DNA of 64,000 nt from a bacterium ADurb.Bin212 (GTDB taxonomy: Bacteria; Patescibacteriota; UBA1384; XYA2-FULL-43-10): assembly GCA_002070055.1 (NCBI GenBank), contig MWCM01000004.1, positions 10,257 through 74,256 of the forward strand, in the 5' to 3' direction. The notes under the pieces were generated by a model that saw only the letters and a program-made list of their open reading frames with translations, was not told the DNA's origin and searched no databases. This document shows, piece after piece, positions 1-64,000 of the stretch (position 1 is the first letter of the stretch; every line of letters starts with the position of its first letter). Both the position numbers and the translations under genes were made by a program.

Positions 1-730
1 CCTTTTTGGGAATTCCCCGAGTCATCCAGTTGTCGTAAATGTCGGGATCGACAAATTCCTGGGGAAACTCTTGTAGGAAGCCATTTTTTACATTTTTTGC
101 AGTGATAAGTCTCATTCCAGACTCAGTTTTTTGTGGTGTTTTTCCCCTATAATCAATAAATCTAACGTGCTTCACTAATGGACATGTTTCCCAATCTTCT
201 CCGGGATTGTTAAAAATGCTATTAATGTAAGATTCGAAAAGTTCACGAGCGTTTTGCAAATTTTTTTCTGTATTGTTTTTTGCTTTTTCAATTTTCTCAA
301 ATGCTTCATCCAATTTTTTAACAATTCTTTTTTGCTCATTAAGCGAATCTGGGATATTGACGCTTATCGCGTAGACATCGTTGCGATTAATGCCCGGCTT
401 AACCCCTTTTGCAAGTCCTTGTAAATTCAGGGTCTGTAATAGACGATAGATAAACTGTAAATCGTATTTCTTTTTATCAAAAGTTACGTAGTATGTTACA
501 TCTAATGGCCAAAATTTTCCCTTAGTTAATGTTAATTCTCCTGCCGAGCCTTTTCTGCCAACAATAATACTCCCATTGTCATAATAATATGTATCGCTCC
601 AACTTTTGATTCCATTAGCACCGTACACTGGAAACTTCCCATCAGAAATTCGCTCAGATTTTGGTAATGGTTTACCATACTCTAGCTTTAATATTTCGCC
701 AAGCTTTTTTATTCGCCAATTATCGTTCAT
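1..730 (-). CDS. hsdS: Type I restriction-modification specificity subunit HsdS (N-terminal target-recognition domain; 3' part lies beyond the window start)
   Basis: By my translation the minus-strand ORF starts at ATG 730..728, overlapping the stop of the upstream gene by 11 nt. It runs without a stop to position 1. It reads MNDNWRIKKLGEILKLEYGKPLPKSERISDGKFPVYGANG... then ...ITAKNVKNGFLQEFPQEFVDPDIYDNWMTRGIPKK, which is a typical HsdS target-recognition domain pattern. The ORF track did not list it because it runs off the edge. Confidence 0.7.
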   Translation of the reverse strand, partial: MNDNWRIKKLGEILKLEYGKPLPKSERISDGKFPVYGANGIKSWSDTYYYDNGSIIVGRKGSAGELTLTKGKFWPLDVTYYVTFDKKKYDLQFIYRLLQTLNLQGLAKGVKPGINRNDVYAISVNIPDSLNEQKRIVKKLDEAFEKIEKAKNNTEKNLQNARELFESYINSIFNNPGEDWETCPLVKHVRFIDYRGKTPQKTESGMRLITAKNVKNGFLQEFPQEFVDPDIYDNWMTRGIPKK

Positions 731-2150
731 AAGCCCAACTGTCATATTTTATATGTTTTCTTTGGTTGATATATTCAATCAACATATCGTAAAACATTTC
801 TTTCTCTTGGTTACCTTCTATTTTTACCCCAAACCTATTTTCCTTGCGATATTTGTAATTTCTCCATGAAGCGAGAATTGTTTCTTCATCTGGAATATTA
901 AGGCCAAGAGGTCTCAACATAATTGAAATGTAGTATTCATATGGTATACGCCTATTGTCTCTTTTGAGGTCATAGTGTTTAATTTTGACGAGTTTGCCAC
1001 TTAAAGTATCCATATTTGAAAATGAATGAATAGCAATTTTAACAGCGATATCGAATATTTTCTGAGCATTGTCAGAAAAAGCTTCCTCGTAGTAGCCACC
1101 CTTTTTGAGTTCAGTTAATTGATATCTTGAGCCTTTCAGTAGTTCTCTCAAGTTAATTATCCCGCACCCTATAGCCCTCTCATAAATATCTTTCAAAAAA
1201 AGATTTATATAACCAGAATGACCAAATGCCCCAGTTAGGCTCTGATCTTCACACTTAAAACTTTTAATAATATTATCTACAGTATCAAGAAGAGCTTTTT
1301 TGTTATCAAAGTAATAAGGTGCAATTGAAAAGAACTTATCGATATAACCTGAAAAATCAGCATCAGGTCCATATTTATGGTGAAAAACATGCTTTAAGTT
1401 CGAATAATCGCCTACAATAATAACCGAGTCAAACCCAAATTTATTCTCGTGTTCTTTTTCAAAATAAGCGGACAATATGTTTAATATCCTGAAAATATGT
1501 TCGGGGTCTATTCTGTCTAAATCATCTAACACAAGAACACTTTTTTTATTGCCCTTTTGTTGAATAATTTTATCTCGAAGTAAATTACTAATGTAGTCTT
1601 CTTCAGATATGTCCTTTTCTTTCAGTTTTTCAATGTATTTCTCTGCGAGCCCTTTCTCTCCTTTTTCGAACTCTTTTTTAAAATCTTGATATTCTTTATC
1701 CATTTTGAGCAAACTCTTTAAAGGTCTGCCAAGCTTACCTGAAATACCAAAGATAGGATTAGGCAATGTATCAAGAGTTGATAAAGTTGACTGTAATATT
1801 GAATTCAGGGAGTTACTTTTTCTATACCATGAGAAAAAAAGAAGGGCAGAATCCTTGATCCCTTGTATCTTTTTAGTCGTGAGAATATCGTTGTTCTTGT
1901 CTAACAGCTCGATAAGAATGTCATATTTTATCAGCTCAATGATATCTTCATTGTTGCTTATTTCATAGTTAACTGGAAATAAGTGAAAAACCTCATAGTT
2001 ATCTGTGTTTGAATCAAAAAATTCTTTCAAAAAATACGTCTTACCAATTCCAAATTTACCAGAAAAAAATATCCTAGAATTATTTTCCGTATCTAAAAAT
2101 AATTTGAAATTCTCTTGTACTGTATCAATTGGAATTAATATATCGGGCAT
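720..2150 (-). CDS. KAP-family-like P-loop NTPase inserted between hsdM and hsdS
   Basis: Walker A is GKFGIGKTYFLKEF. Walker B followed by the KAP-signature arginine is VLVLDDLDRIDPEHIFRILNIL. There are no obvious TM insertions. The start overlaps the hsdM stop by 1-3 nt and the stop overlaps the hsdS start, so the three genes are co-transcribed. Confidence 0.6.
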   Translation of the reverse strand: MPDILIPIDTVQENFKLFLDTENNSRIFFSGKFGIGKTYFLKEFFDSNTDNYEVFHLFPVNYEISNNEDIIELIKYDILIELLDKNNDILTTKKIQGIKDSALLFFSWYRKSNSLNSILQSTLSTLDTLPNPIFGISGKLGRPLKSLLKMDKEYQDFKKEFEKGEKGLAEKYIEKLKEKDISEEDYISNLLRDKIIQQKGNKKSVLVLDDLDRIDPEHIFRILNILSAYFEKEHENKFGFDSVIIVGDYSNLKHVFHHKYGPDADFSGYIDKFFSIAPYYFDNKKALLDTVDNIIKSFKCEDQSLTGAFGHSGYINLFLKDIYERAIGCGIINLRELLKGSRYQLTELKKGGYYEEAFSDNAQKIFDIAVKIAIHSFSNMDTLSGKLVKIKHYDLKRDNRRIPYEYYISIMLRPLGLNIPDEETILASWRNYKYRKENRFGVKIEGNQEKEMFYDMLIEYINQRKHIKYDSWAYER

Positions 2151-2151
2151 A

Positions 2152-3627
2152 TTATTTTACTTTCAGAATTTTCTCAACCTCTTTTAGGGATAGATTTGCT
2201 CGTATGTCTAATTTTCTAACGTCTTCCAAGATCTTTTCAGGCGGCAGTATTAAACTACCTTCCCTATTATTCGGATTTTTAACCGAGAGATCAAATGTTT
2301 TTTGGCTGATGTCGGAAACATCGATTGTCCAAGAATTTTCTGAATCGGTTTTTGTTTTTTGTAACTCTAGGAATTCCGCAAGATCTTTTTCGGTTAAAGG
2401 ATTTGTTTTGCCAAGATTACGATCGAGGTTTAATTGGTAATACCAAATCTTTTGAGTTGGTGCACCTTTTTCAAAAAACAGCACAACAGTCTTAACCCCC
2501 GCCTGAAAAACTTTTGCTGGAAGATCAAGGATTGTATGAACATTGCAGTTTTTTAGTAACTCTTGGCGCAGACTTGAGGCATCGCCGTTAGATAAAAAGG
2601 TATTTTTTATAACAATGCCTGCCTTGCCCCCGGCTTTCAATTTTTTAATATAATGCTGTAAAAAGAGATAGGCAGTTTCGCTACTTTTAATGGGAAAGTT
2701 TTGCTGGACTTCACTTCGTTCTTTTCCGCCGAAAGGAGGATTAGTTAAAATAATATCGTAGCGGTCTCTTTCTTGAATGTCAGCGATATTTTCTGAAAGT
2801 GTATTCGCATGAACTATGTTTGGCGCTTCAATGCCGTGTAATATCATATTCATAATGCCGATAATGTAAGGAAGCGGTTTTTTCTCGATGGCATAAAAAG
2901 TTTTTTTTTGAAGTATTTCTATGTCTGAAGTTGATAGATTTTTACTGTTTTTAAGGTAATCAAATGCCTCAACCAAGAAGCCAGCTGAGCCAACGGCGCC
3001 ATCGTAAATTTTGTCACCAATCTTTGGGCCGACTACTTTAACAATCGTGCGAATCAGAGGACGCGGGGTATAGTATTCTCCACCATTACGACCTGCATTA
3101 CCCATGTTTTTGATTTTGCCTTCGTATAGGTGAGACAGCTCATGCTTCTCTGATTGTGATCGAAAATGCATTTGATCGACGATATCTAAAATATTGCGAA
3201 GTGTATAACCAGAATGAATTTTATTTCTAATTTCTGAAAATATTTCACCGATTTTGTATTTAATGGTATCTGGTTCGGCATCCGTTTTGAATTTTCTAAG
3301 ATATGGGAAGAGTTTGTGATCGACAAAATCTCGCAAATCATCACCTGATAGAGCCTTATTATGGTCCAATTTACCATCAGCGGTTTTGGGTGCAGCCCAA
3401 ACATCCCAGCGGTATTCTATATTTAAAATAAATTTATATTCTTTGCCGGCAAGAAGAGCTTCTTTTTGTTTTTGTTCTTCGAGATCGTTCAAATACTTAA
3501 GGAAAAGAATCCAAGATGTTTGCTCAACGTAATCTAGCTCACTTGAAACGCCAGCATCTTTCCGAAGGGTATTGTCAATATTCTTAAATGTTTGTTCAAA
3601 ACTAATTTTTGAATTTGTGTCGAGCAT
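2152..3627 (-). CDS. hsdM: Type I R-M N6-adenine DNA methyltransferase subunit HsdM
   Basis: The N-terminus is HsdM-like (LDYVEQTSWILFLKYLNDLE). Motif I region is GEYYTPRPLIRTIVKVV...GDKIYDGAVGSAGFLVEA. The catalytic motif is ILTNPPFGG. Length is 491 aa. Confidence 0.9.
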   Translation of the reverse strand: MLDTNSKISFEQTFKNIDNTLRKDAGVSSELDYVEQTSWILFLKYLNDLEEQKQKEALLAGKEYKFILNIEYRWDVWAAPKTADGKLDHNKALSGDDLRDFVDHKLFPYLRKFKTDAEPDTIKYKIGEIFSEIRNKIHSGYTLRNILDIVDQMHFRSQSEKHELSHLYEGKIKNMGNAGRNGGEYYTPRPLIRTIVKVVGPKIGDKIYDGAVGSAGFLVEAFDYLKNSKNLSTSDIEILQKKTFYAIEKKPLPYIIGIMNMILHGIEAPNIVHANTLSENIADIQERDRYDIILTNPPFGGKERSEVQQNFPIKSSETAYLFLQHYIKKLKAGGKAGIVIKNTFLSNGDASSLRQELLKNCNVHTILDLPAKVFQAGVKTVVLFFEKGAPTQKIWYYQLNLDRNLGKTNPLTEKDLAEFLELQKTKTDSENSWTIDVSDISQKTFDLSVKNPNNREGSLILPPEKILEDVRKLDIRANLSLKEVEKILKVK

Positions 3628-3655
3628 ATTATCCTTATTTGTTATGTAGTTTCTT

Positions 3656-3928
3656 TTATTTGCTCCTTAATAACTCTTCTATTTTCTCAATAAATCTTTT
3701 ATAACTCACGATTTCCTTATCAATCTTTACCCCACCGGACCAGAGGTATAGCCAATCACCGTTTTTTGCTGTCATCTTTGCATCCGGATGTTCGTGGTAT
3801 TCTCTAACCAAATTCTCGGGACCGTTTCGCAGTAATCTTAAAATCTCTTTTGAAAAGTCATTGTCTTGGTCTTGCAGTGCTTTGGTAAAATCCGTAATCA
3901 ATTCGTTGAGGTTGCTGTAACTTTTCAT
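3656..3928 (-). CDS. hypothetical small protein (90 aa) immediately upstream of hsdM in the same gene string
   Basis: ORF sits 28 bp upstream of hsdM on the same strand. No recognisable motif. Confidence 0.4.
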   Translation of the reverse strand: MKSYSNLNELITDFTKALQDQDNDFSKEILRLLRNGPENLVREYHEHPDAKMTAKNGDWLYLWSGGVKIDKEIVSYKRFIEKIEELLRSK

Positions 3929-4073
3929 TTTTGTAATAAAAGATAATTTTAATTAACAATAAATAGTCAAATCCCGACTAGTTATCTCTCTTTAATTTAT
4001 AAGTCGATTATACCACTTTCACACCTGATATGGAAGAGAACGAAGCTGTTTTTAATCACTATAAGGATAAGGC

Positions 4074-4439
4074 CTAATACTTGTCCAATATCGCTTTCAT
4101 CTCCTTTAGAATTTTCTTCTTATAAACTCCGATGGCGTAATCCAGATGCAATTTCATTCTTTCAGGAGAGTTTTTCGCCGACAGCTTTTTATCCGGTTGG
4201 GACTTTACTTCTTTTGCAATCCCTCGAATAAACTTTTTGTCGAAAGCATCCGGCTTTTGGGCTTCTTTCTCAATATCCAACCACCAGCGAAGCTCGGCTA
4301 TCAATTTGGCAAAGCTTGCCCCGTCCTTATGATTAAGTATTACGCCGTTTTTTCTCTTGACAGTGGCGATTGCTTTCTTTATGTCTTCCTTTGTCGGTTC
4401 GGAAATATCCGGTTTGAACGCTTTTTGATCTTTCATCAT
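4074..4439 (-). CDS. hypothetical protein (121 aa), lysine-rich
   Basis: ORF between the PLD nuclease and the 90-aa ORF, same strand, tightly spaced. No recognisable domain. Confidence 0.4.
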   Translation of the reverse strand: MMKDQKAFKPDISEPTKEDIKKAIATVKRKNGVILNHKDGASFAKLIAELRWWLDIEKEAQKPDAFDKKFIRGIAKEVKSQPDKKLSAKNSPERMKLHLDYAIGVYKKKILKEMKAILDKY

Positions 4440-4444
4440 ACTCC

Positions 4445-5161
4445 TTAACTAAATAGGGTAAATATCGCTCTCATACATTTTAACGATAATACAATCAGAT
4501 TGGAAATAACAGCCGGCAACTTGCTGATAAACTTAGGAACGGAAATCTTCGGGATCATAATTTTTAATCTTGGTCGAAAACTAAACTTTTTCCTGTCAAC
4601 CAAACTTCGATATAACCTCTCATACTGGTATTTATAACCCTCGGCCAGCTTTTTATTAAGCCCCAAGTGGTCCATGACCTGTTTGGCCATGTCTTCGTCT
4701 TCGCTTCGGCGCATCATCTCCCGGCTTTCTCTTTGCGATAGGATATTCAAACTCCCATCCCAAAGGATCTTGCGATCGATAACCGCTGTCTTGGCATGAA
4801 CCAGCCCGGGCAAGGGGATTATGCAGGCTCCCAGCTCCTCGTAATCTTTCAGCGCCGCCTTAATTTCGCTCCTCACAATCAACTCGTGATCTTCAATCGA
4901 CCTGGTGAAGATAAACACGGCAATATTGCGATATTTGAGCTGTTTAAATATCCGGCTGAAATATTCCGAGCGATATTTGGAGATAAAGGGTGAATAAATT
5001 ATGACCTCCTTCTCCGCCAAAAGGAGATCGCGAGAGAAAGATTTATAAAATGATTTTTCATCATATAGATCGAGCTTTCGCGATTCTCTATACTTTTCGG
5101 CATCGATTTCATTTTGCCTGTTTTCAAAATGCCTTTTTAGCGTCGGTGATAATGTTTTCAT
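4445..5161 (-). CDS. PLD-family (HKD motif) nuclease
   Basis: HKD motif is LVHAKTAVIDRKILWDGSLNILS (HxK-x4-D-x6-GSxN). The most plausible start is ATG 5161..5159 (MKTLSPTLKRHF), preceded by AAGGAGG at the right spacing. The ORF-track extension to 5308 is probably non-coding leader and would run into the divergent HTH gene. Confidence 0.7.
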   Translation of the reverse strand: MKTLSPTLKRHFENRQNEIDAEKYRESRKLDLYDEKSFYKSFSRDLLLAEKEVIIYSPFISKYRSEYFSRIFKQLKYRNIAVFIFTRSIEDHELIVRSEIKAALKDYEELGACIIPLPGLVHAKTAVIDRKILWDGSLNILSQRESREMMRRSEDEDMAKQVMDHLGLNKKLAEGYKYQYERLYRSLVDRKKFSFRPRLKIMIPKISVPKFISKLPAVISNLIVLSLKCMRAIFTLFS

Positions 5162-5224
5162 ATTCCTCCTTATAATTATTTTGTTAATCTGGATTTTTAG
5201 GTTTGAAAGTGATATATTCTGGAT

Positions 5225-5440
5225 ATGACAGCCAAACACAGCGGGAATATTTACAAAGGTCTCGGCGACAAGCTTAAGAAGTATCGGGAAGCGGCCAAGA
5301 TGACGCAAGCCAAGGTAGCCGAATTAGCGGGTATCCATGTTAACTATTACGCTAGAATGGAAAGGGGCGAGGAAAATCCGACACTGGAAGTGTTGCATAA
5401 GCTAAAGGAAGTACTGAAAATAAAGTCAGATTTAGTCTGA
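5225..5440 (+). CDS. XRE-family helix-turn-helix transcriptional regulator
   Basis: HTH core is MTQAKVAELAGIHVNYYARMERGEENPTLEVLHKLKEVL. It is divergent from the PLD nuclease/hsdM gene string with a ~60-bp shared intergenic region. Confidence 0.75.
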   Translation: MTAKHSGNIYKGLGDKLKKYREAAKMTQAKVAELAGIHVNYYARMERGEENPTLEVLHKLKEVLKIKSDLV

Positions 5441-5517
5441 TTGATTTTCATAGACTTGCTTTAATACCGGTTCCCACTCCAACGCATACTCGCAAAAGGT
5501 GTTCCAAAATTGGCTCG

Positions 5518-7035
5518 TCAGGTCCACCAAATTTCATTTTTCGCAATTTCTTCCGCTTCGCTCGGCGCTTCGCGCCTCGCTTGCGGTGGCAAATTCAAGA
5601 GTAAATTGTATTGTTTTTGAAAATTCATATTGAGTTTTCCGCCCAGAAGAATGCGGTTCGAGCCGGCGGTTTTAAGAAAATTTCTCATAGCGGAGAAATT
5701 TTTTGTTTTAACAAAATTTTCAGCTTGGTTGGCGTCATAAATCCAATTTTTCAAGAGTTCGAGCCAATGATTTCCCTTTCGCTCAAAATCTCTTAACTTT
5801 TCTTCAAACTCGGCTTTTTGCTCGATAAGTTTGTTTTTCTTTTCTTTGAATTCCTCTAGCTCCAAAGCTCCGTCTAAATATGCGTCAGAAAGCCGATCAA
5901 GCCGAGTTTTGATATATTCTATTTTCTCTTTTAGATTTTGAGCGAAAACAGCCGACGAGTGGTTTTCTTCATTTTCCCACTCTTTGATCTGTAGCATATA
6001 CTTTTCTTTCCACTCGTCGGGTAAAGAAACTGTTTGACAAAGTTCTTCTATCTGTTGCGCTAAAACTTCTTCACGAACGAACTTTCGCTCGGTGCAATTT
6101 TGGGTTTTGCTTTTATGGGTGCAACGATAGTAAACATACTCTCTACCACTTGGCTTAAACTTTCTCTCAGCAGTTATGGCATAACCGCAACTTCCGCATT
6201 TGGCAAAACCCAAAAACTTTAGTTCTCGTTCAGTTCGTTTCTTGCGGGGTTTAGAGTGGTCTTTTAGCGCAACTTGGATTTTGTCAAAAGTTTCTTTTGA
6301 AATCATTGGCTTATGGGAACCTTGATAGAGTTCGCCATCATAACTTATGACGCCGTAATAAAATGGCTTTGTTAAAATCTTCTGTATAGATGACAAAGCC
6401 ATTTTATTGCCATCTTTGCCAACCAAGCCAAGAGAAAACATTTTTGCTTGAATTTTAGTTAGCGAAAACTCGCCAGAGGCAAAAAACTCCAGCGTTTTCT
6501 TAACCAAAGGAAATGTCTTTTTGTTTGGCTCAATAGTTCTAAGTCTTGGCTCGTTGAAGTAACCGAGTGGAGCTTTGCTTGGCAATTCTCCTCGGCGAAG
6601 TTTTTGCCTGATTCCTCGCAAAATGTTTTCTCTTAAATTGTCGGTGTAATATTTGGCTTGGCCAAAGGCAACGCTTAACATAAACTTTCCTTGCGGAGTT
6701 GCCTCAAACCAAAAGGTTGGGAATTTTAGCGAAGTAATTTTTCCGGTATCGACTAAATAGATAACTCTTCCGCCATCAACAGAGTTTCGGGCTAAACGAT
6801 CTGGGTTCCAGGCTAAAATTCCCGAAGCGTTGCCTTTTTCAATTTCCAAAAGCATTTGGTTAAAAATCGGTCGCCCAGGCTCCTTGGCGGTTCGACTTTC
6901 GGTAAATTCACGGACGATCATTAAGTCATTTTGTCGGGCAAAATCGCGTAGCTCTTGGAGCTGGGCTTCAATAGACAAAATTTGCCTTTCTTCCTCTTCG
7001 GAAGATTTACGGCAATAGATAAAGTACTTTTCCAT
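5518..7035 (-). CDS. large serine recombinase (resolvase/invertase catalytic domain, recombinase domain and zinc-ribbon)
   Basis: The N-terminus FIYCRKSSEEEERQILSIEAQ carries the catalytic Ser context. The recombinase domain contains GYFNEPRLRTIEP. A Cys cluster CGSCG...CTHKSKTQNC forms a zinc ribbon. It ends in a coiled-coil C-terminus. AAGGAGGG precedes the ATG. Confidence 0.85.
   Translation of the reverse strand: MEKYFIYCRKSSEEEERQILSIEAQLQELRDFARQNDLMIVREFTESRTAKEPGRPIFNQMLLEIEKGNASGILAWNPDRLARNSVDGGRVIYLVDTGKITSLKFPTFWFEATPQGKFMLSVAFGQAKYYTDNLRENILRGIRQKLRRGELPSKAPLGYFNEPRLRTIEPNKKTFPLVKKTLEFFASGEFSLTKIQAKMFSLGLVGKDGNKMALSSIQKILTKPFYYGVISYDGELYQGSHKPMISKETFDKIQVALKDHSKPRKKRTERELKFLGFAKCGSCGYAITAERKFKPSGREYVYYRCTHKSKTQNCTERKFVREEVLAQQIEELCQTVSLPDEWKEKYMLQIKEWENEENHSSAVFAQNLKEKIEYIKTRLDRLSDAYLDGALELEEFKEKKNKLIEQKAEFEEKLRDFERKGNHWLELLKNWIYDANQAENFVKTKNFSAMRNFLKTAGSNRILLGGKLNMNFQKQYNLLLNLPPQARREAPSEAEEIAKNEIWWT
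5521..5660 (-). repeat. Repeat copy A: the 3' end of the intact serine-recombinase gene (last ~45 codons), homologous to copies B and C
   Basis: The reverse complement of 5521-5660 aligns at ~85% identity with 7150-7286. The shared encoded peptide is ...NRILLGGKLN(M/I)NFQKQY.LL.NLPPQAR....EAE....NE.WW. Confidence 0.8.
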
Positions 7036-7156
7036 AATTCCCTCCTTAAATTTTGTCTATTAACCAAATGCTTTTATGTACCGACAATTTATTGAAAATT
7101 TTGTTCCCGCCGGCTCTAAAGAATTACATTCTTTTCTGTGCTTCGCACAGAAACCG

Positions 7157-7334
7157 CATTTTGCTGGGCGGAAAACTCAATATTAATTTTCAAAAACAAT
7201 ATGAATTACTCTCGAATTTGCCACCGCAAGCGAGAGCCATTGGCTCGAGCGAAGCGGAACAAAAAGCAATAAATGAAAAATGGTGGTGTGTTTTGAACGA
7301 AGCTCGAACTTTTTTCGAAAAAAATACTCAATAA
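7157..7334 (+). pseudogene. orphan C-terminal fragment of a serine recombinase gene
   Basis: It encodes RNRILLGGKLNINFQKQYELLSNLPPQARAIGSSEAEQKAINEKWWCVLNEARTFFEKNTQ*, homologous to the last ~45 residues of the intact recombinase. No upstream recombinase body is present, because the sequence 5' of 7150 is unrelated. Confidence 0.6.
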
Positions 7335-7344
7335 ATTTTCGCTC

Positions 7345-7458
7345 GCGCGGCCGTGAAGGGGCGTGGGGAGGAAACGGCCGCGCTCGCTCAAAATGTTTTC
7401 AAAAATGCAATTTGCTCGTGCGTGCGCAGGAAGGGGTGTGGGGAGGGAATGCGCACGC
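7345..7458 (+). other. GC-rich twin-hairpin module; it recurs in reverse orientation at ~10671-10784
   Basis: Hairpin 1 is gcgcggccg / 21-nt G-rich loop tgaaggggcgtggggaggaaa / cggccgcgc. Hairpin 2 is gcgtgcgc / 23-nt loop aggaaggggtgtggggagggaat / gcgcacgc. The module is ~70% GC in a ~35% GC genome. Confidence 0.6.
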
Positions 7459-7561
7459 TCTCGCTTTTTGGGGCGGGGCGAAAAAATAGCAGAAAAGGTA
7501 AGCTTATGCTAATTATAGTATGTAGTATCAAAATTAGCAATTAGCTTATACTGATGATAAA

Positions 7562-7780
7562 ATGAGTAAAGAAAAAGTTCTAGAAAAATTTGGCATCAGA
7601 GTTCGACAAGAACGGATGAAATTGGGTTTATCGCAAGAAGCTTTGGCAGACAAGGCTGGAGTACACCGAACTTATGTCGGCATGATTGAAAGAGCAGAAA
7701 AAAATATTACTTTGCTCAACATTGAAAAAATTGCCAAAGCATTAAAAATAAGTATAAATAATTTAACAAAGTGGGACTGA
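7562..7780 (+). CDS. XRE-family HTH protein, likely an R-M controller (C-protein)
   Basis: HTH is LSQEALADKAGVHRTYVGMIERAEKNITLLNIEKIAKAL. It sits 3 bp upstream of the REase gene. A dyad GCTAATT-N17-AATTAGC (7508-7538) upstream is a possible operator. Confidence 0.65.
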   Translation: MSKEKVLEKFGIRVRQERMKLGLSQEALADKAGVHRTYVGMIERAEKNITLLNIEKIAKALKISINNLTKWD

Positions 7781-7783
7781 ATT

Positions 7784-8668
7784 ATGAATAAATTATGGTG
7801 CAAAGATTGCGAAAAAGACTTTTTCTTTAGTGCATTGAAATTGGCAACTCCAGAACAATTATTTTACGTTACTAGCGACCAGAAGTATTGTGCTTATTGG
7901 CCGAAAAAATACGGCGACGTAAAATCGACTCTCCAAAGCAGAAACTCTCTTATTGGAAACTACACTGAAAAATGGGGTGTTGAGCTTTTTAGAGAAATTG
8001 CTGAAAAGCTTGGTGGCTTTTCGGTTCAGGGCGTTATTTGTGAAGAAATTGGTCTAACTCGACAATCTGCTGCCGATGTGGCGATTTGCAAAACAAAGAA
8101 TGTGATTCAAAAGCCAGAAAACATTTTGATGATTTTTGAAATTAAGATGTCGATAACTTGGAACTGGGAGCTTAAGCAACGAGGCAAGGAATATGATCTG
8201 GTATGTCTTGGCGATTACAACACTCACCAAGGAAATCCAAGTTTGCTAAGATCTGATTCAATGTTGAAAGCTATTGGGAAAAGTATCAATATTCGAGTTT
8301 CAAGTTTTGCGGCTAGTAAAATTCCAATCGTGATAATTGGTAATACACCGATCACAAGCTCCTATTATAAAAAAGTTGATCACTTGAAACAAAGCGGAAT
8401 TATTCAAGGTTTTTGGTCCGTCAATCCCGAGCCATTGGACAATAACAAAGAAAGCTTAGAAAAAACGAAGCTCGGTGGTTTCATCAGAATTAACAAATAT
8501 GACGAACTTGTAAAAATGACGCTCGATCTAGGTGCAGACGATAGAGAATTCTTTTCAAGCATGCAAAACAAACAAAGACTTGGAGAAATAATTAAAATTG
8601 CAAATCAGGAAGAAACCGAAGAAGCGAAAGCTCAAAAATTTCTTGAACTTATTAGGGAGGTAGAGTAA
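7784..8668 (+). CDS. putative Type II restriction endonuclease (PD-(D/E)xK-like)
   Basis: It lies between the C-protein-like gene and the methyltransferase gene. A candidate catalytic core is ...AADVAICK...ILMIFEIKMS (D...E-x-K). There is no match to other families that I can recognise. Confidence 0.45.
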   Translation: MNKLWCKDCEKDFFFSALKLATPEQLFYVTSDQKYCAYWPKKYGDVKSTLQSRNSLIGNYTEKWGVELFREIAEKLGGFSVQGVICEEIGLTRQSAADVAICKTKNVIQKPENILMIFEIKMSITWNWELKQRGKEYDLVCLGDYNTHQGNPSLLRSDSMLKAIGKSINIRVSSFAASKIPIVIIGNTPITSSYYKKVDHLKQSGIIQGFWSVNPEPLDNNKESLEKTKLGGFIRINKYDELVKMTLDLGADDREFFSSMQNKQRLGEIIKIANQEETEEAKAQKFLELIREVE

Positions 8669-9574
8669 ATGGCAGAAGTTAAGACACGAAAAGGAACAGA
8701 AACCAGCTCTTTCGGTACACCTGGAAGAAGCAATCATGATGCTTCCAAATTTTATGCAAGCAAAATGTATAGTGGTTTGAATAACGGCAACGGAGATGTT
8801 GAATATCGCGAAAATCCGATCAAAGAAGAATATATCAACAAAATATTCTGCAAAAGTAGCGAGAAAATGTCGGAGCTTCCCAATGACAGTGTTCATATTA
8901 TGATCACTTCCCCGCCATATAATGTTGGAAAGGATTATGACAAGGATTTGAGTCTGGACGACTACCGAAAACTCCTATACAGAGTTTTCAAAGAAACATA
9001 CCGAGTGCTAGTTCCTGGCGGTAGGGCTTGCATAAACATCGCCAACTTAGGCAGGAAGCCATATCTTCCTTTGCATAGTTATATTATTGAAGACATGGCA
9101 GAAATCGGTTATATCATGCGAGGTGAAATTATTTGGGATAAAGGTTCAAGTGCCAGTCCTTCAACCGCTTGGGGTTCGTATCTTAAAGCTAATAATCCCG
9201 TCTTGCGTGATGTTCATGAGTATATACTTATTTTTTGCAAAGAAACTTATTCGATGCAAAACTTGCATAAAAAGAAAAGTACAATCACTAAAGAAGAGTT
9301 TATGGAATATACCAAAAGCGTCTGGAAGTTTGCCGCTCAAAGGGCTTCAAAGGTTGGACATCCGGCGCCTTTTCCTCTCGATCTTCCATCGCGCCTGATT
9401 AAGCTATACACTTTCGAAAATGATGTTGTTCTCGATCCGTTCACTGGCGCCGGAACGACAAATGTTGCCGCCTTAGAACTCAATCGTAGGCATATTGGTT
9501 ATGATGTTGATAAAAAGTATTGCGATTTAGCAGAAAACAGAATAATGCAATGCAAAAGTAAATTACCATTATAA
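8669..9574 (+). CDS. DNA methyltransferase, beta-class (motif IV SPPY precedes motif I FxGxG); likely N4-cytosine or N6-adenine
   Basis: Motif IV is IMITSPPYNVGKDYD. Motif I near the C-terminus is VVLDPFTGAGTTNVAALE. Length is 301 aa. Confidence 0.85.
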   Translation: MAEVKTRKGTETSSFGTPGRSNHDASKFYASKMYSGLNNGNGDVEYRENPIKEEYINKIFCKSSEKMSELPNDSVHIMITSPPYNVGKDYDKDLSLDDYRKLLYRVFKETYRVLVPGGRACINIANLGRKPYLPLHSYIIEDMAEIGYIMRGEIIWDKGSSASPSTAWGSYLKANNPVLRDVHEYILIFCKETYSMQNLHKKKSTITKEEFMEYTKSVWKFAAQRASKVGHPAPFPLDLPSRLIKLYTFENDVVLDPFTGAGTTNVAALELNRRHIGYDVDKKYCDLAENRIMQCKSKLPL

Positions 9575-9978
9575 TGGAAAATAAACGCAAACATTTAGAG
9601 TTTATTCAAAACGTTATCAGTCGAATGGCTGGCAATCTATTTTTTCTTCGTGGCTGGACTATAACGTTAATTGCTGCATTACTTGCTCTCTTTGCTAAAG
9701 GTGGAAACCATACCTATATACTTTATTTTCTGATTGTTTTGATAATAGTATTTTGGATTTTAGACGGATTTTTTTTATCTCAAGAACGACTTTTTCGTGA
9801 CCTCTACAATGATGTCCGCTTACTAAAAGAAGAAAAAATAGATTTCAACATGGATGTTTCGCCTTATAAAAATTACAAAAAGAATACACTAATCTTTTCT
9901 ATGTTTTCTTCGACTTTATTAATATTTTACATTCCACTTGTCATCACTGCCTTGGTTATTATCTATTTAGTAAAATAA
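9574..9978 (+). CDS. small integral membrane protein (3 predicted TM helices), translationally coupled to the methyltransferase
   Basis: The start ATG overlaps the methyltransferase stop (taATGg). Hydrophobic segments are WTITLIAALLALFA, YILYFLIVLIIVFWILDGFF and LIFSMFSSTLLIFYIPLVITALVIIYLV. Confidence 0.5.
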   Translation: MENKRKHLEFIQNVISRMAGNLFFLRGWTITLIAALLALFAKGGNHTYILYFLIVLIIVFWILDGFFLSQERLFRDLYNDVRLLKEEKIDFNMDVSPYKNYKKNTLIFSMFSSTLLIFYIPLVITALVIIYLVK

Positions 9979-9986
9979 GAATTATT

Positions 9987-10643
9987 ATGGCTAAAAAAAT
10001 TTTTGTGAGTTATAAGCACAATGATCAGAGTGTTAAACCGCTAAAACAATATCTAACAGCAACTGCCAGAGATTATGTCGACGAACTTGAGAAGTATTTT
10101 GAAGAGGGAGACTTTATCTACAAAGGAGAGGATGTCGACAACGACCTGAGCAATCTGACAGACGGAAGTATCGCTCAAATCCTTTACGACAAAATATATG
10201 ACAGCTCGGTAACAATAGTTTTAGTTTCAAAAAATATGAGAGATTATAAAACCGAGAAGGATCAATGGATACCTCGAGAAATCTCTTACTCCCTTACTGA
10301 AAATAACAGGGGTGAAAGGATTAGCGCTACCAATGCTATGCTCGCTGTAGTTTTACCGGATGAAAATGGCGATTACTCATACATCGTCACACATCACCCA
10401 TGCGTGACACGCTGGAATACAGCTTCGTTATTCAACATTCTCAACCAAAATATGTTTAACAGGAAAAGTAAAAACACCTATCAATGCACTGATTGTTACG
10501 GGCAACACCATACTGGAAAAGACCATTCATATATTCACCCGGTCAAATGGGATGATTTTATTTTGGATATCGATGGTTATATAAACTTAGCTACGGAAAT
10601 TCAACAGAATATTGATGAATACGATATAGCAAAAGAATTATAA
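9987..10643 (+). CDS. TIR-like domain protein (ThsB / DUF1863 / MTH538 type) with a Cys/His-rich C-terminal extension
   Basis: The N-terminus is KIFVSYKHND, the TIR strand-1 pattern. The central region is SVTIVLVSKNM...QWIPREISYSL, matching the DUF1863 S..VLIG...W..YEI pattern. The C-terminus is HHPCVTRW...YQCTDCYGQHHTGKDHSYIHP, a possible zinc site. It starts 8 bp after the TM-protein stop. Confidence 0.6.
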   Translation: MAKKIFVSYKHNDQSVKPLKQYLTATARDYVDELEKYFEEGDFIYKGEDVDNDLSNLTDGSIAQILYDKIYDSSVTIVLVSKNMRDYKTEKDQWIPREISYSLTENNRGERISATNAMLAVVLPDENGDYSYIVTHHPCVTRWNTASLFNILNQNMFNRKSKNTYQCTDCYGQHHTGKDHSYIHPVKWDDFILDIDGYINLATEIQQNIDEYDIAKEL

Positions 10644-10648
10644 TTCCG

Positions 10649-10920
10649 CCCCCGCCCCAAAAAGCGAGAGCGTGCGCATTCCCTCCCCACACCCCTTCCT
10701 GCGCACGCACGAGCAAATTGCATTTTTGAAAACATTTTGAGCGAGCGCGGCCGTTTCCTCCCCACGCCCCTTCACGGCCGCGCGAGCGAAAATTTATTGA
10801 GTATTTTTTTCGAAAAAAGTTCGAGCTTCGTTCAAAACACACCACCATTTTTCACTTCGTGCCAATTCTTCCGCTTCGCTCGAGCCTTCGGCTCTCGCTT
10901 GCGGTGGTAAATTCAAGAAT
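10649..10920 (-). repeat. Repeat copy C: the GC-rich twin-hairpin module plus a recombinase 3'-end fragment, an inverted copy of B
   Basis: Positions 10649-10867 are nearly identical to the reverse complement of 7480-7262. Positions 10790-10920 encode, on the minus strand, ...LPPQARAEGSSEAEELARSEKWWCVLNEARTFFEKNTQ*. The upstream body position is occupied by the APH-like kinase gene. Confidence 0.85.
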
Positions 10921-10947
10921 TTCAGATCAGATTAATACTAGAACCTT

Positions 10948-12069
10948 TTAATTTCTATACCAAATGCCCCTCTGATTGATGGCATCAATTATTGTTGGAG
11001 CAATCTGCTCAAGAGAGCTTTGAGCGGTCTGTCTAGTGCTTAAATCTGGATCATTCAACATGTTAGAAAAGTCTACTACCGCTGAGGCCGAATATTGATA
11101 TAAAAAAGCCAGCCGCAAATAATCTTCAAAATATTTAATATCCCGATTAGCTTCAACAGCCATATTTTTATATGATCTCTGTAAGCCAGGACTACTCCAT
11201 AGGTCGGCCAACATAAATGCATAGTCATTTGCAGGGCCTTGCACAACCCCCACCCTCTCCCAGTCAATCCAGCCAATTTTATTATCCGGGGTTATAATAA
11301 TGTTACCAGGATTTATATCGCCTGCAGAAAACTCCCTTGGAGTACTTTGTAATAATTCCTCATATTTTTCTAAATCTTGCCGCATTTTATGCATATTGCC
11401 TTCACCAATAATTGAGGGTAAAGGTGACTCCTGCCAATCAACATAACCCTTATATTCATCATATAAATTATTATCTCTCTCCATAGATAAACCAGGAACC
11501 AATCCTGCTGCCACATCTTGAGTCAAAATTCCATGAAAAGATTTGGTTAGCTCTACAAGTGTTCTTAAGTGTGATTCGCTAATAACATCCGGGTTGGCAC
11601 CCGATCGCCAACCGGCCACACTTCCATCTAAATAATCTTGGACACAATATGTTGACCAGCCAGATGTTTTGGCGTCATGAATATTGGGAAAAACTACTTT
11701 TGAGGACAAATCAGTCGGCAACTGATGGCAAAAGTAGGGAGCTAAGGTTTCCAGAAATTGTATTTCTCTTAAGCCCTCTTCGTCAGGATCCTGTCTGGTT
11801 CTTGATTTAAATATCCTTTTCTCGTTAGGCGATTCGCTACATGCTGTTTCTACAACCATAAATGGTCTATCATAAGGGTTTTGAATTCCATCAACACCTC
11901 CCTGTATCAGCTTCACAGGAATTAAACCGTTATTTTTTAGTCCGTCGCAAAGAGTCTCTAGAGCTTCCTCGGTTTCGATATTTCTCTCTTTGCTCTCTTC
12001 CTCTAGCTTCTTAGCTTCAATTTCCTCTTCTAAGCGAAGATGTAATCCTTCATTCACGTAAAACCTCAA
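10948..12069 (-). CDS. aminoglycoside-phosphotransferase / protein-kinase-like fold (APH family) protein
   Basis: Catalytic/Mg-binding region is GDINPGNIIITPDNKIGWIDWERVGV (the HGD-hNpgNhhh...DWE pattern). Local GC is slightly higher than the surroundings. Confidence 0.55.
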   Translation of the reverse strand: MRFYVNEGLHLRLEEEIEAKKLEEESKERNIETEEALETLCDGLKNNGLIPVKLIQGGVDGIQNPYDRPFMVVETACSESPNEKRIFKSRTRQDPDEEGLREIQFLETLAPYFCHQLPTDLSSKVVFPNIHDAKTSGWSTYCVQDYLDGSVAGWRSGANPDVISESHLRTLVELTKSFHGILTQDVAAGLVPGLSMERDNNLYDEYKGYVDWQESPLPSIIGEGNMHKMRQDLEKYEELLQSTPREFSAGDINPGNIIITPDNKIGWIDWERVGVVQGPANDYAFMLADLWSSPGLQRSYKNMAVEANRDIKYFEDYLRLAFLYQYSASAVVDFSNMLNDPDLSTRQTAQSSLEQIAPTIIDAINQRGIWYRN

Positions 12070-12113
12070 GCTCTAATAACAAGAATATTACGGCAATACT
12101 TAAGATCTGGCCT

Positions 12114-12446
12114 CTAGATCGAATCAAATGATTCGATAAAAATATTCTTATCCTTGTCAGTTAAACCATCTAAAACCTCTCTAACATAGTCTTGAACGGT
12201 GCTACTAGCGATTCTTTTTATGTCTTCAATCATTTCTTCATCTGATTGACCTTGATTATCAAGGCGAAACTCATCATTGTTCTGGGCTTCAATCATCAAA
12301 TCAATTTTTGCTCCAATTATTGAAAGCAACTGGTCTACCTGCTCTCCAGCATTTGACTCACTAAACCCGATTGAGAGCAAAGCTCTTTTGAGCCTAATCG
12401 ACACATTACTTTCATTGTCAAATTTTAAGAAATCAAAATCTTCCAT
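12114..12446 (-). CDS. hypothetical acidic protein (110 aa)
   Basis: ORF only; no motif recognised. Confidence 0.35.
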   Translation of the reverse strand: MEDFDFLKFDNESNVSIRLKRALLSIGFSESNAGEQVDQLLSIIGAKIDLMIEAQNNDEFRLDNQGQSDEEMIEDIKRIASSTVQDYVREVLDGLTDKDKNIFIESFDSI

Positions 12447-12457
12447 AATTTAACCGA

Positions 12458-12907
12458 TCATCTATTATTATTTACTCTAGCATTATTGTCTAGAGAATAG
12501 CCCCTAATATGTCCATCTCCAACCATAGCCTTGAATATGCCATAGGCATTACTACTCCTAATAATTCCTTTTGTTATCCCTTTTAAAAAAGACAGCGTGC
12601 CAGAAAAAAAATTGGAATTTTCATTTTTGTCTCGATCCATTTGCCTAATACCATCCCCGGCGCCAATTAAATTCAAGGCAAAATTCCCCATTTTTCTCCA
12701 TATGGTCATATTATTAACCTCAGCCTCAGTTCTCTCTTGATCTGACCTTTGCTTCTCGCTTATACACAAACTACGAAGGAAGGCAGCATTAAAATGATCT
12801 AAGAAGTTTCTACCTCTTTGCTCAGCAGACAAACTTACTGTTTCTTTTTTTTCGACAGGAACAACATCAACATTACTTTCGCCATCTATTTGATTATTTA
12901 GCTTCAT
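12458..12907 (-). CDS. hypothetical protein (149 aa)
   Basis: ORF only. Confidence 0.35.
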   Translation of the reverse strand: MKLNNQIDGESNVDVVPVEKKETVSLSAEQRGRNFLDHFNAAFLRSLCISEKQRSDQERTEAEVNNMTIWRKMGNFALNLIGAGDGIRQMDRDKNENSNFFSGTLSFLKGITKGIIRSSNAYGIFKAMVGDGHIRGYSLDNNARVNNNR

Positions 12908-12998
12908 ATTTCTCTGTTGTTAATTAAATACATTTATATTTTATTTTAATCAAGCGTTGTGGGTCAAATTCGATCATGAATACGCACAAAATTATACT

Positions 12999-13667
12999 TT
13001 ATTCTCTAAACGCTCCCACAATAGGGTATTTTGCCAAAGCTTTCGCAACATGATAGGAGTAAAAAGCTTTTGTAAGCTCCTTACCCGCATAATGAGAGAA
13101 GTGCTTACCCTCTTCAAAAACTGAGCTTAAATCATACACTTTACCGTCAACCGCGACATAAGCAGGGTTACCATTTTTTCCATCGTATTTTGACAAATCT
13201 TCAGCACTAAAAGATTTGACCGTGGATAGCTCATCATCTGCAGATGTTTGGTTATTCTCTACAATATTACTATCACCATTCTGTTGATTAGTAGCTTCGC
13301 TCTGATTTTCTGAATCGTTTCCTGCTTGCTCTGTGCTGGCTGAAATATTATTTTCTGTTTGACTCTTCTCATACCATTGATCAATATAGATAAAGCTCCC
13401 TAGAAAACCAACAAAGAAAATCAACCAGAGCGCTTTTATTGGCCACCTCCACCACTTCCAACGCATAAAGGCCAATCTGGTCGCATATCCCGCATGGAAA
13501 ACAAAAGCAACAGTGATAATTATCGGCAGATATTTATTGTGGAGGTTAGCAGACTTTGCACTATCAATAATCCCTTTGGTCATACCGTATCCGCTTATAA
13601 AAAACAGAGTCATGCCAAAAAGTAAAATCCAAGCCATAAAACGATCAATTTTACACAGCAATTTCAT
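12999..13667 (-). CDS. membrane protein with a C-terminal cytochrome-b5-like heme/steroid-binding domain
   Basis: The N-terminal TM helices are followed by LSKYDGKNGNPAYVAVDGKVYDLS...HFSHYAGKELTKAF, a cyt-b5-like fold pattern. Confidence 0.45.
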   Translation of the reverse strand: MKLLCKIDRFMAWILLFGMTLFFISGYGMTKGIIDSAKSANLHNKYLPIIITVAFVFHAGYATRLAFMRWKWWRWPIKALWLIFFVGFLGSFIYIDQWYEKSQTENNISASTEQAGNDSENQSEATNQQNGDSNIVENNQTSADDELSTVKSFSAEDLSKYDGKNGNPAYVAVDGKVYDLSSVFEEGKHFSHYAGKELTKAFYSYHVAKALAKYPIVGAFRE

Positions 13668-13743
13668 TTTTCAAACTCCCTAATATTTAATAGCATCGAT
13701 ACAAATATATTAAATTGTGCTGAGATTCTGCTGAACTTTATTA

Positions 13744-14802
13744 CTATCGCTCATCTATTCTACTGCTTTCTATGAGTGAACCATTTTGATCATAAACGTT
13801 TATTGTAGCATAGTCGTTATAAATAGAAGATGTGGCATGACCAATTGCTGTGCCTCCAGGTAAAGTAAAAATTTCTATGCCTGAAACATCGGTCTTTGTA
13901 TATGTATGAATGTGACCGCACACTACAAAATCCACACCATAATTTATTAAATATGATTGGATCGTAGAGAAAAAGGTGGGGTGATGGAAAACGACTGCGG
14001 TAATCCTCGACTGCGATGCAGCGCTTTGCAGATCGCTTTCAAGCCATGATAATTGGTTCGGATCGGAAGCCGAAAAAGCACTGTCTAAAACTACAATATG
14101 TAAATTTCCGCTATTAACCGAATACCACTTTTCATTATTGGGAAAGTTGAAATAATCTAGGAATATTGGAGAAGGCGTTGTAGAGTCGCCAAATAACCTG
14201 TCATTGTTGCCTAATGCTCCATAAAAAGTTCTCGAACCAAGTAAAATTCCTGCCACATTTAAAAATCTGTCGAAGCTATTTTGCGTGCCATCTTCCATTA
14301 AATCACCGGCGTGAATAACCGGATTCGCCCCAGAAGCCAATATCCTATTTACCACATTTTGGTGTCTAACGTCATCATCATCACTATCGGATTGATTGTC
14401 TGCATAGAATGCCACAAAAGCGGAGAATGATTCAGATTCGGGCTCCGGTTCGGGCTCCGGCTCTGGGCTAACCCCAGAATCACTTTGGCTGACCTCTGAT
14501 TGAGATGAAGAATTGGAGGAAGATGGAGCTTTTGGTTTTGTGTTAACAAGAGCATCTTGTTTTGTTGCTTCCTCTTTTGCCTTTTCTTCCTCCACATTGT
14601 TATTGTCGATATCAATGTGGCTATCAATATTATTACTATCGTATGATTCATCAGTAATTATTAGGCCACCCATATTCGCGCGGAAGTACGATATATACCA
14701 TATGACAAACAGAGATATTGCAGCCAACACCAGCACAATTACAATATAAATCCTGTAGGTAATTATGATCTGTCTGATTCTTTGTTTTAAGATTAATTTC
14801 AT
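13744..14802 (-). CDS. calcineurin-like metallophosphoesterase with an N-terminal TM anchor and a Ser/Pro/Glu low-complexity linker
   Basis: Metallophosphoesterase motifs are HAGDLMEDG, GNND, VVFHHP and VVCGHIHTY. The linker is PEPEPEPEPESE, encoded by a short tandem DNA repeat (~14436-14470). Confidence 0.7.
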   Translation of the reverse strand: MKLILKQRIRQIIITYRIYIVIVLVLAAISLFVIWYISYFRANMGGLIITDESYDSNNIDSHIDIDNNNVEEEKAKEEATKQDALVNTKPKAPSSSNSSSQSEVSQSDSGVSPEPEPEPEPESESFSAFVAFYADNQSDSDDDDVRHQNVVNRILASGANPVIHAGDLMEDGTQNSFDRFLNVAGILLGSRTFYGALGNNDRLFGDSTTPSPIFLDYFNFPNNEKWYSVNSGNLHIVVLDSAFSASDPNQLSWLESDLQSAASQSRITAVVFHHPTFFSTIQSYLINYGVDFVVCGHIHTYTKTDVSGIEIFTLPGGTAIGHATSSIYNDYATINVYDQNGSLIESSRIDER

Positions 14803-14805
14803 GTT

Positions 14806-15945
14806 TTAATCCGTATTTAAATCCGAGTGATATTTTAGAGGAAAATCTTCTTCTAGCTCACCAGAGAAATATAGTTCGTGTGTGAGTGAACCGAATGTAT
14901 AATTCTCTCCTCCAATTTCCAGGTTTGTGCCTCCTACCACCGGACTCTTCTTTGGTTCTGACTTTCCGAAACCAAGATTGAATAAGGTTCCGAGAATCTC
15001 CGGGCGACTGTTAATATTATAACCTTTTTTTGACCATTGGGTCATAATTTGTTTTAAATACAACGAGCCGTATAGATATGAATAATAATGATTTTTTTCA
15101 TCGGTTAGTCTATCATATCTCTGTTTATTTTTATCCTCTAAATCAAAATCTAATAGATTCTCATATTCTGGACCAAGATAATAATCTGAATCCCTATCTT
15201 TAAGATTGTTTTCTATCTTAATTGCCGTAGCCTCTTTGATTGACATAACTCCCCAAGCCATTTTATTGGCATTGCCCAATATCTGCAACGGTTTAAAAAA
15301 CTGTTCATAAAATTCACGCTGTGTGTTATAGAGCCTAAACTGCTCAACGAGGCAAACCGAAAGTATTATGCGAGGATCCACCCCCGCGTCATTCCCAGCA
15401 CTTAGTATCTGATCTTTATCTTTTAATATCGCTGATTTTACTACTTCCCACTCTTCACTATTTGACCAAGGAAAAACACTTGAAGCGCCGCCTTCTTGTT
15501 TTGATAACTTAATCTTTAAATAAGAGATGGAATATTGATTGTATACAGTGCTGTTTTGACAGTTTCTAATTTGATTATAATAATCTGAATTACCTAGTCG
15601 AACTTCAACAGCAAACAGCATTTTTTTTATTAGTAGTTGGTCTTTATACTTATTGTAAGCGTCCAAAATGTTCTTTGCGTTCTTTGTACCGTAATTAGAT
15701 ACTACATCAATAGCACATAACATCTTCTTCTCTGCAACCTCTTTTTCGTAGCTATCAACTTCCTCTTCCAGATCATATGTATCCGATAAAGCAAAATTTT
15801 CATATTTTGTATTATTAATATCTTTTGATCCCTCAATATCTGTTAAACCAAATCTAACGGCAAAATATCCTGTTGTTAAAACAAATCCGATAATAGCGAA
15901 TATATAAATAATTAATTTAAAAATTTTAACTAAAAATTTCTTCAC
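14806..15945 (-). CDS. hypothetical membrane-anchored protein (379 aa)
   Basis: N-terminal TM, then a soluble domain with no recognised motif. It lies 4 bp from the upstream gene. Confidence 0.4.
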   Translation of the reverse strand: MKKFLVKIFKLIIYIFAIIGFVLTTGYFAVRFGLTDIEGSKDINNTKYENFALSDTYDLEEEVDSYEKEVAEKKMLCAIDVVSNYGTKNAKNILDAYNKYKDQLLIKKMLFAVEVRLGNSDYYNQIRNCQNSTVYNQYSISYLKIKLSKQEGGASSVFPWSNSEEWEVVKSAILKDKDQILSAGNDAGVDPRIILSVCLVEQFRLYNTQREFYEQFFKPLQILGNANKMAWGVMSIKEATAIKIENNLKDRDSDYYLGPEYENLLDFDLEDKNKQRYDRLTDEKNHYYSYLYGSLYLKQIMTQWSKKGYNINSRPEILGTLFNLGFGKSEPKKSPVVGGTNLEIGGENYTFGSLTHELYFSGELEEDFPLKYHSDLNTD

Positions 15946-15991
15946 TTCTCTCCCTATTTATAGCATATCATAAGATGGGTATAATATATTC

Positions 15992-16474
15992 ATGTCAAAT
16001 CTGTGGTATATAGTTATCGCTTCGTTGCTCATGCTTCCAGGAATCGCCGGAGTAGTATTGCCTTTTCTGCCAGGCTTACTGTACATGCTAGGTATTACTG
16101 CGATATATGTAATAATAGACAAGTTTTCTCATTTAAGCTGGACGGAGATTATAATACTCGCTTTTATTGTTTTAATATCTCTCTTTATTGATTATCTCTC
16201 CGGGACGTTGGCAGCAAAAATTGGCGGCGCGTCAAGAAAATCTCTTTTTTATGGAATAATAGGTCTAATAATAGGCACTTTTGCTATCCCTCCATTTGGA
16301 GGAATACTGGGCCTGGCTGTAGCAATATTTATCTCGGAATATCTAGAGGCGAAAAACAGCAAAAAAGCGGTAAAATCAGCCGTGAGTTCTTTAATAGGTA
16401 CATTGGCGGGGATAATTATCAACCTGACTCTGGCAATTATTTACTTAATCCTATTTATAATCTTTTCTTTATGA
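15992..16474 (+). CDS. DUF456-like small membrane protein
   Basis: Four TM segments with the LPFLPGLL motif typical of DUF456. Confidence 0.45.
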   Translation: MSNLWYIVIASLLMLPGIAGVVLPFLPGLLYMLGITAIYVIIDKFSHLSWTEIIILAFIVLISLFIDYLSGTLAAKIGGASRKSLFYGIIGLIIGTFAIPPFGGILGLAVAIFISEYLEAKNSKKAVKSAVSSLIGTLAGIIINLTLAIIYLILFIIFSL

Positions 16475-17043
16475 TAAAAAGAATCTCGCTGGCATTTATA
16501 CTGCTCAATCTTATTTGGAGTGCTATAGCTTTTTTTGTCGATTATAAAGTAATAGGAAATATTCCTTTCTATTTTTGGCCATTCACAATTATCTGTCCGT
16601 TATTCCCTTTTCTGCTATTTATACTGTGGCTGAGAGAACATTTTAGAAAAAACACGAGAGACCTATGGCTGTCACTATTTTCTATACCGCCAATTGCATA
16701 TTTTTTTGGCTCTCTTATATATTATCCCTATTGGATGCTACAAAACGGCTTTAACTTGTATGCTTTCGGACAAATTTTTTGGGTCGCCTTCTACGGCATT
16801 CAGGGTATATGGTTTTCCATCAAAAGAAAAAACGATCTAAAATATGACTTGGTTGCCATATCATATATCGTAATATCTTTTATTATCCAGTATTTTGGGG
16901 AAACATACGGATATTTTGACACCTCAAATATAAGCAATCTTGCAATGGCTATTATTTACGCATTAATAGTTCTATTAACTCTAGCTATAGTGCTCGCCAA
17001 AAGATATATTAATATTCCATCTCCTCTTTTTTCAAAGAGATAA
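16471..17043 (+). CDS. polytopic membrane protein (190 aa)
   Basis: Hydrophobic throughout. Its start overlaps the previous stop. Confidence 0.4.
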   Translation: MIKRISLAFILLNLIWSAIAFFVDYKVIGNIPFYFWPFTIICPLFPFLLFILWLREHFRKNTRDLWLSLFSIPPIAYFFGSLIYYPYWMLQNGFNLYAFGQIFWVAFYGIQGIWFSIKRKNDLKYDLVAISYIVISFIIQYFGETYGYFDTSNISNLAMAIIYALIVLLTLAIVLAKRYINIPSPLFSKR

Positions 17044-18604
17044 AATTGAACCAAGCCCTTAATATTTTTAATATAGTTTTAAATGGTGCTTCGATAATAA
17101 AATCAACCGCTAGTAAGAAAGGATTAAGCCTGTTTAGGCTGTCTGACATCGCCTTGCCCAAAGAGATAAAAGGCAGAAAAATGAATTCGACAAGAGTGGT
17201 TATTGAATCCTGGCTCTTTCTTTTTATCAACAACTCCTTTGAATTTACCCTGATTCTAAAAGATAAAAAAGAAACGGCAGAAACAAACAGAAAGAACAGC
17301 ACTATTGAAACAACGTTAAATTTAAGACGTAACAAAAAAAACACAACTAGAATCAAAACCAACAAAGAGAATATTGCCAAAAGATAATTAAAGAAATTGA
17401 AGGTTTTGGTTCTTTTTTTCTTCTCAATTACTAAAGCCTTTTCGTTAGTAAGTCGACCTGTATTAATAATCTCAAAGAATGCTTCCTTCATTAATTTGGA
17501 GTTTTTTTGTGGGATTTTTGGAATCGTAATGCCGGAGAGAAACATTAAAAATGGCGGGAAAGTGATGTTAGCGATTAAAGGCAACCATAATATATTCCCA
17601 TGTATAGCCCTATCCACTGGAATCTCAATAATAAAAGCCAAAACCGTTTTGGTCATCAACAAAAATATTAAAGCCCTCCATATCCCCCGCCAAATCTTTG
17701 CGTTTGATTGCATTCTAAGTGATTCATAAGACTGGCAAAGATTATTTTCTAATAATATCGGGTTGTCTTCCGCCCATTTTTTGCTAACGTTATTTAACAG
17801 TAGATGCGTCCTGATTACAGAAAAAGGAGAAACCATATTTCTAACTAAAATTAGATATCTACTACGAAGAGGATGGCTTAAGTGTCTTTCAAAAGAGGCC
17901 ATAAACGGATCAATACTTTTTGTGAGATTCTTACAGTCATCAATATCAATTACGAGCCAATTTGTGTGCGTTAATTTTAAAGACCAATAAGACAGATAGC
18001 TGACGTCTGGTTTGAAAATGTTGGTATATATGGCGAGTTTAAGTTGAACAATGTGATCTTGGTCATTAATGTGTTTAATGTTATTTTTGTAATTATCCTT
18101 TATGGCCAAAAACACAAAATCAAGATATTGATTCTCTGCTCTTTTGTCGAATATCTCCTCCTCAATCTCACAAGCGCAAATCCCAGAAAAATATCTAATG
18201 ATTTCTGAATTACTCTTATTAATAGAATTTGCTCTTCGAATTATGGTTAAATATTTATCGAGTATATAATTAACTTTTTTTGATTTACTCTCATCTATGG
18301 TTTTTGGAGTAATATAATTTGCCCATATTAATTCATTTACTAAATCATTATATATCTTCTCTTTTTTTATCTTTACGCTTATCAGGAGGCTGCGCCTGAT
18401 AATTCTAGCCACAGCATTTTTGAACATTAAGTGTGTCTCTTGGTATTCTACCGCTGCACGTAGCTTCTCATACCAAACCGCAGAAGTAATAGCCGAATCG
18501 TTCTCTTCTTCTCCCTCGAATTTGTGCAATTCTGAATATAGCAAAAATGACTTAGCTAACGCTGGTGACAAACCTTCTTTTATTTGATCCGATTCTGGAG
18601 GCAT
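17009..18604 (-). CDS. hypothetical protein with an N-terminal soluble domain and C-terminal multi-TM region (531 aa)
   Basis: Long ORF with no recognised motif. The plus-strand ORFs inside it are probably spurious. Confidence 0.4.
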   Translation of the reverse strand: MPPESDQIKEGLSPALAKSFLLYSELHKFEGEEENDSAITSAVWYEKLRAAVEYQETHLMFKNAVARIIRRSLLISVKIKKEKIYNDLVNELIWANYITPKTIDESKSKKVNYILDKYLTIIRRANSINKSNSEIIRYFSGICACEIEEEIFDKRAENQYLDFVFLAIKDNYKNNIKHINDQDHIVQLKLAIYTNIFKPDVSYLSYWSLKLTHTNWLVIDIDDCKNLTKSIDPFMASFERHLSHPLRSRYLILVRNMVSPFSVIRTHLLLNNVSKKWAEDNPILLENNLCQSYESLRMQSNAKIWRGIWRALIFLLMTKTVLAFIIEIPVDRAIHGNILWLPLIANITFPPFLMFLSGITIPKIPQKNSKLMKEAFFEIINTGRLTNEKALVIEKKKRTKTFNFFNYLLAIFSLLVLILVVFFLLRLKFNVVSIVLFFLFVSAVSFLSFRIRVNSKELLIKRKSQDSITTLVEFIFLPFISLGKAMSDSLNRLNPFLLAVDFIIEAPFKTILKILRAWFNFISLKKEEMEY

Positions 18605-18662
18605 AATGCAATCTTACACAAAGCTGGGAAAAAACTCAATTTTGTGGTAATTTTGATAAGCC

Positions 18663-19610
18663 ATGGAATACACTCATCAATCGATAATGACAAAAGAGAC
18701 ACTGCATTTCCTCAGCTATTTAAGCATACTTAATGAGCCAATTTTTGTTGATGGTACATTAGGATTGGCAGGACATAGCATTAGCTTGGTGGTTGAGAAA
18801 AAAGAATCAAAAATTAAAGTAATCGGAATAGACAAAGACGCAACAGCTCTTAAGATCGCGGAGAAGAAGATCAAAGAAGCTGGTTTAGTTGAAAATTTTG
18901 TTTTAGTGCATGACGATTTTCATAATATCAATGACATTTTGGATAATCTATCCGTAAAAAAAATCGACGGCATGCTACTGGATTTAGGAGTTTCGTCTAT
19001 GCAGTTAGACGACAAAAGCCGTGGTTTTTCTTTTTCTAATCCAGAGATAGCCCTAGATATGCGCATGGACCAGAGTCAAAGTAAAAGCGCCTTCACTGTT
19101 GTAAACACCTACAATCAAAAACGACTCGAAGATGTGTTAAAAAATGGTGAAGAATGGCACTTTCGAAAAATTGCCGCCGCCATAGTTAGCTCGCGTAAAA
19201 CTGGACCTATTGTTACCGTGGGTGATCTTTTAAAAGTAATCAATGCAGCTACCTCCAAAAAATACTCAAAAACACACCCGGGCACAGATACCTTTAGGGC
19301 TTTAAGGCTTGAAGTTAATGATGAGATATCAAGATTGGCTAAAACAATCAACCACATAGTACAGATTCTCGCTCCCGGTGGTCGATTAGCAATAATTACC
19401 TTCCACTCCCTAGAGGACAGAATCGTAAAAAATATATTTAAACAATTAGCTGATCCTTGCACATGCCCTGCGCAATTGCCAAAATGCATATGCGGGAAAA
19501 CACCAAAAGTAAAAGTATTAACAAAAAAACCGATCACACCATCTTCAGACGAGATCAAAATAAACCCGCGCTCTCGCAGTGCTAAGCTCCGTGTTATAGA
19601 GAAATTGTAG
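18663..19610 (+). CDS. rsmH: 16S rRNA (cytosine1402-N4)-methyltransferase RsmH (MraW)
   Basis: RsmH motifs are FVDGTLGLAGHS, DGMLLDLGVSSMQLD and ITFHSLEDRIVKN. Confidence 0.9.
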   Translation: MEYTHQSIMTKETLHFLSYLSILNEPIFVDGTLGLAGHSISLVVEKKESKIKVIGIDKDATALKIAEKKIKEAGLVENFVLVHDDFHNINDILDNLSVKKIDGMLLDLGVSSMQLDDKSRGFSFSNPEIALDMRMDQSQSKSAFTVVNTYNQKRLEDVLKNGEEWHFRKIAAAIVSSRKTGPIVTVGDLLKVINAATSKKYSKTHPGTDTFRALRLEVNDEISRLAKTINHIVQILAPGGRLAIITFHSLEDRIVKNIFKQLADPCTCPAQLPKCICGKTPKVKVLTKKPITPSSDEIKINPRSRSAKLRVIEKL

Positions 19611-19770
19611 GGCGAGGTCGCAAATTAAACCAATTAGAATAGAGTGCTAGGCCAGAGGTTGCTTCTACAGAGGTTAAAACCGATATGATTAGTCTTTTCT
19701 GTTTAGATATGTGAAGGAAATCAGTGGCAGTGTTCTCCTAATTATTAATTACGAATAAGCTAAAAAGCCA

Positions 19771-20433
19771 ATGCCCAAAAAGCTGTTATTACATTCCTGC
19801 TGCGCGCCTTGTCTTACATCTGTTTACGAAAAGTTGTCGCCACTGTATGACATCACAGTATTTTGGTATAACCCCAATATTTGGCCACAAACCGAACATG
19901 ATAAACGGCTAAAAACCCTCAGAGATTATTGCAAAAAGATAGGCGCAAATTTGTTGATTGGCGAGTATGATTATTATTCTGAACACAAATATTGGTTAAA
20001 TAGTATTAAAGGATTTGAAAATGAGCCGGAAAAGGGAAAGCGCTGCGAAATTTGCTTTCGCTTGCGCCTAGAAGCTACGGCGCATACCGCTTTAGCGCTT
20101 TCAAAGAGACACGATAATCCAGTAAAGATTGAATATTTTGCAACCGAGCTATCTGTTTCCCCGCACAAAAACGCGAAATTACTTAATCAAATCGGCAAAT
20201 CGATTGAACAGGAAATGTCAGGTTACTCTGATTATGATCTTATCCGCGCCGAGCAAAGTCTGACAGCTTCAAATTTTGATAACGATTCGACGCACCTTAA
20301 CAATCATCCGAATCCCAAATATCTATCTTCCGACTTTAAGAAAGATAACGGATTCAAGCGGTCTGTAGAAATATGTCGTGAGCACAATATTTACCGCCAA
20401 AATTACTGTGGATGTGAGTTTTCGCTTTATTAA
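19771..20433 (+). CDS. queH: epoxyqueuosine reductase QueH (DUF208)
   Basis: It carries LLHSCCAPC, CEICFRLRL and CGCEFS, the QueH cysteine pattern. Confidence 0.75.
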   Translation: MPKKLLLHSCCAPCLTSVYEKLSPLYDITVFWYNPNIWPQTEHDKRLKTLRDYCKKIGANLLIGEYDYYSEHKYWLNSIKGFENEPEKGKRCEICFRLRLEATAHTALALSKRHDNPVKIEYFATELSVSPHKNAKLLNQIGKSIEQEMSGYSDYDLIRAEQSLTASNFDNDSTHLNNHPNPKYLSSDFKKDNGFKRSVEICREHNIYRQNYCGCEFSLY

Positions 20434-20647
20434 AATAATAAAATTTTTGACAATAATTAAATTAAGCAAAGTTATTCTAAAAAACAAGCCCAAAAACTCT
20501 TTTTGTGAAATTCATGCTTTCTTCAAATCAGAGAATATAATTGCTCATTATCGAGATAATTAACAGAACTCTAATAATACTGAAAGATCGACCTGAATTA
20601 CCAGAAATTAAAGTTTGGTTTAGGCAGATAATTCCATTTAACAACAA

Positions 20648-20676
20648 TTGACAGCACAGCCTTTATCCACGATAAT
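20648..20676 (+). promoter_or_regulatory. sigma70-like promoter for the 20711 gene
   Basis: TTGACA, a 17-bp spacer, then GATAAT, about 35 bp upstream of GGAGG and the ATG. Confidence 0.5.
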
Positions 20677-20710
20677 ATAGTTGCATAATATATAAATCGG
20701 AGGGGATGCA

Positions 20711-21211
20711 ATGCCGCTTCCCACATGGGATGTATTTATTATAATAGCATTTATTTTAAGTGTTGCTTACGGCTTCATTTTAAGGCGCGAAAAAACTATT
20801 ACCGTTTTGTGCTCAACATATATTGGCATTGTAATAGCCAGTAATTTTTCAAATTATTTATATGAACTTTTTAACGGTGATAAATTTATTGCCGGACAGG
20901 TTTGGATTAAATCAGACGCATCACTGCCGACAATTTCTATAGCTCTGCTACTTATATCTAGCTTTTTTATCTCTGGAGCTATTAACTCAACCAGCAATAA
21001 AGCAGGAGATATTTCTCCTTTCGAAATATTTTTATATAGTACTCTAAATATGGCGCTAATAATAGCTACGATATTAAACTTCTTACCAGAAGAGACACGC
21101 ATAATGGCCAACAACTCGTCCAAGATTGCCAACATTATTTACTCATATCACACAGTTTGGGTAATTGCTCCACCTATATTGCTAATTTTCCTAAATTTTA
21201 GAAAAAAATAG
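20711..21211 (+). CDS. small membrane protein (possibly CvpA-like)
   Basis: Four predicted TM helices. GGAGGGG ribosome-binding site. Confidence 0.4.
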   Translation: MPLPTWDVFIIIAFILSVAYGFILRREKTITVLCSTYIGIVIASNFSNYLYELFNGDKFIAGQVWIKSDASLPTISIALLLISSFFISGAINSTSNKAGDISPFEIFLYSTLNMALIIATILNFLPEETRIMANNSSKIANIIYSYHTVWVIAPPILLIFLNFRKK

Positions 21212-21257
21212 CACGAGGTGTTGGTAAATAAAAAAACTGGTCGCAAGATCAGTTTTT

Positions 21258-21332
21258 TGGTGGGTCGCCTGGGACTCGAACCCAGAACCAATGGCTTAAA
21301 AGGCCACTGCTCTACCATTGAGCTAACGACCC
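21258..21332 (-). tRNA. tRNA-Lys (anticodon UUU)
   Basis: Reverse complement is GGGTCGTTAGCTCAATGGTAGAGCAGTGGCCTTTTAAGCCATTGGTTCTGGGTTCGAGTCCCAGGCGACCCACCA. The anticodon loop is CTTTTAA. T-arm is GGTTCGAGTCC. CCA is encoded. Confidence 0.85.
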
Positions 21333-21391
21333 GAACAATTAACAAAAAAATGATACCAAAAAAAGCCGCCTTAGTCAAAACCCTTAGCAGA

Positions 21392-23278
21392 TTAGTCGTT
21401 CCTCAAAACTTTAACGAAAACATCACTAGGGATATTTACCCTGCCCATCATCTTCATCTTCTTTTTACCCTTCTTCTGCTTATCTAGAAGCTTATTTTTC
21501 CTAGTCACATCACCACCATAGAGCTTGGCAGTCACGTCTTTGCGCATCGGAGATATTCGGTTGGAAGCTATTATATTGGAGCCAATAGCTGCTTGAATCT
21601 TTACTTCAAAGTTCTGTCTGGGGATAAGATTTTTTAACCTATCGACAATTCTTCTCGCCTCGCTCTGTGCCTTAGAGGAGTGAATAATAAAGCTAAGAGC
21701 GTCTACTCTATCTTCGGCAATAATAATGTCCACCTTTTGAAGCTGTGCCTCTTTGTATTCACTAAACTCATAATTTAAAGAGGCGTAACCTGATGATATG
21801 CTTTTAAGCAAGTCGTAGTAATCAATGATTAGCTCGTTAATTGGTATCTGATATTTAATTATTACCCTTTCGGTATCAAGATATTCGGTATTTATATAAA
21901 CACCTCTTTTATTTCTAGTGAGTTCCATAATATTGCCGATGTACTCCTTTGGCGTTATAACCTCTAAATCTGCCCAAGGCTCAAACATCGTTCTATATGA
22001 ACCAGCAAGAGGCAGATCTGTAGCCTTCTCGATTACCGCCTCGGTGTTATTATTTAGTATTACTTTGTATGATACTGTAGGACTAGTGATTACAAGGTCT
22101 AGGTCAAATTCTCTTTCTAGCCTCTCCCTCACAATGTCCATGTGTAGCAAACCTAAGAAACCGCACCTGAACCCATGGCCAAGAGCCTCTGAACTTTCCG
22201 CATCGAAACTCAGCGAAGCATCGTTGAGCTTGAGTTTATCAATTGCCTCTTTTAAATTCGGATATTGATCCGACTCTGTGCAAAATATTGAAGCAAAAAC
22301 GAACGGCTTAACTTTTTTATATCCGGGCAGGGGAGAGAGCGCTTGATTTTTTTTGTGCGTCACTGTATCACCAACAGCAGCTTCAGAAACATCTCTAAAA
22401 CCTGTAACCACATAACCAATTTCGCCAACGGATAGGGGAGAGTGCGGCAAGTATTTTGGTCTAAAAACGCCAACATCCTCAGATCTACCGAATTTTTTTG
22501 TTTCCATTAATTGAATTTCGTCATCCTTGCTCAGTTGACCATCAAAAAGTCTTAAATATGCAACAACTCCGCGATAAGGATCATAGTTGGAGTCAAATAT
22601 TAATGCTCTCAAGGGAGCACTTTGATCCCCCGTTGGAGCCGGCACCTTCTCAACTATCGCATCAAGAATTTCTTCAACTCCCTCACCGGTTTTACCTGAA
22701 GCATAATATATGTCGTTCTTGCTGCAACCCAAGAGTTTAATTATCTCCTCAGTGACCTCATCCACCCTAGCTGCAGCCAAATCAATTTTATTAACTACCG
22801 GGATAATTACCAAATTATGTTCAAGCGCCGCATATAGAGTCGACAAAGTCTGAGCCTCTACACCTTGAGTCGCGTCCACCAGTAGCAGTGCCCCTTCTAC
22901 TGCCGCCAATGACCTTGATACTTCATAAGAAAAATCTACATGACCAGGAGTATCTATCAGATTCAAAATATATTTTAAATCTGAATTTTCAATTTTCAAT
23001 TCACAATTTTCAGTTTTAGATTGAGAATTTGAATTTGGAAATTGTTTGATTATTGTGTCTTGTATCTTGGGATTTTTCGGATGCCATTCCATCCTCACTG
23101 GAGCAAGTTTGATGGTTATGCCTCGCTCACGCTCAAGGTCCATTTGATCAAGTAATTGCTCTTTCATCTGACGAGCTTCTACGGTATTTGTAACTTCAAG
23201 CATACGGTCAGCCAGAGTCGACTTTCCGTGATCTATATGAGCAATAATACAAAAATTTCGGATTTTTGATTGATCCAT
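21392..23278 (-). CDS. lepA: elongation factor 4 (LepA) with a ~40-aa low-complexity insertion in the G domain
   Basis: N-terminus is IRNFCIIAHIDHGKSTLADRMLE. Later comes NLIDTPGHVDFSYEV. It is collinear with LepA throughout. Confidence 0.95.
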   Translation of the reverse strand: MDQSKIRNFCIIAHIDHGKSTLADRMLEVTNTVEARQMKEQLLDQMDLERERGITIKLAPVRMEWHPKNPKIQDTIIKQFPNSNSQSKTENCELKIENSDLKYILNLIDTPGHVDFSYEVSRSLAAVEGALLLVDATQGVEAQTLSTLYAALEHNLVIIPVVNKIDLAAARVDEVTEEIIKLLGCSKNDIYYASGKTGEGVEEILDAIVEKVPAPTGDQSAPLRALIFDSNYDPYRGVVAYLRLFDGQLSKDDEIQLMETKKFGRSEDVGVFRPKYLPHSPLSVGEIGYVVTGFRDVSEAAVGDTVTHKKNQALSPLPGYKKVKPFVFASIFCTESDQYPNLKEAIDKLKLNDASLSFDAESSEALGHGFRCGFLGLLHMDIVRERLEREFDLDLVITSPTVSYKVILNNNTEAVIEKATDLPLAGSYRTMFEPWADLEVITPKEYIGNIMELTRNKRGVYINTEYLDTERVIIKYQIPINELIIDYYDLLKSISSGYASLNYEFSEYKEAQLQKVDIIIAEDRVDALSFIIHSSKAQSEARRIVDRLKNLIPRQNFEVKIQAAIGSNIIASNRISPMRKDVTAKLYGGDVTRKNKLLDKQKKGKKKMKMMGRVNIPSDVFVKVLRND

Positions 23279-23317
23279 ACTACAAATTTAGCACATCATC
23301 AAGTAAAAATCGAGTCT

Positions 23318-24130
23318 TTAGCTCGAAAACAAGCGGGCAAAAAAACTTTTGGGTCTTTTTGACTCAACATCTTGTTTAATTTCTAATACAACTTGCGAAG
23401 CATAATCTCGACTTTTTGTGAGTATCTCTTCGAATTTATCAAAATTATACCATCTATAACCATCAACAGGCGGCAGGTAACAGAAGTCGGCACTTGAAAC
23501 CTGAATCTTTTCTAATTCGTAAAGCATTATATCTAACGCCCTGGAAACAACCTGAGCCCGATTTAAAGGTTTTCTATCGCTTATCTCTTTTAGAGTGTTT
23601 AGAGATGAAGCTATTACATAATTACAACCGTGTCTTTTTAGAACATCGGTCGGCAGATTGTTTGTAATTCCCCCATCAGACAATCTTAATCCGCCGAAGT
23701 GTTGTAGTGGGAAAACTCCCGGGTAAGCAGACGAAGCCATAATAGATTTCACCAGATCGCCTCGACTCAATTCAACACAATCACCGCTATCTAAATTTGT
23801 TGCCAATAAGACCAAATCTATCTTAAGGTCGCTAAATTTTGCATCAGGCATTAAATCGCTTAATATGTCTTCAATTTTTTTAAAAAAGGTGTCAGGGTTT
23901 AAATTAAAAAAAATCCTTTTTTTTGAAAACAGATCTTTCTCTCTGACTACTTTTAAAAATTCAATAACCAGATTTACACCACCATAAGAGTAAAGTGCGC
24001 CAACTACAGAACCGGCAGAGGTTCCTGCTACCATATCAATTTTGATATCGTTTTTTTCTAATTCTTCCAAAAGAGCAAGATGGGCTACTCCCAGAACGCC
24101 ACCGCCACCTAAAGCCAAACCTATTTTCAT
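23318..24130 (-). CDS. patatin-like phospholipase
   Basis: Oxyanion GLALGGGGVLG, serine motif GTSAGS, and a later DGG. Confidence 0.8.
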   Translation of the reverse strand: MKIGLALGGGGVLGVAHLALLEELEKNDIKIDMVAGTSAGSVVGALYSYGGVNLVIEFLKVVREKDLFSKKRIFFNLNPDTFFKKIEDILSDLMPDAKFSDLKIDLVLLATNLDSGDCVELSRGDLVKSIMASSAYPGVFPLQHFGGLRLSDGGITNNLPTDVLKRHGCNYVIASSLNTLKEISDRKPLNRAQVVSRALDIMLYELEKIQVSSADFCYLPPVDGYRWYNFDKFEEILTKSRDYASQVVLEIKQDVESKRPKSFFARLFSS

Positions 24131-24963
24131 TTCCTCAGCTCCTTTAATATTTTTATGCTATCAATATCAGTTTTACCCTTATTTCCAGGAGTCTCAATAA
24201 TGCCAGGCAGCTCTTTTAGCAATTTATGGTTGATGATATTTTTAAAAGCATCCTTGCCAATGTATCCGTCTCCAATGTCTGCATGTCTGTCTCGCAAGCT
24301 ACCTAGTGGCACAGCCGAGTCGTTCAAATGTAGGCAGACCAGTCTGCCGAGCCCAATGGTTTTATCAAATATTCCCAAAGTATCTTCTAAACCCCCTGTT
24401 GTAACTAAATTATATCCTGAAGCATATGCATGAGCTGTGTCTAGTGTTACCTTTAAACGGTCTGATCCCACAGCTTTTATGATTTGAGCCAACTCCTCAA
24501 ACTTATCACCGATAATATTGCCGGCACCGGCAGAGTTCTCAAGTATTAATGCCTGGGATTCCGGCGTTGCAGCTAAAATATTTTTTATAGCCGACGTGAT
24601 TTTTGTTAGCACTTCTGAAAATGATTTACCCTTGGTAGATCCAACGTGAAAATTAACTCCAATGCCACCGAGTTTCTCAGATTTTTTCATGTCATCAATT
24701 AACGACTGGACAGATGCTTCATAATAAAAAGGGTTATCGCTTGCCAAATTAATAAGATAAATACCGTGAACCACGATCGGCAATATTTTTATTCCTGAAT
24801 TTAACTCTTTGAAGTTGTCTAGCTCTTCTTTCCTGATGACAGTTGGATTCCAACGTTGTGGCGCATTACAAAAAATCTGCATACACTCACAGCCGATATC
24901 GGCAGCGCGGTTAACTGCCTCAGAAAAAGGTTCTCTGGTTGAAACATGCGCACCAATTTTCAT
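24127..24963 (-). CDS. nfo: endonuclease IV (AP endonuclease, xylose-isomerase-like TIM barrel)
   Basis: N-terminus is MKIGAHVSTREPFSEAVNRAADIGCECMQIF, the Nfo N-terminal pattern. Length is 278 aa. Confidence 0.75.
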   Translation of the reverse strand: MKIGAHVSTREPFSEAVNRAADIGCECMQIFCNAPQRWNPTVIRKEELDNFKELNSGIKILPIVVHGIYLINLASDNPFYYEASVQSLIDDMKKSEKLGGIGVNFHVGSTKGKSFSEVLTKITSAIKNILAATPESQALILENSAGAGNIIGDKFEELAQIIKAVGSDRLKVTLDTAHAYASGYNLVTTGGLEDTLGIFDKTIGLGRLVCLHLNDSAVPLGSLRDRHADIGDGYIGKDAFKNIINHKLLKELPGIIETPGNKGKTDIDSIKILKELRK

Positions 24964-25013
24964 AACAAATTTCCAAATCTCTTTTATCTAATTTTAAATT
25001 TCCAAATAATATA

Positions 25014-25433
25014 TCATTTGATCATGGATAGATCACCATTAATTACCACCGGAGACATGGCAATAATCTCAGATGTATAACTGCAATCTGGCATAGGGTT
25101 ATACAGATAAATTGGCTTATTCAAAACATGTGCAAAACCGATTTCTAAAAAAGTATTACCTCCTATATAATTTTTTAGATTGCCCTTGTCCTGATTTATA
25201 ACCAATAGAGCATCACTTTCAGCAATTTTTTTAAAATAACCACGAATCAAGTCATGTTCAATTTTATGTTCCGACGACTCCCACTTTTGTTCAAGCTTCA
25301 GTTCACCACTAGCATATTTGTCGATATTTCTAGGGATGATTACTTCGTGACCATTCTGCTCTAACCCATCCTTGATTTGCAGACACAAATTTGCAGCTGA
25401 CATGCTACATGCAATGATTATTTTCATTTCCAA
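25014..25433 (-). CDS. nucleoside 2-deoxyribosyltransferase-like Rossmann-fold protein (tentative)
   Basis: Carries DALLVINQD...GGNTFLEIGFAHVLNKPIYL, resembling NDT/DUF4406 family proteins. Confidence 0.35.
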   Translation of the reverse strand: MEMKIIIACSMSAANLCLQIKDGLEQNGHEVIIPRNIDKYASGELKLEQKWESSEHKIEHDLIRGYFKKIAESDALLVINQDKGNLKNYIGGNTFLEIGFAHVLNKPIYLYNPMPDCSYTSEIIAMSPVVINGDLSMIK

Positions 25434-26116
25434 AACCTTTCGAATTTCACCTCAAGAGTATCAAGGTCCATTATAGCACAGTGACCAAGATAGGCTCCAG
25501 CTAATTTTATTACTTTGGTTGAACCCAGGTAGCCAATTCCCCAAGTGTGATGAACGTGACCACAGATATGAACCAGTGGTGCATCTGATAGCTTGATGGG
25601 ACTATTGTTAATTTGTTTCATTGTTAAATTGTTGGTCTTTTGACTGATAGTGTTTCCAACCGTGTCCTCCAATGGACTTACAGGATTCCTGTCAAATTTT
25701 TCATAATGACTTATGCCAGGTGGGGGGACATGTGAGATAAAAATACTGCCAGCTATCGCTTTCTTGTCCACACTTCGCTCGCCTTGATATTGGCCAGCCC
25801 AAGAAGCAGGGGAGCCGCCGACTCCGGTAAAATTGCATCCGGCAAAATCGACCAACCTACCTTCCAGAGATTTATATCTAGCCACCAATTTATGATACGC
25901 ACGACCAAAATCGTTATTACCTGGCACCCAAAAGAAAGGGGCATTTGATTCATCAATAGTCCAAATTAATTCCTCTATAAAACCAACTGGTTCCCCCATA
26001 TCAACGGCATCTCCGGCAAAGACTACCAAGTCAAAACCGCTATCCCTTTTTAGTCCAGAAATAGCAGACAACACCTTATAAGAAGAGTGTATATCGGATA
26101 TAAGTAGTGCCCTCAT
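25424..26116 (-). CDS. calcineurin-like metallophosphoesterase
   Basis: Motifs are LLISDIHS, FAGDAVDMG, PGNND and ICGHVHH. Confidence 0.75.
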   Translation of the reverse strand: MRALLISDIHSSYKVLSAISGLKRDSGFDLVVFAGDAVDMGEPVGFIEELIWTIDESNAPFFWVPGNNDFGRAYHKLVARYKSLEGRLVDFAGCNFTGVGGSPASWAGQYQGERSVDKKAIAGSIFISHVPPPGISHYEKFDRNPVSPLEDTVGNTISQKTNNLTMKQINNSPIKLSDAPLVHICGHVHHTWGIGYLGSTKVIKLAGAYLGHCAIMDLDTLEVKFERFWK

Positions 26117-26121
26117 TGAGT

Positions 26122-26829
26122 CTACCCCTTTTTGGAAACCTCAATAATTAGCTTCTCTTTGGAAGTATAAGCACTTACAACTTCTAATTCAGCGTCATAC
26201 AATGCTCTTGTTTTCATTAAACGAACAAGATATTGACTAACATTATCCCGAATGCCTTTTGGCAACGAGATAGCGCCACTCGCTAGCTCATCTAAAACGA
26301 AAGTGAGCTGGCCGCCATCAATTTTTGGTCTCACAACTGTGTGAACCGGCAAAGAATACCAGTTGTCACTCGTTCTGCCAGAAACTATTATTCCTCTCTC
26401 TTCAATTCTTAAGCTTGATCTTTTAAGTGGAAAATCCTCATCATAGATACCCAAGTATCCAGAGACATCAACCTCGGAGTATTCTAATAATAGTGTTTCT
26501 CCAGGCAATAGTTCTTTTGTATTATCAATAAAATCCGACTGCAAACTTTCTTGAGTCTCAGAACGGTTTTGTGCTATATAGTCTATGCCAATTTTTGTAT
26601 AATTTTTAATGTATACAAGAAAATAAATTATTAGAATGAATATTATTAACAATAATAAACCAACCATCGGCAGTGAGCAATTTCTATTATTTTTCTTTTT
26701 ATCCAACTCACGATAAAAATCCCTTTCCTTCATATTTACTTGCGGCTCTTTTTCCGAAAGGTTTAGGGCATCTTTAATCCCGTTTTTTATCTTTGATATC
26801 TTATTTAAATCATATTTGTTTTCAGACAT
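26122..26829 (-). CDS. hypothetical membrane-anchored protein, overlaps the murJ stop
   Basis: Single TM (LLLLIIFILIIYFLVYI), then a soluble domain. Confidence 0.4.
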   Translation of the reverse strand: MSENKYDLNKISKIKNGIKDALNLSEKEPQVNMKERDFYRELDKKKNNRNCSLPMVGLLLLIIFILIIYFLVYIKNYTKIGIDYIAQNRSETQESLQSDFIDNTKELLPGETLLLEYSEVDVSGYLGIYDEDFPLKRSSLRIEERGIIVSGRTSDNWYSLPVHTVVRPKIDGGQLTFVLDELASGAISLPKGIRDNVSQYLVRLMKTRALYDAELEVVSAYTSKEKLIIEVSKKG

Positions 26830-28393
26830 CTTTTCCCCCTCTTTTAAAAACCCAGTTCAGCTCCTCTAGTCCAGTTAATTTTGACAAAAGCACATAAGAT
26901 AGAACAGCAATGATAAAGGCTGAGATGGATTGTGTTAATACTCCAAAAAACGTACTCATATTAACATAGTCATCAATAAAATGTTTAGAGAATTGTAATA
27001 CAATCGCCATAATCAAAGAGATTGTTAATATCTTTATAAAAGACACAAGTATTTTTTTATCAGGCTTATAGCACGATATTCTTTGTAAACCTATATACAA
27101 AAGCATTGCGTTCAGCAAACTTGAAACCCCAAAAGCCATAGCTAATCCAGCGACAGAGTAAGTAGGGGTCAGAAGAACTGCAAACAGGATACCCATGGCG
27201 GTTGAAACAAGACCAATATACATAGGGGTTTTTGTATCTTTTGTGGCATAAAATGCTCGAGCAAAAAGAGGAATTAGCCCCTGAGGCAACAAAGACAAAG
27301 AAAAATATCCCAAAGTGGCTGCAGTCGCGGTTGTGTCTGCCCATGCAAAGTAACCTGCGCCCAATACTAACCTGATTATCTGGGCTCTTAACAAAAAGAT
27401 GATTATTGAAATAGGTATTAATATGTATGATATTGTCCTAATTGTTTTGTTAAGGTAAAAGCAAAACTTATCATTTTCTGATTTTGATATTGCCATAGTT
27501 AGCGTTGGGAATATCGCAGTTGCCATAGACCCGCCGAAGACAACTGTCGGAACAGTTTGTATATTGTTTGCAAAATTAAAAGCAGATATAGAACCTGCTG
27601 CCAGATAAGAAGCGATGGAGGTGTAGACCAGGAGAAGTATCTGATTTGCACCCAAACCGACAGTTCTCGGCAACATCAGTTTAAATATCTTCTGTACTGC
27701 CTTATTTTTATAGTCTGTTATCCACTGATATTTAAAACCAATTTTTATTACACTCGGTATTTGAATTAAAAGATGCAACATGGCGCCTATTACTACAAAG
27801 TAGGCAACGCCTTCTACACCCTTGCTTTTGCCAAGTATTACTATCCCGGCGATTATCGATAAATTGTAAACCAATGGTGCCAAAGAGTAGGCAAAAAAAC
27901 GGTTGTAGGAATTTAGTACACCGGAAACAATATATGAGGCAGAAAAGAAAATCGGAGTTAACATAATTATTCTAGACAGCTTGACTGTTTGGGCAATTTT
28001 TTCCGCAGGAAAGTCTGGGACAACTATATACACCAAATAGGGCATAAGGAAGTATATTAAGATCGCCGATGCTATCATTAATATAACTGCTAAGTTCAAA
28101 ACAGTATTTACAATCTTCCAAGCCTCTTTTATTTCATTTTTAGCTCTATAGTCAGAAAATACTGGAACCAGCGCAGAGAATATCGCACCCAGTATCAAGA
28201 AATTAAAAACAAGATCTGGTATTCTAAATGAGGCAAAATAGACATCTAAATTGCTAGTTTCGATATATCTTGCCAGAAGGTGATCGCGCAATAATCCCAA
28301 GATATTACTCAGCGCAAGCGTAATAACTAGTATTACGCTTGCCGATCTGACAGAATTCTCGCCATTGAATAACTTTGATATTTTTTGTTGCAT
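26822..28393 (-). CDS. murJ: lipid II flippase MurJ (MviN)
   Basis: Carries LLRDHLLARYIETSNLDVYFASFRIPDLVFNFLILGAIFSALVPVFS, the MurJ N-terminal signature. About 14 TM segments. Confidence 0.85.
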   Translation of the reverse strand: MQQKISKLFNGENSVRSASVILVITLALSNILGLLRDHLLARYIETSNLDVYFASFRIPDLVFNFLILGAIFSALVPVFSDYRAKNEIKEAWKIVNTVLNLAVILMIASAILIYFLMPYLVYIVVPDFPAEKIAQTVKLSRIIMLTPIFFSASYIVSGVLNSYNRFFAYSLAPLVYNLSIIAGIVILGKSKGVEGVAYFVVIGAMLHLLIQIPSVIKIGFKYQWITDYKNKAVQKIFKLMLPRTVGLGANQILLLVYTSIASYLAAGSISAFNFANNIQTVPTVVFGGSMATAIFPTLTMAISKSENDKFCFYLNKTIRTISYILIPISIIIFLLRAQIIRLVLGAGYFAWADTTATAATLGYFSLSLLPQGLIPLFARAFYATKDTKTPMYIGLVSTAMGILFAVLLTPTYSVAGLAMAFGVSSLLNAMLLYIGLQRISCYKPDKKILVSFIKILTISLIMAIVLQFSKHFIDDYVNMSTFFGVLTQSISAFIIAVLSYVLLSKLTGLEELNWVFKRGGKDV

Positions 28394-28395
28394 TT

Positions 28396-30210
28396 TTATT
28401 TTTCTTTGGGCTGATTTTCGCCTATAGCAACCAGAAACTCTTCATCAGATATTGTCTCTTCTTTTAATAGCTTCTCAGAGAGTTTTTTAATATCATTTTT
28501 ATGCCCAACAATGATCTCATGAGCTTTCATCTTGCCACTTGTAATAATTCTGGAGACCTCTTTGTCAATCATCGAAGCAATCTCTTCGCTGTAATTTCTG
28601 TGCTCAGCAAGATCCTTTCCTAAAAAAGGCAGATTTTCGCTGTGTCCGTAAGTCTGGGCACCAAGCTTATCACTCATTCCATATTCAACTACCATTTTTC
28701 TCGCAGTATTGGTGGCTCTCTTGAGATCGTTCTGGGCTCCGGTTGTGATATTTTCCTCTCCAAAGAAAACTTCTTCCGCCACCCTGCCGGCAAGCAAAGA
28801 GGATATCTCGTCCATAAACTTTGCCTTTGTCTGTAATCTACTATCTTCTCTCGGCATATTCCAGGTAAACCCAAGTGCCATACCCCTAGACACTATTGAT
28901 ATCTTATGCACAGGATCAGAATTAGGCAAAAAGTGGCTGACTACTGCGTGGCCAGATTCATGGACAGCAGTTATCTCTTTTTCTTTTTCGGAAAGTATTC
29001 TGCTTCTTCTTTCGGGACCAAGCATTACTTTTTCAATCGCCTCATCAAAGTCTTGAGAATTTACTATCTTACGATCTGCTCTAGCAGCCAGAATCGCTGC
29101 TTCGTTTGCAAGATTTCTCAAATCTGCGCCGGAGAAGCCTGCTGTTGTTGAGGCTATTTTATTTAAATTTAGTGACTTATCAACCGGTTTGTTTTTTATG
29201 TGAACCTTTAGAATTTCAAGCCTTTCATTTTTGTCTGGCAGGTCTATCACGACTTGGCGGTCAAATCTGCCGGGACGCATCAATGCAGGATCCAATACGT
29301 CTGGCCTATTAGTTGCCGCCATCACAATAACATTGTCTTTTGTGTCAAAACCGTCCATCTCAACCAGTATTTGATTTAATGTCTGCTCTCGTTCATCATG
29401 GCTACCACCCAATCCGCTACCTCTTTGACGGCCGATAGCATCTAATTCGTCAACAAAGATAATCGAAGGAGCGTTGCGTTTGGCTTTTGTAAAAAGATCT
29501 CTTACTCTAGACGCACCAACGCCAACGAACATTTCGACAAATTCAGAAGCAGAAATCGAAAAGAAAGGAACGCCTGCCTCACCTGCTACAGCCTTAGCTA
29601 ATAAAGTTTTACCTGTGCCGGGAGGACCTACCAGCAAGACACCCTTGGGGATCTCCGCTCCCAAATCACGAAACTTCTTTGGGGATTTTAGAAATTCGAC
29701 TATCTCTACCAGCTCCTGCTTCGGCTCAACTAAACCAGCGACATCTTTAAAACTTGTCTTGGTGCCGAGGGATAATTTTGCTGATGATTTACCGAAACTC
29801 ATCGCTTTACTATTTGCGCCTTGTGCACCTCGAAATAGAAACCAAAAAAATGCTCCTATAAGGATGATTGGTAGCAGGGAAGTGACGACTGAAAGCCAAA
29901 CATATGATGCCGACGAATCCTTTACAGTGATCTTGGTTTTATCCGGAGTTATGCCATATTCATTCAAACCAACGCCAGATTCTTTTACCGATTTTTTTGT
30001 CTCTCCATCTTTAAGTTTGGCGGTTATTTGGTTGTCTTCGACAATAATCTCCTCTATCTTCCCCTCGGCGACTAGAGATGACACCTCAGATAAGCTAACC
30101 TCCGCCGGTTTTTGTGCATCATTTGAATAGTAACTTGCTATTGATATTGCGATTAAGATGATGAAAATAATCCATATTGCAATAGAATTATTCTTGCGTG
30201 GACTGGCCAT
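28396..30210 (-). CDS. ftsH: ATP-dependent zinc metalloprotease FtsH
   Basis: Walker A is [26 protein letters not shown]. The second region of homology and the zinc motif HESGHAVV are present. Confidence 0.95.
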
Positions 30211-31216
30211 TGTTCTCCTTAACTAAATTACTTGTTTGGTACATATAGATTCTACCATTTTTGAACTCGAAACGTAAAGAATGGGGGAGTGGTAGAAATT
30301 TTTTGCCAACTTTATTCTCAATAAGCTGGACAATTTTTTCTAGTTGTTTTCTACTAATATCATTAGGATTTAACAGCTGATGGTATGAATAATGTAAAAG
30401 ATGAGTTTTTAAAACCGGGTCAACTTTCTCCCAATCACCCAAGGAGATCGAAAGGTATTCGGACTCTTTTTTTACAATTCTCTCAAATAATGCTGACACC
30501 TCTTTGCCGATAAAACCGTAATCTTCAGCAATTTGCATGGCCGCACCCGATACAGCTAAATCAATATTGGGATTAATTTTTCTTAAGTCAGGAAGAATCT
30601 TATGACGGATTTTATTTCTTAAATACTTCTGATCTAAGTTGCTCGAATCTTGACGGTAGTCACAACCCTTCTCTCTAAGATAATCGATAATCTCATTTCT
30701 TGAAATTTGCAGTAGGGGACGGATATAAAAATCCCTTTGGGGAAGTATGGAAGATAATCCAATTAAGCCGGAACCCCTTATCAATCTCATTAGAAAGGTC
30801 TCAGAAAGATCGTTTAAATTATGCGCCAAAGCGATTTTGGCCCCTACTCTACCCTGTTTTAAAAAAACTTTTTCAAAGAATGAGTAGCGGCACTCCCTGG
30901 CATCCATCTCGTTTTTTATAATAAACTCATCAGGCTTGCAACCCACCTCGAGCTCAACTCCCCTATCTTTGCAGAAGTTTCTAACAAATATTTCATCCTG
31001 GTCGCTCTCGTCCCCTCTTAGCTTGTGGTTGTAATGGCAAGCCTTTATGTCTAATTTAAATTTATCTTTTAATTCGAGTAAAATGTTCAACAAACATATC
31101 GAATCGGCCCCACCGCTAACGGCTACAACAATACTGTCACCTTTTTCAATTAAGAGCTTATCTTTAATATAAAGGGCCACCTTGTTAACAATATCTTTTG
31201 GGCTGCTTTTGACCAT
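30188..31216 (-). CDS. tilS: tRNA(Ile)-lysidine synthetase TilS
   Basis: PP-loop is VAVSGGADSICLL. It sits upstream of ftsH, which is a conserved arrangement. Confidence 0.85.
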   Translation of the reverse strand: MVKSSPKDIVNKVALYIKDKLLIEKGDSIVVAVSGGADSICLLNILLELKDKFKLDIKACHYNHKLRGDESDQDEIFVRNFCKDRGVELEVGCKPDEFIIKNEMDARECRYSFFEKVFLKQGRVGAKIALAHNLNDLSETFLMRLIRGSGLIGLSSILPQRDFYIRPLLQISRNEIIDYLREKGCDYRQDSSNLDQKYLRNKIRHKILPDLRKINPNIDLAVSGAAMQIAEDYGFIGKEVSALFERIVKKESEYLSISLGDWEKVDPVLKTHLLHYSYHQLLNPNDISRKQLEKIVQLIENKVGKKFLPLPHSLRFEFKNGRIYMYQTSNLVKENNGQSTQE

Positions 31217-31323
31217 TCGCTAAGATCGAATTTAATATTACTTGTCCAAACACTTTACCACAAACAGCTTCATTTTTCTATGATCTTACCTATTGCGAAA
31301 ATCGATCTTTTATTGTATGATGA

Positions 31324-31398
31324 ATTAGCTTGATGCGGGGTGGAGCAATGGCAGCTCGTCTGGCTCATAACCAGAAGGTTGACGGTTCGAATCCGTCC
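31324..31398 (+). tRNA. initiator tRNA-fMet (CAU)
   Basis: The sequence .GCGGGGTGGAGCAATGGCAGCTCGTCTGGCTCATAACCAGAAGGTTGACGGTTCGAATCCGTCCCCCGCTACCA closely parallels the E. coli initiator tRNA. Positions 1:72 are mispaired. CCA is encoded. Confidence 0.75.
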
Positions 31399-31644
31399 CC
31401 CGCTACCAAAATTAGAATTATGAATAATGAATAAATAATTATGATACGGTCATAAAAATATGCATTGTTTATAATTCGTTTTTTTTATATTATAAGACTA
31501 GCAAAGATATTTAATAATTATAAATTGTATTTGGCGGGGTAGCTTCCGCCAAAGGCGGACAGGCATCTTCGCTACCCTGATTCTAATAATAAGTTAAGTA
31601 TTCCATTATTTTAAATTTTTGCTTTTAAATTTTAAATTGTTTTT

Positions 31645-31721
31645 GGCAGGGTAGCTCAGATGGTTAGAGCGCGGGACTCATAAGCCCGAGGTCGAGAGTT
31701 CGATCCTCTCCCCTGCTACCA
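31645..31721 (+). tRNA. elongator tRNA-Met (CAU)
   Basis: GGCAGGGTAGCTCAGATGGTTAGAGCGCGGGACTCATAAGCCCGAGGTCGAGAGTTCGATCCTCTCCCCTGCTACCA. The D-arm and T-arm are canonical. The anticodon is CAT. Confidence 0.8.
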
Positions 31722-31790
31722 AAATAGAGTGGTCAAAAAGACTTTTAATGGTCTTGCCAATTAAGTTGATCGTATTCAAGAAGAGATATA

Positions 31791-31820
31791 AAAAACATCA
31801 CACGCGGTGATGTTTTTTAT
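31791..31820. terminator. bidirectional rho-independent terminator
   Basis: Stem catcac, loop acgcg, stem gtgatg, flanked by A-runs and T-runs on both sides. It lies between the tRNA cluster (+) and the convergent minus-strand gene that ends at 31842. Confidence 0.6.
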
Positions 31821-31841
31821 ATCTAAAAGGCAGATTGACTC

Positions 31842-32861
31842 CTATTCTTTCTCCTCTGACTCTTCTTTTATGTAACTAGTTATAATATAGTACAGCGCAA
31901 GTAGGGCGACCTCTATCAAAATGAAGTAATCGCAGTACTTTGAGGGCTGGTAGAAGTCGTGCAATCCCCAATGTAAAAAATATAAAATCACAGCTGCAAA
32001 TACCGGCCAGAACCAGCCAAAAATAATGGCTGATTTTTTATTTATATAAGCCCATAACACTAAAAACATGGCCAGAACGATCGATAAAAGCCACCACCAG
32101 AAACATACAGATTTTGTATTATTTTTTGCTCCTTGGGCCTCACCTTCGCTTTTGACCCCAGCCACCTCACCCTGTTCCATGTTTTGTGACTGTTGATCAA
32201 TTGCCTCAGCCTCATCACCATCTGCAACCGGCGCTTCTTGTCTTTGAAACACTCCTGCAACCGTATTCGCTGCTTCGTTATCAATAATGCCGGTTTCACC
32301 TCCGTCTGTGTCCTCTTTCTCGTCTGTGCTTTCATTGCCCATCACAAAATCAAAAGCCAAGGTACTTGTGCCTTGATATTCATTACCCACACTCTCAGGC
32401 ATAGATGCCTCAATATCTACTAAAACACTGCCACCTGGAGCTATTGATCCTACTATTATGTTACTCTCAGGATAATTAGCTATTTCTTTAATAGATCTCT
32501 TCCAAACTGCGCTTCCAAGAACTCTTGGTTCTAAATATATAACATCGGCTAGCTCTCCGAGTGAACCTTTTACAGCAATCGAAAACGAATGTGGCTTTGC
32601 TCCGTTATTTGTAACTGTTAAAGATTTATTTTCACTAAAACCAGGGGAAATATTATTCGCCGAAAACAAAGGCCCGGAACCGGCGTAATTAATTGATAAA
32701 ACGCCTGCATGCTTCGTTTCCGCATGCAAACTTGTGGAACTGAATAGAGCAAGAGATAAGCCCAAAACCAAAGATGCAAAAGCTGTTATAATTAGGTAAT
32801 TACTTTTAAATGCGCTGTATATTTTATACATTCGGCCCTCCCGGAGTTGGAACGTGACCAT
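31842..32861 (-). CDS. secreted/surface protein with an acidic low-complexity region and a C-terminal multi-TM anchor
   Basis: Signal peptide. The mature N-terminus AGVLSINYAGSGPLFSANNISPGFSENKSLTVTNNGA resembles SipW-cognate/camelysin-like proteins. A D/E-rich linker precedes C-terminal hydrophobic helices. Confidence 0.45.
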   Translation of the reverse strand: MVTFQLREGRMYKIYSAFKSNYLIITAFASLVLGLSLALFSSTSLHAETKHAGVLSINYAGSGPLFSANNISPGFSENKSLTVTNNGAKPHSFSIAVKGSLGELADVIYLEPRVLGSAVWKRSIKEIANYPESNIIVGSIAPGGSVLVDIEASMPESVGNEYQGTSTLAFDFVMGNESTDEKEDTDGGETGIIDNEAANTVAGVFQRQEAPVADGDEAEAIDQQSQNMEQGEVAGVKSEGEAQGAKNNTKSVCFWWWLLSIVLAMFLVLWAYINKKSAIIFGWFWPVFAAVILYFLHWGLHDFYQPSKYCDYFILIEVALLALYYIITSYIKEESEEKE

Positions 32862-33378
32862 CTGACCAGATATCTGTTCCGTCCGGAATTGTGGACCAAG
32901 ATTTGCTCTCTTGAGTGTTCATATATGAAAAGCTATCAATAAGATTACCAACCAACAAGCTATCATCATACAGTCTAACCGTTTCGGAGCCATTATTAAG
33001 GGAAAAATCAGCATCCCCATTTCTATAAATAACAAGATAACCCCTTGGCGCAATAACAGTTGATCCGCTCAGAACGTTCACGGTGGATATCTTAAAATCA
33101 TGACTATCTAAAGCATCATAAAGATACCAACCATTTACATCAATCGGCCAATGACCTTTATTATACAACTCCAACCATTCACCGCCCGGCATAGTCGCGG
33201 CCTCATCGCCGATTGGATTGGCATATACCTCGTTTAGCACAACATCATAATTACTAGATTGTTCCGCAATAAAGGCATTACCGGTTACTGCGACTGAATC
33301 ACTTAGGTGTGCTCCTGAATAACTAAGTCCAATGAATAACATTGCCGTGGGCACAAACAACCTACGAAGAGATTTCAT
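32824..33378 (-). CDS. lamin-tail-domain (LTD) secreted protein with a SipW-cognate-type signal
   Basis: The likely start is MKSLRRLF. Signal and cleavage region is GAHLSDSVAVTGNAFIA. LTD motif is VVLNEVYANP...GEWLELYN. Confidence 0.55.
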   Translation of the reverse strand: MKSLRRLFVPTAMLFIGLSYSGAHLSDSVAVTGNAFIAEQSSNYDVVLNEVYANPIGDEAATMPGGEWLELYNKGHWPIDVNGWYLYDALDSHDFKISTVNVLSGSTVIAPRGYLVIYRNGDADFSLNNGSETVRLYDDSLLVGNLIDSFSYMNTQESKSWSTIPDGTDIWSDGHVPTPGGPNV

Positions 33379-33925
33379 TTCGGCTCCTTTTCTTTTCTTG
33401 CCTAATTTTTGAGATATTTTTGGCTTCGTTGGCAATTTTTCTAAATTCTTCATAAATAATTATCGTGGCAGGGATAATTACAATGAGTACTAATCCTGTT
33501 AGCGTTTTGATAAAAGATAGCAAATATCCTAAATAGGGTATTTTAAATATATATTTTCCAACTAATTGGTCCTGTTTGATTTTCACGCTGTCGTTAGTAT
33601 TGTTAGCATCCCCTTTTGTGGAATAAAAAACAACACCATTTATTAGTTCTTTACCACTAATACGATGAGTTGTGGTGTCTTTTTTGTTGTTCAAATCACT
33701 TGGTGCGTAGGTAACTATGTCGCCCATTGCATAGATAGCACTAGGTTGTACAAAAATCAAACTACCCACTGGAATAGCTGGCTCCATAGACCCAGACATA
33801 ACACTAAAAACTTTATAATTGTTTTTTAAGGGCAATAATGAAACCAAAAAAGTTAACCCAACAATGAGTATAATGCCAAACATTATATCACCAACAATTT
33901 TTGCAATCTTTGTGAATAAACTCAT
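33362..33925 (-). CDS. sipW: signal peptidase I, SipW/archaeal-ER type
   Basis: N-terminal TM, then the catalytic Ser motif VMSGSMEP. Size is 187 aa. Confidence 0.75.
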   Translation of the reverse strand: MSLFTKIAKIVGDIMFGIILIVGLTFLVSLLPLKNNYKVFSVMSGSMEPAIPVGSLIFVQPSAIYAMGDIVTYAPSDLNNKKDTTTHRISGKELINGVVFYSTKGDANNTNDSVKIKQDQLVGKYIFKIPYLGYLLSFIKTLTGLVLIVIIPATIIIYEEFRKIANEAKNISKIRQEKKRSRNEISS

Positions 33926-33975
33926 TCAGTGCCTCTTAATCCCGCCTAACTTAAGCGGGATTTGTGAAACTGAAA

Positions 33976-34569
33976 CTACATATTTTGGGACAGGTTGAAA
34001 GTGAAATCCAATTGCATTGAATCAGTCTGTGCTAAATTATCATTTGGAGTATTCCACCAATTTACTACAACCATCATTTTTACATTTGAACCAGCTGTTA
34101 CAAGCTTGTTGGTATCATAACTGGATGCAATTCCATTGGCCATAGAGTCATAAATTTTTACATCTCCAACACTATAATATCCATCACCATCATTATCCCA
34201 ATAAACGGTAAGCCCCAACACACTACTCAACTCACCTTGAGGATCAGTTATATCACCAGCCGATGACTCCGGCTCAGTAATGCCATTCTCAAGATCGGTT
34301 ACGGTAATGTTTGCTAAATCCAGATATCCATTTATTGTTCCCACATTAGCCAAAGTGTATTGAGCTGTAGGTTGATTGCCCGGGCGCATATTAGTAACAT
34401 TAAATTTCACTACATTCGTGTTGCCGCCATCTACGTTTAAATCAAGAGAACCTGCCGAGAAGGTGTTGCCAGTCGATGTTTCAGAGTCAGAGAAATATGC
34501 CCCTGTTGCGCTTGTAGCTATAGCACCAACCACCGCAATTACAAGAAAGCTTTTAAGAATTTTTAACAT
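33976..34569 (-). CDS. TasA/camelysin-like secreted protein with a SipW-cognate class signal peptide
   Basis: It begins MLKILKSFLVIAVVGAIATSATGAYFSDSETSTGNTFSAGSLDL, which matches the AYFSD...N.F.AG.LDL consensus. Confidence 0.7.
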   Translation of the reverse strand: MLKILKSFLVIAVVGAIATSATGAYFSDSETSTGNTFSAGSLDLNVDGGNTNVVKFNVTNMRPGNQPTAQYTLANVGTINGYLDLANITVTDLENGITEPESSAGDITDPQGELSSVLGLTVYWDNDGDGYYSVGDVKIYDSMANGIASSYDTNKLVTAGSNVKMMVVVNWWNTPNDNLAQTDSMQLDFTFNLSQNM

Positions 34570-34781
34570 GTTGCTCCTTTCAGTTATTTCTTTGCTTAAT
34601 TAAAAGCGTCGACCTCGCATTTTAAATTTAAAAAAGCCAACCTAATTAGTCACATCCGATGGATGCACAGAGGTTGGTTTTAATAAATAAGGTTCTACTA
34701 CCATAGTTAGCCTTTTTAACTACCTAGGTAATATATACTATAATTCAAGATGATTATAAAAGTCAAGAAGGGAAAACAATA

Positions 34782-35186
34782 CTAATTAAAAAAATACTTA
34801 TACCAATAAGTATAGTTTGGTGAGTTATAAGACTTCTCTGTCCCCTGTCCCTCGATTGTTGCCTCGTTGTTTTCATTAAGAGCAACATCCTTAGGCACAC
34901 TAATAATCTTTTCACCTGGAAGCATATATCCAAGTTTTGCCCTTGCTTGTTTCTCCTTAAAAGATTGACTATTGTAATATACAATTTCATTTTCGAGATA
35001 CTGTAATTCATTCTCAAGATTGATCAATTTTTGTTCCTGATCACTAATTCCCTTGTTTGAGTAATAATTATCTAAAATTGTCTTCCCCACTATGGCCATA
35101 AGATAAACTATAAACAACAAAACAATAAAGCTGCCAACACTCATGGGGAATTTTTCATTTATTTTTTCGAAAAATCTTTTCATCAC
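34782..35186 (-). CDS. FtsB/DivIC-like septum-formation coiled-coil membrane protein (tentative)
   Basis: N-terminal TM, then the coiled coil QKLINLENELQYLENEIVYYNSQSFKEKQARAKLGYMLPGEKII, the FtsB family pattern. Confidence 0.5.
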   Translation of the reverse strand: MMKRFFEKINEKFPMSVGSFIVLLFIVYLMAIVGKTILDNYYSNKGISDQEQKLINLENELQYLENEIVYYNSQSFKEKQARAKLGYMLPGEKIISVPKDVALNENNEATIEGQGTEKSYNSPNYTYWYKYFFN

Positions 35187-35291
35187 TCTTCCTCTGAATA
35201 TATTTTATCAGAAATGACAATAAATAGTATAAAAAATATCCGCATATTGCTATGCGGATATTTTATAGTGAACAACTGAACCGTCAGTTTT

Positions 35292-37340
35292 TTACCATCT
35301 TCTAGACTTTTTGCCAGATTTTGATTGTGACTCGCTCTTCTTGTCTGGCTGGCTCTTGGATTTCTCTTTAACTGTAACTGTGGAATTTGCTTTCTTGGTT
35401 TTTTCTTCCATCTCGTCTTCTCCGGCAAACCAGTAAAAATAACCACCAGTGGCTGCGCCAGCCAATATAATTAAAATAAACAGAATAATCCATGGAGTCC
35501 AGTTAACACTTTCCTCTTCTTCGCTTGTATCAACTTCTTCGTCACCCTTAATTTTTCCCTCTGAATCATCTGCTTTGTTTGAATCTCCATTGTCTTCATT
35601 ACCATCATCTGTATTCACACCAGTAGCAGGCTCTTGAGGCAAAATCTCTTGGGTAGTAACATTAACTGCCTGGACGATAACAGGCGTAGTGACCGCTGCT
35701 ACCCTCGGAGCAGACGAAACGACACTCTTCTCACTCATCACTCCAAAATCATCAATGGCCACGACCGCGAAATCATACTCGACACCGTTCTCTAGCCCAA
35801 TAATTTCAGTGCTTGTGTTTGCCGTAGGGATGAAAGTAGAGGGATAATCAATGTCTGCTTTCTTTTTGTAATAAATATTGTAAGAGACGGCCCCAAGGGG
35901 CGCAAGCCAAGATAAATTAACTTTGCCAGCACCAGGTATTACGGTCAAGTTGGTTACAGGAGCCTGTGTGCTTTTTACCACATTTACTACTCTAACAATT
36001 TCATCAGCCGCATTTCCTGAACTATCCACGTAATTATATCTAACATTGTATGTACCAACGATAGATGTGTCTACAACATCTCCAGATACAATTGCATTAC
36101 CGCTGCCATCTATATTATCTGTCCAAACTGCACCCTTTTCAACATAAACGGAATTATATTCAATATTAACATTGGCAGAGCCAATTAGAGTTATAACAGG
36201 TTTGTCATTGTCTACAGGCGTAATAGTAGAAATCGGGTCAGTAATTGTTTCGTTACCCAATTCATCAATCGCTTTGATCCTGTAAGTAATGGGATTTAAG
36301 CTATCATAAGGTAAGACATAGTAGAAACGATATTCAGAGCAATCTTTTGACATTGGGTTATAACTGGAATCATTTACTGAAATACCCACATAAGTCACAG
36401 CACTAGCGGCGTCAGTGATAACAGCAGAGATTGTAGTCTCTTCCCCTGTAGTGTCTGGAGTTGAAGTAGGAACGCCAATAACTGGGCCGGTAGTATCTTC
36501 AACTTTTACTTTAAAAGTTGTAGCGATTGCTGCATTGCCAGATGAGTCAGTTTTGTTGCAAGTAACAGTAGTATCACCCAAAGAAAAAGTTGAGCCGGAT
36601 ACAGGAGCACAATCAGCCGGTGATTCAGGATCATAATTATCAGTTGCCAGAGGAGACACATAATCAACCACAGCTCCAGCAGGACTGGTTGCTTCCGCTA
36701 CAATATCTTCATGAGAAGCTATTACCGGCGCAGTAGCATCAGAGTAATAAACCTTCATTCTAATTTGATCTACGTAAACTGTTCTGTCTCCGCCATTTGT
36801 TCTCTTTGCCGAAAAAACTGAACCAAAATTGCGGTTGTTGATATCGCTAGGTGCCCATGTGGTCCCCCACAAGTCACTGGAACCACCATAGGTAATTACT
36901 GTGTCAGAGCTAGTCCAGGCAGTTGATGTGTCTGCCTTGTTGGCACCAACTATAACATTATTCTTTACCAATTTAACTGAGTTATCAGTTACGGTTGAGC
37001 CACCACCACCGCTTCTTTTTCTCTCAACCTTTAGTTCGATTCCGTTAATTGTAGCCCAAGACGGAATGGCAAACTTATAATCTGTTGACCGCAAATAATC
37101 TGTTGGCCACAAGCTGGAATCAAGATTTGCGGTGGTATACTGATCGTTAGAAATTGAAGCTGGTGTACTGCTCCAATCATACCCGCCGCCTTCTATTGAC
37201 ACGTTATCAAAATCATCAGCTACCTTGTAACCGGAGTCAGCGGCCTGAGCATGGTTGCTTGAATTTGCAAACAATGCTACAGGGAAAGCTAGCAAAAAAG
37301 CCAGTAGATACACAATCGGTTTTCGAAATTTTTTGATCAT
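35292..37340 (-). CDS. large secreted cell-surface protein with HYR and DUF5011-type Ig-like domains, an FN3-like domain and a C-terminal TM anchor
   Basis: Signal peptide. HYR-like segment is PVIASHEDIVAEATSPAGAVVDY...TVTCNKTDSSGNAA. DUF5011-like segment is DNDKPVITLIGSANVNIEYNSVYVEKGAVWTDNIDGSG...TYNVRYNYVDSSGNAA. The C-terminus is WTPWIILFILIILAGAATGGYFYW plus a K/S-rich tail. Confidence 0.6.
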   Translation of the reverse strand: MIKKFRKPIVYLLAFLLAFPVALFANSSNHAQAADSGYKVADDFDNVSIEGGGYDWSSTPASISNDQYTTANLDSSLWPTDYLRSTDYKFAIPSWATINGIELKVERKRSGGGGSTVTDNSVKLVKNNVIVGANKADTSTAWTSSDTVITYGGSSDLWGTTWAPSDINNRNFGSVFSAKRTNGGDRTVYVDQIRMKVYYSDATAPVIASHEDIVAEATSPAGAVVDYVSPLATDNYDPESPADCAPVSGSTFSLGDTTVTCNKTDSSGNAAIATTFKVKVEDTTGPVIGVPTSTPDTTGEETTISAVITDAASAVTYVGISVNDSSYNPMSKDCSEYRFYYVLPYDSLNPITYRIKAIDELGNETITDPISTITPVDNDKPVITLIGSANVNIEYNSVYVEKGAVWTDNIDGSGNAIVSGDVVDTSIVGTYNVRYNYVDSSGNAADEIVRVVNVVKSTQAPVTNLTVIPGAGKVNLSWLAPLGAVSYNIYYKKKADIDYPSTFIPTANTSTEIIGLENGVEYDFAVVAIDDFGVMSEKSVVSSAPRVAAVTTPVIVQAVNVTTQEILPQEPATGVNTDDGNEDNGDSNKADDSEGKIKGDEEVDTSEEEESVNWTPWIILFILIILAGAATGGYFYWFAGEDEMEEKTKKANSTVTVKEKSKSQPDKKSESQSKSGKKSRRW

Positions 37341-37763
37341 AAAACCTCTCTTTTAAACTATTTAGTGAACAAATTTAACAACTATCACTAAAATAGACTT
37401 CGTATTCTTTGAGCCTATTCTGATATTTAGTTGTTAATCTGCCAAACGTGATTCTCCCATGCAGAAGACACCATTTACCCTCCCGGCAGGTTGCAGTTCG
37501 GCAATCCAGGACAAGCGCCTGGATTTAGAATATCTTTGCCCATAGGTATTACTTGTTATTACCTATTACTACTTTCATACCCATAGGCCCTAGCAATATT
37601 AGCTGCAGGCAAGTTATCAGTCTGGTATGATTCTGTCAAATATACCAGTATTTACTATTACAGCAGTAAATATTTTGATTTTTCCATAAAGTTGTCCACA
37701 TCTTATCAACAATAAAGGTAGCAATAAGCTACCTTTATTGTTGATTAAGTTATCCAAACTTAT

Positions 37764-38390
37764 TTAAAATATTTTTTTTAAGCTATTCATTACAGAATCA
37801 AAGAACTGTAATAGCTTGGGTTTTTCTTTGCCAAACATGTTGGTTACCATAATTGTTTCATGGCTTTTATCATTTTCCGTATACTCACCCTTAACAATAC
37901 CTATGCCAATATCGTCAAAATCGGGATTTAAAATATTTTTCCTGTGAGTTGGCGAGCTCATCCAAGCTCTCACCATACCTTCGGATGTTTGAAAATCCAT
38001 AGCTAGATTCTCGCCAGCATATAAGTAATTATAGTCCTGCTCGGCAATAAAGTTCCAAGGAGTGAGATTGTAAGCATAATGCTCAAAATAATCTCTGTTT
38101 AACATGTCCTGAGCCTTTTTTTCAGCAGCACTTTCAAGACGCTGGTCCTCTTCCAACGGCTTAAGACCTCTTATTTCTCGGTAGTAGTTTATCTGTTTAT
38201 AAACATTTTCTTTAGTAATTTCTGACGCATAAGCGCTGGCACTTCCCGCTCCGACTAACAAAGCAAGTAAAACCAATTCGCAAACCTTCCTTACAATATG
38301 CTTATGTTTTACAACGGCTTTAATTTCTACCTTTGGGTTCTGCTTGTAATCAATTGGGATTGAATTTTTTTGTTTTCTTTCGGTTTTCAT
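37764..38390 (-). CDS. CAP (SCP/PR-1, YkwD-like) domain secreted protein
   Basis: Signal anchor. CAP motifs are HYAYNL..., GENLA and MVRAWMSSPTHRKNILNPDFDDIGIG. Confidence 0.7.
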   Translation of the reverse strand: MKTERKQKNSIPIDYKQNPKVEIKAVVKHKHIVRKVCELVLLALLVGAGSASAYASEITKENVYKQINYYREIRGLKPLEEDQRLESAAEKKAQDMLNRDYFEHYAYNLTPWNFIAEQDYNYLYAGENLAMDFQTSEGMVRAWMSSPTHRKNILNPDFDDIGIGIVKGEYTENDKSHETIMVTNMFGKEKPKLLQFFDSVMNSLKKIF

Positions 38391-38558
38391 TTTTTTGTTT
38401 TTAGGTTTATTTTATATTTATTATGTTGTAATAAATTATATCATTATAGCACTGTAGACGACTCGTGTCAATACCTAGTACCACAATCAGGCTTGACACT
38501 CAAAAACAGACGTATTGTCACGGCCAAATAAATAGGTTATTATTGTTTTGTTTAGAAA

Positions 38559-38633
38559 GGGCCCATAGCTCAGTGGTAGAGCGCCCGGCTCATAACCGGT
38601 TGGTCGCAGGTTCGATCCCTGCTGGGCCCACCA
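38559..38633 (+). tRNA. tRNA-Ile2 (CAU; the lysidine-modified Ile isoacceptor) is the most likely identity
   Basis: GGGCCCATAGCTCAGTGGTAGAGCGCCCGGCTCATAACCGGTTGGTCGCAGGTTCGATCCCTGCTGGGCCCACCA. The variable loop and T-arm are close to E. coli ileX. The 1:72 pair is G-C, so it is not an initiator. Confidence 0.7.
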
Positions 38634-38645
38634 AAATTATTTATT

Positions 38646-38685
38646 TATAACATCGGTATCTGTTTACCGATGTTTTTTTGTTGAA
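38646..38685 (+). terminator. rho-independent terminator after the tRNA
   Basis: aacatcggtatctgtttaccgatgtttttttgtt: stem catcggta / taccgatg followed by T7. Confidence 0.6.
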
Positions 38686-38690
38686 AATGG

Positions 38691-40175
38691 TTGCTTAAAA
38701 AAAATATAAAATGGTATAATGTTTACATAATAATCATTAGTCAAATAGGGTCAGTTTTGATAGTTCATAAAAGATTTTGGGTAATAACTTGTGTCTCTCT
38801 TTTCGTGTTTACTCTCGTGATTTTGGGGGGGTTGTTTGTGTATCAAAATGCCTACGCCGGTAAGATCTACAAGAACATACACATATCTGGCATAGATGTC
38901 TCAGGGAAAACCAAGAAACAGGCAGAGATGGTATTAGATAAAAAGTTTGCATCCATCGGTAGCAAAAATGTGATATTTGTAGCCGGAGAAAAACATGTTT
39001 CATCAAAGTTATCGGAAACAGGCTTAAGTTTTGACGTGGACAAAAGTGTTAGCCAGGCCTATTCCATAGGCAGATCACACAAATTCTTTCCTCAATTGTA
39101 TGCATCTGCAAAAACCTCGGTTTCTCTCACCGACGTTGAGGTGCCGGTTTCTATCGACAACACCAAGTTGAATCTATTTATCTCTGAAAAACTACCAGAG
39201 CTTAATGTGGAGCCCATTAATGCTTCAATTACCATCGATCAAAATGGGGCGATTATTATAACTCCGGAGCAAGTCGGCCAACAAGTTGATACTTCAAACC
39301 TTGCCCAAACCCTAAGCCAGTTGGTATCCTTGAATCAAAAGTCATACGAGATTAAGCTCCATGCAATTGCAACTGATAGTGCGATAAACTCGCAGATGCT
39401 ACTTCAGCAAAAAAGCCAAGCAGAAAAATACATAAATTCCTCCATCCAGTTAACCTATGAAGACAAGATTTATACACCAAGTCGTCTAGATATATCAAAA
39501 TGGATTGTTTTTTCTGGCAATGTAGAATCTTTGACTGTTTCTCTTGATGAAAATGCCATCAAATCATATTTATCCATAATTGCTAAAAATTTCGAGATTA
39601 ATAAAAAAGACAGAAAAGTTAACGCTCTAGATGGAGCAATTATAGAAGAGGGGCAACAGGGAAAATACTTAGATAAAAACAAAGCATCCGAAATGATAGT
39701 TAAGGCTATTGAGTCGGGCTCAGGGTCCATTGCACTGAGCACCTACACAAAAGATCCAGAAGAGATCAAGGTCTTTCCCTCGGAAGGAATAGTTCCTGGA
39801 AGGTTTGAAGGAAAATATATTGATGTTGATTTAACTCAACAAAAACTGTGTCAAATAGAGGGCAACGTTGTGTTAAATTGCTACATTGTTTCTTCGGGCA
39901 AAGCGTCAACACCAACACCGGTTGGCACAAGATATATTCAAAGCAAACACCCCAAAGCATGGTCTGCTCCCTACGGACTATATATGCCGTGGTGGCAAGC
40001 CTTGGGCGGTGGCTATGGACTACACGAACTTCCAGAGTGGCCAAACGGCTACAAAGAGGGTGAAAGTCATCTCGGCACACCAGTTTCTCACGGTTGCGTG
40101 CGTTTAGGAGTTGGTGCCGCTGAAGCTGTTTACAACTGGACAGATATCGGCACCCCTGTTTATATTCACAAATAG
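38691..40175 (+). CDS. L,D-transpeptidase (YkuD catalytic domain) with an N-terminal TM and a long extracellular region
   Basis: The C-terminal catalytic motif is HLGTPVSHGCVRL. It has an N-terminal signal anchor. Confidence 0.7.
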   Translation: MLKKNIKWYNVYIIIISQIGSVLIVHKRFWVITCVSLFVFTLVILGGLFVYQNAYAGKIYKNIHISGIDVSGKTKKQAEMVLDKKFASIGSKNVIFVAGEKHVSSKLSETGLSFDVDKSVSQAYSIGRSHKFFPQLYASAKTSVSLTDVEVPVSIDNTKLNLFISEKLPELNVEPINASITIDQNGAIIITPEQVGQQVDTSNLAQTLSQLVSLNQKSYEIKLHAIATDSAINSQMLLQQKSQAEKYINSSIQLTYEDKIYTPSRLDISKWIVFSGNVESLTVSLDENAIKSYLSIIAKNFEINKKDRKVNALDGAIIEEGQQGKYLDKNKASEMIVKAIESGSGSIALSTYTKDPEEIKVFPSEGIVPGRFEGKYIDVDLTQQKLCQIEGNVVLNCYIVSSGKASTPTPVGTRYIQSKHPKAWSAPYGLYMPWWQALGGGYGLHELPEWPNGYKEGESHLGTPVSHGCVRLGVGAAEAVYNWTDIGTPVYIHK

Positions 40176-40240
40176 AGCTCTTAAACTAACCTAATTTCGA
40201 TTGTAGAAATTGCCCGAAGATTCTACAATTTTTTTGTTTT

Positions 40241-40893
40241 CTAAATTGTCTCCGCCAATATTGCTTTGGCTTGAGAATTATTGGGGTCAAGCCTCAAGAC
40301 AGCATTTGCATATTCTTGAGATTGAGATTTGTCCCCCATTTTTAGACTAATGGAGGCAGCAGAATTTAGCATTGTAATGGACCCCGGAGTGTGGGTTAAA
40401 CCTCTTTCTATAATCTCCAAGGCTTTATCAAATTTCGATTGGGATTGGTAATAAGCTGCGTAATTTATATATATCTGCGGACTTTTTGGGCTTGCTTCAA
40501 TGGCTAGCTGAAAGTTTTCTTCTGCCATATTTAATTCTCCCCTACTCTGATAAATTGTAGCTAACATATTATAAATTGTGGCAGATTTTAAGTTATTGTC
40601 ATTTACGAACTCTATAAATTTTTCCTCTTCTCCTAATTGATAGTAAAATGTTGCCAATCTGTTTTTTACTTCTTCGTTATTCGGCTCTTTTTTTAGAATT
40701 GACTCAAGGATTTTAACGCCACTCTCCTTATCTCCCCCATCAAATGAGACTATGGCATCATTCATAGAATTACCAGTTTGATATTTGGGAAATATAACCT
40801 GTAAAAGTAAACAGATGTGGAAGCAAGAATAATTGCCAAGCAAAAAAAGAAAAAGAGCAACTTAAGACTTCGTTTTTTTGTACTTTTTGTCAT
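40241..40893 (-). CDS. TPR-repeat protein, paralog of 53427-54083. Its N-terminal K-rich/TM segment is in a different frame from the TPR body, so it is a possible frameshift or pseudogene
   Basis: TPR body starting at ATG 40765 reads MNDAIVSFDGG...QSRGELNMAEENFQLAIEASPKSPQIY... It aligns with TPR2 residues ~60-218. ATG 40893 opens a 40-codon ORF, MTKSTKKRSLKLLFFFFAWQLFLLPHLFTFTGYISQISNW*. That ORF corresponds to the TPR2 signal-anchor but stops at 40771. Confidence 0.5.
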
Positions 40894-40932
40894 TGATTCT
40901 CGATGATAATTACTTACAATTAAGTTTAAAAA

Positions 40933-43900
40933 CTATTTGGACCATTTATCTCTAAGCCTTCCTACCCAAGAGAAGGTGTCTTCAAGAGATTTTAGCACAA
41001 CCTGCAGAAGTGATTTTTCTTTCGGCGGAGTAATCAAGCTAATATCATCGGAATATGCCACATTCCCCACTTTATCAATGGATTTGATACGAAAATGATA
41101 CGCCGAGTTTGGTTTTAGGTCCGGCAAAATAACTACATGTGAAGAGTTTAGTGATAAAATTGCTTCCGTTGTGTCTGTATACTCTCCGCCGATTCCCATC
41201 GCAAATTCTATTTGTGATGTTGCTGGCTCATCTGTGTCCCAAGATACTATCGCCTGATATTTAATAGACTCGCCGCTACCGGTAGAAGCAACTTCTGATT
41301 TAACATCAATGATCTTCGGCGCGTCAACATCTGTGGCAGTAGTAAATGAAGAGATAGCGGAAGTCGCTAAATTACCGAATTTATCTTTTGATAAGACTCG
41401 ATAATTATATGTGGTCTTAGGCTCAAGACCGATTAAGGAGACTGAATGCAAGTTTGTGGAATCAGCTTTTCCTTGAGTTCCAGATAAAATACTGTTTACT
41501 CCAAACTCAACATTGGAATCAGCCGAAACATTTGTTAACCATTCGACTGTTACAGAATTATAACCAACTTCTCTAACCATTACACTCGAAATAACCGGCA
41601 TAGCAAAGGTCTCGAAAGTATAAATATCGGAAACCGTTGTATTGCCATCAGCATCTGTTGTCTTGATTCTTAAATAATATTTAACTCCCGAACTAAGATT
41701 CTCCAGTTTAAAGGTGTGATCTGTATTCATGTTATTATCTGTTAGCTTAATGGCGCCTGTTGGAGTACTGTCTCCAGAAATTGCACTGTTTGAATACTCA
41801 ACTTCCGTTGTAGCAAGTTTTGAAGTAGACCAAGAAGTAACCGCGGAATCAATAGTGATGTCAGAGATCTCCATACCCTGAATTAATAGTGGTACTCTCT
41901 CTGGAGTAGTAAAAGACAAAACCTCGGAGTGCCCCGCAATCTGGATCTCGTTCTTGGAGAATGCTTTGAAGTAATACTTTGCCGAAGGATTCAGATTATA
42001 TAACCAAATCTCGTGGTTGTATGTAAGTTCAGGGCTTGCAGCAATCTGTACACTCGAACCATCCTTGGTCGTCATGTCCGCTCCGCTGTTAATTTCACCA
42101 GTTGAGTGGGCAACATTGGAGTCGGCTAGCTGGTCTGTGTTCCAAGTAATTTTTGCCCTTACTCCAGAATCTTGTCTCCAACCGAAAAGCTCTACCTGAG
42201 GTTCAGCTGTCACATCGGGAGCTGCCCCCGGTTGAGACGAAACTGGTCCAGCCGGTAAAGAGATATTGTGATTAGCATCTTCGCTAGTAACTTTGTAGGC
42301 GTATAAGTTATTTGTGTCTAAGTTGATATCCAAATATCCATTTTTGGTAGTGGTATCGATTTTTTGATAATTAATATTATCTGTAGATCTCCACACATTG
42401 TAATGATCTACATTAGCCGCATCATCCCAAATCAAGACTAGGCGATATTTGGAGGTAGCAATATTTGAGGCATCTTTAATTTGCAGATTAGCGGGTATTG
42501 GTCGTATCTCTGTGCTGATCTCAGCATCATTGAAATACATATCTCTAAACTTTATGTAAACATGACTAGCGCCAGTGATATCAAAATCAACCTTACTGGT
42601 TGAGTAATTTTCCCAATTCGCTCCTTCAAAATTTTCTTTGGTAGAAATTATCATTTCGATCGGATTAGAATCGTCATCGGCATTAATTGTGAGATTAGCA
42701 ATAGTATTGTTGGTAGCGTCAATGACTAATGTTGCGTTGGATGGATTTTTAGTATCAATACGCATGTTTGGCGATTCAGAGTTAGAACTCCCCTGACCAG
42801 CTACTGCTACATTAACTCTAACTTTAAAAGAGGTAGCCAAATACTGGCCGTCAAAATCGGCATTCATATCAATATATGCAACATGTGAAACCGGTTCATC
42901 AAAATTCCCGGATAGAATGCCTTTTTCTCCACTGATAGCAGAATCTGTAATTGGGTTCCAAGACAGATTACTGGGATTAAAGTAAGAAAAGGTAGTAGTG
43001 GATTCAAACCTTAGCTTAAAATCTACTCTTACCTTGCCTGGGTTTTCTGGGTCATTTCGATCAAGCTGTGTGGCTGATACGTCTATCGGAGCAATCGCCT
43101 TCGGTACCCCATCCATTGTAATTGAAAAATCAGAAAGGATCTCACTGTTGTCGCTTCGCCTAAATCCTGCTTTAAGTTTAAACCAATATTGCTGTTCGTT
43201 GGTAAGCCCCGAGATATCTTGAGTTTGCCACATGCCGGCACCATTAATGATTGGCCGAGGCGTAGCAAGTTCTACAAAGTCAACACCATTGCTAGATTGA
43301 AATATATGGATTTTGGCATCGGTATTTGCCGGGACATCAATAGGATTTTTCCAAGAGAGTGAAAGCTTCTGATCACCAGGGCCAACCGTAAAGTTATTGT
43401 TTGCGTTGTCTGTGTGATCATCATCCAAGTGGGTTGATCCTGGCACGTGAGTTGCCACAGCAATAGTCTCGGGAGGATTGGTCACAGGAAAAACGCCGCT
43501 TTTAACCAAATTCGTGCCCGGCCAGTTTCCAGCGATATGATCGTCCTTAAGAAGATCGCTGATAGCATAAGGCGAAGTTGGCGCAATACACTCAGAAACA
43601 TAGATTTTCCTTCTGCCCCCTTTATAGAGCTTAAAGATCTCATCATCTCCAGTAAAAGTGTGGGTACCGGCAGAGCTAGCTGGAAAAGCAAAACAATGGC
43701 TAGTGTCAGCGGCATCTCCAGTATCTCGGAAATACGGTAGTTCTTGATTGACTAGATAATTTCCGGATCCATCGTCTGCGCTACGATCCGGCGACCAAAA
43801 ATAGATATAGCCATAGCCGGTATCGGGATTTGCGGCGTAATCTGTTTTTACATAACCTAAAACATCGTAAGCAGTAACTGTTAGCGAAACCGGGCCACTT

Positions 43901-46900
43901 TCTCCGGACAGTTCACTGTCAACTGATTGATCCCAACTAGTGCCATCACGACTTATTTGTTCCGATAAGCCAATGTTGAAATGATCTAAACCTAGCGGTT
44001 TAACATAAATGTTAAAGTCGTGATGGATAGTTTCATTGCGCACACGAAACTTCATATTACGGCCGCTTGATTCTGACATGAATGCGGCAGGAGAAAAGGT
44101 ATGTATGCCGGCATCACCGGCCAGATAGCTGTAAGCGTTACCCTCAGTATCGTAAGTGAAGGAATATGAAGCTTGATTTTCCTGGGCATCATAAAGTTCA
44201 AACCACACCTTACGGTCAATATAATCGGTTTTAGTATTGGAAAACTGATCTTTAACGGTCACCTTTATATCGTAAGGAGCACCATTGCCGCCGATATCCC
44301 AAGTGGAACCAGATATCACATATTTACTCCACTCTGGAGTTGAAGCAGGATAATCTTCTAAGACAAAGTCAAAAGCCTCTCCCGGATTAACAGTTATGGT
44401 GGCTGAATTTAATATTAGCTGATCCACTGATTTGTTGTCATAGGCATCATGATGAAAAGTGATTGTATGGCTACCCACCTTTCGTAATTGGAAACTGTTG
44501 CTGAATATCTTTGAGCCTTGGTCTGAAGCTTGAAATTGATATTTTGCACTGGATTTTGCAGGCAGAATAGCGGGATAGGAGTAACTGTCTGCAGTAGATG
44601 TAAACCAGATTTGAGCATCGGAGCCGTAGTAATCGAATTTAACATTATTTAGCGAATCATAGGCTGTTATAGTACCGGAAAAGGTTTGATCTGTTGTTCG
44701 AGTGGTTTCATAATCAGTAAAAGTAAAGTGATCTAAATTCCCCGGATTCACCTGAATGGTAGTAGAAGCATCGCTCCAGCCTTGGGAGGGAGTTTCCGAA
44801 GCAGTCAGAGTATAAGTTGATGACGATGAAACAGTATTTTTGTAATAAAATGAGGCGGTAGCCGAACCGTTTGCGACAGTTAGCTGGTTACTTGGTATGG
44901 CTGTAGTACAGTTTGAGTTTGAATAAAAACCACCACTAGCCTCGCCATCAGACAAGATGAAGGTTGAGGTTGCCTGGCGACCGGCTTCCATCTTGACTGC
45001 TTCATTTATAGCATTGCGTACTTCAAAAGTGATAATTGATGAACAAGTAGAAGTATCGGCGCTGCGAATAGTTTGACCCCCACCAACTGTAAAGACTGTT
45101 TTATCAATTGGAGAGACTGTAAAAGAACTTACCGAAGAATAACTGCTATAGTGAGCTGATCCATCGAAACTATCAATGCCACCCGGATCGATAGCAGATA
45201 TACGAACATAATATGTATGGTTTTGAATAAGCGGAGTTGATGAGCTAATAGTAGCAGAAGCGGTAGTGCCAGAGGCATAGGCAGTAGAGCCTTGAGAATC
45301 TTGCCCGCTAAACGCTACTGTTAGACCATTATCGGTAACTGTTTGACCAGCAACATCAGAACCTTGAGTGAAAGTATGATTATTAGTAGTAAAGCCACTA
45401 TCATCGGCTAGCTCTAGCTTGTAGCGCAGATAATCAGACACATTTGGCGTGCAAGTACCTGCTCCTTCACCATCGACTGAACAATTGATTGTATCTGTGG
45501 CGTTAAAAGCAAACTCTTTAACTTGTGATTGATTGGTTGCTCCATTTGTTGGGGAGGAGATAGCGGCTGAAGAGGGAGATACATTGACATAGACAGAGCC
45601 GTTGGTGCCAGCTGGAGAACCTGTCCCACCATTTGCTGTTAGGGTTGATGGACTGGTATAGGAATCGAGTGCACGAAGCACAATGCGACCACCGCCACCG
45701 CCGCAATACCCTGATTTTGCGCCTCCATTAACAGTGATTGTACCACCGTTACTATTTATTGTTCCTGCTTTGATATTTATAGTGCCTCCGGCACCATTAC
45801 CGCTGACATTACTTTTCCCATTTGCTGAAATAATACCTGCGTTAGTAAATGTTTCTGATACATTAAGTAAAACCGCCCCTCCACCAGTACCGCTGTACCC
45901 GCCAGAACCCAGATAAACAGGATTTGGCGAATAAGTGGCACCATAAGTTGACCCGCCATTTCCACCCGTTCCTCCATATGAGCCTCCGGAATACTGGGTG
46001 CCTGAATACCCAGGACCACTATGTGCATAGAATCCCAACTCATCTGCTTTCAATATTCCGCCACTTTCAACAGTAACATTAGTGGCATTTATGGTAGCCG
46101 CCCCGCCTTTGCCATCGTTTAGCGTTGGGTCGCCATCAATTTCTAATATTCCACCACTTTGAATGGTGATATTGCCAAAAGTATAATCATTGGTGCCATC
46201 TGTACCCAGTCGATAACTTTGACCATTTGCAATGGTCCAACTAGTTCTTTTTTGCTCGTTAAAATAAATAGTTCCGGCATACCCTTTGTCGTATGAAAGT
46301 ATAGTTTTAACACTTACACCTCCCAAAAAATTATCTGTTGTGACACCAGCAAAACTAATTCTACCGCCACCACCGGTACCTGTGTTACAACTTGGTTCAC
46401 CGCCTTTTGCCTCAATTTTACCTGTACTTGACCCAGTGAGTATTGACGCAGTGATATTTATTGATCCGCCGGAGCCACTACCAGTGCTAGCGCAAGTATT
46501 TGATGTGAGACCATTTGCTGATATTGTGCCATTTACCGTTAATTCCCCAGATAAAGACAGTATTACCGCCCCTCCACCAGAGCTCCAACGATATCCACCC
46601 CAACTGTCATTACCTCCCGATCCTTTGCTTCCAAGGCTTATGGGATTTTCTATAGAACCATAACCGCTTTTAATATTACCGTATCCCTTTCCTCCATAAG
46701 TTCCGCCGACCATACCACCAGATCCTTCACCTGGTCCGCCAGAAGAGATCCCAAGTCCATCAGCTTTTAATATGCCTCCCTCATCTATAGTAATATTATT
46801 TGCATATAAAGTAGCTGCTCCACCCCCGGAATCATTCATTAAGGGGTTGCTATCTAGCTCTAAAATCCCGCCGCTTTGAATCGTGATATTGCCAAAATTG

Positions 46901-49900
46901 TAATTGTTTACTCCGTCAGAACCCAAGCGATAAATTTGACCGTTTGAGATAGTCCAGTTAGCTCTCTTGTCGGGACTCAAATAAATTGTTCCAGCTCTGC
47001 TATCTTCGGCATCGCTTCCGTTGGCATTTATTATTCCGGAATAGCTATCCTTTTCCACTCCAGCAAAACTAATTCTACCGCCACCACCACCATAACCACC
47101 TAAAATTGGGTCTGTCATCTGTCCGCCCTTTGCCCTAACAATTCCATTGCCAGTTAGTTCTTTGGTCGAAATATTAATTGATCCTCCCGAACCATATCCT
47201 ACATAAGAACAGCACAAATACCCCATTCCATCAGATGTTACAGAGCCAGAAACGTTAAAAGAGCCTTTTGCAGCTATTATTGCTGCACCGCCCCCAGAGC
47301 TCTCATTGATATTATATCCTCCGCTACCTAAATCAGTTGGGTTTTCAAAAGAACCATAAGTGTTTTTTGTATTTAAAAATCCAGTACCGCCATAGGTAGC
47401 TCCCATCTGACCTCCAGTGCTCGCACCCGGACCACTTCTCTTCTCATACCCCTTACCATCAGTATTTATACTCCCCCCACTCTGCAAATCTATATCCCCC
47501 TGTACTGCTAACATCAATTTGTATTGCTCGGTTGTGGTGTTTGCAGTATGTGTAATAGTGCCACCAGATTGAACTACTACATCACTAAGAATGGTTTGAG
47601 TAACGGCATTACTCTGCTCTAGGGTGCCGGTGCCGGTAACGGTGATACTTCCACCGGTGCCGATGTTGTTGGTGAATTGTAGAGTAGTAGCATTGCTTCC
47701 CCCAAGTACTAGAGAGCCGAAGTTAATATCGGCATTAGTTGTTATGGTGTTGGCAGTGTCTAGGGTTACGGTATCATTGGGGTCGGGAGCTCCGTCCGGG
47801 TTCCAGTTGTTACCATCATTCCAAACAGTGGTGCTTGCTCCACCATCCCATGTTTTGGCAGTGCTTGTGGTATCCCAGCCAACACAGTTATCCTGAGTAG
47901 TATTTAGAGCATAGATGGTACCACTAGAATTATTAGAATCTGTTACATCTACATAATTAGCATAAACATTACCGCTATCTGCTATATTCCATCTAGTACC
48001 CGGGGTGTTAGACAATAAAGTTACCAAACTACCACTTTCTCCAGCGAAACGAAGATTAGTACCGGCAGAGGTGGTAATGGTCTTATTGGCAACAACAGTA
48101 TAGCTACCACCAGCGGCAAAGTTTAACGTACCAGCAGTTAGGTTGATATTGTTTGCTATAGTAGCAGTGCCGGAAATAGTAGCGCTACCGCCAGATTTGT
48201 CTACTGTTATTACACCGCTTGGTAATATTCCCCCCGAAGCAACAGACATAGTTTGGGTGCCGGTGCCAGTAAAGTTGATGGGGGAATTGCCACCACCGAA
48301 GGTGCTTTCTACTACTACATCACCCTTGGCTTCGATGGTGCCGGTGTTTACTTTACCTACATTAAGACCCAGAGTACCATTGACAATAATACTGTCACCC
48401 GAAGTAATAGTTAAAGTATATGCATTATTGGGCATGTCAACGGTAAAGTTATAGAAATCTTCAGTAGCCTGAACATCTATTACAGATGTTGAAGACGCAA
48501 ATTTCCAGTAGAATGCAACCGTACCGTTATTATGATTAAAGATACCGCTTTCACCAATAGTAAAATCAGCAGCATTTGCAAAGATCATGGTGCCATTAGC
48601 TGGCGCGTTAAGCGTACCATTTTGTAGATCTATACTTGGCAACATCCAACCATCTGAGATATTTACTGTTTGACCATCATTAATAAGAATTTTACCATCA
48701 CCGCCACCAAATGTTGCCGAACTCGAAAGTGTGCCGTTTAGATCAATGATTCCACTTCTAAAGCTCCCTTCTGTTAGTGTTAGCGCTCCATCCACCTTTA
48801 ATGTGTCTCCAGTGGCGACAGCAAGATTGTATGCGTCGTTAGCTAAATTAACTAAGAGACTATTTATTTCTAAAGACGAGGGAGAATCAATTGTAAAAAT
48901 CGTTGAGTCGCCCCCACTACCAATAAGAGCAATTGTGCCGTTATTGTGATTAAAGATACCGCTTTCACCAATAGTAAAATCAGCAGCATTTGCAAAGATC
49001 ATGGTGCCATTAGCTGGCGCGTTAAGCGTACCATTTTGTAGATCTATACTTGGCAACATCCAACCATCTGAGATATTTACTGTTTGACCATCATTAATAA
49101 GAATTTTACCATCACCGCCACCAAATGTTGCCGAACTCGAAAGTGTGCCGTTTAGATCAACTGTTCCAGTTGATAATTTACCAACAGCTGTATTTAATAC
49201 ACCAGCCACTGTTACGGTATCATCTGAATTAATTTTTAGGTTGTACCCATTACTTCCAAGATTTATTGTTAAATTATAAAATATCCCATTGTTTGGAATA
49301 TCAATTGATGCCAATGTAGCACTGCTTGTGCCAGAAAAGACCACCGTGCCACTGTTGTGACTGAATGTACCGCCACTATGGATAAATTTTGCCATTGAAG
49401 CAAATGTCATCGTCCCCGAAGTAGCCGTAAAGCTGCCACTGTTAATTACTAGGTCGCTACCATCTCCGCTAAAGCCGATAGCAGCGTCTCCCCCTGTGAA
49501 GGTGCCGGAGTTCTGGATGAAGGCGCTTGTTCCTATGGTGATAGAGTTAGAGTTTTGGGTAATGGTAGCAGTGTAGTCGGAGATAAGAAGACCAGCAATA
49601 TTGATAGATGTATCAATGTTGCAGTTACCTAAGTGGCTTGAGTTAAAGTAGGCTCTCTCTCCTGAGGTAGGTACATGGCTTAGAGACCAGTTGGCGGTAT
49701 TGTTCCAGTTAGAATCTGTATCTGCTATCCAATTGTTAGTAGCTAAGGGAGAGGAGCTAAAGTCCCAGCCAGTGTTGTTACCGGAGTCTATAGAGTTAGT
49801 AGCTACTATATTGGCAGTAGCATGGTTAGTATTGTAAGAGTCTTTAACATCTAGGTAGTCTGCTGTAGTTAATCCACAGTTGTTTTCAAAGTACCAAGTA

Positions 49901-51255
49901 GAGCCAGGGGTAGCAGATCTAAGGGTTACTATTCTACTTGAGGAACCAGCAATAGTTAGTGTCTTACTAGCTGCACAAGAGAGCTTACCTGCGGAGCCAT
50001 CGGCAGAGGCAGGGAAGGTTAAGTTACCTGATTGAATGTTTAGGGCACCATCGGTTAGAGTTAGATACTTTAGGTTAGCGGTACCATTGTAGTAGAGGGT
50101 ACCTGCTGTCTTGTTTATTACTACATTATCATTAGCTGTTCCTCCTGAACCATCTAGGTATTGGTTGCCGGTAGAGGTGTTGAAGGCTATGGTGGCGCTG
50201 CCACCAGTAGAATCTCCTATGTTGTAACGGCAGTCATCTCGGGTTAGAGAGACAGTTCTACCTGAGCCATCTAGTTTGCCTTTTTGGATAATAAGGTCAT
50301 CTCTAATGTTGAAGTTATTGGTATTTATAGTAACGGCAGTAGAGTTGGTGTCTTTGTTTATCTTTAGAGCATAGAGATCTAAGTTAGCTTTGGGAGTAAA
50401 GTTGGAGGCGGAGCCAGTGAGGGTTAAAGTAGAGGTGGAGTAAGTAAAGGTGCCACTACCAGCAGTACCTAGTAGATCTACATCACCAGCTACTTTAATC
50501 TCTGAGGAACCAGCAGAGAGAGTACCATCTTGCCAAGTTAGGGTTTCTGAGATAGTTAGGATTTGACCATTGGTGTTAAAGGTACGGGAGAAGTTACCAG
50601 CATCTAAGGAAGAGACACGAGCTACACTCTGGTCTGAGGTTAAGATTAGATCTTGGGTGGCGGTGGAGTCGAAGACTATGTAATCTTCTGCTCCGGGTAC
50701 TCCGGAGCTACAGTTACTCCAGTTATCAGCATCTTCCCAGCTAGTAGAGTTGGTGCCTTTCCAAGTGCAAGTTTTGGCATCGGCTAAAGCTTTCTGATAC
50801 ATAGCGGGATATATGGCTTGGAGGAAGTAAACACTTGTTACCACGAAGAAGAGTAAGGCTCCGAAGTGAAGGCTGGATGAATAGGGGTTTAGGTGCCATA
50901 CATAGTATAGTTTACTCTTAGTACGAAGGTAGTTGTGTACTGGGGCAAGCTTTTTGAAGGAGGTGCGGGTGGAGCGCTGGACTTGGGCGATCTGTTTGTC
51001 TAGTTCAGTAGCTTCGGCTCTTGCTTCGGCTTCCAACTGTCTTTCGATCGCTTCTTTCTTTCTAAATACCGACTCTTTCTCTTCTTCGATTTTTTCTATG
51101 ATCTTTTTTTGCTCTGCCTCTTCTCTTGCGGCCATTCTTTCTAACCTAACTTGTTCCCTTTTGCTTTTTCTGCTCAAAACAGAAAATGCCGCATAAAAAA
51201 CATGCAGAACTCTTTCAAAAAAAATATTTACCTTTTTAATAACTCTTCTTTTCAA
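40933..51255 (-). CDS. giant (3440 aa) membrane-anchored surface protein. It has an N-terminal cytoplasmic coiled coil, one TM, Gly-rich beta-helix-type repeats and multiple FN3-like C-terminal domains
   Basis: Single uninterrupted ORF. TM is LHFGALLFFVVTSVYFLQAIY. Recurring GGxGxxG/GSGG beta-solenoid-like repeats occur. FN3-like modules lie in the last ~600 aa. No signal peptidase site, so this is a type II orientation. Confidence 0.8.
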   Translation of the reverse strand: MKRRVIKKVNIFFERVLHVFYAAFSVLSRKSKREQVRLERMAAREEAEQKKIIEKIEEEKESVFRKKEAIERQLEAEARAEATELDKQIAQVQRSTRTSFKKLAPVHNYLRTKSKLYYVWHLNPYSSSLHFGALLFFVVTSVYFLQAIYPAMYQKALADAKTCTWKGTNSTSWEDADNWSNCSSGVPGAEDYIVFDSTATQDLILTSDQSVARVSSLDAGNFSRTFNTNGQILTISETLTWQDGTLSAGSSEIKVAGDVDLLGTAGSGTFTYSTSTLTLTGSASNFTPKANLDLYALKINKDTNSTAVTINTNNFNIRDDLIIQKGKLDGSGRTVSLTRDDCRYNIGDSTGGSATIAFNTSTGNQYLDGSGGTANDNVVINKTAGTLYYNGTANLKYLTLTDGALNIQSGNLTFPASADGSAGKLSCAASKTLTIAGSSSRIVTLRSATPGSTWYFENNCGLTTADYLDVKDSYNTNHATANIVATNSIDSGNNTGWDFSSSPLATNNWIADTDSNWNNTANWSLSHVPTSGERAYFNSSHLGNCNIDTSINIAGLLISDYTATITQNSNSITIGTSAFIQNSGTFTGGDAAIGFSGDGSDLVINSGSFTATSGTMTFASMAKFIHSGGTFSHNSGTVVFSGTSSATLASIDIPNNGIFYNLTINLGSNGYNLKINSDDTVTVAGVLNTAVGKLSTGTVDLNGTLSSSATFGGGDGKILINDGQTVNISDGWMLPSIDLQNGTLNAPANGTMIFANAADFTIGESGIFNHNNGTIALIGSGGDSTIFTIDSPSSLEINSLLVNLANDAYNLAVATGDTLKVDGALTLTEGSFRSGIIDLNGTLSSSATFGGGDGKILINDGQTVNISDGWMLPSIDLQNGTLNAPANGTMIFANAADFTIGESGIFNHNNGTVAFYWKFASSTSVIDVQATEDFYNFTVDMPNNAYTLTITSGDSIIVNGTLGLNVGKVNTGTIEAKGDVVVESTFGGGNSPINFTGTGTQTMSVASGGILPSGVITVDKSGGSATISGTATIANNINLTAGTLNFAAGGSYTVVANKTITTSAGTNLRFAGESGSLVTLLSNTPGTRWNIADSGNVYANYVDVTDSNNSSGTIYALNTTQDNCVGWDTTSTAKTWDGGASTTVWNDGNNWNPDGAPDPNDTVTLDTANTITTNADINFGSLVLGGSNATTLQFTNNIGTGGSITVTGTGTLEQSNAVTQTILSDVVVQSGGTITHTANTTTEQYKLMLAVQGDIDLQSGGSINTDGKGYEKRSGPGASTGGQMGATYGGTGFLNTKNTYGSFENPTDLGSGGYNINESSGGGAAIIAAKGSFNVSGSVTSDGMGYLCCSYVGYGSGGSINISTKELTGNGIVRAKGGQMTDPILGGYGGGGGRISFAGVEKDSYSGIINANGSDAEDSRAGTIYLSPDKRANWTISNGQIYRLGSDGVNNYNFGNITIQSGGILELDSNPLMNDSGGGAATLYANNITIDEGGILKADGLGISSGGPGEGSGGMVGGTYGGKGYGNIKSGYGSIENPISLGSKGSGGNDSWGGYRWSSGGGAVILSLSGELTVNGTISANGLTSNTCASTGSGSGGSINITASILTGSSTGKIEAKGGEPSCNTGTGGGGRISFAGVTTDNFLGGVSVKTILSYDKGYAGTIYFNEQKRTSWTIANGQSYRLGTDGTNDYTFGNITIQSGGILEIDGDPTLNDGKGGAATINATNVTVESGGILKADELGFYAHSGPGYSGTQYSGGSYGGTGGNGGSTYGATYSPNPVYLGSGGYSGTGGGAVLLNVSETFTNAGIISANGKSNVSGNGAGGTINIKAGTINSNGGTITVNGGAKSGYCGGGGGRIVLRALDSYTSPSTLTANGGTGSPAGTNGSVYVNVSPSSAAISSPTNGATNQSQVKEFAFNATDTINCSVDGEGAGTCTPNVSDYLRYKLELADDSGFTTNNHTFTQGSDVAGQTVTDNGLTVAFSGQDSQGSTAYASGTTASATISSSTPLIQNHTYYVRISAIDPGGIDSFDGSAHYSSYSSVSSFTVSPIDKTVFTVGGGQTIRSADTSTCSSIITFEVRNAINEAVKMEAGRQATSTFILSDGEASGGFYSNSNCTTAIPSNQLTVANGSATASFYYKNTVSSSSTYTLTASETPSQGWSDASTTIQVNPGNLDHFTFTDYETTRTTDQTFSGTITAYDSLNNVKFDYYGSDAQIWFTSTADSYSYPAILPAKSSAKYQFQASDQGSKIFSNSFQLRKVGSHTITFHHDAYDNKSVDQLILNSATITVNPGEAFDFVLEDYPASTPEWSKYVISGSTWDIGGNGAPYDIKVTVKDQFSNTKTDYIDRKVWFELYDAQENQASYSFTYDTEGNAYSYLAGDAGIHTFSPAAFMSESSGRNMKFRVRNETIHHDFNIYVKPLGLDHFNIGLSEQISRDGTSWDQSVDSELSGESGPVSLTVTAYDVLGYVKTDYAANPDTGYGYIYFWSPDRSADDGSGNYLVNQELPYFRDTGDAADTSHCFAFPASSAGTHTFTGDDEIFKLYKGGRRKIYVSECIAPTSPYAISDLLKDDHIAGNWPGTNLVKSGVFPVTNPPETIAVATHVPGSTHLDDDHTDNANNNFTVGPGDQKLSLSWKNPIDVPANTDAKIHIFQSSNGVDFVELATPRPIINGAGMWQTQDISGLTNEQQYWFKLKAGFRRSDNSEILSDFSITMDGVPKAIAPIDVSATQLDRNDPENPGKVRVDFKLRFESTTTFSYFNPSNLSWNPITDSAISGEKGILSGNFDEPVSHVAYIDMNADFDGQYLATSFKVRVNVAVAGQGSSNSESPNMRIDTKNPSNATLVIDATNNTIANLTINADDDSNPIEMIISTKENFEGANWENYSTSKVDFDITGASHVYIKFRDMYFNDAEISTEIRPIPANLQIKDASNIATSKYRLVLIWDDAANVDHYNVWRSTDNINYQKIDTTTKNGYLDINLDTNNLYAYKVTSEDANHNISLPAGPVSSQPGAAPDVTAEPQVELFGWRQDSGVRAKITWNTDQLADSNVAHSTGEINSGADMTTKDGSSVQIAASPELTYNHEIWLYNLNPSAKYYFKAFSKNEIQIAGHSEVLSFTTPERVPLLIQGMEISDITIDSAVTSWSTSKLATTEVEYSNSAISGDSTPTGAIKLTDNNMNTDHTFKLENLSSGVKYYLRIKTTDADGNTTVSDIYTFETFAMPVISSVMVREVGYNSVTVEWLTNVSADSNVEFGVNSILSGTQGKADSTNLHSVSLIGLEPKTTYNYRVLSKDKFGNLATSAISSFTTATDVDAPKIIDVKSEVASTGSGESIKYQAIVSWDTDEPATSQIEFAMGIGGEYTDTTEAILSLNSSHVVILPDLKPNSAYHFRIKSIDKVGNVAYSDDISLITPPKEKSLLQVVLKSLEDTFSWVGRLRDKWSK
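48522..49160 (-). repeat. near-identical tandem duplication inside the giant gene (period 414 bp, or 138 aa; the identical core is ~225 bp)
   Basis: 48522-48746 and 48936-49160 are essentially identical. They encode NGTLSSSATFGGGDGKILINDGQTVNISDGWMLPSIDLQNGTLNAPANGTMIFANAADFTIGESGIFNHNNGT twice. Confidence 0.85.
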
Positions 51256-51274
51256 TTATATATGAATAATTATC

Positions 51275-51466
51275 TTATTTTATATTCATCTCCACTAAAA
51301 ATTTTGATATCAGATAAGCAATGCCAAAACCCAATAAGGTACAAACCAGATATATGATAAGCGTTAATAAATACCAAAAACTTTGTCCCATAAGAAGCAT
51401 TTTGCCAATTGATGGAACTGAGTTTTTATTGGTTTCTTTTGGGGTTTTTTGCCAAAACATTTTCAT
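51275..51466 (-). CDS. small membrane protein (63 aa), coupled to the ABC permease
   Basis: One TM (FWYLLTLIIYLVCTLLGFGIAYLI). Its start is adjacent to the permease stop. Confidence 0.4.
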   Translation of the reverse strand: MKMFWQKTPKETNKNSVPSIGKMLLMGQSFWYLLTLIIYLVCTLLGFGIAYLISKFLVEMNIK

Positions 51467-52653
51467 TATTCATACCTCAATGCGTCTAATGGATTAAGTT
51501 TAGAAGCTCGCTTCGATGGGTAAAAACCTGTACCTATACCAACAGCCATAGAAAACAACACAATTATTAAGGCAAAAACAATCGGCATACTAAACAGATT
51601 TTGTGCCTCTCCCCCAACACTTTGTGCCAAAATATTTATTACAAAATTAATAATTTTTGCTGTTAACCAACCGCCTATCACTCCAAGTAACCCACCAGAC
51701 GTAGCAATTAAGGCAGATTCAAATAGAAAAATCTTTGAAACATCTCTATCTTTTACGCCGATTGATTTCATAATCCCGATATCGCGAGTTCTCTCCAAAA
51801 GGGCTATAGTCATGGTATTAAACATACCGATTGAGGCCACCATTAAAGCTACAAAACCGAAAAACGCTAGAACCAACTGGATAATATTGAATATTCTGTC
51901 AACTTGACTGATTGTATCAGCGATAGAGGTAACCGAGTAACCCATAGAAGATATTTGGCTCTTTACATCCTGAATTTTACTTTGGTCTCCCACTTTTACC
52001 TTTACCGAATTGTAAACCAACGGCCAACTGATATCTTTAACCACAGAAGCTTTAGGAAAGAAAGCGTAAGAAGTAGAGTCGTCTTTTATGACACCAATTA
52101 TCTTATACTGTTTTTTGACACTAATCTTTTCTCTAGTAGAACTGTTGACCATAATTACATTAACATTTGCTTCTTTCATTAAAGCATTGTTTTCCTCAAC
52201 ATTGATCGCCTTAAGAAGCGCAGTCGAGACCACTGCATCACCTGGACTGTTAGCAAAAAATGCGCCCAATACAGGATTTATACCTTCGAGTTTGGCGTAA
52301 TCATCATCAATAAAATTCCCAACAGCATCTGTTTGCTTTCCCTCAAATTCAAATTTTGTTCCCATGGAAAGCAACGGGGAGATTTTGCCGATATCTTGCA
52401 TTTTCTTTAATTTTTCGATGAACTGGTCATCAACCAGTTGCGAGGAGTTTTTTCCAGGAGACACATCTAAAGTGTTGATTGCCTCTATGGAAGCGATTTT
52501 TTTGATTGACAGCTCCTGTAGTCCATAACCAAGAGACACCAAAAAAACTATTGTAGCGATACCAATCGAAATACCAACCACAGTAAGAAGCGTTCTCATC
52601 CTGTTTGATTTAAGGTTGGTTAGCGATATCCTAAATATCTCTGATAATTTCAT
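51466..52653 (-). CDS. ABC transporter permease, MacB/FtsX-like
   Basis: N-terminal TM, a large periplasmic-type loop and three C-terminal TM segments with the FtsX-domain signature (IGIMKSIGVKDRDVSKIFLFESALI). Confidence 0.8.
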   Translation of the reverse strand: MKLSEIFRISLTNLKSNRMRTLLTVVGISIGIATIVFLVSLGYGLQELSIKKIASIEAINTLDVSPGKNSSQLVDDQFIEKLKKMQDIGKISPLLSMGTKFEFEGKQTDAVGNFIDDDYAKLEGINPVLGAFFANSPGDAVVSTALLKAINVEENNALMKEANVNVIMVNSSTREKISVKKQYKIIGVIKDDSTSYAFFPKASVVKDISWPLVYNSVKVKVGDQSKIQDVKSQISSMGYSVTSIADTISQVDRIFNIIQLVLAFFGFVALMVASIGMFNTMTIALLERTRDIGIMKSIGVKDRDVSKIFLFESALIATSGGLLGVIGGWLTAKIINFVINILAQSVGGEAQNLFSMPIVFALIIVLFSMAVGIGTGFYPSKRASKLNPLDALRYE

Positions 52654-52664
52654 TTATCCCCTCT

Positions 52665-53423
52665 CTAGCTCTGCTCTAGGGCATGAGACTTTAAATCGAA
52701 ATCCCCGACCTGTTTTAATTCAGGTCTGTTGTGGTTTATTTCAACCCGATCTATATAGCCGTCTTTAACATGAAAAATTTTTGATGCGTATTTTAGATGG
52801 TCTGCGTTATGTGTAACCAAAATTATTGTTCTTTTGGATTTGATATTTAGATAGTAGAAGATATTCATTACCTCTTCGGAGGACTTAGAATCCAGATTGC
52901 CAGTCGGCTCATCACAAATTAGAACCCACGGATTAGTGGCCAGAGCCCTAGACATTGCAACACGTTGTTGTTGCCCACCAGAAAGTTCGGTAGGAATATT
53001 ATTAAAATGTTTTGCTAGGCCAAAAGTATGCAACAGGCTGGCGGCCCTATTCATTGCTCTCTCTCTGGTGTGGCCTGCGGCAATTAAAGGCAACGCAACA
53101 TTTTCTTGAACAGTAAGAGATTTAAGAAGATTGAACTGCTGGAAAACGATGCCGATTTTGCTTTGTCTAAACTCCGCCAACTGATCCGGAGTGTAATCTC
53201 CAACATTTTCTCCTCTAACTAACAGCTTGCCTTCACTAGGCACTTCCAATCCAGAACAGAGATTTAAAATTGTTGATTTACCACAACCCGAGGGGCCAAA
53301 AAATACTACATAGTCGCCAGACTCCACCTCAAAATCCACACCGTGAATTATCTCTATGGTATTTTTGCCAACGTTAAAACTTTTCTTGACCTTAATTGCT
53401 TCAATAATTTTAGTTTTAGGCAT
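52665..53423 (-). CDS. ABC transporter ATP-binding protein (MacB/LolD-type)
   Basis: Walker [11 protein letters not shown]-loop, signature [15 protein letters not shown], Walker [13 protein letters not shown]. Confidence 0.9.
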
Positions 53424-53426
53424 AAA

Positions 53427-54083
53427 CTAGCCCCCAACCGCAACTAATATACTACTCGCCTGCTCATTATCGCCATCGATCTCAAGCGCCCTTCTGGCAT
53501 AAGCGGCAGAAACCGCATTGTCACCCATTTTCATGGCGACTGAGGCGGCTGTGACCAGAAGTTGGCTTGAATTTGGCAGGACTGTTAGCCCCTTCTCGAT
53601 TATTGCCAAAGCTTCAGTTTTATTGCTAAGAGATTGATATAAAGCAGATAAACTTACATAGGCCTGGGTATTTCTGGGATATTTTTCAATAGCCTCTTTA
53701 TAGATTCTGATGGCATTGTCCGTATCGCCCTTCGCCTGATGAGCAGCCGCTGACATGTTCATTAATGATACTGATTCTAGATTATTTTCCTGATAAATTT
53801 TTAGAAAATCATCGTATCGTTTTTGCATAAAGTAATAGCTTGCTAGTTTGGTGGCAATTTCTTTATCATCCCGATTGTTTTTTAAGTAGTTCTCCATGAC
53901 AATCACAGCAGCAGTCCCGTCTGTTGATTCATACAATTGATTAGCCAAAGACAAAACCTCCTCTTTGCTTTTTGGTTGCTGGTTGCTTCTTTCCAACACA
54001 TAAGAAAGCGAGGCAAAAACCGCAATTACCACTAAAAGAGCTGCTATGATATTGTACTTTTTGTTATACAGATTTTTTTTCAT
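53427..54083 (-). CDS. TPR-repeat protein with an N-terminal signal anchor (paralog of the 40241 gene)
   Basis: TM is IIAALLVVIAVFASLSYVL. TPR repeats follow. The C-terminal half aligns with the TPR1 C-terminus. Confidence 0.65.
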   Translation of the reverse strand: MKKNLYNKKYNIIAALLVVIAVFASLSYVLERSNQQPKSKEEVLSLANQLYESTDGTAAVIVMENYLKNNRDDKEIATKLASYYFMQKRYDDFLKIYQENNLESVSLMNMSAAAHQAKGDTDNAIRIYKEAIEKYPRNTQAYVSLSALYQSLSNKTEALAIIEKGLTVLPNSSQLLVTAASVAMKMGDNAVSAAYARRALEIDGDNEQASSILVAVGG

Positions 54084-54141
54084 TTCCCCTACAATTTTTA
54101 TAATTCTATTATATCTTATTGCAATTATCAGCTACAAGCGT

Positions 54142-54516
54142 CTACCTACTCCACCTCTCCCTTAGTCTCCCAACCCAAGAGAAGGTATCTTCCAGTGATT
54201 TAATAATGACTTGGAGTAAAGACTTCTCTTTGGGAGGTGTAATAAGAGATATATCATCGGAGTAGGCGACGTTCCCAACCAGATCTTTTGAAACAATTCT
54301 AAAATGGTAAGCTGAGTCGGCTTTTTCCTCTATCTTTTCCTTTTTATCTTTTATGTTCTCGATTAATTGTTGTTGCTCTCTTTCCTCCTTGGCCGCAAGC
54401 CTTTCCAATTTAAGTTGTGTTTTTTTATTATTCTTAAATACCAAAAAAACAACCTTCTTAACAAGCGCCAAAAAAGGTTTAAAGGTCCCAACAACTCTCT
54501 TTAAACACGGTTTCAA
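54142..54516 (-). pseudogene. collapsed paralog of the giant surface-protein gene, retaining only the N-terminal cytoplasmic coiled coil and the last ~55 codons
   Basis: Residues LKLERLAAKEEREQQQLIENIKDKKEKIEEK parallel the giant N-terminus (VRLERMAAREEAEQKKIIEKIEEEKE). Residues SAYHFRIVSKDLVGNVAYSDDISLITPPKEKSLLQVIIKSLEDTFSWVGRLRERWSR parallel the giant C-terminus nearly residue for residue. There is no TM. Confidence 0.55.
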
Positions 54517-54644
54517 ACTCCCCCCGGTTAGTATGAACTAATTATACCTAAACTGAGCGTAATAATCAAAATGATTATTGCAAAATATTAAGTCCTATAA
54601 AAACAATATCACCGGTTTAATTTGATTATTGGAACAATAGAAAA

Positions 54645-57170
54645 CTATTTGAGATCTTGGGCAGATATTGTTATGCTATCACCCTTGTTTAACTCGCCGC
54701 CAAGAAGCTTTTTGGCCAACATATCCTCGACTTTTTCCTGAATTGTGCGGGCCATCGGCCTTGCACCCATTTGTGGGTCAAAACCGATCTCGGCCAGATA
54801 TTTAACAGTATCCGGGGTTACACTCAAATCCACACCCTTGTTTTGGTATAAAGTTTGAGCCAAGCTCTTAAGCATTAGGGTTGCTATCTGCTCTATCTCC
54901 GGTTTAGATAGCGGGGAAAAGACAATTACTCCTGTAAATCGGTTTATAAACTCCGGCCTATAGATATTGGAATCGATAATATAGTCCATTAAAGATTTTT
55001 TGAGACTCTCATACTCTATGCCGCTACCGATTGATTGCTTTATTACATTAGCTCCAGCATTTGATGTAGCAATTATTATCGAGTTGGTAAATGATACCTT
55101 GCGACCACTGCCATCAGTAAGATGGCCTTCGTCCAGTATCTGTAAAAAGAGATTTAAGATGTCGGGGTTGGCTTTTTCTAGCTCATCAAAAAGCAAGAGT
55201 GAAAAAGGATGTTCTCTAATAGCAGTGGTAAGTTGACCGGGAGTCTCTTCGCCATCCATAGAGGCTCCAATAAAGCGATAGATATCTTGTTTGTTTTGAT
55301 ATTCACTCATATCAAATCTAATCATTCTATCTTGATCGCCAAAATATGCTTCAGCTAAAGCCTTAGCAGTTTCTGTTTTTCCAACACCAGTAGAACCTAA
55401 GAAAAGGAATGAACCGATAGGTTTTTTGGTTTCGGTAACCCCTGCCCTAGTGCGCCTAAGCGCATTGGCAATGGCATTGATTGCTTGAGCTTGGCCAATC
55501 ACACGCTGATGCATTATCTCTTCTAAATGCAACAGCTTATTTTTCTCCTCCTCCCCCACTGCGCTGGTTGGCACATCATACTTCTCTGAAACATATTCAT
55601 CTATATCACTGGCGACAATTATGGTTTGCTTGCGCTCCGATGTAGCCTTAGCAGAGGCACCATCTAAAAGATTGATTGATTTCTCCGGATTGGGCAGGTT
55701 CATGATATATTTATCTGCAGCCTTGATGGTCTGTTTTATGGCCCCATAGGTGATAAGAGAGTTAGTGTGATATTCAATAGACGGCACCACATCCTCTAAA
55801 ATTCTTACCATCTCATCTAAACTCGGCTCCTCAATATTAATCTTGGTGAACCTTTCAATTAAAGCCGAATTGGTTGAAATATAGCGGCTATAACTGGCGA
55901 TATCGCAGGTGCCGATAATATATAAATCGCTGGTCTCTAGATATGGCAGAAGAACCTCAACGGCATTAACTTTGCCGGCATCACCGGAGGAGAAGATATT
56001 CTGGATATTTTCGATAAAGAGAATAATATTCCCGGCGGCAACTGCCTCGTTTAGAATTGAAGTTAGGCGCTGAGTTATTTCGCCACCGCTACCTGCACCC
56101 GCCAACAAAGCATCTAAGTCAATCTGCAGCAGATGTTTGTTGCGTAAAGTCCCCATGGCTGTGCCGTTTTCCACCTTCTTGGCAAAGCCCATAACAGTAG
56201 TTTTCTTACCTACCCCCGCTTCGCCGACTAAAATAACATTGCCTCCCCTTTGCCGCGTTAGTGACTCCTCCATCTCCTTAATCTCTTTGTCGTGTCCAAC
56301 AATATCTAAATCTAGTCCGTATTTGGCAATTGATTCCGTCATATCTCTGGCATACTGTTTTAGAAGAGGAGCAAAACCGTATATCCAATCCCTGCCAATC
56401 CCCCCACTTAAATGCAGGTTATCCGGATCAAAAGCTCGATTTTTTTGATCGATGTTTCTTCTAATAACCATCGTCTGCCAATAAACTATGTTGGCAAGGT
56501 CAGCAATCTCGATATGAATATCACTTATAAATGATTTAAGGGGCAAATAGCTCTCGCACAAAGCGATAAATAGATCGCCGCACTCAATTTGACGATGCGA
56601 TTCCGAAACGGCGATTTTTAGAGAACGGGCTACGACATCATTTAACGAGAGTTCTTGATTGGCACTTTTTAAATATGGTTCAATGGACTTTTTTGAATAG
56701 CCAAGCCGAGCCATAATAAAATCCAAATCTTTGGATTCCAATAGAGACAATGTTAGTTTGCCGGCATCTTCACTTTTGCCGGAAAGATTGCGCAAATAAT
56801 GATTCCAAGATTTTGCCAGCTCAAAGGAGAAGATTGAGTATAGATTTATCTCTTGGCCACTTTCGGCTTTCTCCAACGCCTCGGTTAGTGAAATTGGTTT
56901 GGGGTGCTTAATCTTTGACAAATAAAAACGGCGCACAGCCAAATAATATAAAAACGCCGCGGTAGCTAAATTTACTAATAGATAGTAGCTTTTTTCCAAT
57001 TCAACAAAGTCTGCCATATTAGCCAAAACTACAACAATACTACCCAAACCTACTAACCAAATAATAAAAGCAATGGCAGCAAACAAGAAATTGCCAAACA
57101 TAGCATCAAAAGCGACCGCCTTAGCGATAATAGTGCCCCTTGGATCAATTTTGTATTTGTAGTCGGCCAA
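54645..57170 (-). CDS. membrane-anchored ClpC/ClpB-like double AAA+ ATPase (D1 apparently degenerate)
   Basis: Two N-terminal TM helices. Clp-N-like repeats are present. D1 has Walker A GEAGVGKKT but the Walker B position reads ILFIENIQ, with no DE. D2 is canonical: GSTGVGKTE, LLLFDELEKA, and the sensor-2/ClpB_D2-small region GARPMARTIQ. Confidence 0.75.
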   Translation of the reverse strand: MADYKYKIDPRGTIIAKAVAFDAMFGNFLFAAIAFIIWLVGLGSIVVVLANMADFVELEKSYYLLVNLATAAFLYYLAVRRFYLSKIKHPKPISLTEALEKAESGQEINLYSIFSFELAKSWNHYLRNLSGKSEDAGKLTLSLLESKDLDFIMARLGYSKKSIEPYLKSANQELSLNDVVARSLKIAVSESHRQIECGDLFIALCESYLPLKSFISDIHIEIADLANIVYWQTMVIRRNIDQKNRAFDPDNLHLSGGIGRDWIYGFAPLLKQYARDMTESIAKYGLDLDIVGHDKEIKEMEESLTRQRGGNVILVGEAGVGKKTTVMGFAKKVENGTAMGTLRNKHLLQIDLDALLAGAGSGGEITQRLTSILNEAVAAGNIILFIENIQNIFSSGDAGKVNAVEVLLPYLETSDLYIIGTCDIASYSRYISTNSALIERFTKINIEEPSLDEMVRILEDVVPSIEYHTNSLITYGAIKQTIKAADKYIMNLPNPEKSINLLDGASAKATSERKQTIIVASDIDEYVSEKYDVPTSAVGEEEKNKLLHLEEIMHQRVIGQAQAINAIANALRRTRAGVTETKKPIGSFLFLGSTGVGKTETAKALAEAYFGDQDRMIRFDMSEYQNKQDIYRFIGASMDGEETPGQLTTAIREHPFSLLLFDELEKANPDILNLFLQILDEGHLTDGSGRKVSFTNSIIIATSNAGANVIKQSIGSGIEYESLKKSLMDYIIDSNIYRPEFINRFTGVIVFSPLSKPEIEQIATLMLKSLAQTLYQNKGVDLSVTPDTVKYLAEIGFDPQMGARPMARTIQEKVEDMLAKKLLGGELNKGDSITISAQDLK

Positions 57171-57172
57171 AG

Positions 57173-57553
57173 TTATTTAAAAGCTCGATATATTAAGAAT
57201 ATTATTATTGCCGGATACAATAGCCAAACCAGAACAGCTAGAAAAGCAAAAACAGATAAGATAAGCGCAAAAATCAAGTAGCAAAAAATTGTCATAGATT
57301 TAATCATAAAACCTATCAACCGGGATGCCAGATTTAAAGACCAGACTTGAAACTTTTGTTGTAAACTCAAACCCTCATACGAAATTGAATCTCTCTTCCA
57401 TGGCGCAAAAAGAGTTTTAAGACAAATTTTTACAGAGAATAAATCAAAGGAAAAAATATAAGCGGCTTTTAGGTACTTCAAAAGACGCATGTACGCTTCG
57501 CCATACCACCACTTAAAAAAATATAAAGTTAGGCTATTCCCCTCCATTATCAA
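57173..57553 (-). CDS. hypothetical membrane protein (126 aa)
   Basis: ORF with two or three hydrophobic helices. It is adjacent to the ClpC-like gene start. Confidence 0.35.
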   Translation of the reverse strand: MIMEGNSLTLYFFKWWYGEAYMRLLKYLKAAYIFSFDLFSVKICLKTLFAPWKRDSISYEGLSLQQKFQVWSLNLASRLIGFMIKSMTIFCYLIFALILSVFAFLAVLVWLLYPAIIIFLIYRAFK

Positions 57554-57629
57554 CCTGAATTATGAATTATGAATAAAGAATTCCGCCTTTGATTACCGGA
57601 ATCAACTTTTATTCATTATTCTTGATTCA

Positions 57630-57842
57630 TTATTCCAAACTAATTGCTTGCACCGGACAAGCGGTAATCGCCTCTTCTATGAGCTTTTGATCGGATTCGT
57701 TGTATTCTTTAATAACTACAGATTTTCCCTCATCGTTAAGCTCAAAATAATCAGGAGCAACGCTAACGCATCCTCCGCAACCAATACAGATATCTTGGTC
57801 TACTACGATTTTCTTGGCTTGTACCTCTTCTGACATTTTCAT
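57630..57842 (-). CDS. small 4Fe-4S ferredoxin
   Basis: CIGCGGCVSVAP...ACPVQAI in 70 aa. Confidence 0.7.
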   Translation of the reverse strand: MKMSEEVQAKKIVVDQDICIGCGGCVSVAPDYFELNDEGKSVVIKEYNESDQKLIEEAITACPVQAISLE

Positions 57843-57959
57843 TCTCCTTTATTAATACTTGCTCCCCTTCATCTCCTATAATATATCATTAAACGCTAAT
57901 ATTCTAGAGCATATTATGCAATCGGACTATTGAATAATAATATTAAATCACAAAAACCC

Positions 57960-57988
57960 TTGACAAATGTTTTTATATAGTGTACAAT
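57960..57988 (+). promoter_or_regulatory. near-consensus sigma70 promoter
   Basis: TTGACA, a 17-bp spacer, then TACAAT. It is about 70 bp upstream of AAAGGAG and the ATG at 58061. Confidence 0.55.
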
Positions 57989-58060
57989 GGTTTAATCATC
58001 AAAAAGATGATTGCCCATAAAATAAAAGGGCTAAAAAATTAAAAACAAAAAGGAGAAAAA

Positions 58061-58195
58061 ATGAGACGAGTTGTTGCACAGGTTGGTTCTAAGCATGTAG
58101 ATTACGAAAATCTGACTGCTATAGAGGCCACCGCCATGAGTGTAGTTGCAGTTTTAGCCGTAACTCTTGGTACCATATACGGTTCAATATTGTAA
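58061..58195 (+). CDS. small protein (44 aa) with a C-terminal hydrophobic helix; not in the ORF track because it is under 60 aa
   Basis: Ribosome-binding site AAAGGAGAAAAAATG. Sequence is MRRVVAQVGSKHVDYENLTAIEATAMSVVAVLAVTLGTIYGSIL. It is followed by a terminator. Confidence 0.45.
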   Translation: MRRVVAQVGSKHVDYENLTAIEATAMSVVAVLAVTLGTIYGSIL

Positions 58196-58217
58196 GAATA
58201 AATAATATTTGAAATCA

Positions 58218-58255
58218 CAACAAAAGATCCCTGCCACCCGGCAAGGATTTTTTGT
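58218..58255. terminator. bidirectional terminator hairpin
   Basis: gatccctgcc-accc-ggcaagggat followed by TTTTTT. The reverse complement is also followed by a T-rich run. It lies between the convergent small ORF (+) and the CsoR-like gene (-). Confidence 0.5.
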
Positions 58256-58265
58256 TGCGTAACAC

Positions 58266-58508
58266 TTATTTCTTAATGGATCTAAATATCGCCCGGAGCT
58301 GTTCTTTATTAAGCTCAATTTTGCCTTCGGATTCTATTGATAACTGGTGTTCAATAAATGAAACAACCGCAGATCCAAGTGAGGATCTTGCCGCTTCGAG
58401 TTGAATCAAAATATCCTGCTCTGGTTTGTCGGAGGCTAGCATCTCACTTATCCCCCTTACCTGCCCCTCTATTCTTTTTATGCGATTGTAAATACTTTGA
58501 TACTTCAT
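58266..58508 (-). CDS. CsoR/RcnR/FrmR-family (DUF156) transcriptional repressor-like protein; canonical metal-ligand Cys not evident
   Basis: YNRIKRIEGQVRGISEMLASDKPEQDILIQLEAARSSLGSAVVSF matches the family helix pattern. Only one His is present and no Cys. Confidence 0.55.
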   Translation of the reverse strand: MKYQSIYNRIKRIEGQVRGISEMLASDKPEQDILIQLEAARSSLGSAVVSFIEHQLSIESEGKIELNKEQLRAIFRSIKK

Positions 58509-58729
58509 TGGTGCCCATTTTTTAAATTGAAAATTGAAAATTTTAAATTAATTTATGTTGTCCCCAGACATACCCCCCTTAATCCACATTATACCCCACC
58601 CCCGTATTATTTCAAGCTGAATTAGTGCTTTACTACTTGATATATTGAAGCTTTTGTGTTATAGTTCTAAAGCTAAGTAATCCAGAGAAGGGCCACTAAG
58701 GCCTTTCTTGCATTTTAAGGAGTTAAGCC

Positions 58730-58885
58730 ATGCAGATGTCCGAAATAGCACTCCCGCCACATCTGTTGGAAGCGCTGCAGATGGTGGAGGTGGCACTATC
58801 CGGCAATGTCCCCAAAGGACAGTGCCTTGTGGTGCTGGAAAACGGCACCGTAAGCAGAACAACCAACGAGGAAGAAGCGGCCTAA
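58730..58885 (+). CDS. small GC-rich protein (51 aa) with a strong ribosome-binding site and terminator; not in the ORF track
   Basis: TAAGGAGTTAAGCCATG. Sequence is MQMSEIALPPHLLEALQMVEVALSGNVPKGQCLVVLENGTVSRTTNEEEAA. Local GC is ~55% against a ~35% background. A GC-stem hairpin gtccgcggc-cccga-gccgcggac follows at 58909-58935. Confidence 0.4.
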   Translation: MQMSEIALPPHLLEALQMVEVALSGNVPKGQCLVVLENGTVSRTTNEEEAA

Positions 58886-58967
58886 AAACCGCATCTTACT
58901 TCAAGAGCGTACTGAAAAGTCCGCGGCCCCGAGCCGCGGACTTCGCACTTTAGTACATGTAATTATA

Positions 58968-60194
58968 TTATCCCAATAGATCCGGCTTTATTGCCAAAAT
59001 CAAACCTATAGTAATAATCAAGATACCGCCAACCAATTTCATCCATCGATCATATTTATTATTCAAATGAACATAGTTCATGGTGGTGGCAGCAATTACA
59101 AAAACAATAATATCATCTGCCATATAAAGCGTGTTATAAAGACCTAAATATAAGTAATACTGCCACTGAGGCAAATTGTTAATTGATAAAATTTGGGTAT
59201 AAATAACCGGCAGGCCCAAAGAGCAAACCATCTCAACCAGATTTACAGAGAAAGCTATCGCTACGACCCCGACAATAATTAACCAAGCTGAGTTCTGAGA
59301 AGCCACCTTTTTCATTTTCTCCATTAGGCCTTTTTGCTGTTTGGCATTGGTTACCTTGCAGACCCCAGGTTTATAGGTGATGAAATCTCTAATATAGGCG
59401 GCTCCAGCAAATAAAGCCAAAGCACCGATAAGATAACGTAGCCAGACGATAAAAGTGAGTAGCTGAAAGGTGTTTAGATAGAAAGCCATAAATAGATAGT
59501 AGATGAGCCACGATGAAATTATAAAAACGCCGCCGATAAGACGGATTTTTCTTTTGTCTTCGGTTGCCAAGAGAATGGTAACTAAGGCGATTAGTGCCCA
59601 CATGGCGCAAGGGTTAAAACCATCAACAACTCCCAAGATTACTGTTAAAGCAGGCAATGAAAGAGATGAGAAATTAATGGTTTTATTTATGAGAGGAATT
59701 GTAATACTCTTCTCTTCTACCTTGTCCTCTATGCAGTAAAGATCGTAAATAGATTTCTTTATTTCAACTCCAGTCAACTCGTCTGAGGCATAGCCGATAA
59801 AAGTTTGATGGCCGACAAAAACTACCGGCACATTTTTGGCTTCAACCCCTCGTTCCGACGCCTTTTGCTTTAAGAGGTTTAGATTTTCATCATTATGCCA
59901 GACTTCATATCTTTTTATCTCTATTTCCGGGTGTTCCAAGAGCATCTCGTCCAGATATTTCTCTAAATCTTTGCAGTGACTGCACTCTTGTCCGTAATAA
60001 ACATAGATGGTTTTATCGCAATTATCGCTATGATTGGACTGGTTTCCTATAACAGTCGGCAAGGAAGACTCCGCGCACTGTTCGGAATTATCAACAGAGC
60101 AAACAGCTCCTGAATCTTGAGCAGATGCCTTCGCATTCGGTAATGCCCAAAAAAACAGAAATAATACAAATATGATAATAGCTCTTTTCGTCAT
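58968..60194 (-). CDS. thioredoxin-fold (CxxC) domain fused to a CcdA/DsbD-like transmembrane thiol-disulfide transporter domain
   Basis: Signal peptide. The extracytoplasmic domain carries YGQECSHCKDLEKYL. The TM domain has Cys in the helix (FNPCAMWALIALVTILL) and six or more TM segments. Confidence 0.55.
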   Translation of the reverse strand: MTKRAIIIFVLFLFFWALPNAKASAQDSGAVCSVDNSEQCAESSLPTVIGNQSNHSDNCDKTIYVYYGQECSHCKDLEKYLDEMLLEHPEIEIKRYEVWHNDENLNLLKQKASERGVEAKNVPVVFVGHQTFIGYASDELTGVEIKKSIYDLYCIEDKVEEKSITIPLINKTINFSSLSLPALTVILGVVDGFNPCAMWALIALVTILLATEDKRKIRLIGGVFIISSWLIYYLFMAFYLNTFQLLTFIVWLRYLIGALALFAGAAYIRDFITYKPGVCKVTNAKQQKGLMEKMKKVASQNSAWLIIVGVVAIAFSVNLVEMVCSLGLPVIYTQILSINNLPQWQYYLYLGLYNTLYMADDIIVFVIAATTMNYVHLNNKYDRWMKLVGGILIITIGLILAIKPDLLG

Positions 60195-60198
60195 GATT

Positions 60199-60945
60199 TT
60201 ATTCCAAACTTAGTAGTAAAAACATTATAACAAAGCCAGCTACCATTGATAAGAACTGGGTTAAAGATTTTGATAGATCCTGCTCTTTGTGCAATTCTGG
60301 CACTAATCCGGATAGTGAGATATAAATAAAACCGCCAGCTGTTATCGGAACAATTGAATTAACCAAATCGCTGGAAAAGGTGCCAATAGACAATACTATT
60401 ATTGCACCCAAAACCGAGAAACAAGCCGATAAGAAATTATATATTAAGGCCTTTCTTCTTGAGTAGCCAGAGTGAACCAGTACACCAAAATCACCCAGTT
60501 CTTGAGGAATCTCATGGGCGGCTACCGCGATGGCTGTTGTTAAACCAAGAGGCACAGAAACCAAAAAGCTGGCGGCAATTAGAACTCCGTCAATAAAATT
60601 GTGCACCGCGTCCCCTACTAAATTCATTGTGCCAAGATGTTTAGGGTGTTCCCTGCAGGTTACATCATGACAGTGACGCCAACGTAAAAACTTTTCTAAA
60701 GAGAAAAAAAGCAATATGCCCACAAAAATCAATATGGCCAAAGATGGAGACAACCCACCCGCCTCTTCGACCGCCTCCGGGATCAGATGAATTAAAGCGT
60801 CTCCTAATAGTGCACCGGTAGAAAAGGCCACTAAAACCATGATGACTTTTTGTAAAAGATTTTTTTTGAAAGCCAATGCAATCACACCACTAAATGAGAG
60901 CAAAGAAACAATAACAACCGCAGTTATGGGATAAAAATAGTTCAT
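60199..60945 (-). CDS. zupT: ZIP-family divalent metal transporter (ZupT-like)
   Basis: HNFIDGVLIAASF and AHEIPQELGDFGVLVHSG motifs, with 8 TM. Confidence 0.8.
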   Translation of the reverse strand: MNYFYPITAVVIVSLLSFSGVIALAFKKNLLQKVIMVLVAFSTGALLGDALIHLIPEAVEEAGGLSPSLAILIFVGILLFFSLEKFLRWRHCHDVTCREHPKHLGTMNLVGDAVHNFIDGVLIAASFLVSVPLGLTTAIAVAAHEIPQELGDFGVLVHSGYSRRKALIYNFLSACFSVLGAIIVLSIGTFSSDLVNSIVPITAGGFIYISLSGLVPELHKEQDLSKSLTQFLSMVAGFVIMFLLLSLE

Positions 60946-61027
60946 AATGATTTATCTAAATTAATTAATGCCAAAGCAACTAGATGTTAACTCTTATTTG
61001 GCAATAATTCAATAATATACTTTCGGA

Positions 61028-61783
61028 CTATCTAATTGCAGCCACCTCAACATAGCCTGAAACATTTTTAAGGGCTTGGTTTAATTCTTTTTGAGTAAAA
61101 GGTTCAAAATTAATATTACCAAGAAGGTGTTTAGACTGAACAAAGTTTTGGATGTAGAATTTTTGGGCGCCTTTAATTATTTTGCCGATCTCAACAAAAT
61201 CACCCGGCTTATGATAAGGTTTGGCAACCGTAGTGCGAAACTCATAATCAATACCGGATGACATAATCAGATTGATGCTGGATTTAATTAGGGTTTGAAG
61301 ATTATTGCTTTGAAACTTGGAATTTATTTGGGGATTGATCATTGGCAATTGGTTATTGGCGACTCTTTCGTAATTAGAAAGAGGCGCCTTAATGTCCATT
61401 GCAATATAGTCCAAATCACCGTCTTTAATAATGGTTTCTAGTCTATCGGGGAAGGAACCGTTGGTATCAAGCTTAACAGCAAAACCTAATGCTTTAATAT
61501 GAGAAACTAAACTACGAGTAGTCTCCCATAAAAGCGGTTCTCCTCCAGTAATACAGACACCTTTTAACTTGCCGATCCGCGATTCAAGGAATCTAAAAAA
61601 TTCGTTTTTATCTATTACGGGCAAAAACTGTTCAGGTAAAACCAATTCAGGGTTGTGGCAGAAACCACAACGAAAGTTGCAGCCCCGTAAAAAAACGGTG
61701 GCTGCAACTTTACCTGGGTAATCTACTAAGGTTGTCTTTTGAATTCCGGCAATTTGCATCTTGTATAAAATCTCAAGATACAA
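61028..61783 (-). CDS. nrdG: anaerobic ribonucleoside-triphosphate reductase activating protein (radical SAM)
   Basis: CNFRCGFCHN radical-SAM motif. Length is 251 aa. It is immediately downstream of nrdD. Confidence 0.85.
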   Translation of the reverse strand: MYLEILYKMQIAGIQKTTLVDYPGKVAATVFLRGCNFRCGFCHNPELVLPEQFLPVIDKNEFFRFLESRIGKLKGVCITGGEPLLWETTRSLVSHIKALGFAVKLDTNGSFPDRLETIIKDGDLDYIAMDIKAPLSNYERVANNQLPMINPQINSKFQSNNLQTLIKSSINLIMSSGIDYEFRTTVAKPYHKPGDFVEIGKIIKGAQKFYIQNFVQSKHLLGNINFEPFTQKELNQALKNVSGYVEVAAIR

Positions 61784-61895
61784 GATACAATAACCAAATA
61801 ATTTTCAATATCTAAATTCGAATATTTAAACTGTTTTTAATTTGATTATTGTAATTTGTGGTTTGTTTGTACCTTGCCTCTTGTTTATTGGATAT

Positions 61896-64000
61896 TTAAA
61901 TTAATTCTGCTTGGGCTGAGACATCAGCAATAGTGGCGGTCTCTTTAGCTTTGCTCTTGCAATCAGCCTTGATCGGAATTTTTACTGTTGACCTGTCACC
62001 AAATTCCGCCTTTTTGCCATCGTTCCATTGCTCAACGGGGCGGATGTAACCGACGATTCTGGCGTATACTTCGTTTTTGGAACCACACTCTTTGCATTCA
62101 TCAACTCTACCTGCAATATAACCATCTTTAGGACATACCGAGAAAGTCGGACTTAGTGTGAAGTATGGTAAGCGGTAATTCTGGCAAACTGTTCTAACCA
62201 AGCTCTTCATTGATTCAATGTCGCTAATCTCTTCGCCAATGAAAAGATGAACTACTGTGCCGCCGGTATATTTGACCTGTAGGTCATCTTGTAAATCCAG
62301 GACCTCGAATACGTCCTCCGAGTAGTCAACCGGTAGTTGCGAAGAGTTTGAGTAATATGGTGGAGCACCATCCTCTTCGTACTGCGCTTCGTTAGCTACC
62401 ATAATATCTGGATAGCGCTCTTTGTCTAAACGAGCCAAGCGGTGTGAAGTTCCCTCAGCCGGAGTGGCCTCCAAATTGTAGTTATTCCCAGTTTCATCTT
62501 GGTATTTAGCAATTCTTTCGCGCATAAAATCCATTACCTGCAAAGCAACTCTTTGTCCTTCGGCAGTTGCAATATCGCGGCCGATTAGATTAAGTAATGC
62601 TTCATTCATACCAATAAGACCGATTGTAGAAAAGTGGTTGCCCCAATATCTTCCATCACGTTCTTTAATATTGCGTAAATAGAATTTTGAATATGGATAA
62701 AGTCCGGCTTCAGTCATTTTCTCCAGAACTTCTCTTTTTACCTCTAGACTCTCTTTGGCCAAATCCATGATATAACCGAGGTTGTACAAAAACTCTCTAA
62801 TGTCTCTTGAGCGATAACCCAATCTCGGCAGATTGATAGTAACAACGCCTACGGAACCGGTTAAAGGATTGGCACCGAATAGACCTCCGCCCCTTTTGCG
62901 CAGCTCACGATTATCTAAACGCAATCTGCAACACATGCTTCTGGCATCTTCTGGGTTCATATCTGAGTTAATAAAGTTAGAGAAGTAAGGGATACCATAT
63001 TTTGCCGTCATCTTCCAGAGATTTTTAAGTCTCGGATTATCCCAATCAAAATCGTTAGTGATATTGTATGTTGGTATAGGAAATGTGAATACTCTACCTT
63101 TGGCGTCGCCCTCACTCACCACTTCGGCAAAAACGTCGTTAAACAGATCCATCTCTGCCTGAAAATCTTTATATGTTTCTTTTTGCGGTTTACCACCAAT
63201 TATTACCGGCTGATCTGCATATGTAGAGGGCACAGTCAAATCCAAAGTCACATTGGTGAATGGAGTTTGGAAACCGACACGGGTCGGAACATTCATGTTA
63301 AACATAAACTCCTGTAAGGCTTGTTTAACCTGTTCGCGGCTGAGTCCGTCATAGCGAATAAACGGAGCCAAAAGTGTATCAAAACTGGAGATGGCCTGGG
63401 CTCCGGCTGATTCTCCTTGTAAGGTGTAAAAAAAGTTTACCAGCTGACCAAGGGCAGTGCGGAAATGTTTAGCCGGCTTTGATTCCATTTTGCCAGGCAC
63501 ACCTTTAAAGCCCTCAGTTATTAAATCTTGCAAATCCCAACCGACACAGTAAGTGGAGAGTTTATCTAAATCATGAATATGCATGTCTCCTTCGATGGTG
63601 GCTCTTTTAATTTCAGCGGGGTAGATTTTTGTTAACCAATAAACCTTAGAGACCTCGCTGGAAACATAGTTATTTAGGCCTTGCAACGAATAAGCCATGT
63701 TTGAATTTTCCCTAACTTGCCAGTCTAAATCACCGATATATTTCTCCATTAGGTCAACTTGATCTTGCTCCGCGATAGCTCTCATGTCGGCGTGTCTTTG
63801 ACGATAAAGAATATAAGATTTCGCAGTGTTACGATACTTTGAGGCTAATAGCACTTCTTCCACCACATCCTGAATCTCCTCTACTGTAGGAATTTTTCGA
63901 CGAATTTTTTGGGGTGCCAGTTCGGCCACCTTTTTTGCCAACTTTTTGGCCACATCTTCGCCAAACTCACCACTTGCACTGCCGGCCTTGCCTATAGCTA
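61896..64000 (-). CDS. nrdD: anaerobic ribonucleoside-triphosphate reductase NrdD (5' end outside the window)
   Basis: The C-terminal Zn site CPKDGY...CKECGS and the glycyl-radical loop ARIVGYIRPV are present. The frame stays open upstream of the track start (a GTG codon at 63953) to the window edge. Confidence 0.9.
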   Translation of the reverse strand, partial: AIGKAGSASGEFGEDVAKKLAKKVAELAPQKIRRKIPTVEEIQDVVEEVLLASKYRNTAKSYILYRQRHADMRAIAEQDQVDLMEKYIGDLDWQVRENSNMAYSLQGLNNYVSSEVSKVYWLTKIYPAEIKRATIEGDMHIHDLDKLSTYCVGWDLQDLITEGFKGVPGKMESKPAKHFRTALGQLVNFFYTLQGESAGAQAISSFDTLLAPFIRYDGLSREQVKQALQEFMFNMNVPTRVGFQTPFTNVTLDLTVPSTYADQPVIIGGKPQKETYKDFQAEMDLFNDVFAEVVSEGDAKGRVFTFPIPTYNITNDFDWDNPRLKNLWKMTAKYGIPYFSNFINSDMNPEDARSMCCRLRLDNRELRKRGGGLFGANPLTGSVGVVTINLPRLGYRSRDIREFLYNLGYIMDLAKESLEVKREVLEKMTEAGLYPYSKFYLRNIKERDGRYWGNHFSTIGLIGMNEALLNLIGRDIATAEGQRVALQVMDFMRERIAKYQDETGNNYNLEATPAEGTSHRLARLDKERYPDIMVANEAQYEEDGAPPYYSNSSQLPVDYSEDVFEVLDLQDDLQVKYTGGTVVHLFIGEEISDIESMKSLVRTVCQNYRLPYFTLSPTFSVCPKDGYIAGRVDECKECGSKNEVYARIVGYIRPVEQWNDGKKAEFGDRSTVKIPIKADCKSKAKETATIADVSAQAELI

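What the first reader, a model, noticed from the sequence alone, without database searches (positions are those of the whole stretch)
7562..10643. Compact cassette of C-protein, REase, SPPY methyltransferase, 3-TM protein and a ThsB-like TIR protein with a Cys/His tail
Five genes on one strand have 3-8-bp gaps or overlaps (MTase stop/TM-protein start share taATGg). The whole cassette is bounded by the perfect inverted repeats B and C. The last gene encodes a DUF1863/MTH538-type TIR domain (KIFVSYKHND; SVTIVLVSKNM...QWIPREISYSL) like Thoeris ThsB. No ThsA (SIR2/SLOG/Macro) partner is present. Instead it is preceded by a 134-aa three-helix membrane protein. It also carries a C-terminal HHPC...CTDC...HH cluster not typical of ThsB. 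One possibility is a minimal TIR signalling module, with the TIR as sensor or NADase and the small TM protein as effector, hitch-hiking on a Type II R-M. Another is a TIR that directly backs up the R-M, with the Zn-like tail sensing DNA or methylation state.
Basis: partly seen in the sequence, partly recalled or inferred. Interest (0 to 1): 0.8.

Follow-up and report, generated by a model that had tools for sequence, protein, structure and literature searches.

The report
Type V Thoeris joined to restriction-modification
The small membrane protein and the TIR protein form a type V Thoeris anti-phage signalling pair, a kind first described in late 2025, placed directly behind an ordinary restriction-modification operon in a tiny uncultured bacterium; this is a new example of a known system, not a new kind.

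Summary
The five genes, their spacing and the flanking inverted repeats are real. The window comes from the Patescibacteria MAG 'bacterium ADurb.Bin212'.

Genes 1-3 are a C-protein-controlled Type II R-M. They comprise an HTH controller, a PD-(D/E)XK nuclease whose model resembles the CCGG-family enzymes BsaWI, AgeI and NgoMIV, and a beta-class SPPY methyltransferase. This trio also occurs elsewhere without the last two genes.

Genes 4-5 are a separate module. The 134-aa protein matches PADLOC candidate PDC-M50A at full length. The 218-aa protein matches a PADLOC ThsB model and PDB 9vyl at full length, Cys/His tail included. In 64 of 80 species-level genomes a TIR gene lies directly beside a homologue of the membrane protein. 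One of those TIRs (Woesebacteria) is identical to an entry that Yirmiya et al. (bioRxiv, Dec 2025) list as 'DUF2270 - Type V' Thoeris.

The pair is therefore ThsF plus ThsB. ThsB senses infection and probably makes 3'cADPR. ThsF is a three-helix membrane effector. The 'atypical Zn tail sensing methylation' idea is not supported.

The less ordinary part is the packaging. The same ~85-nt GC-rich inverted repeats bracket other defence cassettes next to large serine recombinases.

The parts
5518..7035 (-). Large serine recombinase (505 aa), divergent from the cassette
   Evidence: Pfam Resolvase 4e-20, Recombinase 5e-10 and Zn_ribbon_recom 2.5e-9. NCBIfam gives weak XisF/CcrB-like matches. Homologues lie beside ThsF-ThsB or R-M cassettes in L002/L003, L035, L043, L044, L075, L099 and L105.
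5524..5658 (.). Repeat copy A: the true 3' end of the recombinase gene. It is inverted relative to arm B and direct relative to arm C.
   Evidence: the repeat finder I2/I5 and D1; alignment.
7152..7478 (.). Left arm (B). The outer part is a pseudo-copy of the recombinase 3' end. The inner 205 nt are GC-rich, contain two hairpin units, and are identical to arm C.
   Evidence: The inner ~85 nt recur at 94-99% identity at the borders of other cassettes.
7562..7780 (+). C (controller) protein, HTH_3
   Evidence: Pfam HTH_3 9e-17. PADLOC Control_protein 4e-21.
7784..8668 (+). Type II restriction endonuclease with a PD-(D/E)XK fold (invariant D98, E119, K121)
8669..9574 (+). Beta-class N4-cytosine/N6-adenine DNA methyltransferase (SPPY motif)
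   Evidence: Pfam N6_N4_Mtase 1e-45. PADLOC MTase_II 8e-135. The nearest PDB entries are 2zie and the N4-cytosine MTase 8s9n.
9574..9978 (+). ThsF-like effector: an N-terminal amphipathic helix plus three membrane helices. Its start overlaps the MTase stop codon (TAATG).
   Evidence: PADLOC PDC-M50A 5e-46, full length. It is 60% identical to the only candidate effector next to the TIR that Yirmiya et al. list as 'DUF2270 - Type V'. There are 4009 cluster representatives at E<=1e-3, and 21 of 111 relatives touch PF10028 weakly.
9987..10643 (+). ThsB: a TIR-domain sensor/cyclase with a conserved Cys/His-containing C-terminal domain. The putative catalytic residue is E98.
   Evidence: PF08937 3.5e-7. 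PADLOC ThsB1 PDLC00428 2e-72. PDB 9vyl 3e-52. It belongs to TIR cluster 2742576382 of Table S1. E98 is invariant.
10650..10918 (.). Right arm (C), the inverted copy of arm B, including about 40 codons of recombinase 3' end

Best explanation
The locus holds two independent defence modules packed into one co-directional gene string. The first is a C-protein-controlled Type II restriction-modification system (C, a PD-(D/E)XK nuclease of the CCGG-family fold, and an SPPY beta-class methyltransferase). The second is a type V Thoeris system (ThsF membrane effector plus ThsB TIR protein).

Inferred mechanism, by homology to validated systems: ThsB recognises a phage cue through its C-terminal domain. 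Its TIR domain (E98) then converts NAD+ into a cyclic ADP-ribose isomer, most likely 3'cADPR. The signal binds in positively charged cytoplasmic pockets between ThsF protomers. Conserved K4, H7, R17, K/R26 and R75 are candidate pocket residues. The ThsF ring then breaches the membrane and aborts the infection. The R-M cuts unmethylated incoming DNA first, and Thoeris is the second, suicidal layer.

The 1-nt overlap of the MTase stop with the thsF start suggests co-transcription and translational coupling with the methyltransferase.

The whole string sits between 269-nt inverted repeats derived from the 3' end and downstream region of a large serine recombinase gene. This marks it as one of a family of exchangeable defence cassettes.

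What is shown: gene identities, homology, conserved adjacency and repeat structure. What is inferred: the signal molecule, oligomeric pore formation, phage defence, and any recombinase action on the repeats.
For: PADLOC: the TM protein matches PDC-M50A (5e-46) and the TIR matches ThsB1 (2e-72), both at full length. PDC-M50B is itself a 162-aa TIR, so the pair was already a PADLOC candidate.

Adjacency: 64 of 80 species-level loci have a TIR ORF directly next to the TM gene, across Patescibacteria, Bacteroidota, Gammaproteobacteria, Bacillota and others. Partners include TIRs matching the validated B. thuringiensis DAR 81934 type V ThsB at E down to 8e-74.

Direct link to the publication: the L041 TIR is letter-for-letter the Table S1 entry IMG 2627332732 'DUF2270 - Type V'. 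Its only co-directional neighbour is a TM protein 60% identical to ours.

Published mechanism: type V uses 3'cADPR and a three-TM DUF2270 effector modelled as a homo-heptameric channel (10.64898/2025.12.03.692087).

Other support: the TIR subfamily includes PDB 9vyl 'cyclic ADP-D-ribose synthase TIR1'. B. dafuensis TIR1 makes the ThsA-activating cADPR isomer (10.1101/2021.01.06.425286). ThsF proteins at least 68% identical to ours pair with at least five ThsB subfamilies, including B. cereus MSX-D12-like ones, which fits a shared signal. A SLOG-TM fusion (P0459) shows the TM module lies downstream of a nucleotide sensor.

R-M. Independence of the two modules.
Against: The 134-aa protein itself does not match Pfam PF10028 (DUF2270) at E<=0.1. 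Ten close 132-143-aa relatives next to type V-like TIRs do not match it either, and the matches seen in 21 of 111 relatives were weak; the two I read individually scored 10-13 bits against the 25-bit cut-off. Its assignment to ThsF therefore rests on the authors' cluster-level label plus neighbourhood, not on a curated model.

No system with this ThsB subfamily paired with ThsF has been tested. One validated type V system (Bacillus sp. 1NLA3E) was not triggered by added 3'cADPR, so the signal may differ.

The AF2 monomer is of modest confidence (pLDDT 68), and the oligomer could not be modelled here. Nothing has been tested in a Patescibacteria host.
Confidence: 0.85

Rival explanations
1. Guard of the R-M. 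In this reading the TIR-TM pair is a backup that fires when the adjacent restriction system is inhibited, for example by a phage anti-restriction protein, as PrrC does inside Type I R-M loci. The Cys/His domain would sense DNA, methylation state or the R-M proteins.
For: The thsF start overlaps the MTase stop. In at least 6 other species-level loci thsF overlaps or abuts a different MTase gene. About half of the non-TIR upstream neighbours are R-M or nuclease genes. PDC-M50 was found by the 'embedded in R-M/BREX/DISARM' criterion.
Against: The same ThsB subfamily, tail included, works with a SIR2-SLOG ThsA in type I Thoeris without any R-M. Many ThsF-ThsB pairs have no R-M neighbour, for example L061, L068, L071 and L077. 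The identical C-R-M trio occurs alone or with other tails. Validated type V systems defend as two-gene operons.
Confidence: 0.07
2. TIR as the killing NADase rather than a signal maker. The membrane protein would act as sensor or anchor, for example detecting membrane perturbation at DNA injection, and would activate the TIR to deplete NAD+.
For: Many bacterial TIR domains are NAD+-depleting effectors (background). The 134-aa protein has no recognised ligand-binding domain.
Against: ThsB-type TIRs of this and neighbouring subfamilies are interchangeable among Thoeris types, each with a dedicated effector. The TM module is fused behind SLOG sensor domains in some proteins. In the validated type V system, added 3'cADPR was toxic to cells carrying the system, and a 3'cADPR sponge substantially reduced defence.
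Confidence: 0.05
3. Addiction or stabilisation module. A toxic membrane protein and its partner would serve mainly to keep the mobile cassette in the genome rather than to stop phages.
For: The genes lie inside a repeat-bounded, recombinase-associated cassette. R-M systems themselves behave as addiction modules.
Against: Homologous pairs defend against phages experimentally. The pair is also found in chromosomal islands without mobile-element signatures.
Confidence: 0.03

Closest known systems
Type V Thoeris (ThsB + ThsF/DUF2270), Yirmiya et al., bioRxiv 10.64898/2025.12.03.692087; validated in B. thuringiensis DAR 81934 and Bacillus sp. 1NLA3E
   Same: A two-gene unit of a ThsB TIR protein and a small three-TM effector. 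The effector family is the one the authors label 'DUF2270 - Type V' (L041 identity). Our TIR belongs to their cluster 2742576382.
   Different: The ThsB subfamily differs from those of the two validated systems. The effector does not reach Pfam PF10028. The host is a Patescibacteria MAG. The pair is welded onto the 3' end of a C-controlled R-M operon.
PADLOC-DB candidate PDC-M50 (Payne et al., 10.1101/2024.01.29.577857, 'guilt by embedding')
   Same: PDC-M50A matches our TM protein at full length (5e-46). The candidate is a TM + TIR pair found embedded in R-M-type loci.
   Different: PDC-M50B models a 162-aa TIR subfamily. Our TIR hits it only at E 0.029 and instead fits ThsB1 model PDLC00428.
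Type I Thoeris ThsB 'TIR1' (PDB 9vyl; B. dafuensis TIR1 of Ofir et al. 2021)
   Same: About 50% identity over the full length, including the Cys/His tail. It has the same catalytic W-x-x-E motif. B. dafuensis TIR1 makes the ThsA-activating cADPR isomer.
   Different: There the partner is a SIR2-SLOG ThsA that depletes NAD+. Here it is a membrane protein. That 9vyl is the B. dafuensis protein is my inference from its name.
Type II (TM + Macro ThsC) and type VII (SLATT ThsH) Thoeris
   Same: A TIR-made signal activates a membrane-disrupting effector.
   Different: Our effector has no Macro domain. The SLATT-related DUF4231 hit is only E 0.038, below the cut-off, and is not among the 25 Pfam families most often matched in relatives.
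C-protein-controlled Type II R-M systems (such as PvuII and BamHI) and the CCGG-family nucleases BsaWI/AgeI/NgoMIV
   Different: The nuclease has no detectable sequence similarity to any characterised enzyme. Its recognition site is unknown. Two extra defence genes are appended behind the MTase.

Membership tests
Type V Thoeris | ThsB: a TIR-domain protein with the catalytic glutamate | tested here: met
   PF08937 scores 31 bits, above the 21.2 cut-off. PADLOC ThsB1 2e-72. E98 in the QWIPxE motif is invariant in 37 homologues.
Type V Thoeris | Effector ThsF: a small protein with three membrane helices of the family labelled DUF2270 | tested here: inconclusive
   There are three hydrophobic segments. 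The protein is 60% identical to the effector beside IMG 2627332732, which the authors list as 'DUF2270 - Type V'. Pfam PF10028 itself is not matched by our protein, and 21 of 111 relatives match it only weakly (best E 1.4e-5; the two read individually scored 10-13 bits against the 25-bit cut-off).
Type V Thoeris | Effector and TIR genes adjacent and co-directional, with the pairing conserved across genomes | tested here: met
   The gap here is 8 nt. In 64 of 80 species-level loci a TIR lies directly next to the TM gene. The pair also occurs on Priestia and Terribacillus plasmids, and homologues of both proteins occur on Klebsiella and Escherichia plasmids.
Type V Thoeris | The TIR makes 3'cADPR on infection, and the effector is triggered by it | not testable with these tools
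   Inferred only, from homologues.
Type V Thoeris | The effector forms a ring-shaped homo-oligomer with positively charged inter-protomer pockets | not tested
   Only a monomer could be modelled (pLDDT 68). Conserved basic residues K4, H7, R17, K/R26 and R75 are compatible with such pockets.
Type I Thoeris | A ThsA with SIR2 (or TM/Macro) plus a SLOG domain next to ThsB | tested here: not met
   No SIR2, SLOG or Macro hit in any ORF between 720 and 15945.
Type VII Thoeris (SLATT effector) | The effector matches a SLATT/DUF4231 model | tested here: not met
   DUF4231 scores E 0.038 and 14.9 bits against a cut-off of 24.7. It is not among the 25 families most often matched in 111 relatives.
PADLOC PDC-M50 | PDC-M50A (TM) and PDC-M50B (TIR) together | tested here: inconclusive
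   The A component is met (5e-46). The B model is hit only at E 0.029, because our TIR belongs to another ThsB subfamily.
C-controlled Type II R-M | A controller HTH protein, an endonuclease and a DNA methyltransferase in one conserved unit | tested here: met
C-controlled Type II R-M | C-box operator, recognition sequence and cleavage activity | not tested
   A conserved AT-rich palindromic stretch (GCTAATT...AATTAGC, about 7508-7545) precedes the C gene here and in L095. It was not analysed further.

The most novel reading that the evidence does not exclude
The inverted repeats may be more than debris. They could be the working ends of a cassette-exchange or inversion system run by large serine recombinases in Patescibacteria. 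An ~85-nt GC-rich hairpin element, plus a copy of the recombinase's own 3' end, brackets interchangeable defence cassettes. These cassettes include various R-M types, R-M + Thoeris V, R-M + ClpP-like protease and an HATPase system. The recombinase gene itself is found in both orientations. Such a system would be a dedicated platform for swapping immune genes in organisms with very small genomes.
Probability: 0.3. Interest if true: 0.65.

Novelty: new member of a known kind. Interest (0 to 1): 0.33.

Why it matters
The result assigns two 'hypothetical proteins' of a candidate-phyla-radiation bacterium to a defence family for which experimentally validated members exist. The ThsF effector family is very large, with about 4000 clusters at 50% identity. 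It is strikingly conserved in Patescibacteria (72-82% identity across classes), while its TIR partners are swapped freely. The pair is repeatedly welded onto the 3' end of R-M operons.

This matters for annotation, because Pfam and NCBIfam give nothing for ThsF. It also bears on how ultra-small episymbiotic bacteria stack a first-line and a suicidal defence in about 3 kb. The repeat-bounded packaging could point to a new way in which defence genes move, but that part is unproven.

Tried and rejected
- **Pfam and NCBIfam on the TM protein.** Only sub-threshold noise came back (DUF3784, DUF2208, Ac76, DUF4231).
- **SLATT reading.** Dropped, because the DUF4231 hit is weak and not reproduced in relatives.
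- **Literature.** Searches for 'PDC-M50', '9VYL' and '8xMP' gave nothing usable.
- **REase.** There was no sequence hit in Pfam, PADLOC, NCBIfam or the PDB. Only the structure comparison identified it.
- **Repeat arms as RNA.** There was no Rfam hit, and folding was no better than shuffled sequence (z -0.63).
- **tRNA attachment site.** I looked for one at the recombinase 3' end, as seen in relatives. ARAGORN finds none in the window near 5.5 kb.
- **Repeat motif in viral contigs.** Absent.
- **Zn-tail/methylation-sensor idea.** Rejected, because the tail is a subfamily-wide ThsB feature that also occurs in R-M-free type I Thoeris.
Full report
**Observation**

The gaps between them are 3, 0, -1 and 8 nt. 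The methyltransferase stop codon and the start of the next gene share TAATG.

The cassette lies between inverted repeats at 7210-7478 and 10650-10918. The arms are 269 nt with 12 mismatches. The inner 205 nt (7274-7478) are identical and all mismatches fall in the outer 64 nt. The repeats are unique within the 64-kb window apart from a third, partial copy at 5524-5658.

That third copy is the genuine 3' end of a 505-aa large serine recombinase gene (5518-7035, - strand), which has Resolvase, Recombinase and Zn_ribbon_recom domains. The outer parts of both arms are pseudo-copies of this 3' end. The inner parts are GC-rich hairpin units.

An exact protein match identifies the source as the metagenome-assembled 'bacterium ADurb.Bin212' (BWY19_00304 and BWY19_00305). 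Its relatives are overwhelmingly Patescibacteria.

**The R-M part**

Gene 1 is a controller protein (HTH_3 9e-17; PADLOC Control_protein 4e-21).

Gene 3 is a beta-class N6_N4 methyltransferase with the SPPY motif (1e-45; PADLOC MTase_II 8e-135). Its nearest solved relatives are 2zie and the N4-cytosine MTase 8s9n.

The same C-R-M trio occurs in three other settings:
- In a Spirochaetales genome it occurs without the two downstream genes (L010-L013).
- In other CPR contigs it carries different tails, either 82 aa + 356 aa in L095/L096 or a ClpP-like SDH protease in L107.
- In L098 (95% nucleotide identity) it carries the identical five-gene layout.

The R-M is thus a self-contained module.

**The TM-TIR part**

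PADLOC matches the 134-aa protein end to end to the candidate family PDC-M50A (5e-46). It matches the 218-aa protein end to end to ThsB model PDLC00428 (2e-72). PDC-M50B is itself a 162-aa TIR. The pair had therefore been flagged as a 'phage defence candidate' by the guilt-by-embedding screen of Payne et al..

The TIR also matches PDB 9vyl, 'putative cyclic ADP-D-ribose synthase TIR1', over its full length, Cys/His tail included (E 3e-52). In an alignment of 37 homologues E98 is invariant, C167 is invariant, and C139 is nearly invariant. Many members carry an extra CxxC. The tail is thus a conserved, possibly metal-binding, part of a large ThsB subfamily and not an oddity of this locus.

The membrane protein family is very large. 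It has 1692 clusters at 90% identity and 4009 at 50% identity. It is unusually conserved among CPR classes (72-82% identity). It has three hydrophobic segments and an all-helical model. Across 111 diverse members the nearly invariant residues are K4, H7, Q12, R17, K/R26, W28, D64, E71, R75 and Y78.

**Co-occurrence**

I fetched 80 species-level genomic loci encoding a relative of the membrane protein. In 64 of them a TIR ORF lies directly beside it: 46 downstream, 8 upstream and 10 on both sides.

The hosts include Patescibacteria, Bacteroidota, Gammaproteobacteria, Chloroflexota, Planctomycetota, Bacillota and archaea. The pair also occurs on Priestia and Terribacillus plasmids. Homologues of both proteins also occur on many Klebsiella and E. 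coli plasmids.

The TIR partners belong to many subfamilies. Some match the experimentally validated type V ThsB of B. thuringiensis DAR 81934 at E down to 8e-74. ThsF proteins at least 68% identical to ours pair with at least five different ThsB subfamilies.

**Link to the published system**

Yirmiya et al. (bioRxiv, Dec 2025) defined Thoeris types V-XI. Type V is ThsB plus ThsF. ThsF is a three-TM protein that they annotate as DUF2270. It is modelled as a homo-heptameric channel with basic inter-protomer pockets. In the B. thuringiensis system it is triggered by 3'cADPR.

Their Table S1 lists TIR cluster 2742576382 under 'DUF2270 - Type V'. This is our TIR subfamily, tail included. One entry, IMG 2627332732, is letter-for-letter the TIR encoded at L041:5404-6072 in the Woesebacteria genome CP011214.1. 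The only co-directional neighbour of that gene, 1 nt upstream, is a 133-aa protein 60% identical to our membrane protein. The genes downstream of it are a convergent R-M pair. The authors' ThsF therefore includes our family.

There is a caveat. Pfam PF10028 itself does not recognise our protein or ten close relatives. Among 111 more distant relatives, 21 match it weakly (best E 1.4e-5), and the two I read individually scored 10-13 bits against the 25-bit cut-off. Membership in 'DUF2270' is thus a remote-homology, cluster-level statement.

Some relatives fuse the TM module behind a SLOG domain (P0459) or behind an 8xMP membrane domain (P0444). The SLOG fusion fits a role as the output of a nucleotide-sensing step.

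**Mechanism**

By homology, ThsB detects infection and its TIR domain cyclises NAD+. The product is most likely 3'cADPR. B. dafuensis TIR1 makes the ThsA-activating isomer; PDB 9vyl, the full-length match of our TIR, carries that protein's name, so I infer that TIR1 belongs to this subfamily. The two validated type V TIRs make 3'cADPR. Near-identical ThsF proteins serve many ThsB types, including B. cereus MSX-D12-like ones.

The signal would then bind the cytoplasmic face of a ThsF ring and open or disrupt the membrane.

None of this is shown for this locus. One validated type V system did not respond to added 3'cADPR, so the ligand remains an inference.

**Relation between the two modules**

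They are separable. The reading of a Zn tail sensing methylation state has no support.

Still, the join is tight and recurrent:
- thsF overlaps or abuts a methyltransferase gene of a different family in at least six other species-level loci.
- About half of the non-TIR upstream neighbours are R-M or nuclease genes: N6_N4, C5 and N6 MTases, ResIII, TdeIII, MTES_1575, HNH and GIY-YIG.

A guard-type relation therefore cannot be fully excluded. I give it about 7%.

**Surroundings and repeats**

Upstream of the recombinase lie a PLD-family nuclease, an HsdM-like methyltransferase and a KAP NTPase. The region is therefore a defence island.

The inner ~85 nt of the repeat arms recur at 94-99% identity in 13 metagenome stretches. 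Where a gene next to the arm could be identified, it is a C-protein gene lying 100-150 nt from the arm's inner end. In L107 and L111 a second, inverted copy of the arm closes the far end of the cassette, as in this window.

The cargo differs between these cassettes:
- the same C-R-M plus a protease (L107);
- a Type I-like MTase plus an S subunit (L101);
- an EcoRI-like MTase plus a DUF5655 protein (L103 and L108);
- a Bsp6I-like nuclease (L099);
- an HATPase-like 787-aa protein (L111).

In L105 a recombinase that is 86% identical at the nucleotide level reads straight into the arm and the C gene. This is the arrangement expected if the segment between copies A and B of our window were inverted. 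In relatives the recombinase 3' end abuts or overlaps a tRNA gene. No tRNA is found at that position in the window.

These facts suggest a family of exchangeable, recombinase-associated defence cassettes. I found no direct evidence of inversion or excision. The arms have no Rfam match and no exceptional folding energy.

**Verdict**

The main interpretation, a TIR sensor plus a small membrane effector beside an R-M, is right. It corresponds to a kind already described: PADLOC PDC-M50 and type V Thoeris. This locus is a new member of a known kind, in an under-studied phylum, with an unusually compact fusion to an R-M operon. Interest is modest at 0.33. The repeat-bounded cassette architecture is the part most worth a further look.

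Noticed in passing
window 7396-7480 and 10648-10732; loci L095, L096, L099, L101-L111: The inner ~85 nt of the inverted-repeat arms recur at 94-99% identity at the borders of other defence cassettes in CPR metagenomes, and the cargo differs between them. Examples are the same C-R-M plus a ClpP-like protease, a Type I-like MTase plus S subunit, an EcoRI-like MTase, a Bsp6I-like REase and an HATPase-like 787-aa protein. In the cases resolved, the arm lies 100-150 nt upstream of a C-protein gene.
   Followed up: partly
window 5524-5658, 7152-7286 and 10842-10918; L105:21-891: There are three copies of the recombinase gene's 3' end. A and B are inverted around the recombinase gene, B and C are inverted around the cassette, and A and C are direct. 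In L105 a recombinase 86% identical at the nucleotide level reads straight into the arm and the C gene, which is the arrangement expected after inversion of the A-B segment. A x C recombination would excise a 5.3-kb recombinase + cassette circle. Neither event was demonstrated.
   Followed up: partly
L001-L004 (Magasanikbacteria, same locus in four samples): The content downstream of thsB differs between samples. It is either an EcoRI-like MTase + GmrSD, or a serine recombinase + 156-aa protein + a large MTase/helicase. L002 and L003 hold two recombinase copies about 80% identical and 6159 nt apart, the second flanked by 127-158-nt inverted repeats. A tRNA-Gln gene sits at the first copy's 3' end.
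   Followed up: partly
window 720-5308 (- strand): Further defence-type genes lie upstream of the recombinase: a KAP P-loop NTPase (720-2150), an HsdM-like N6 methyltransferase (2152-3627) and a PLD-family nuclease (4445-5308). The cassette therefore lies in a defence island.
   Followed up: no
L001:5702-5998, L014:4701-4997, L038:4700-4996 and others: A small GIY-YIG protein (about 98 aa) sits 2-4 nt upstream of thsF in at least five loci. It may be a third component or a homing-type mobility gene.
   Followed up: no
proteins P0459 (378 aa) and P0444 (351 aa): Two domain fusions involve the ThsF-like module. In P0459 a SLOG cluster2 domain is followed by the module. In P0444 an 8xMP (PF24838) membrane domain is followed by it. 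P0435, a 171-aa relative of ThsF, weakly matches the 136-position 8xMP profile over nearly its whole length (E 0.013), which hints at a sister family.
   Followed up: partly
plasmid hits H9-H25 and H32-H33 (Klebsiella, E. coli, Enterobacter): Distant ThsF homologues (35% identity) and homologues of the type V ThsB both occur on many Klebsiella and Escherichia plasmids, most of them conjugative (TM in 38 Klebsiella and 36 Escherichia records; TIR in 41 and 34). I did not check whether the two genes lie on the same plasmids. The listed ThsF hits lie under 'hypothetical protein' or no annotated feature.
   Followed up: no
window 7508-7545; L095:1030-1075: A conserved AT-rich palindromic stretch (GCTAATT...AATTAGC, then AATTAGCTTA) lies just upstream of the C gene in this cassette and in the 81%-identical L095 cassette. 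It is a candidate C-box operator. A TATACT box ends 9 nt before the ATG, so the mRNA may be leaderless.
   Followed up: no
window 48515-48807 and 48929-49221: A 293-nt direct repeat, 89% identical with 414-nt spacing, lies far from the finding. It was not examined.
   Followed up: no
L113-L122 (IMG/VR): Ten viral or proviral contigs encode ThsF-like proteins (33-57% identity). The effector family is therefore also carried by phages or prophages.
   Followed up: no
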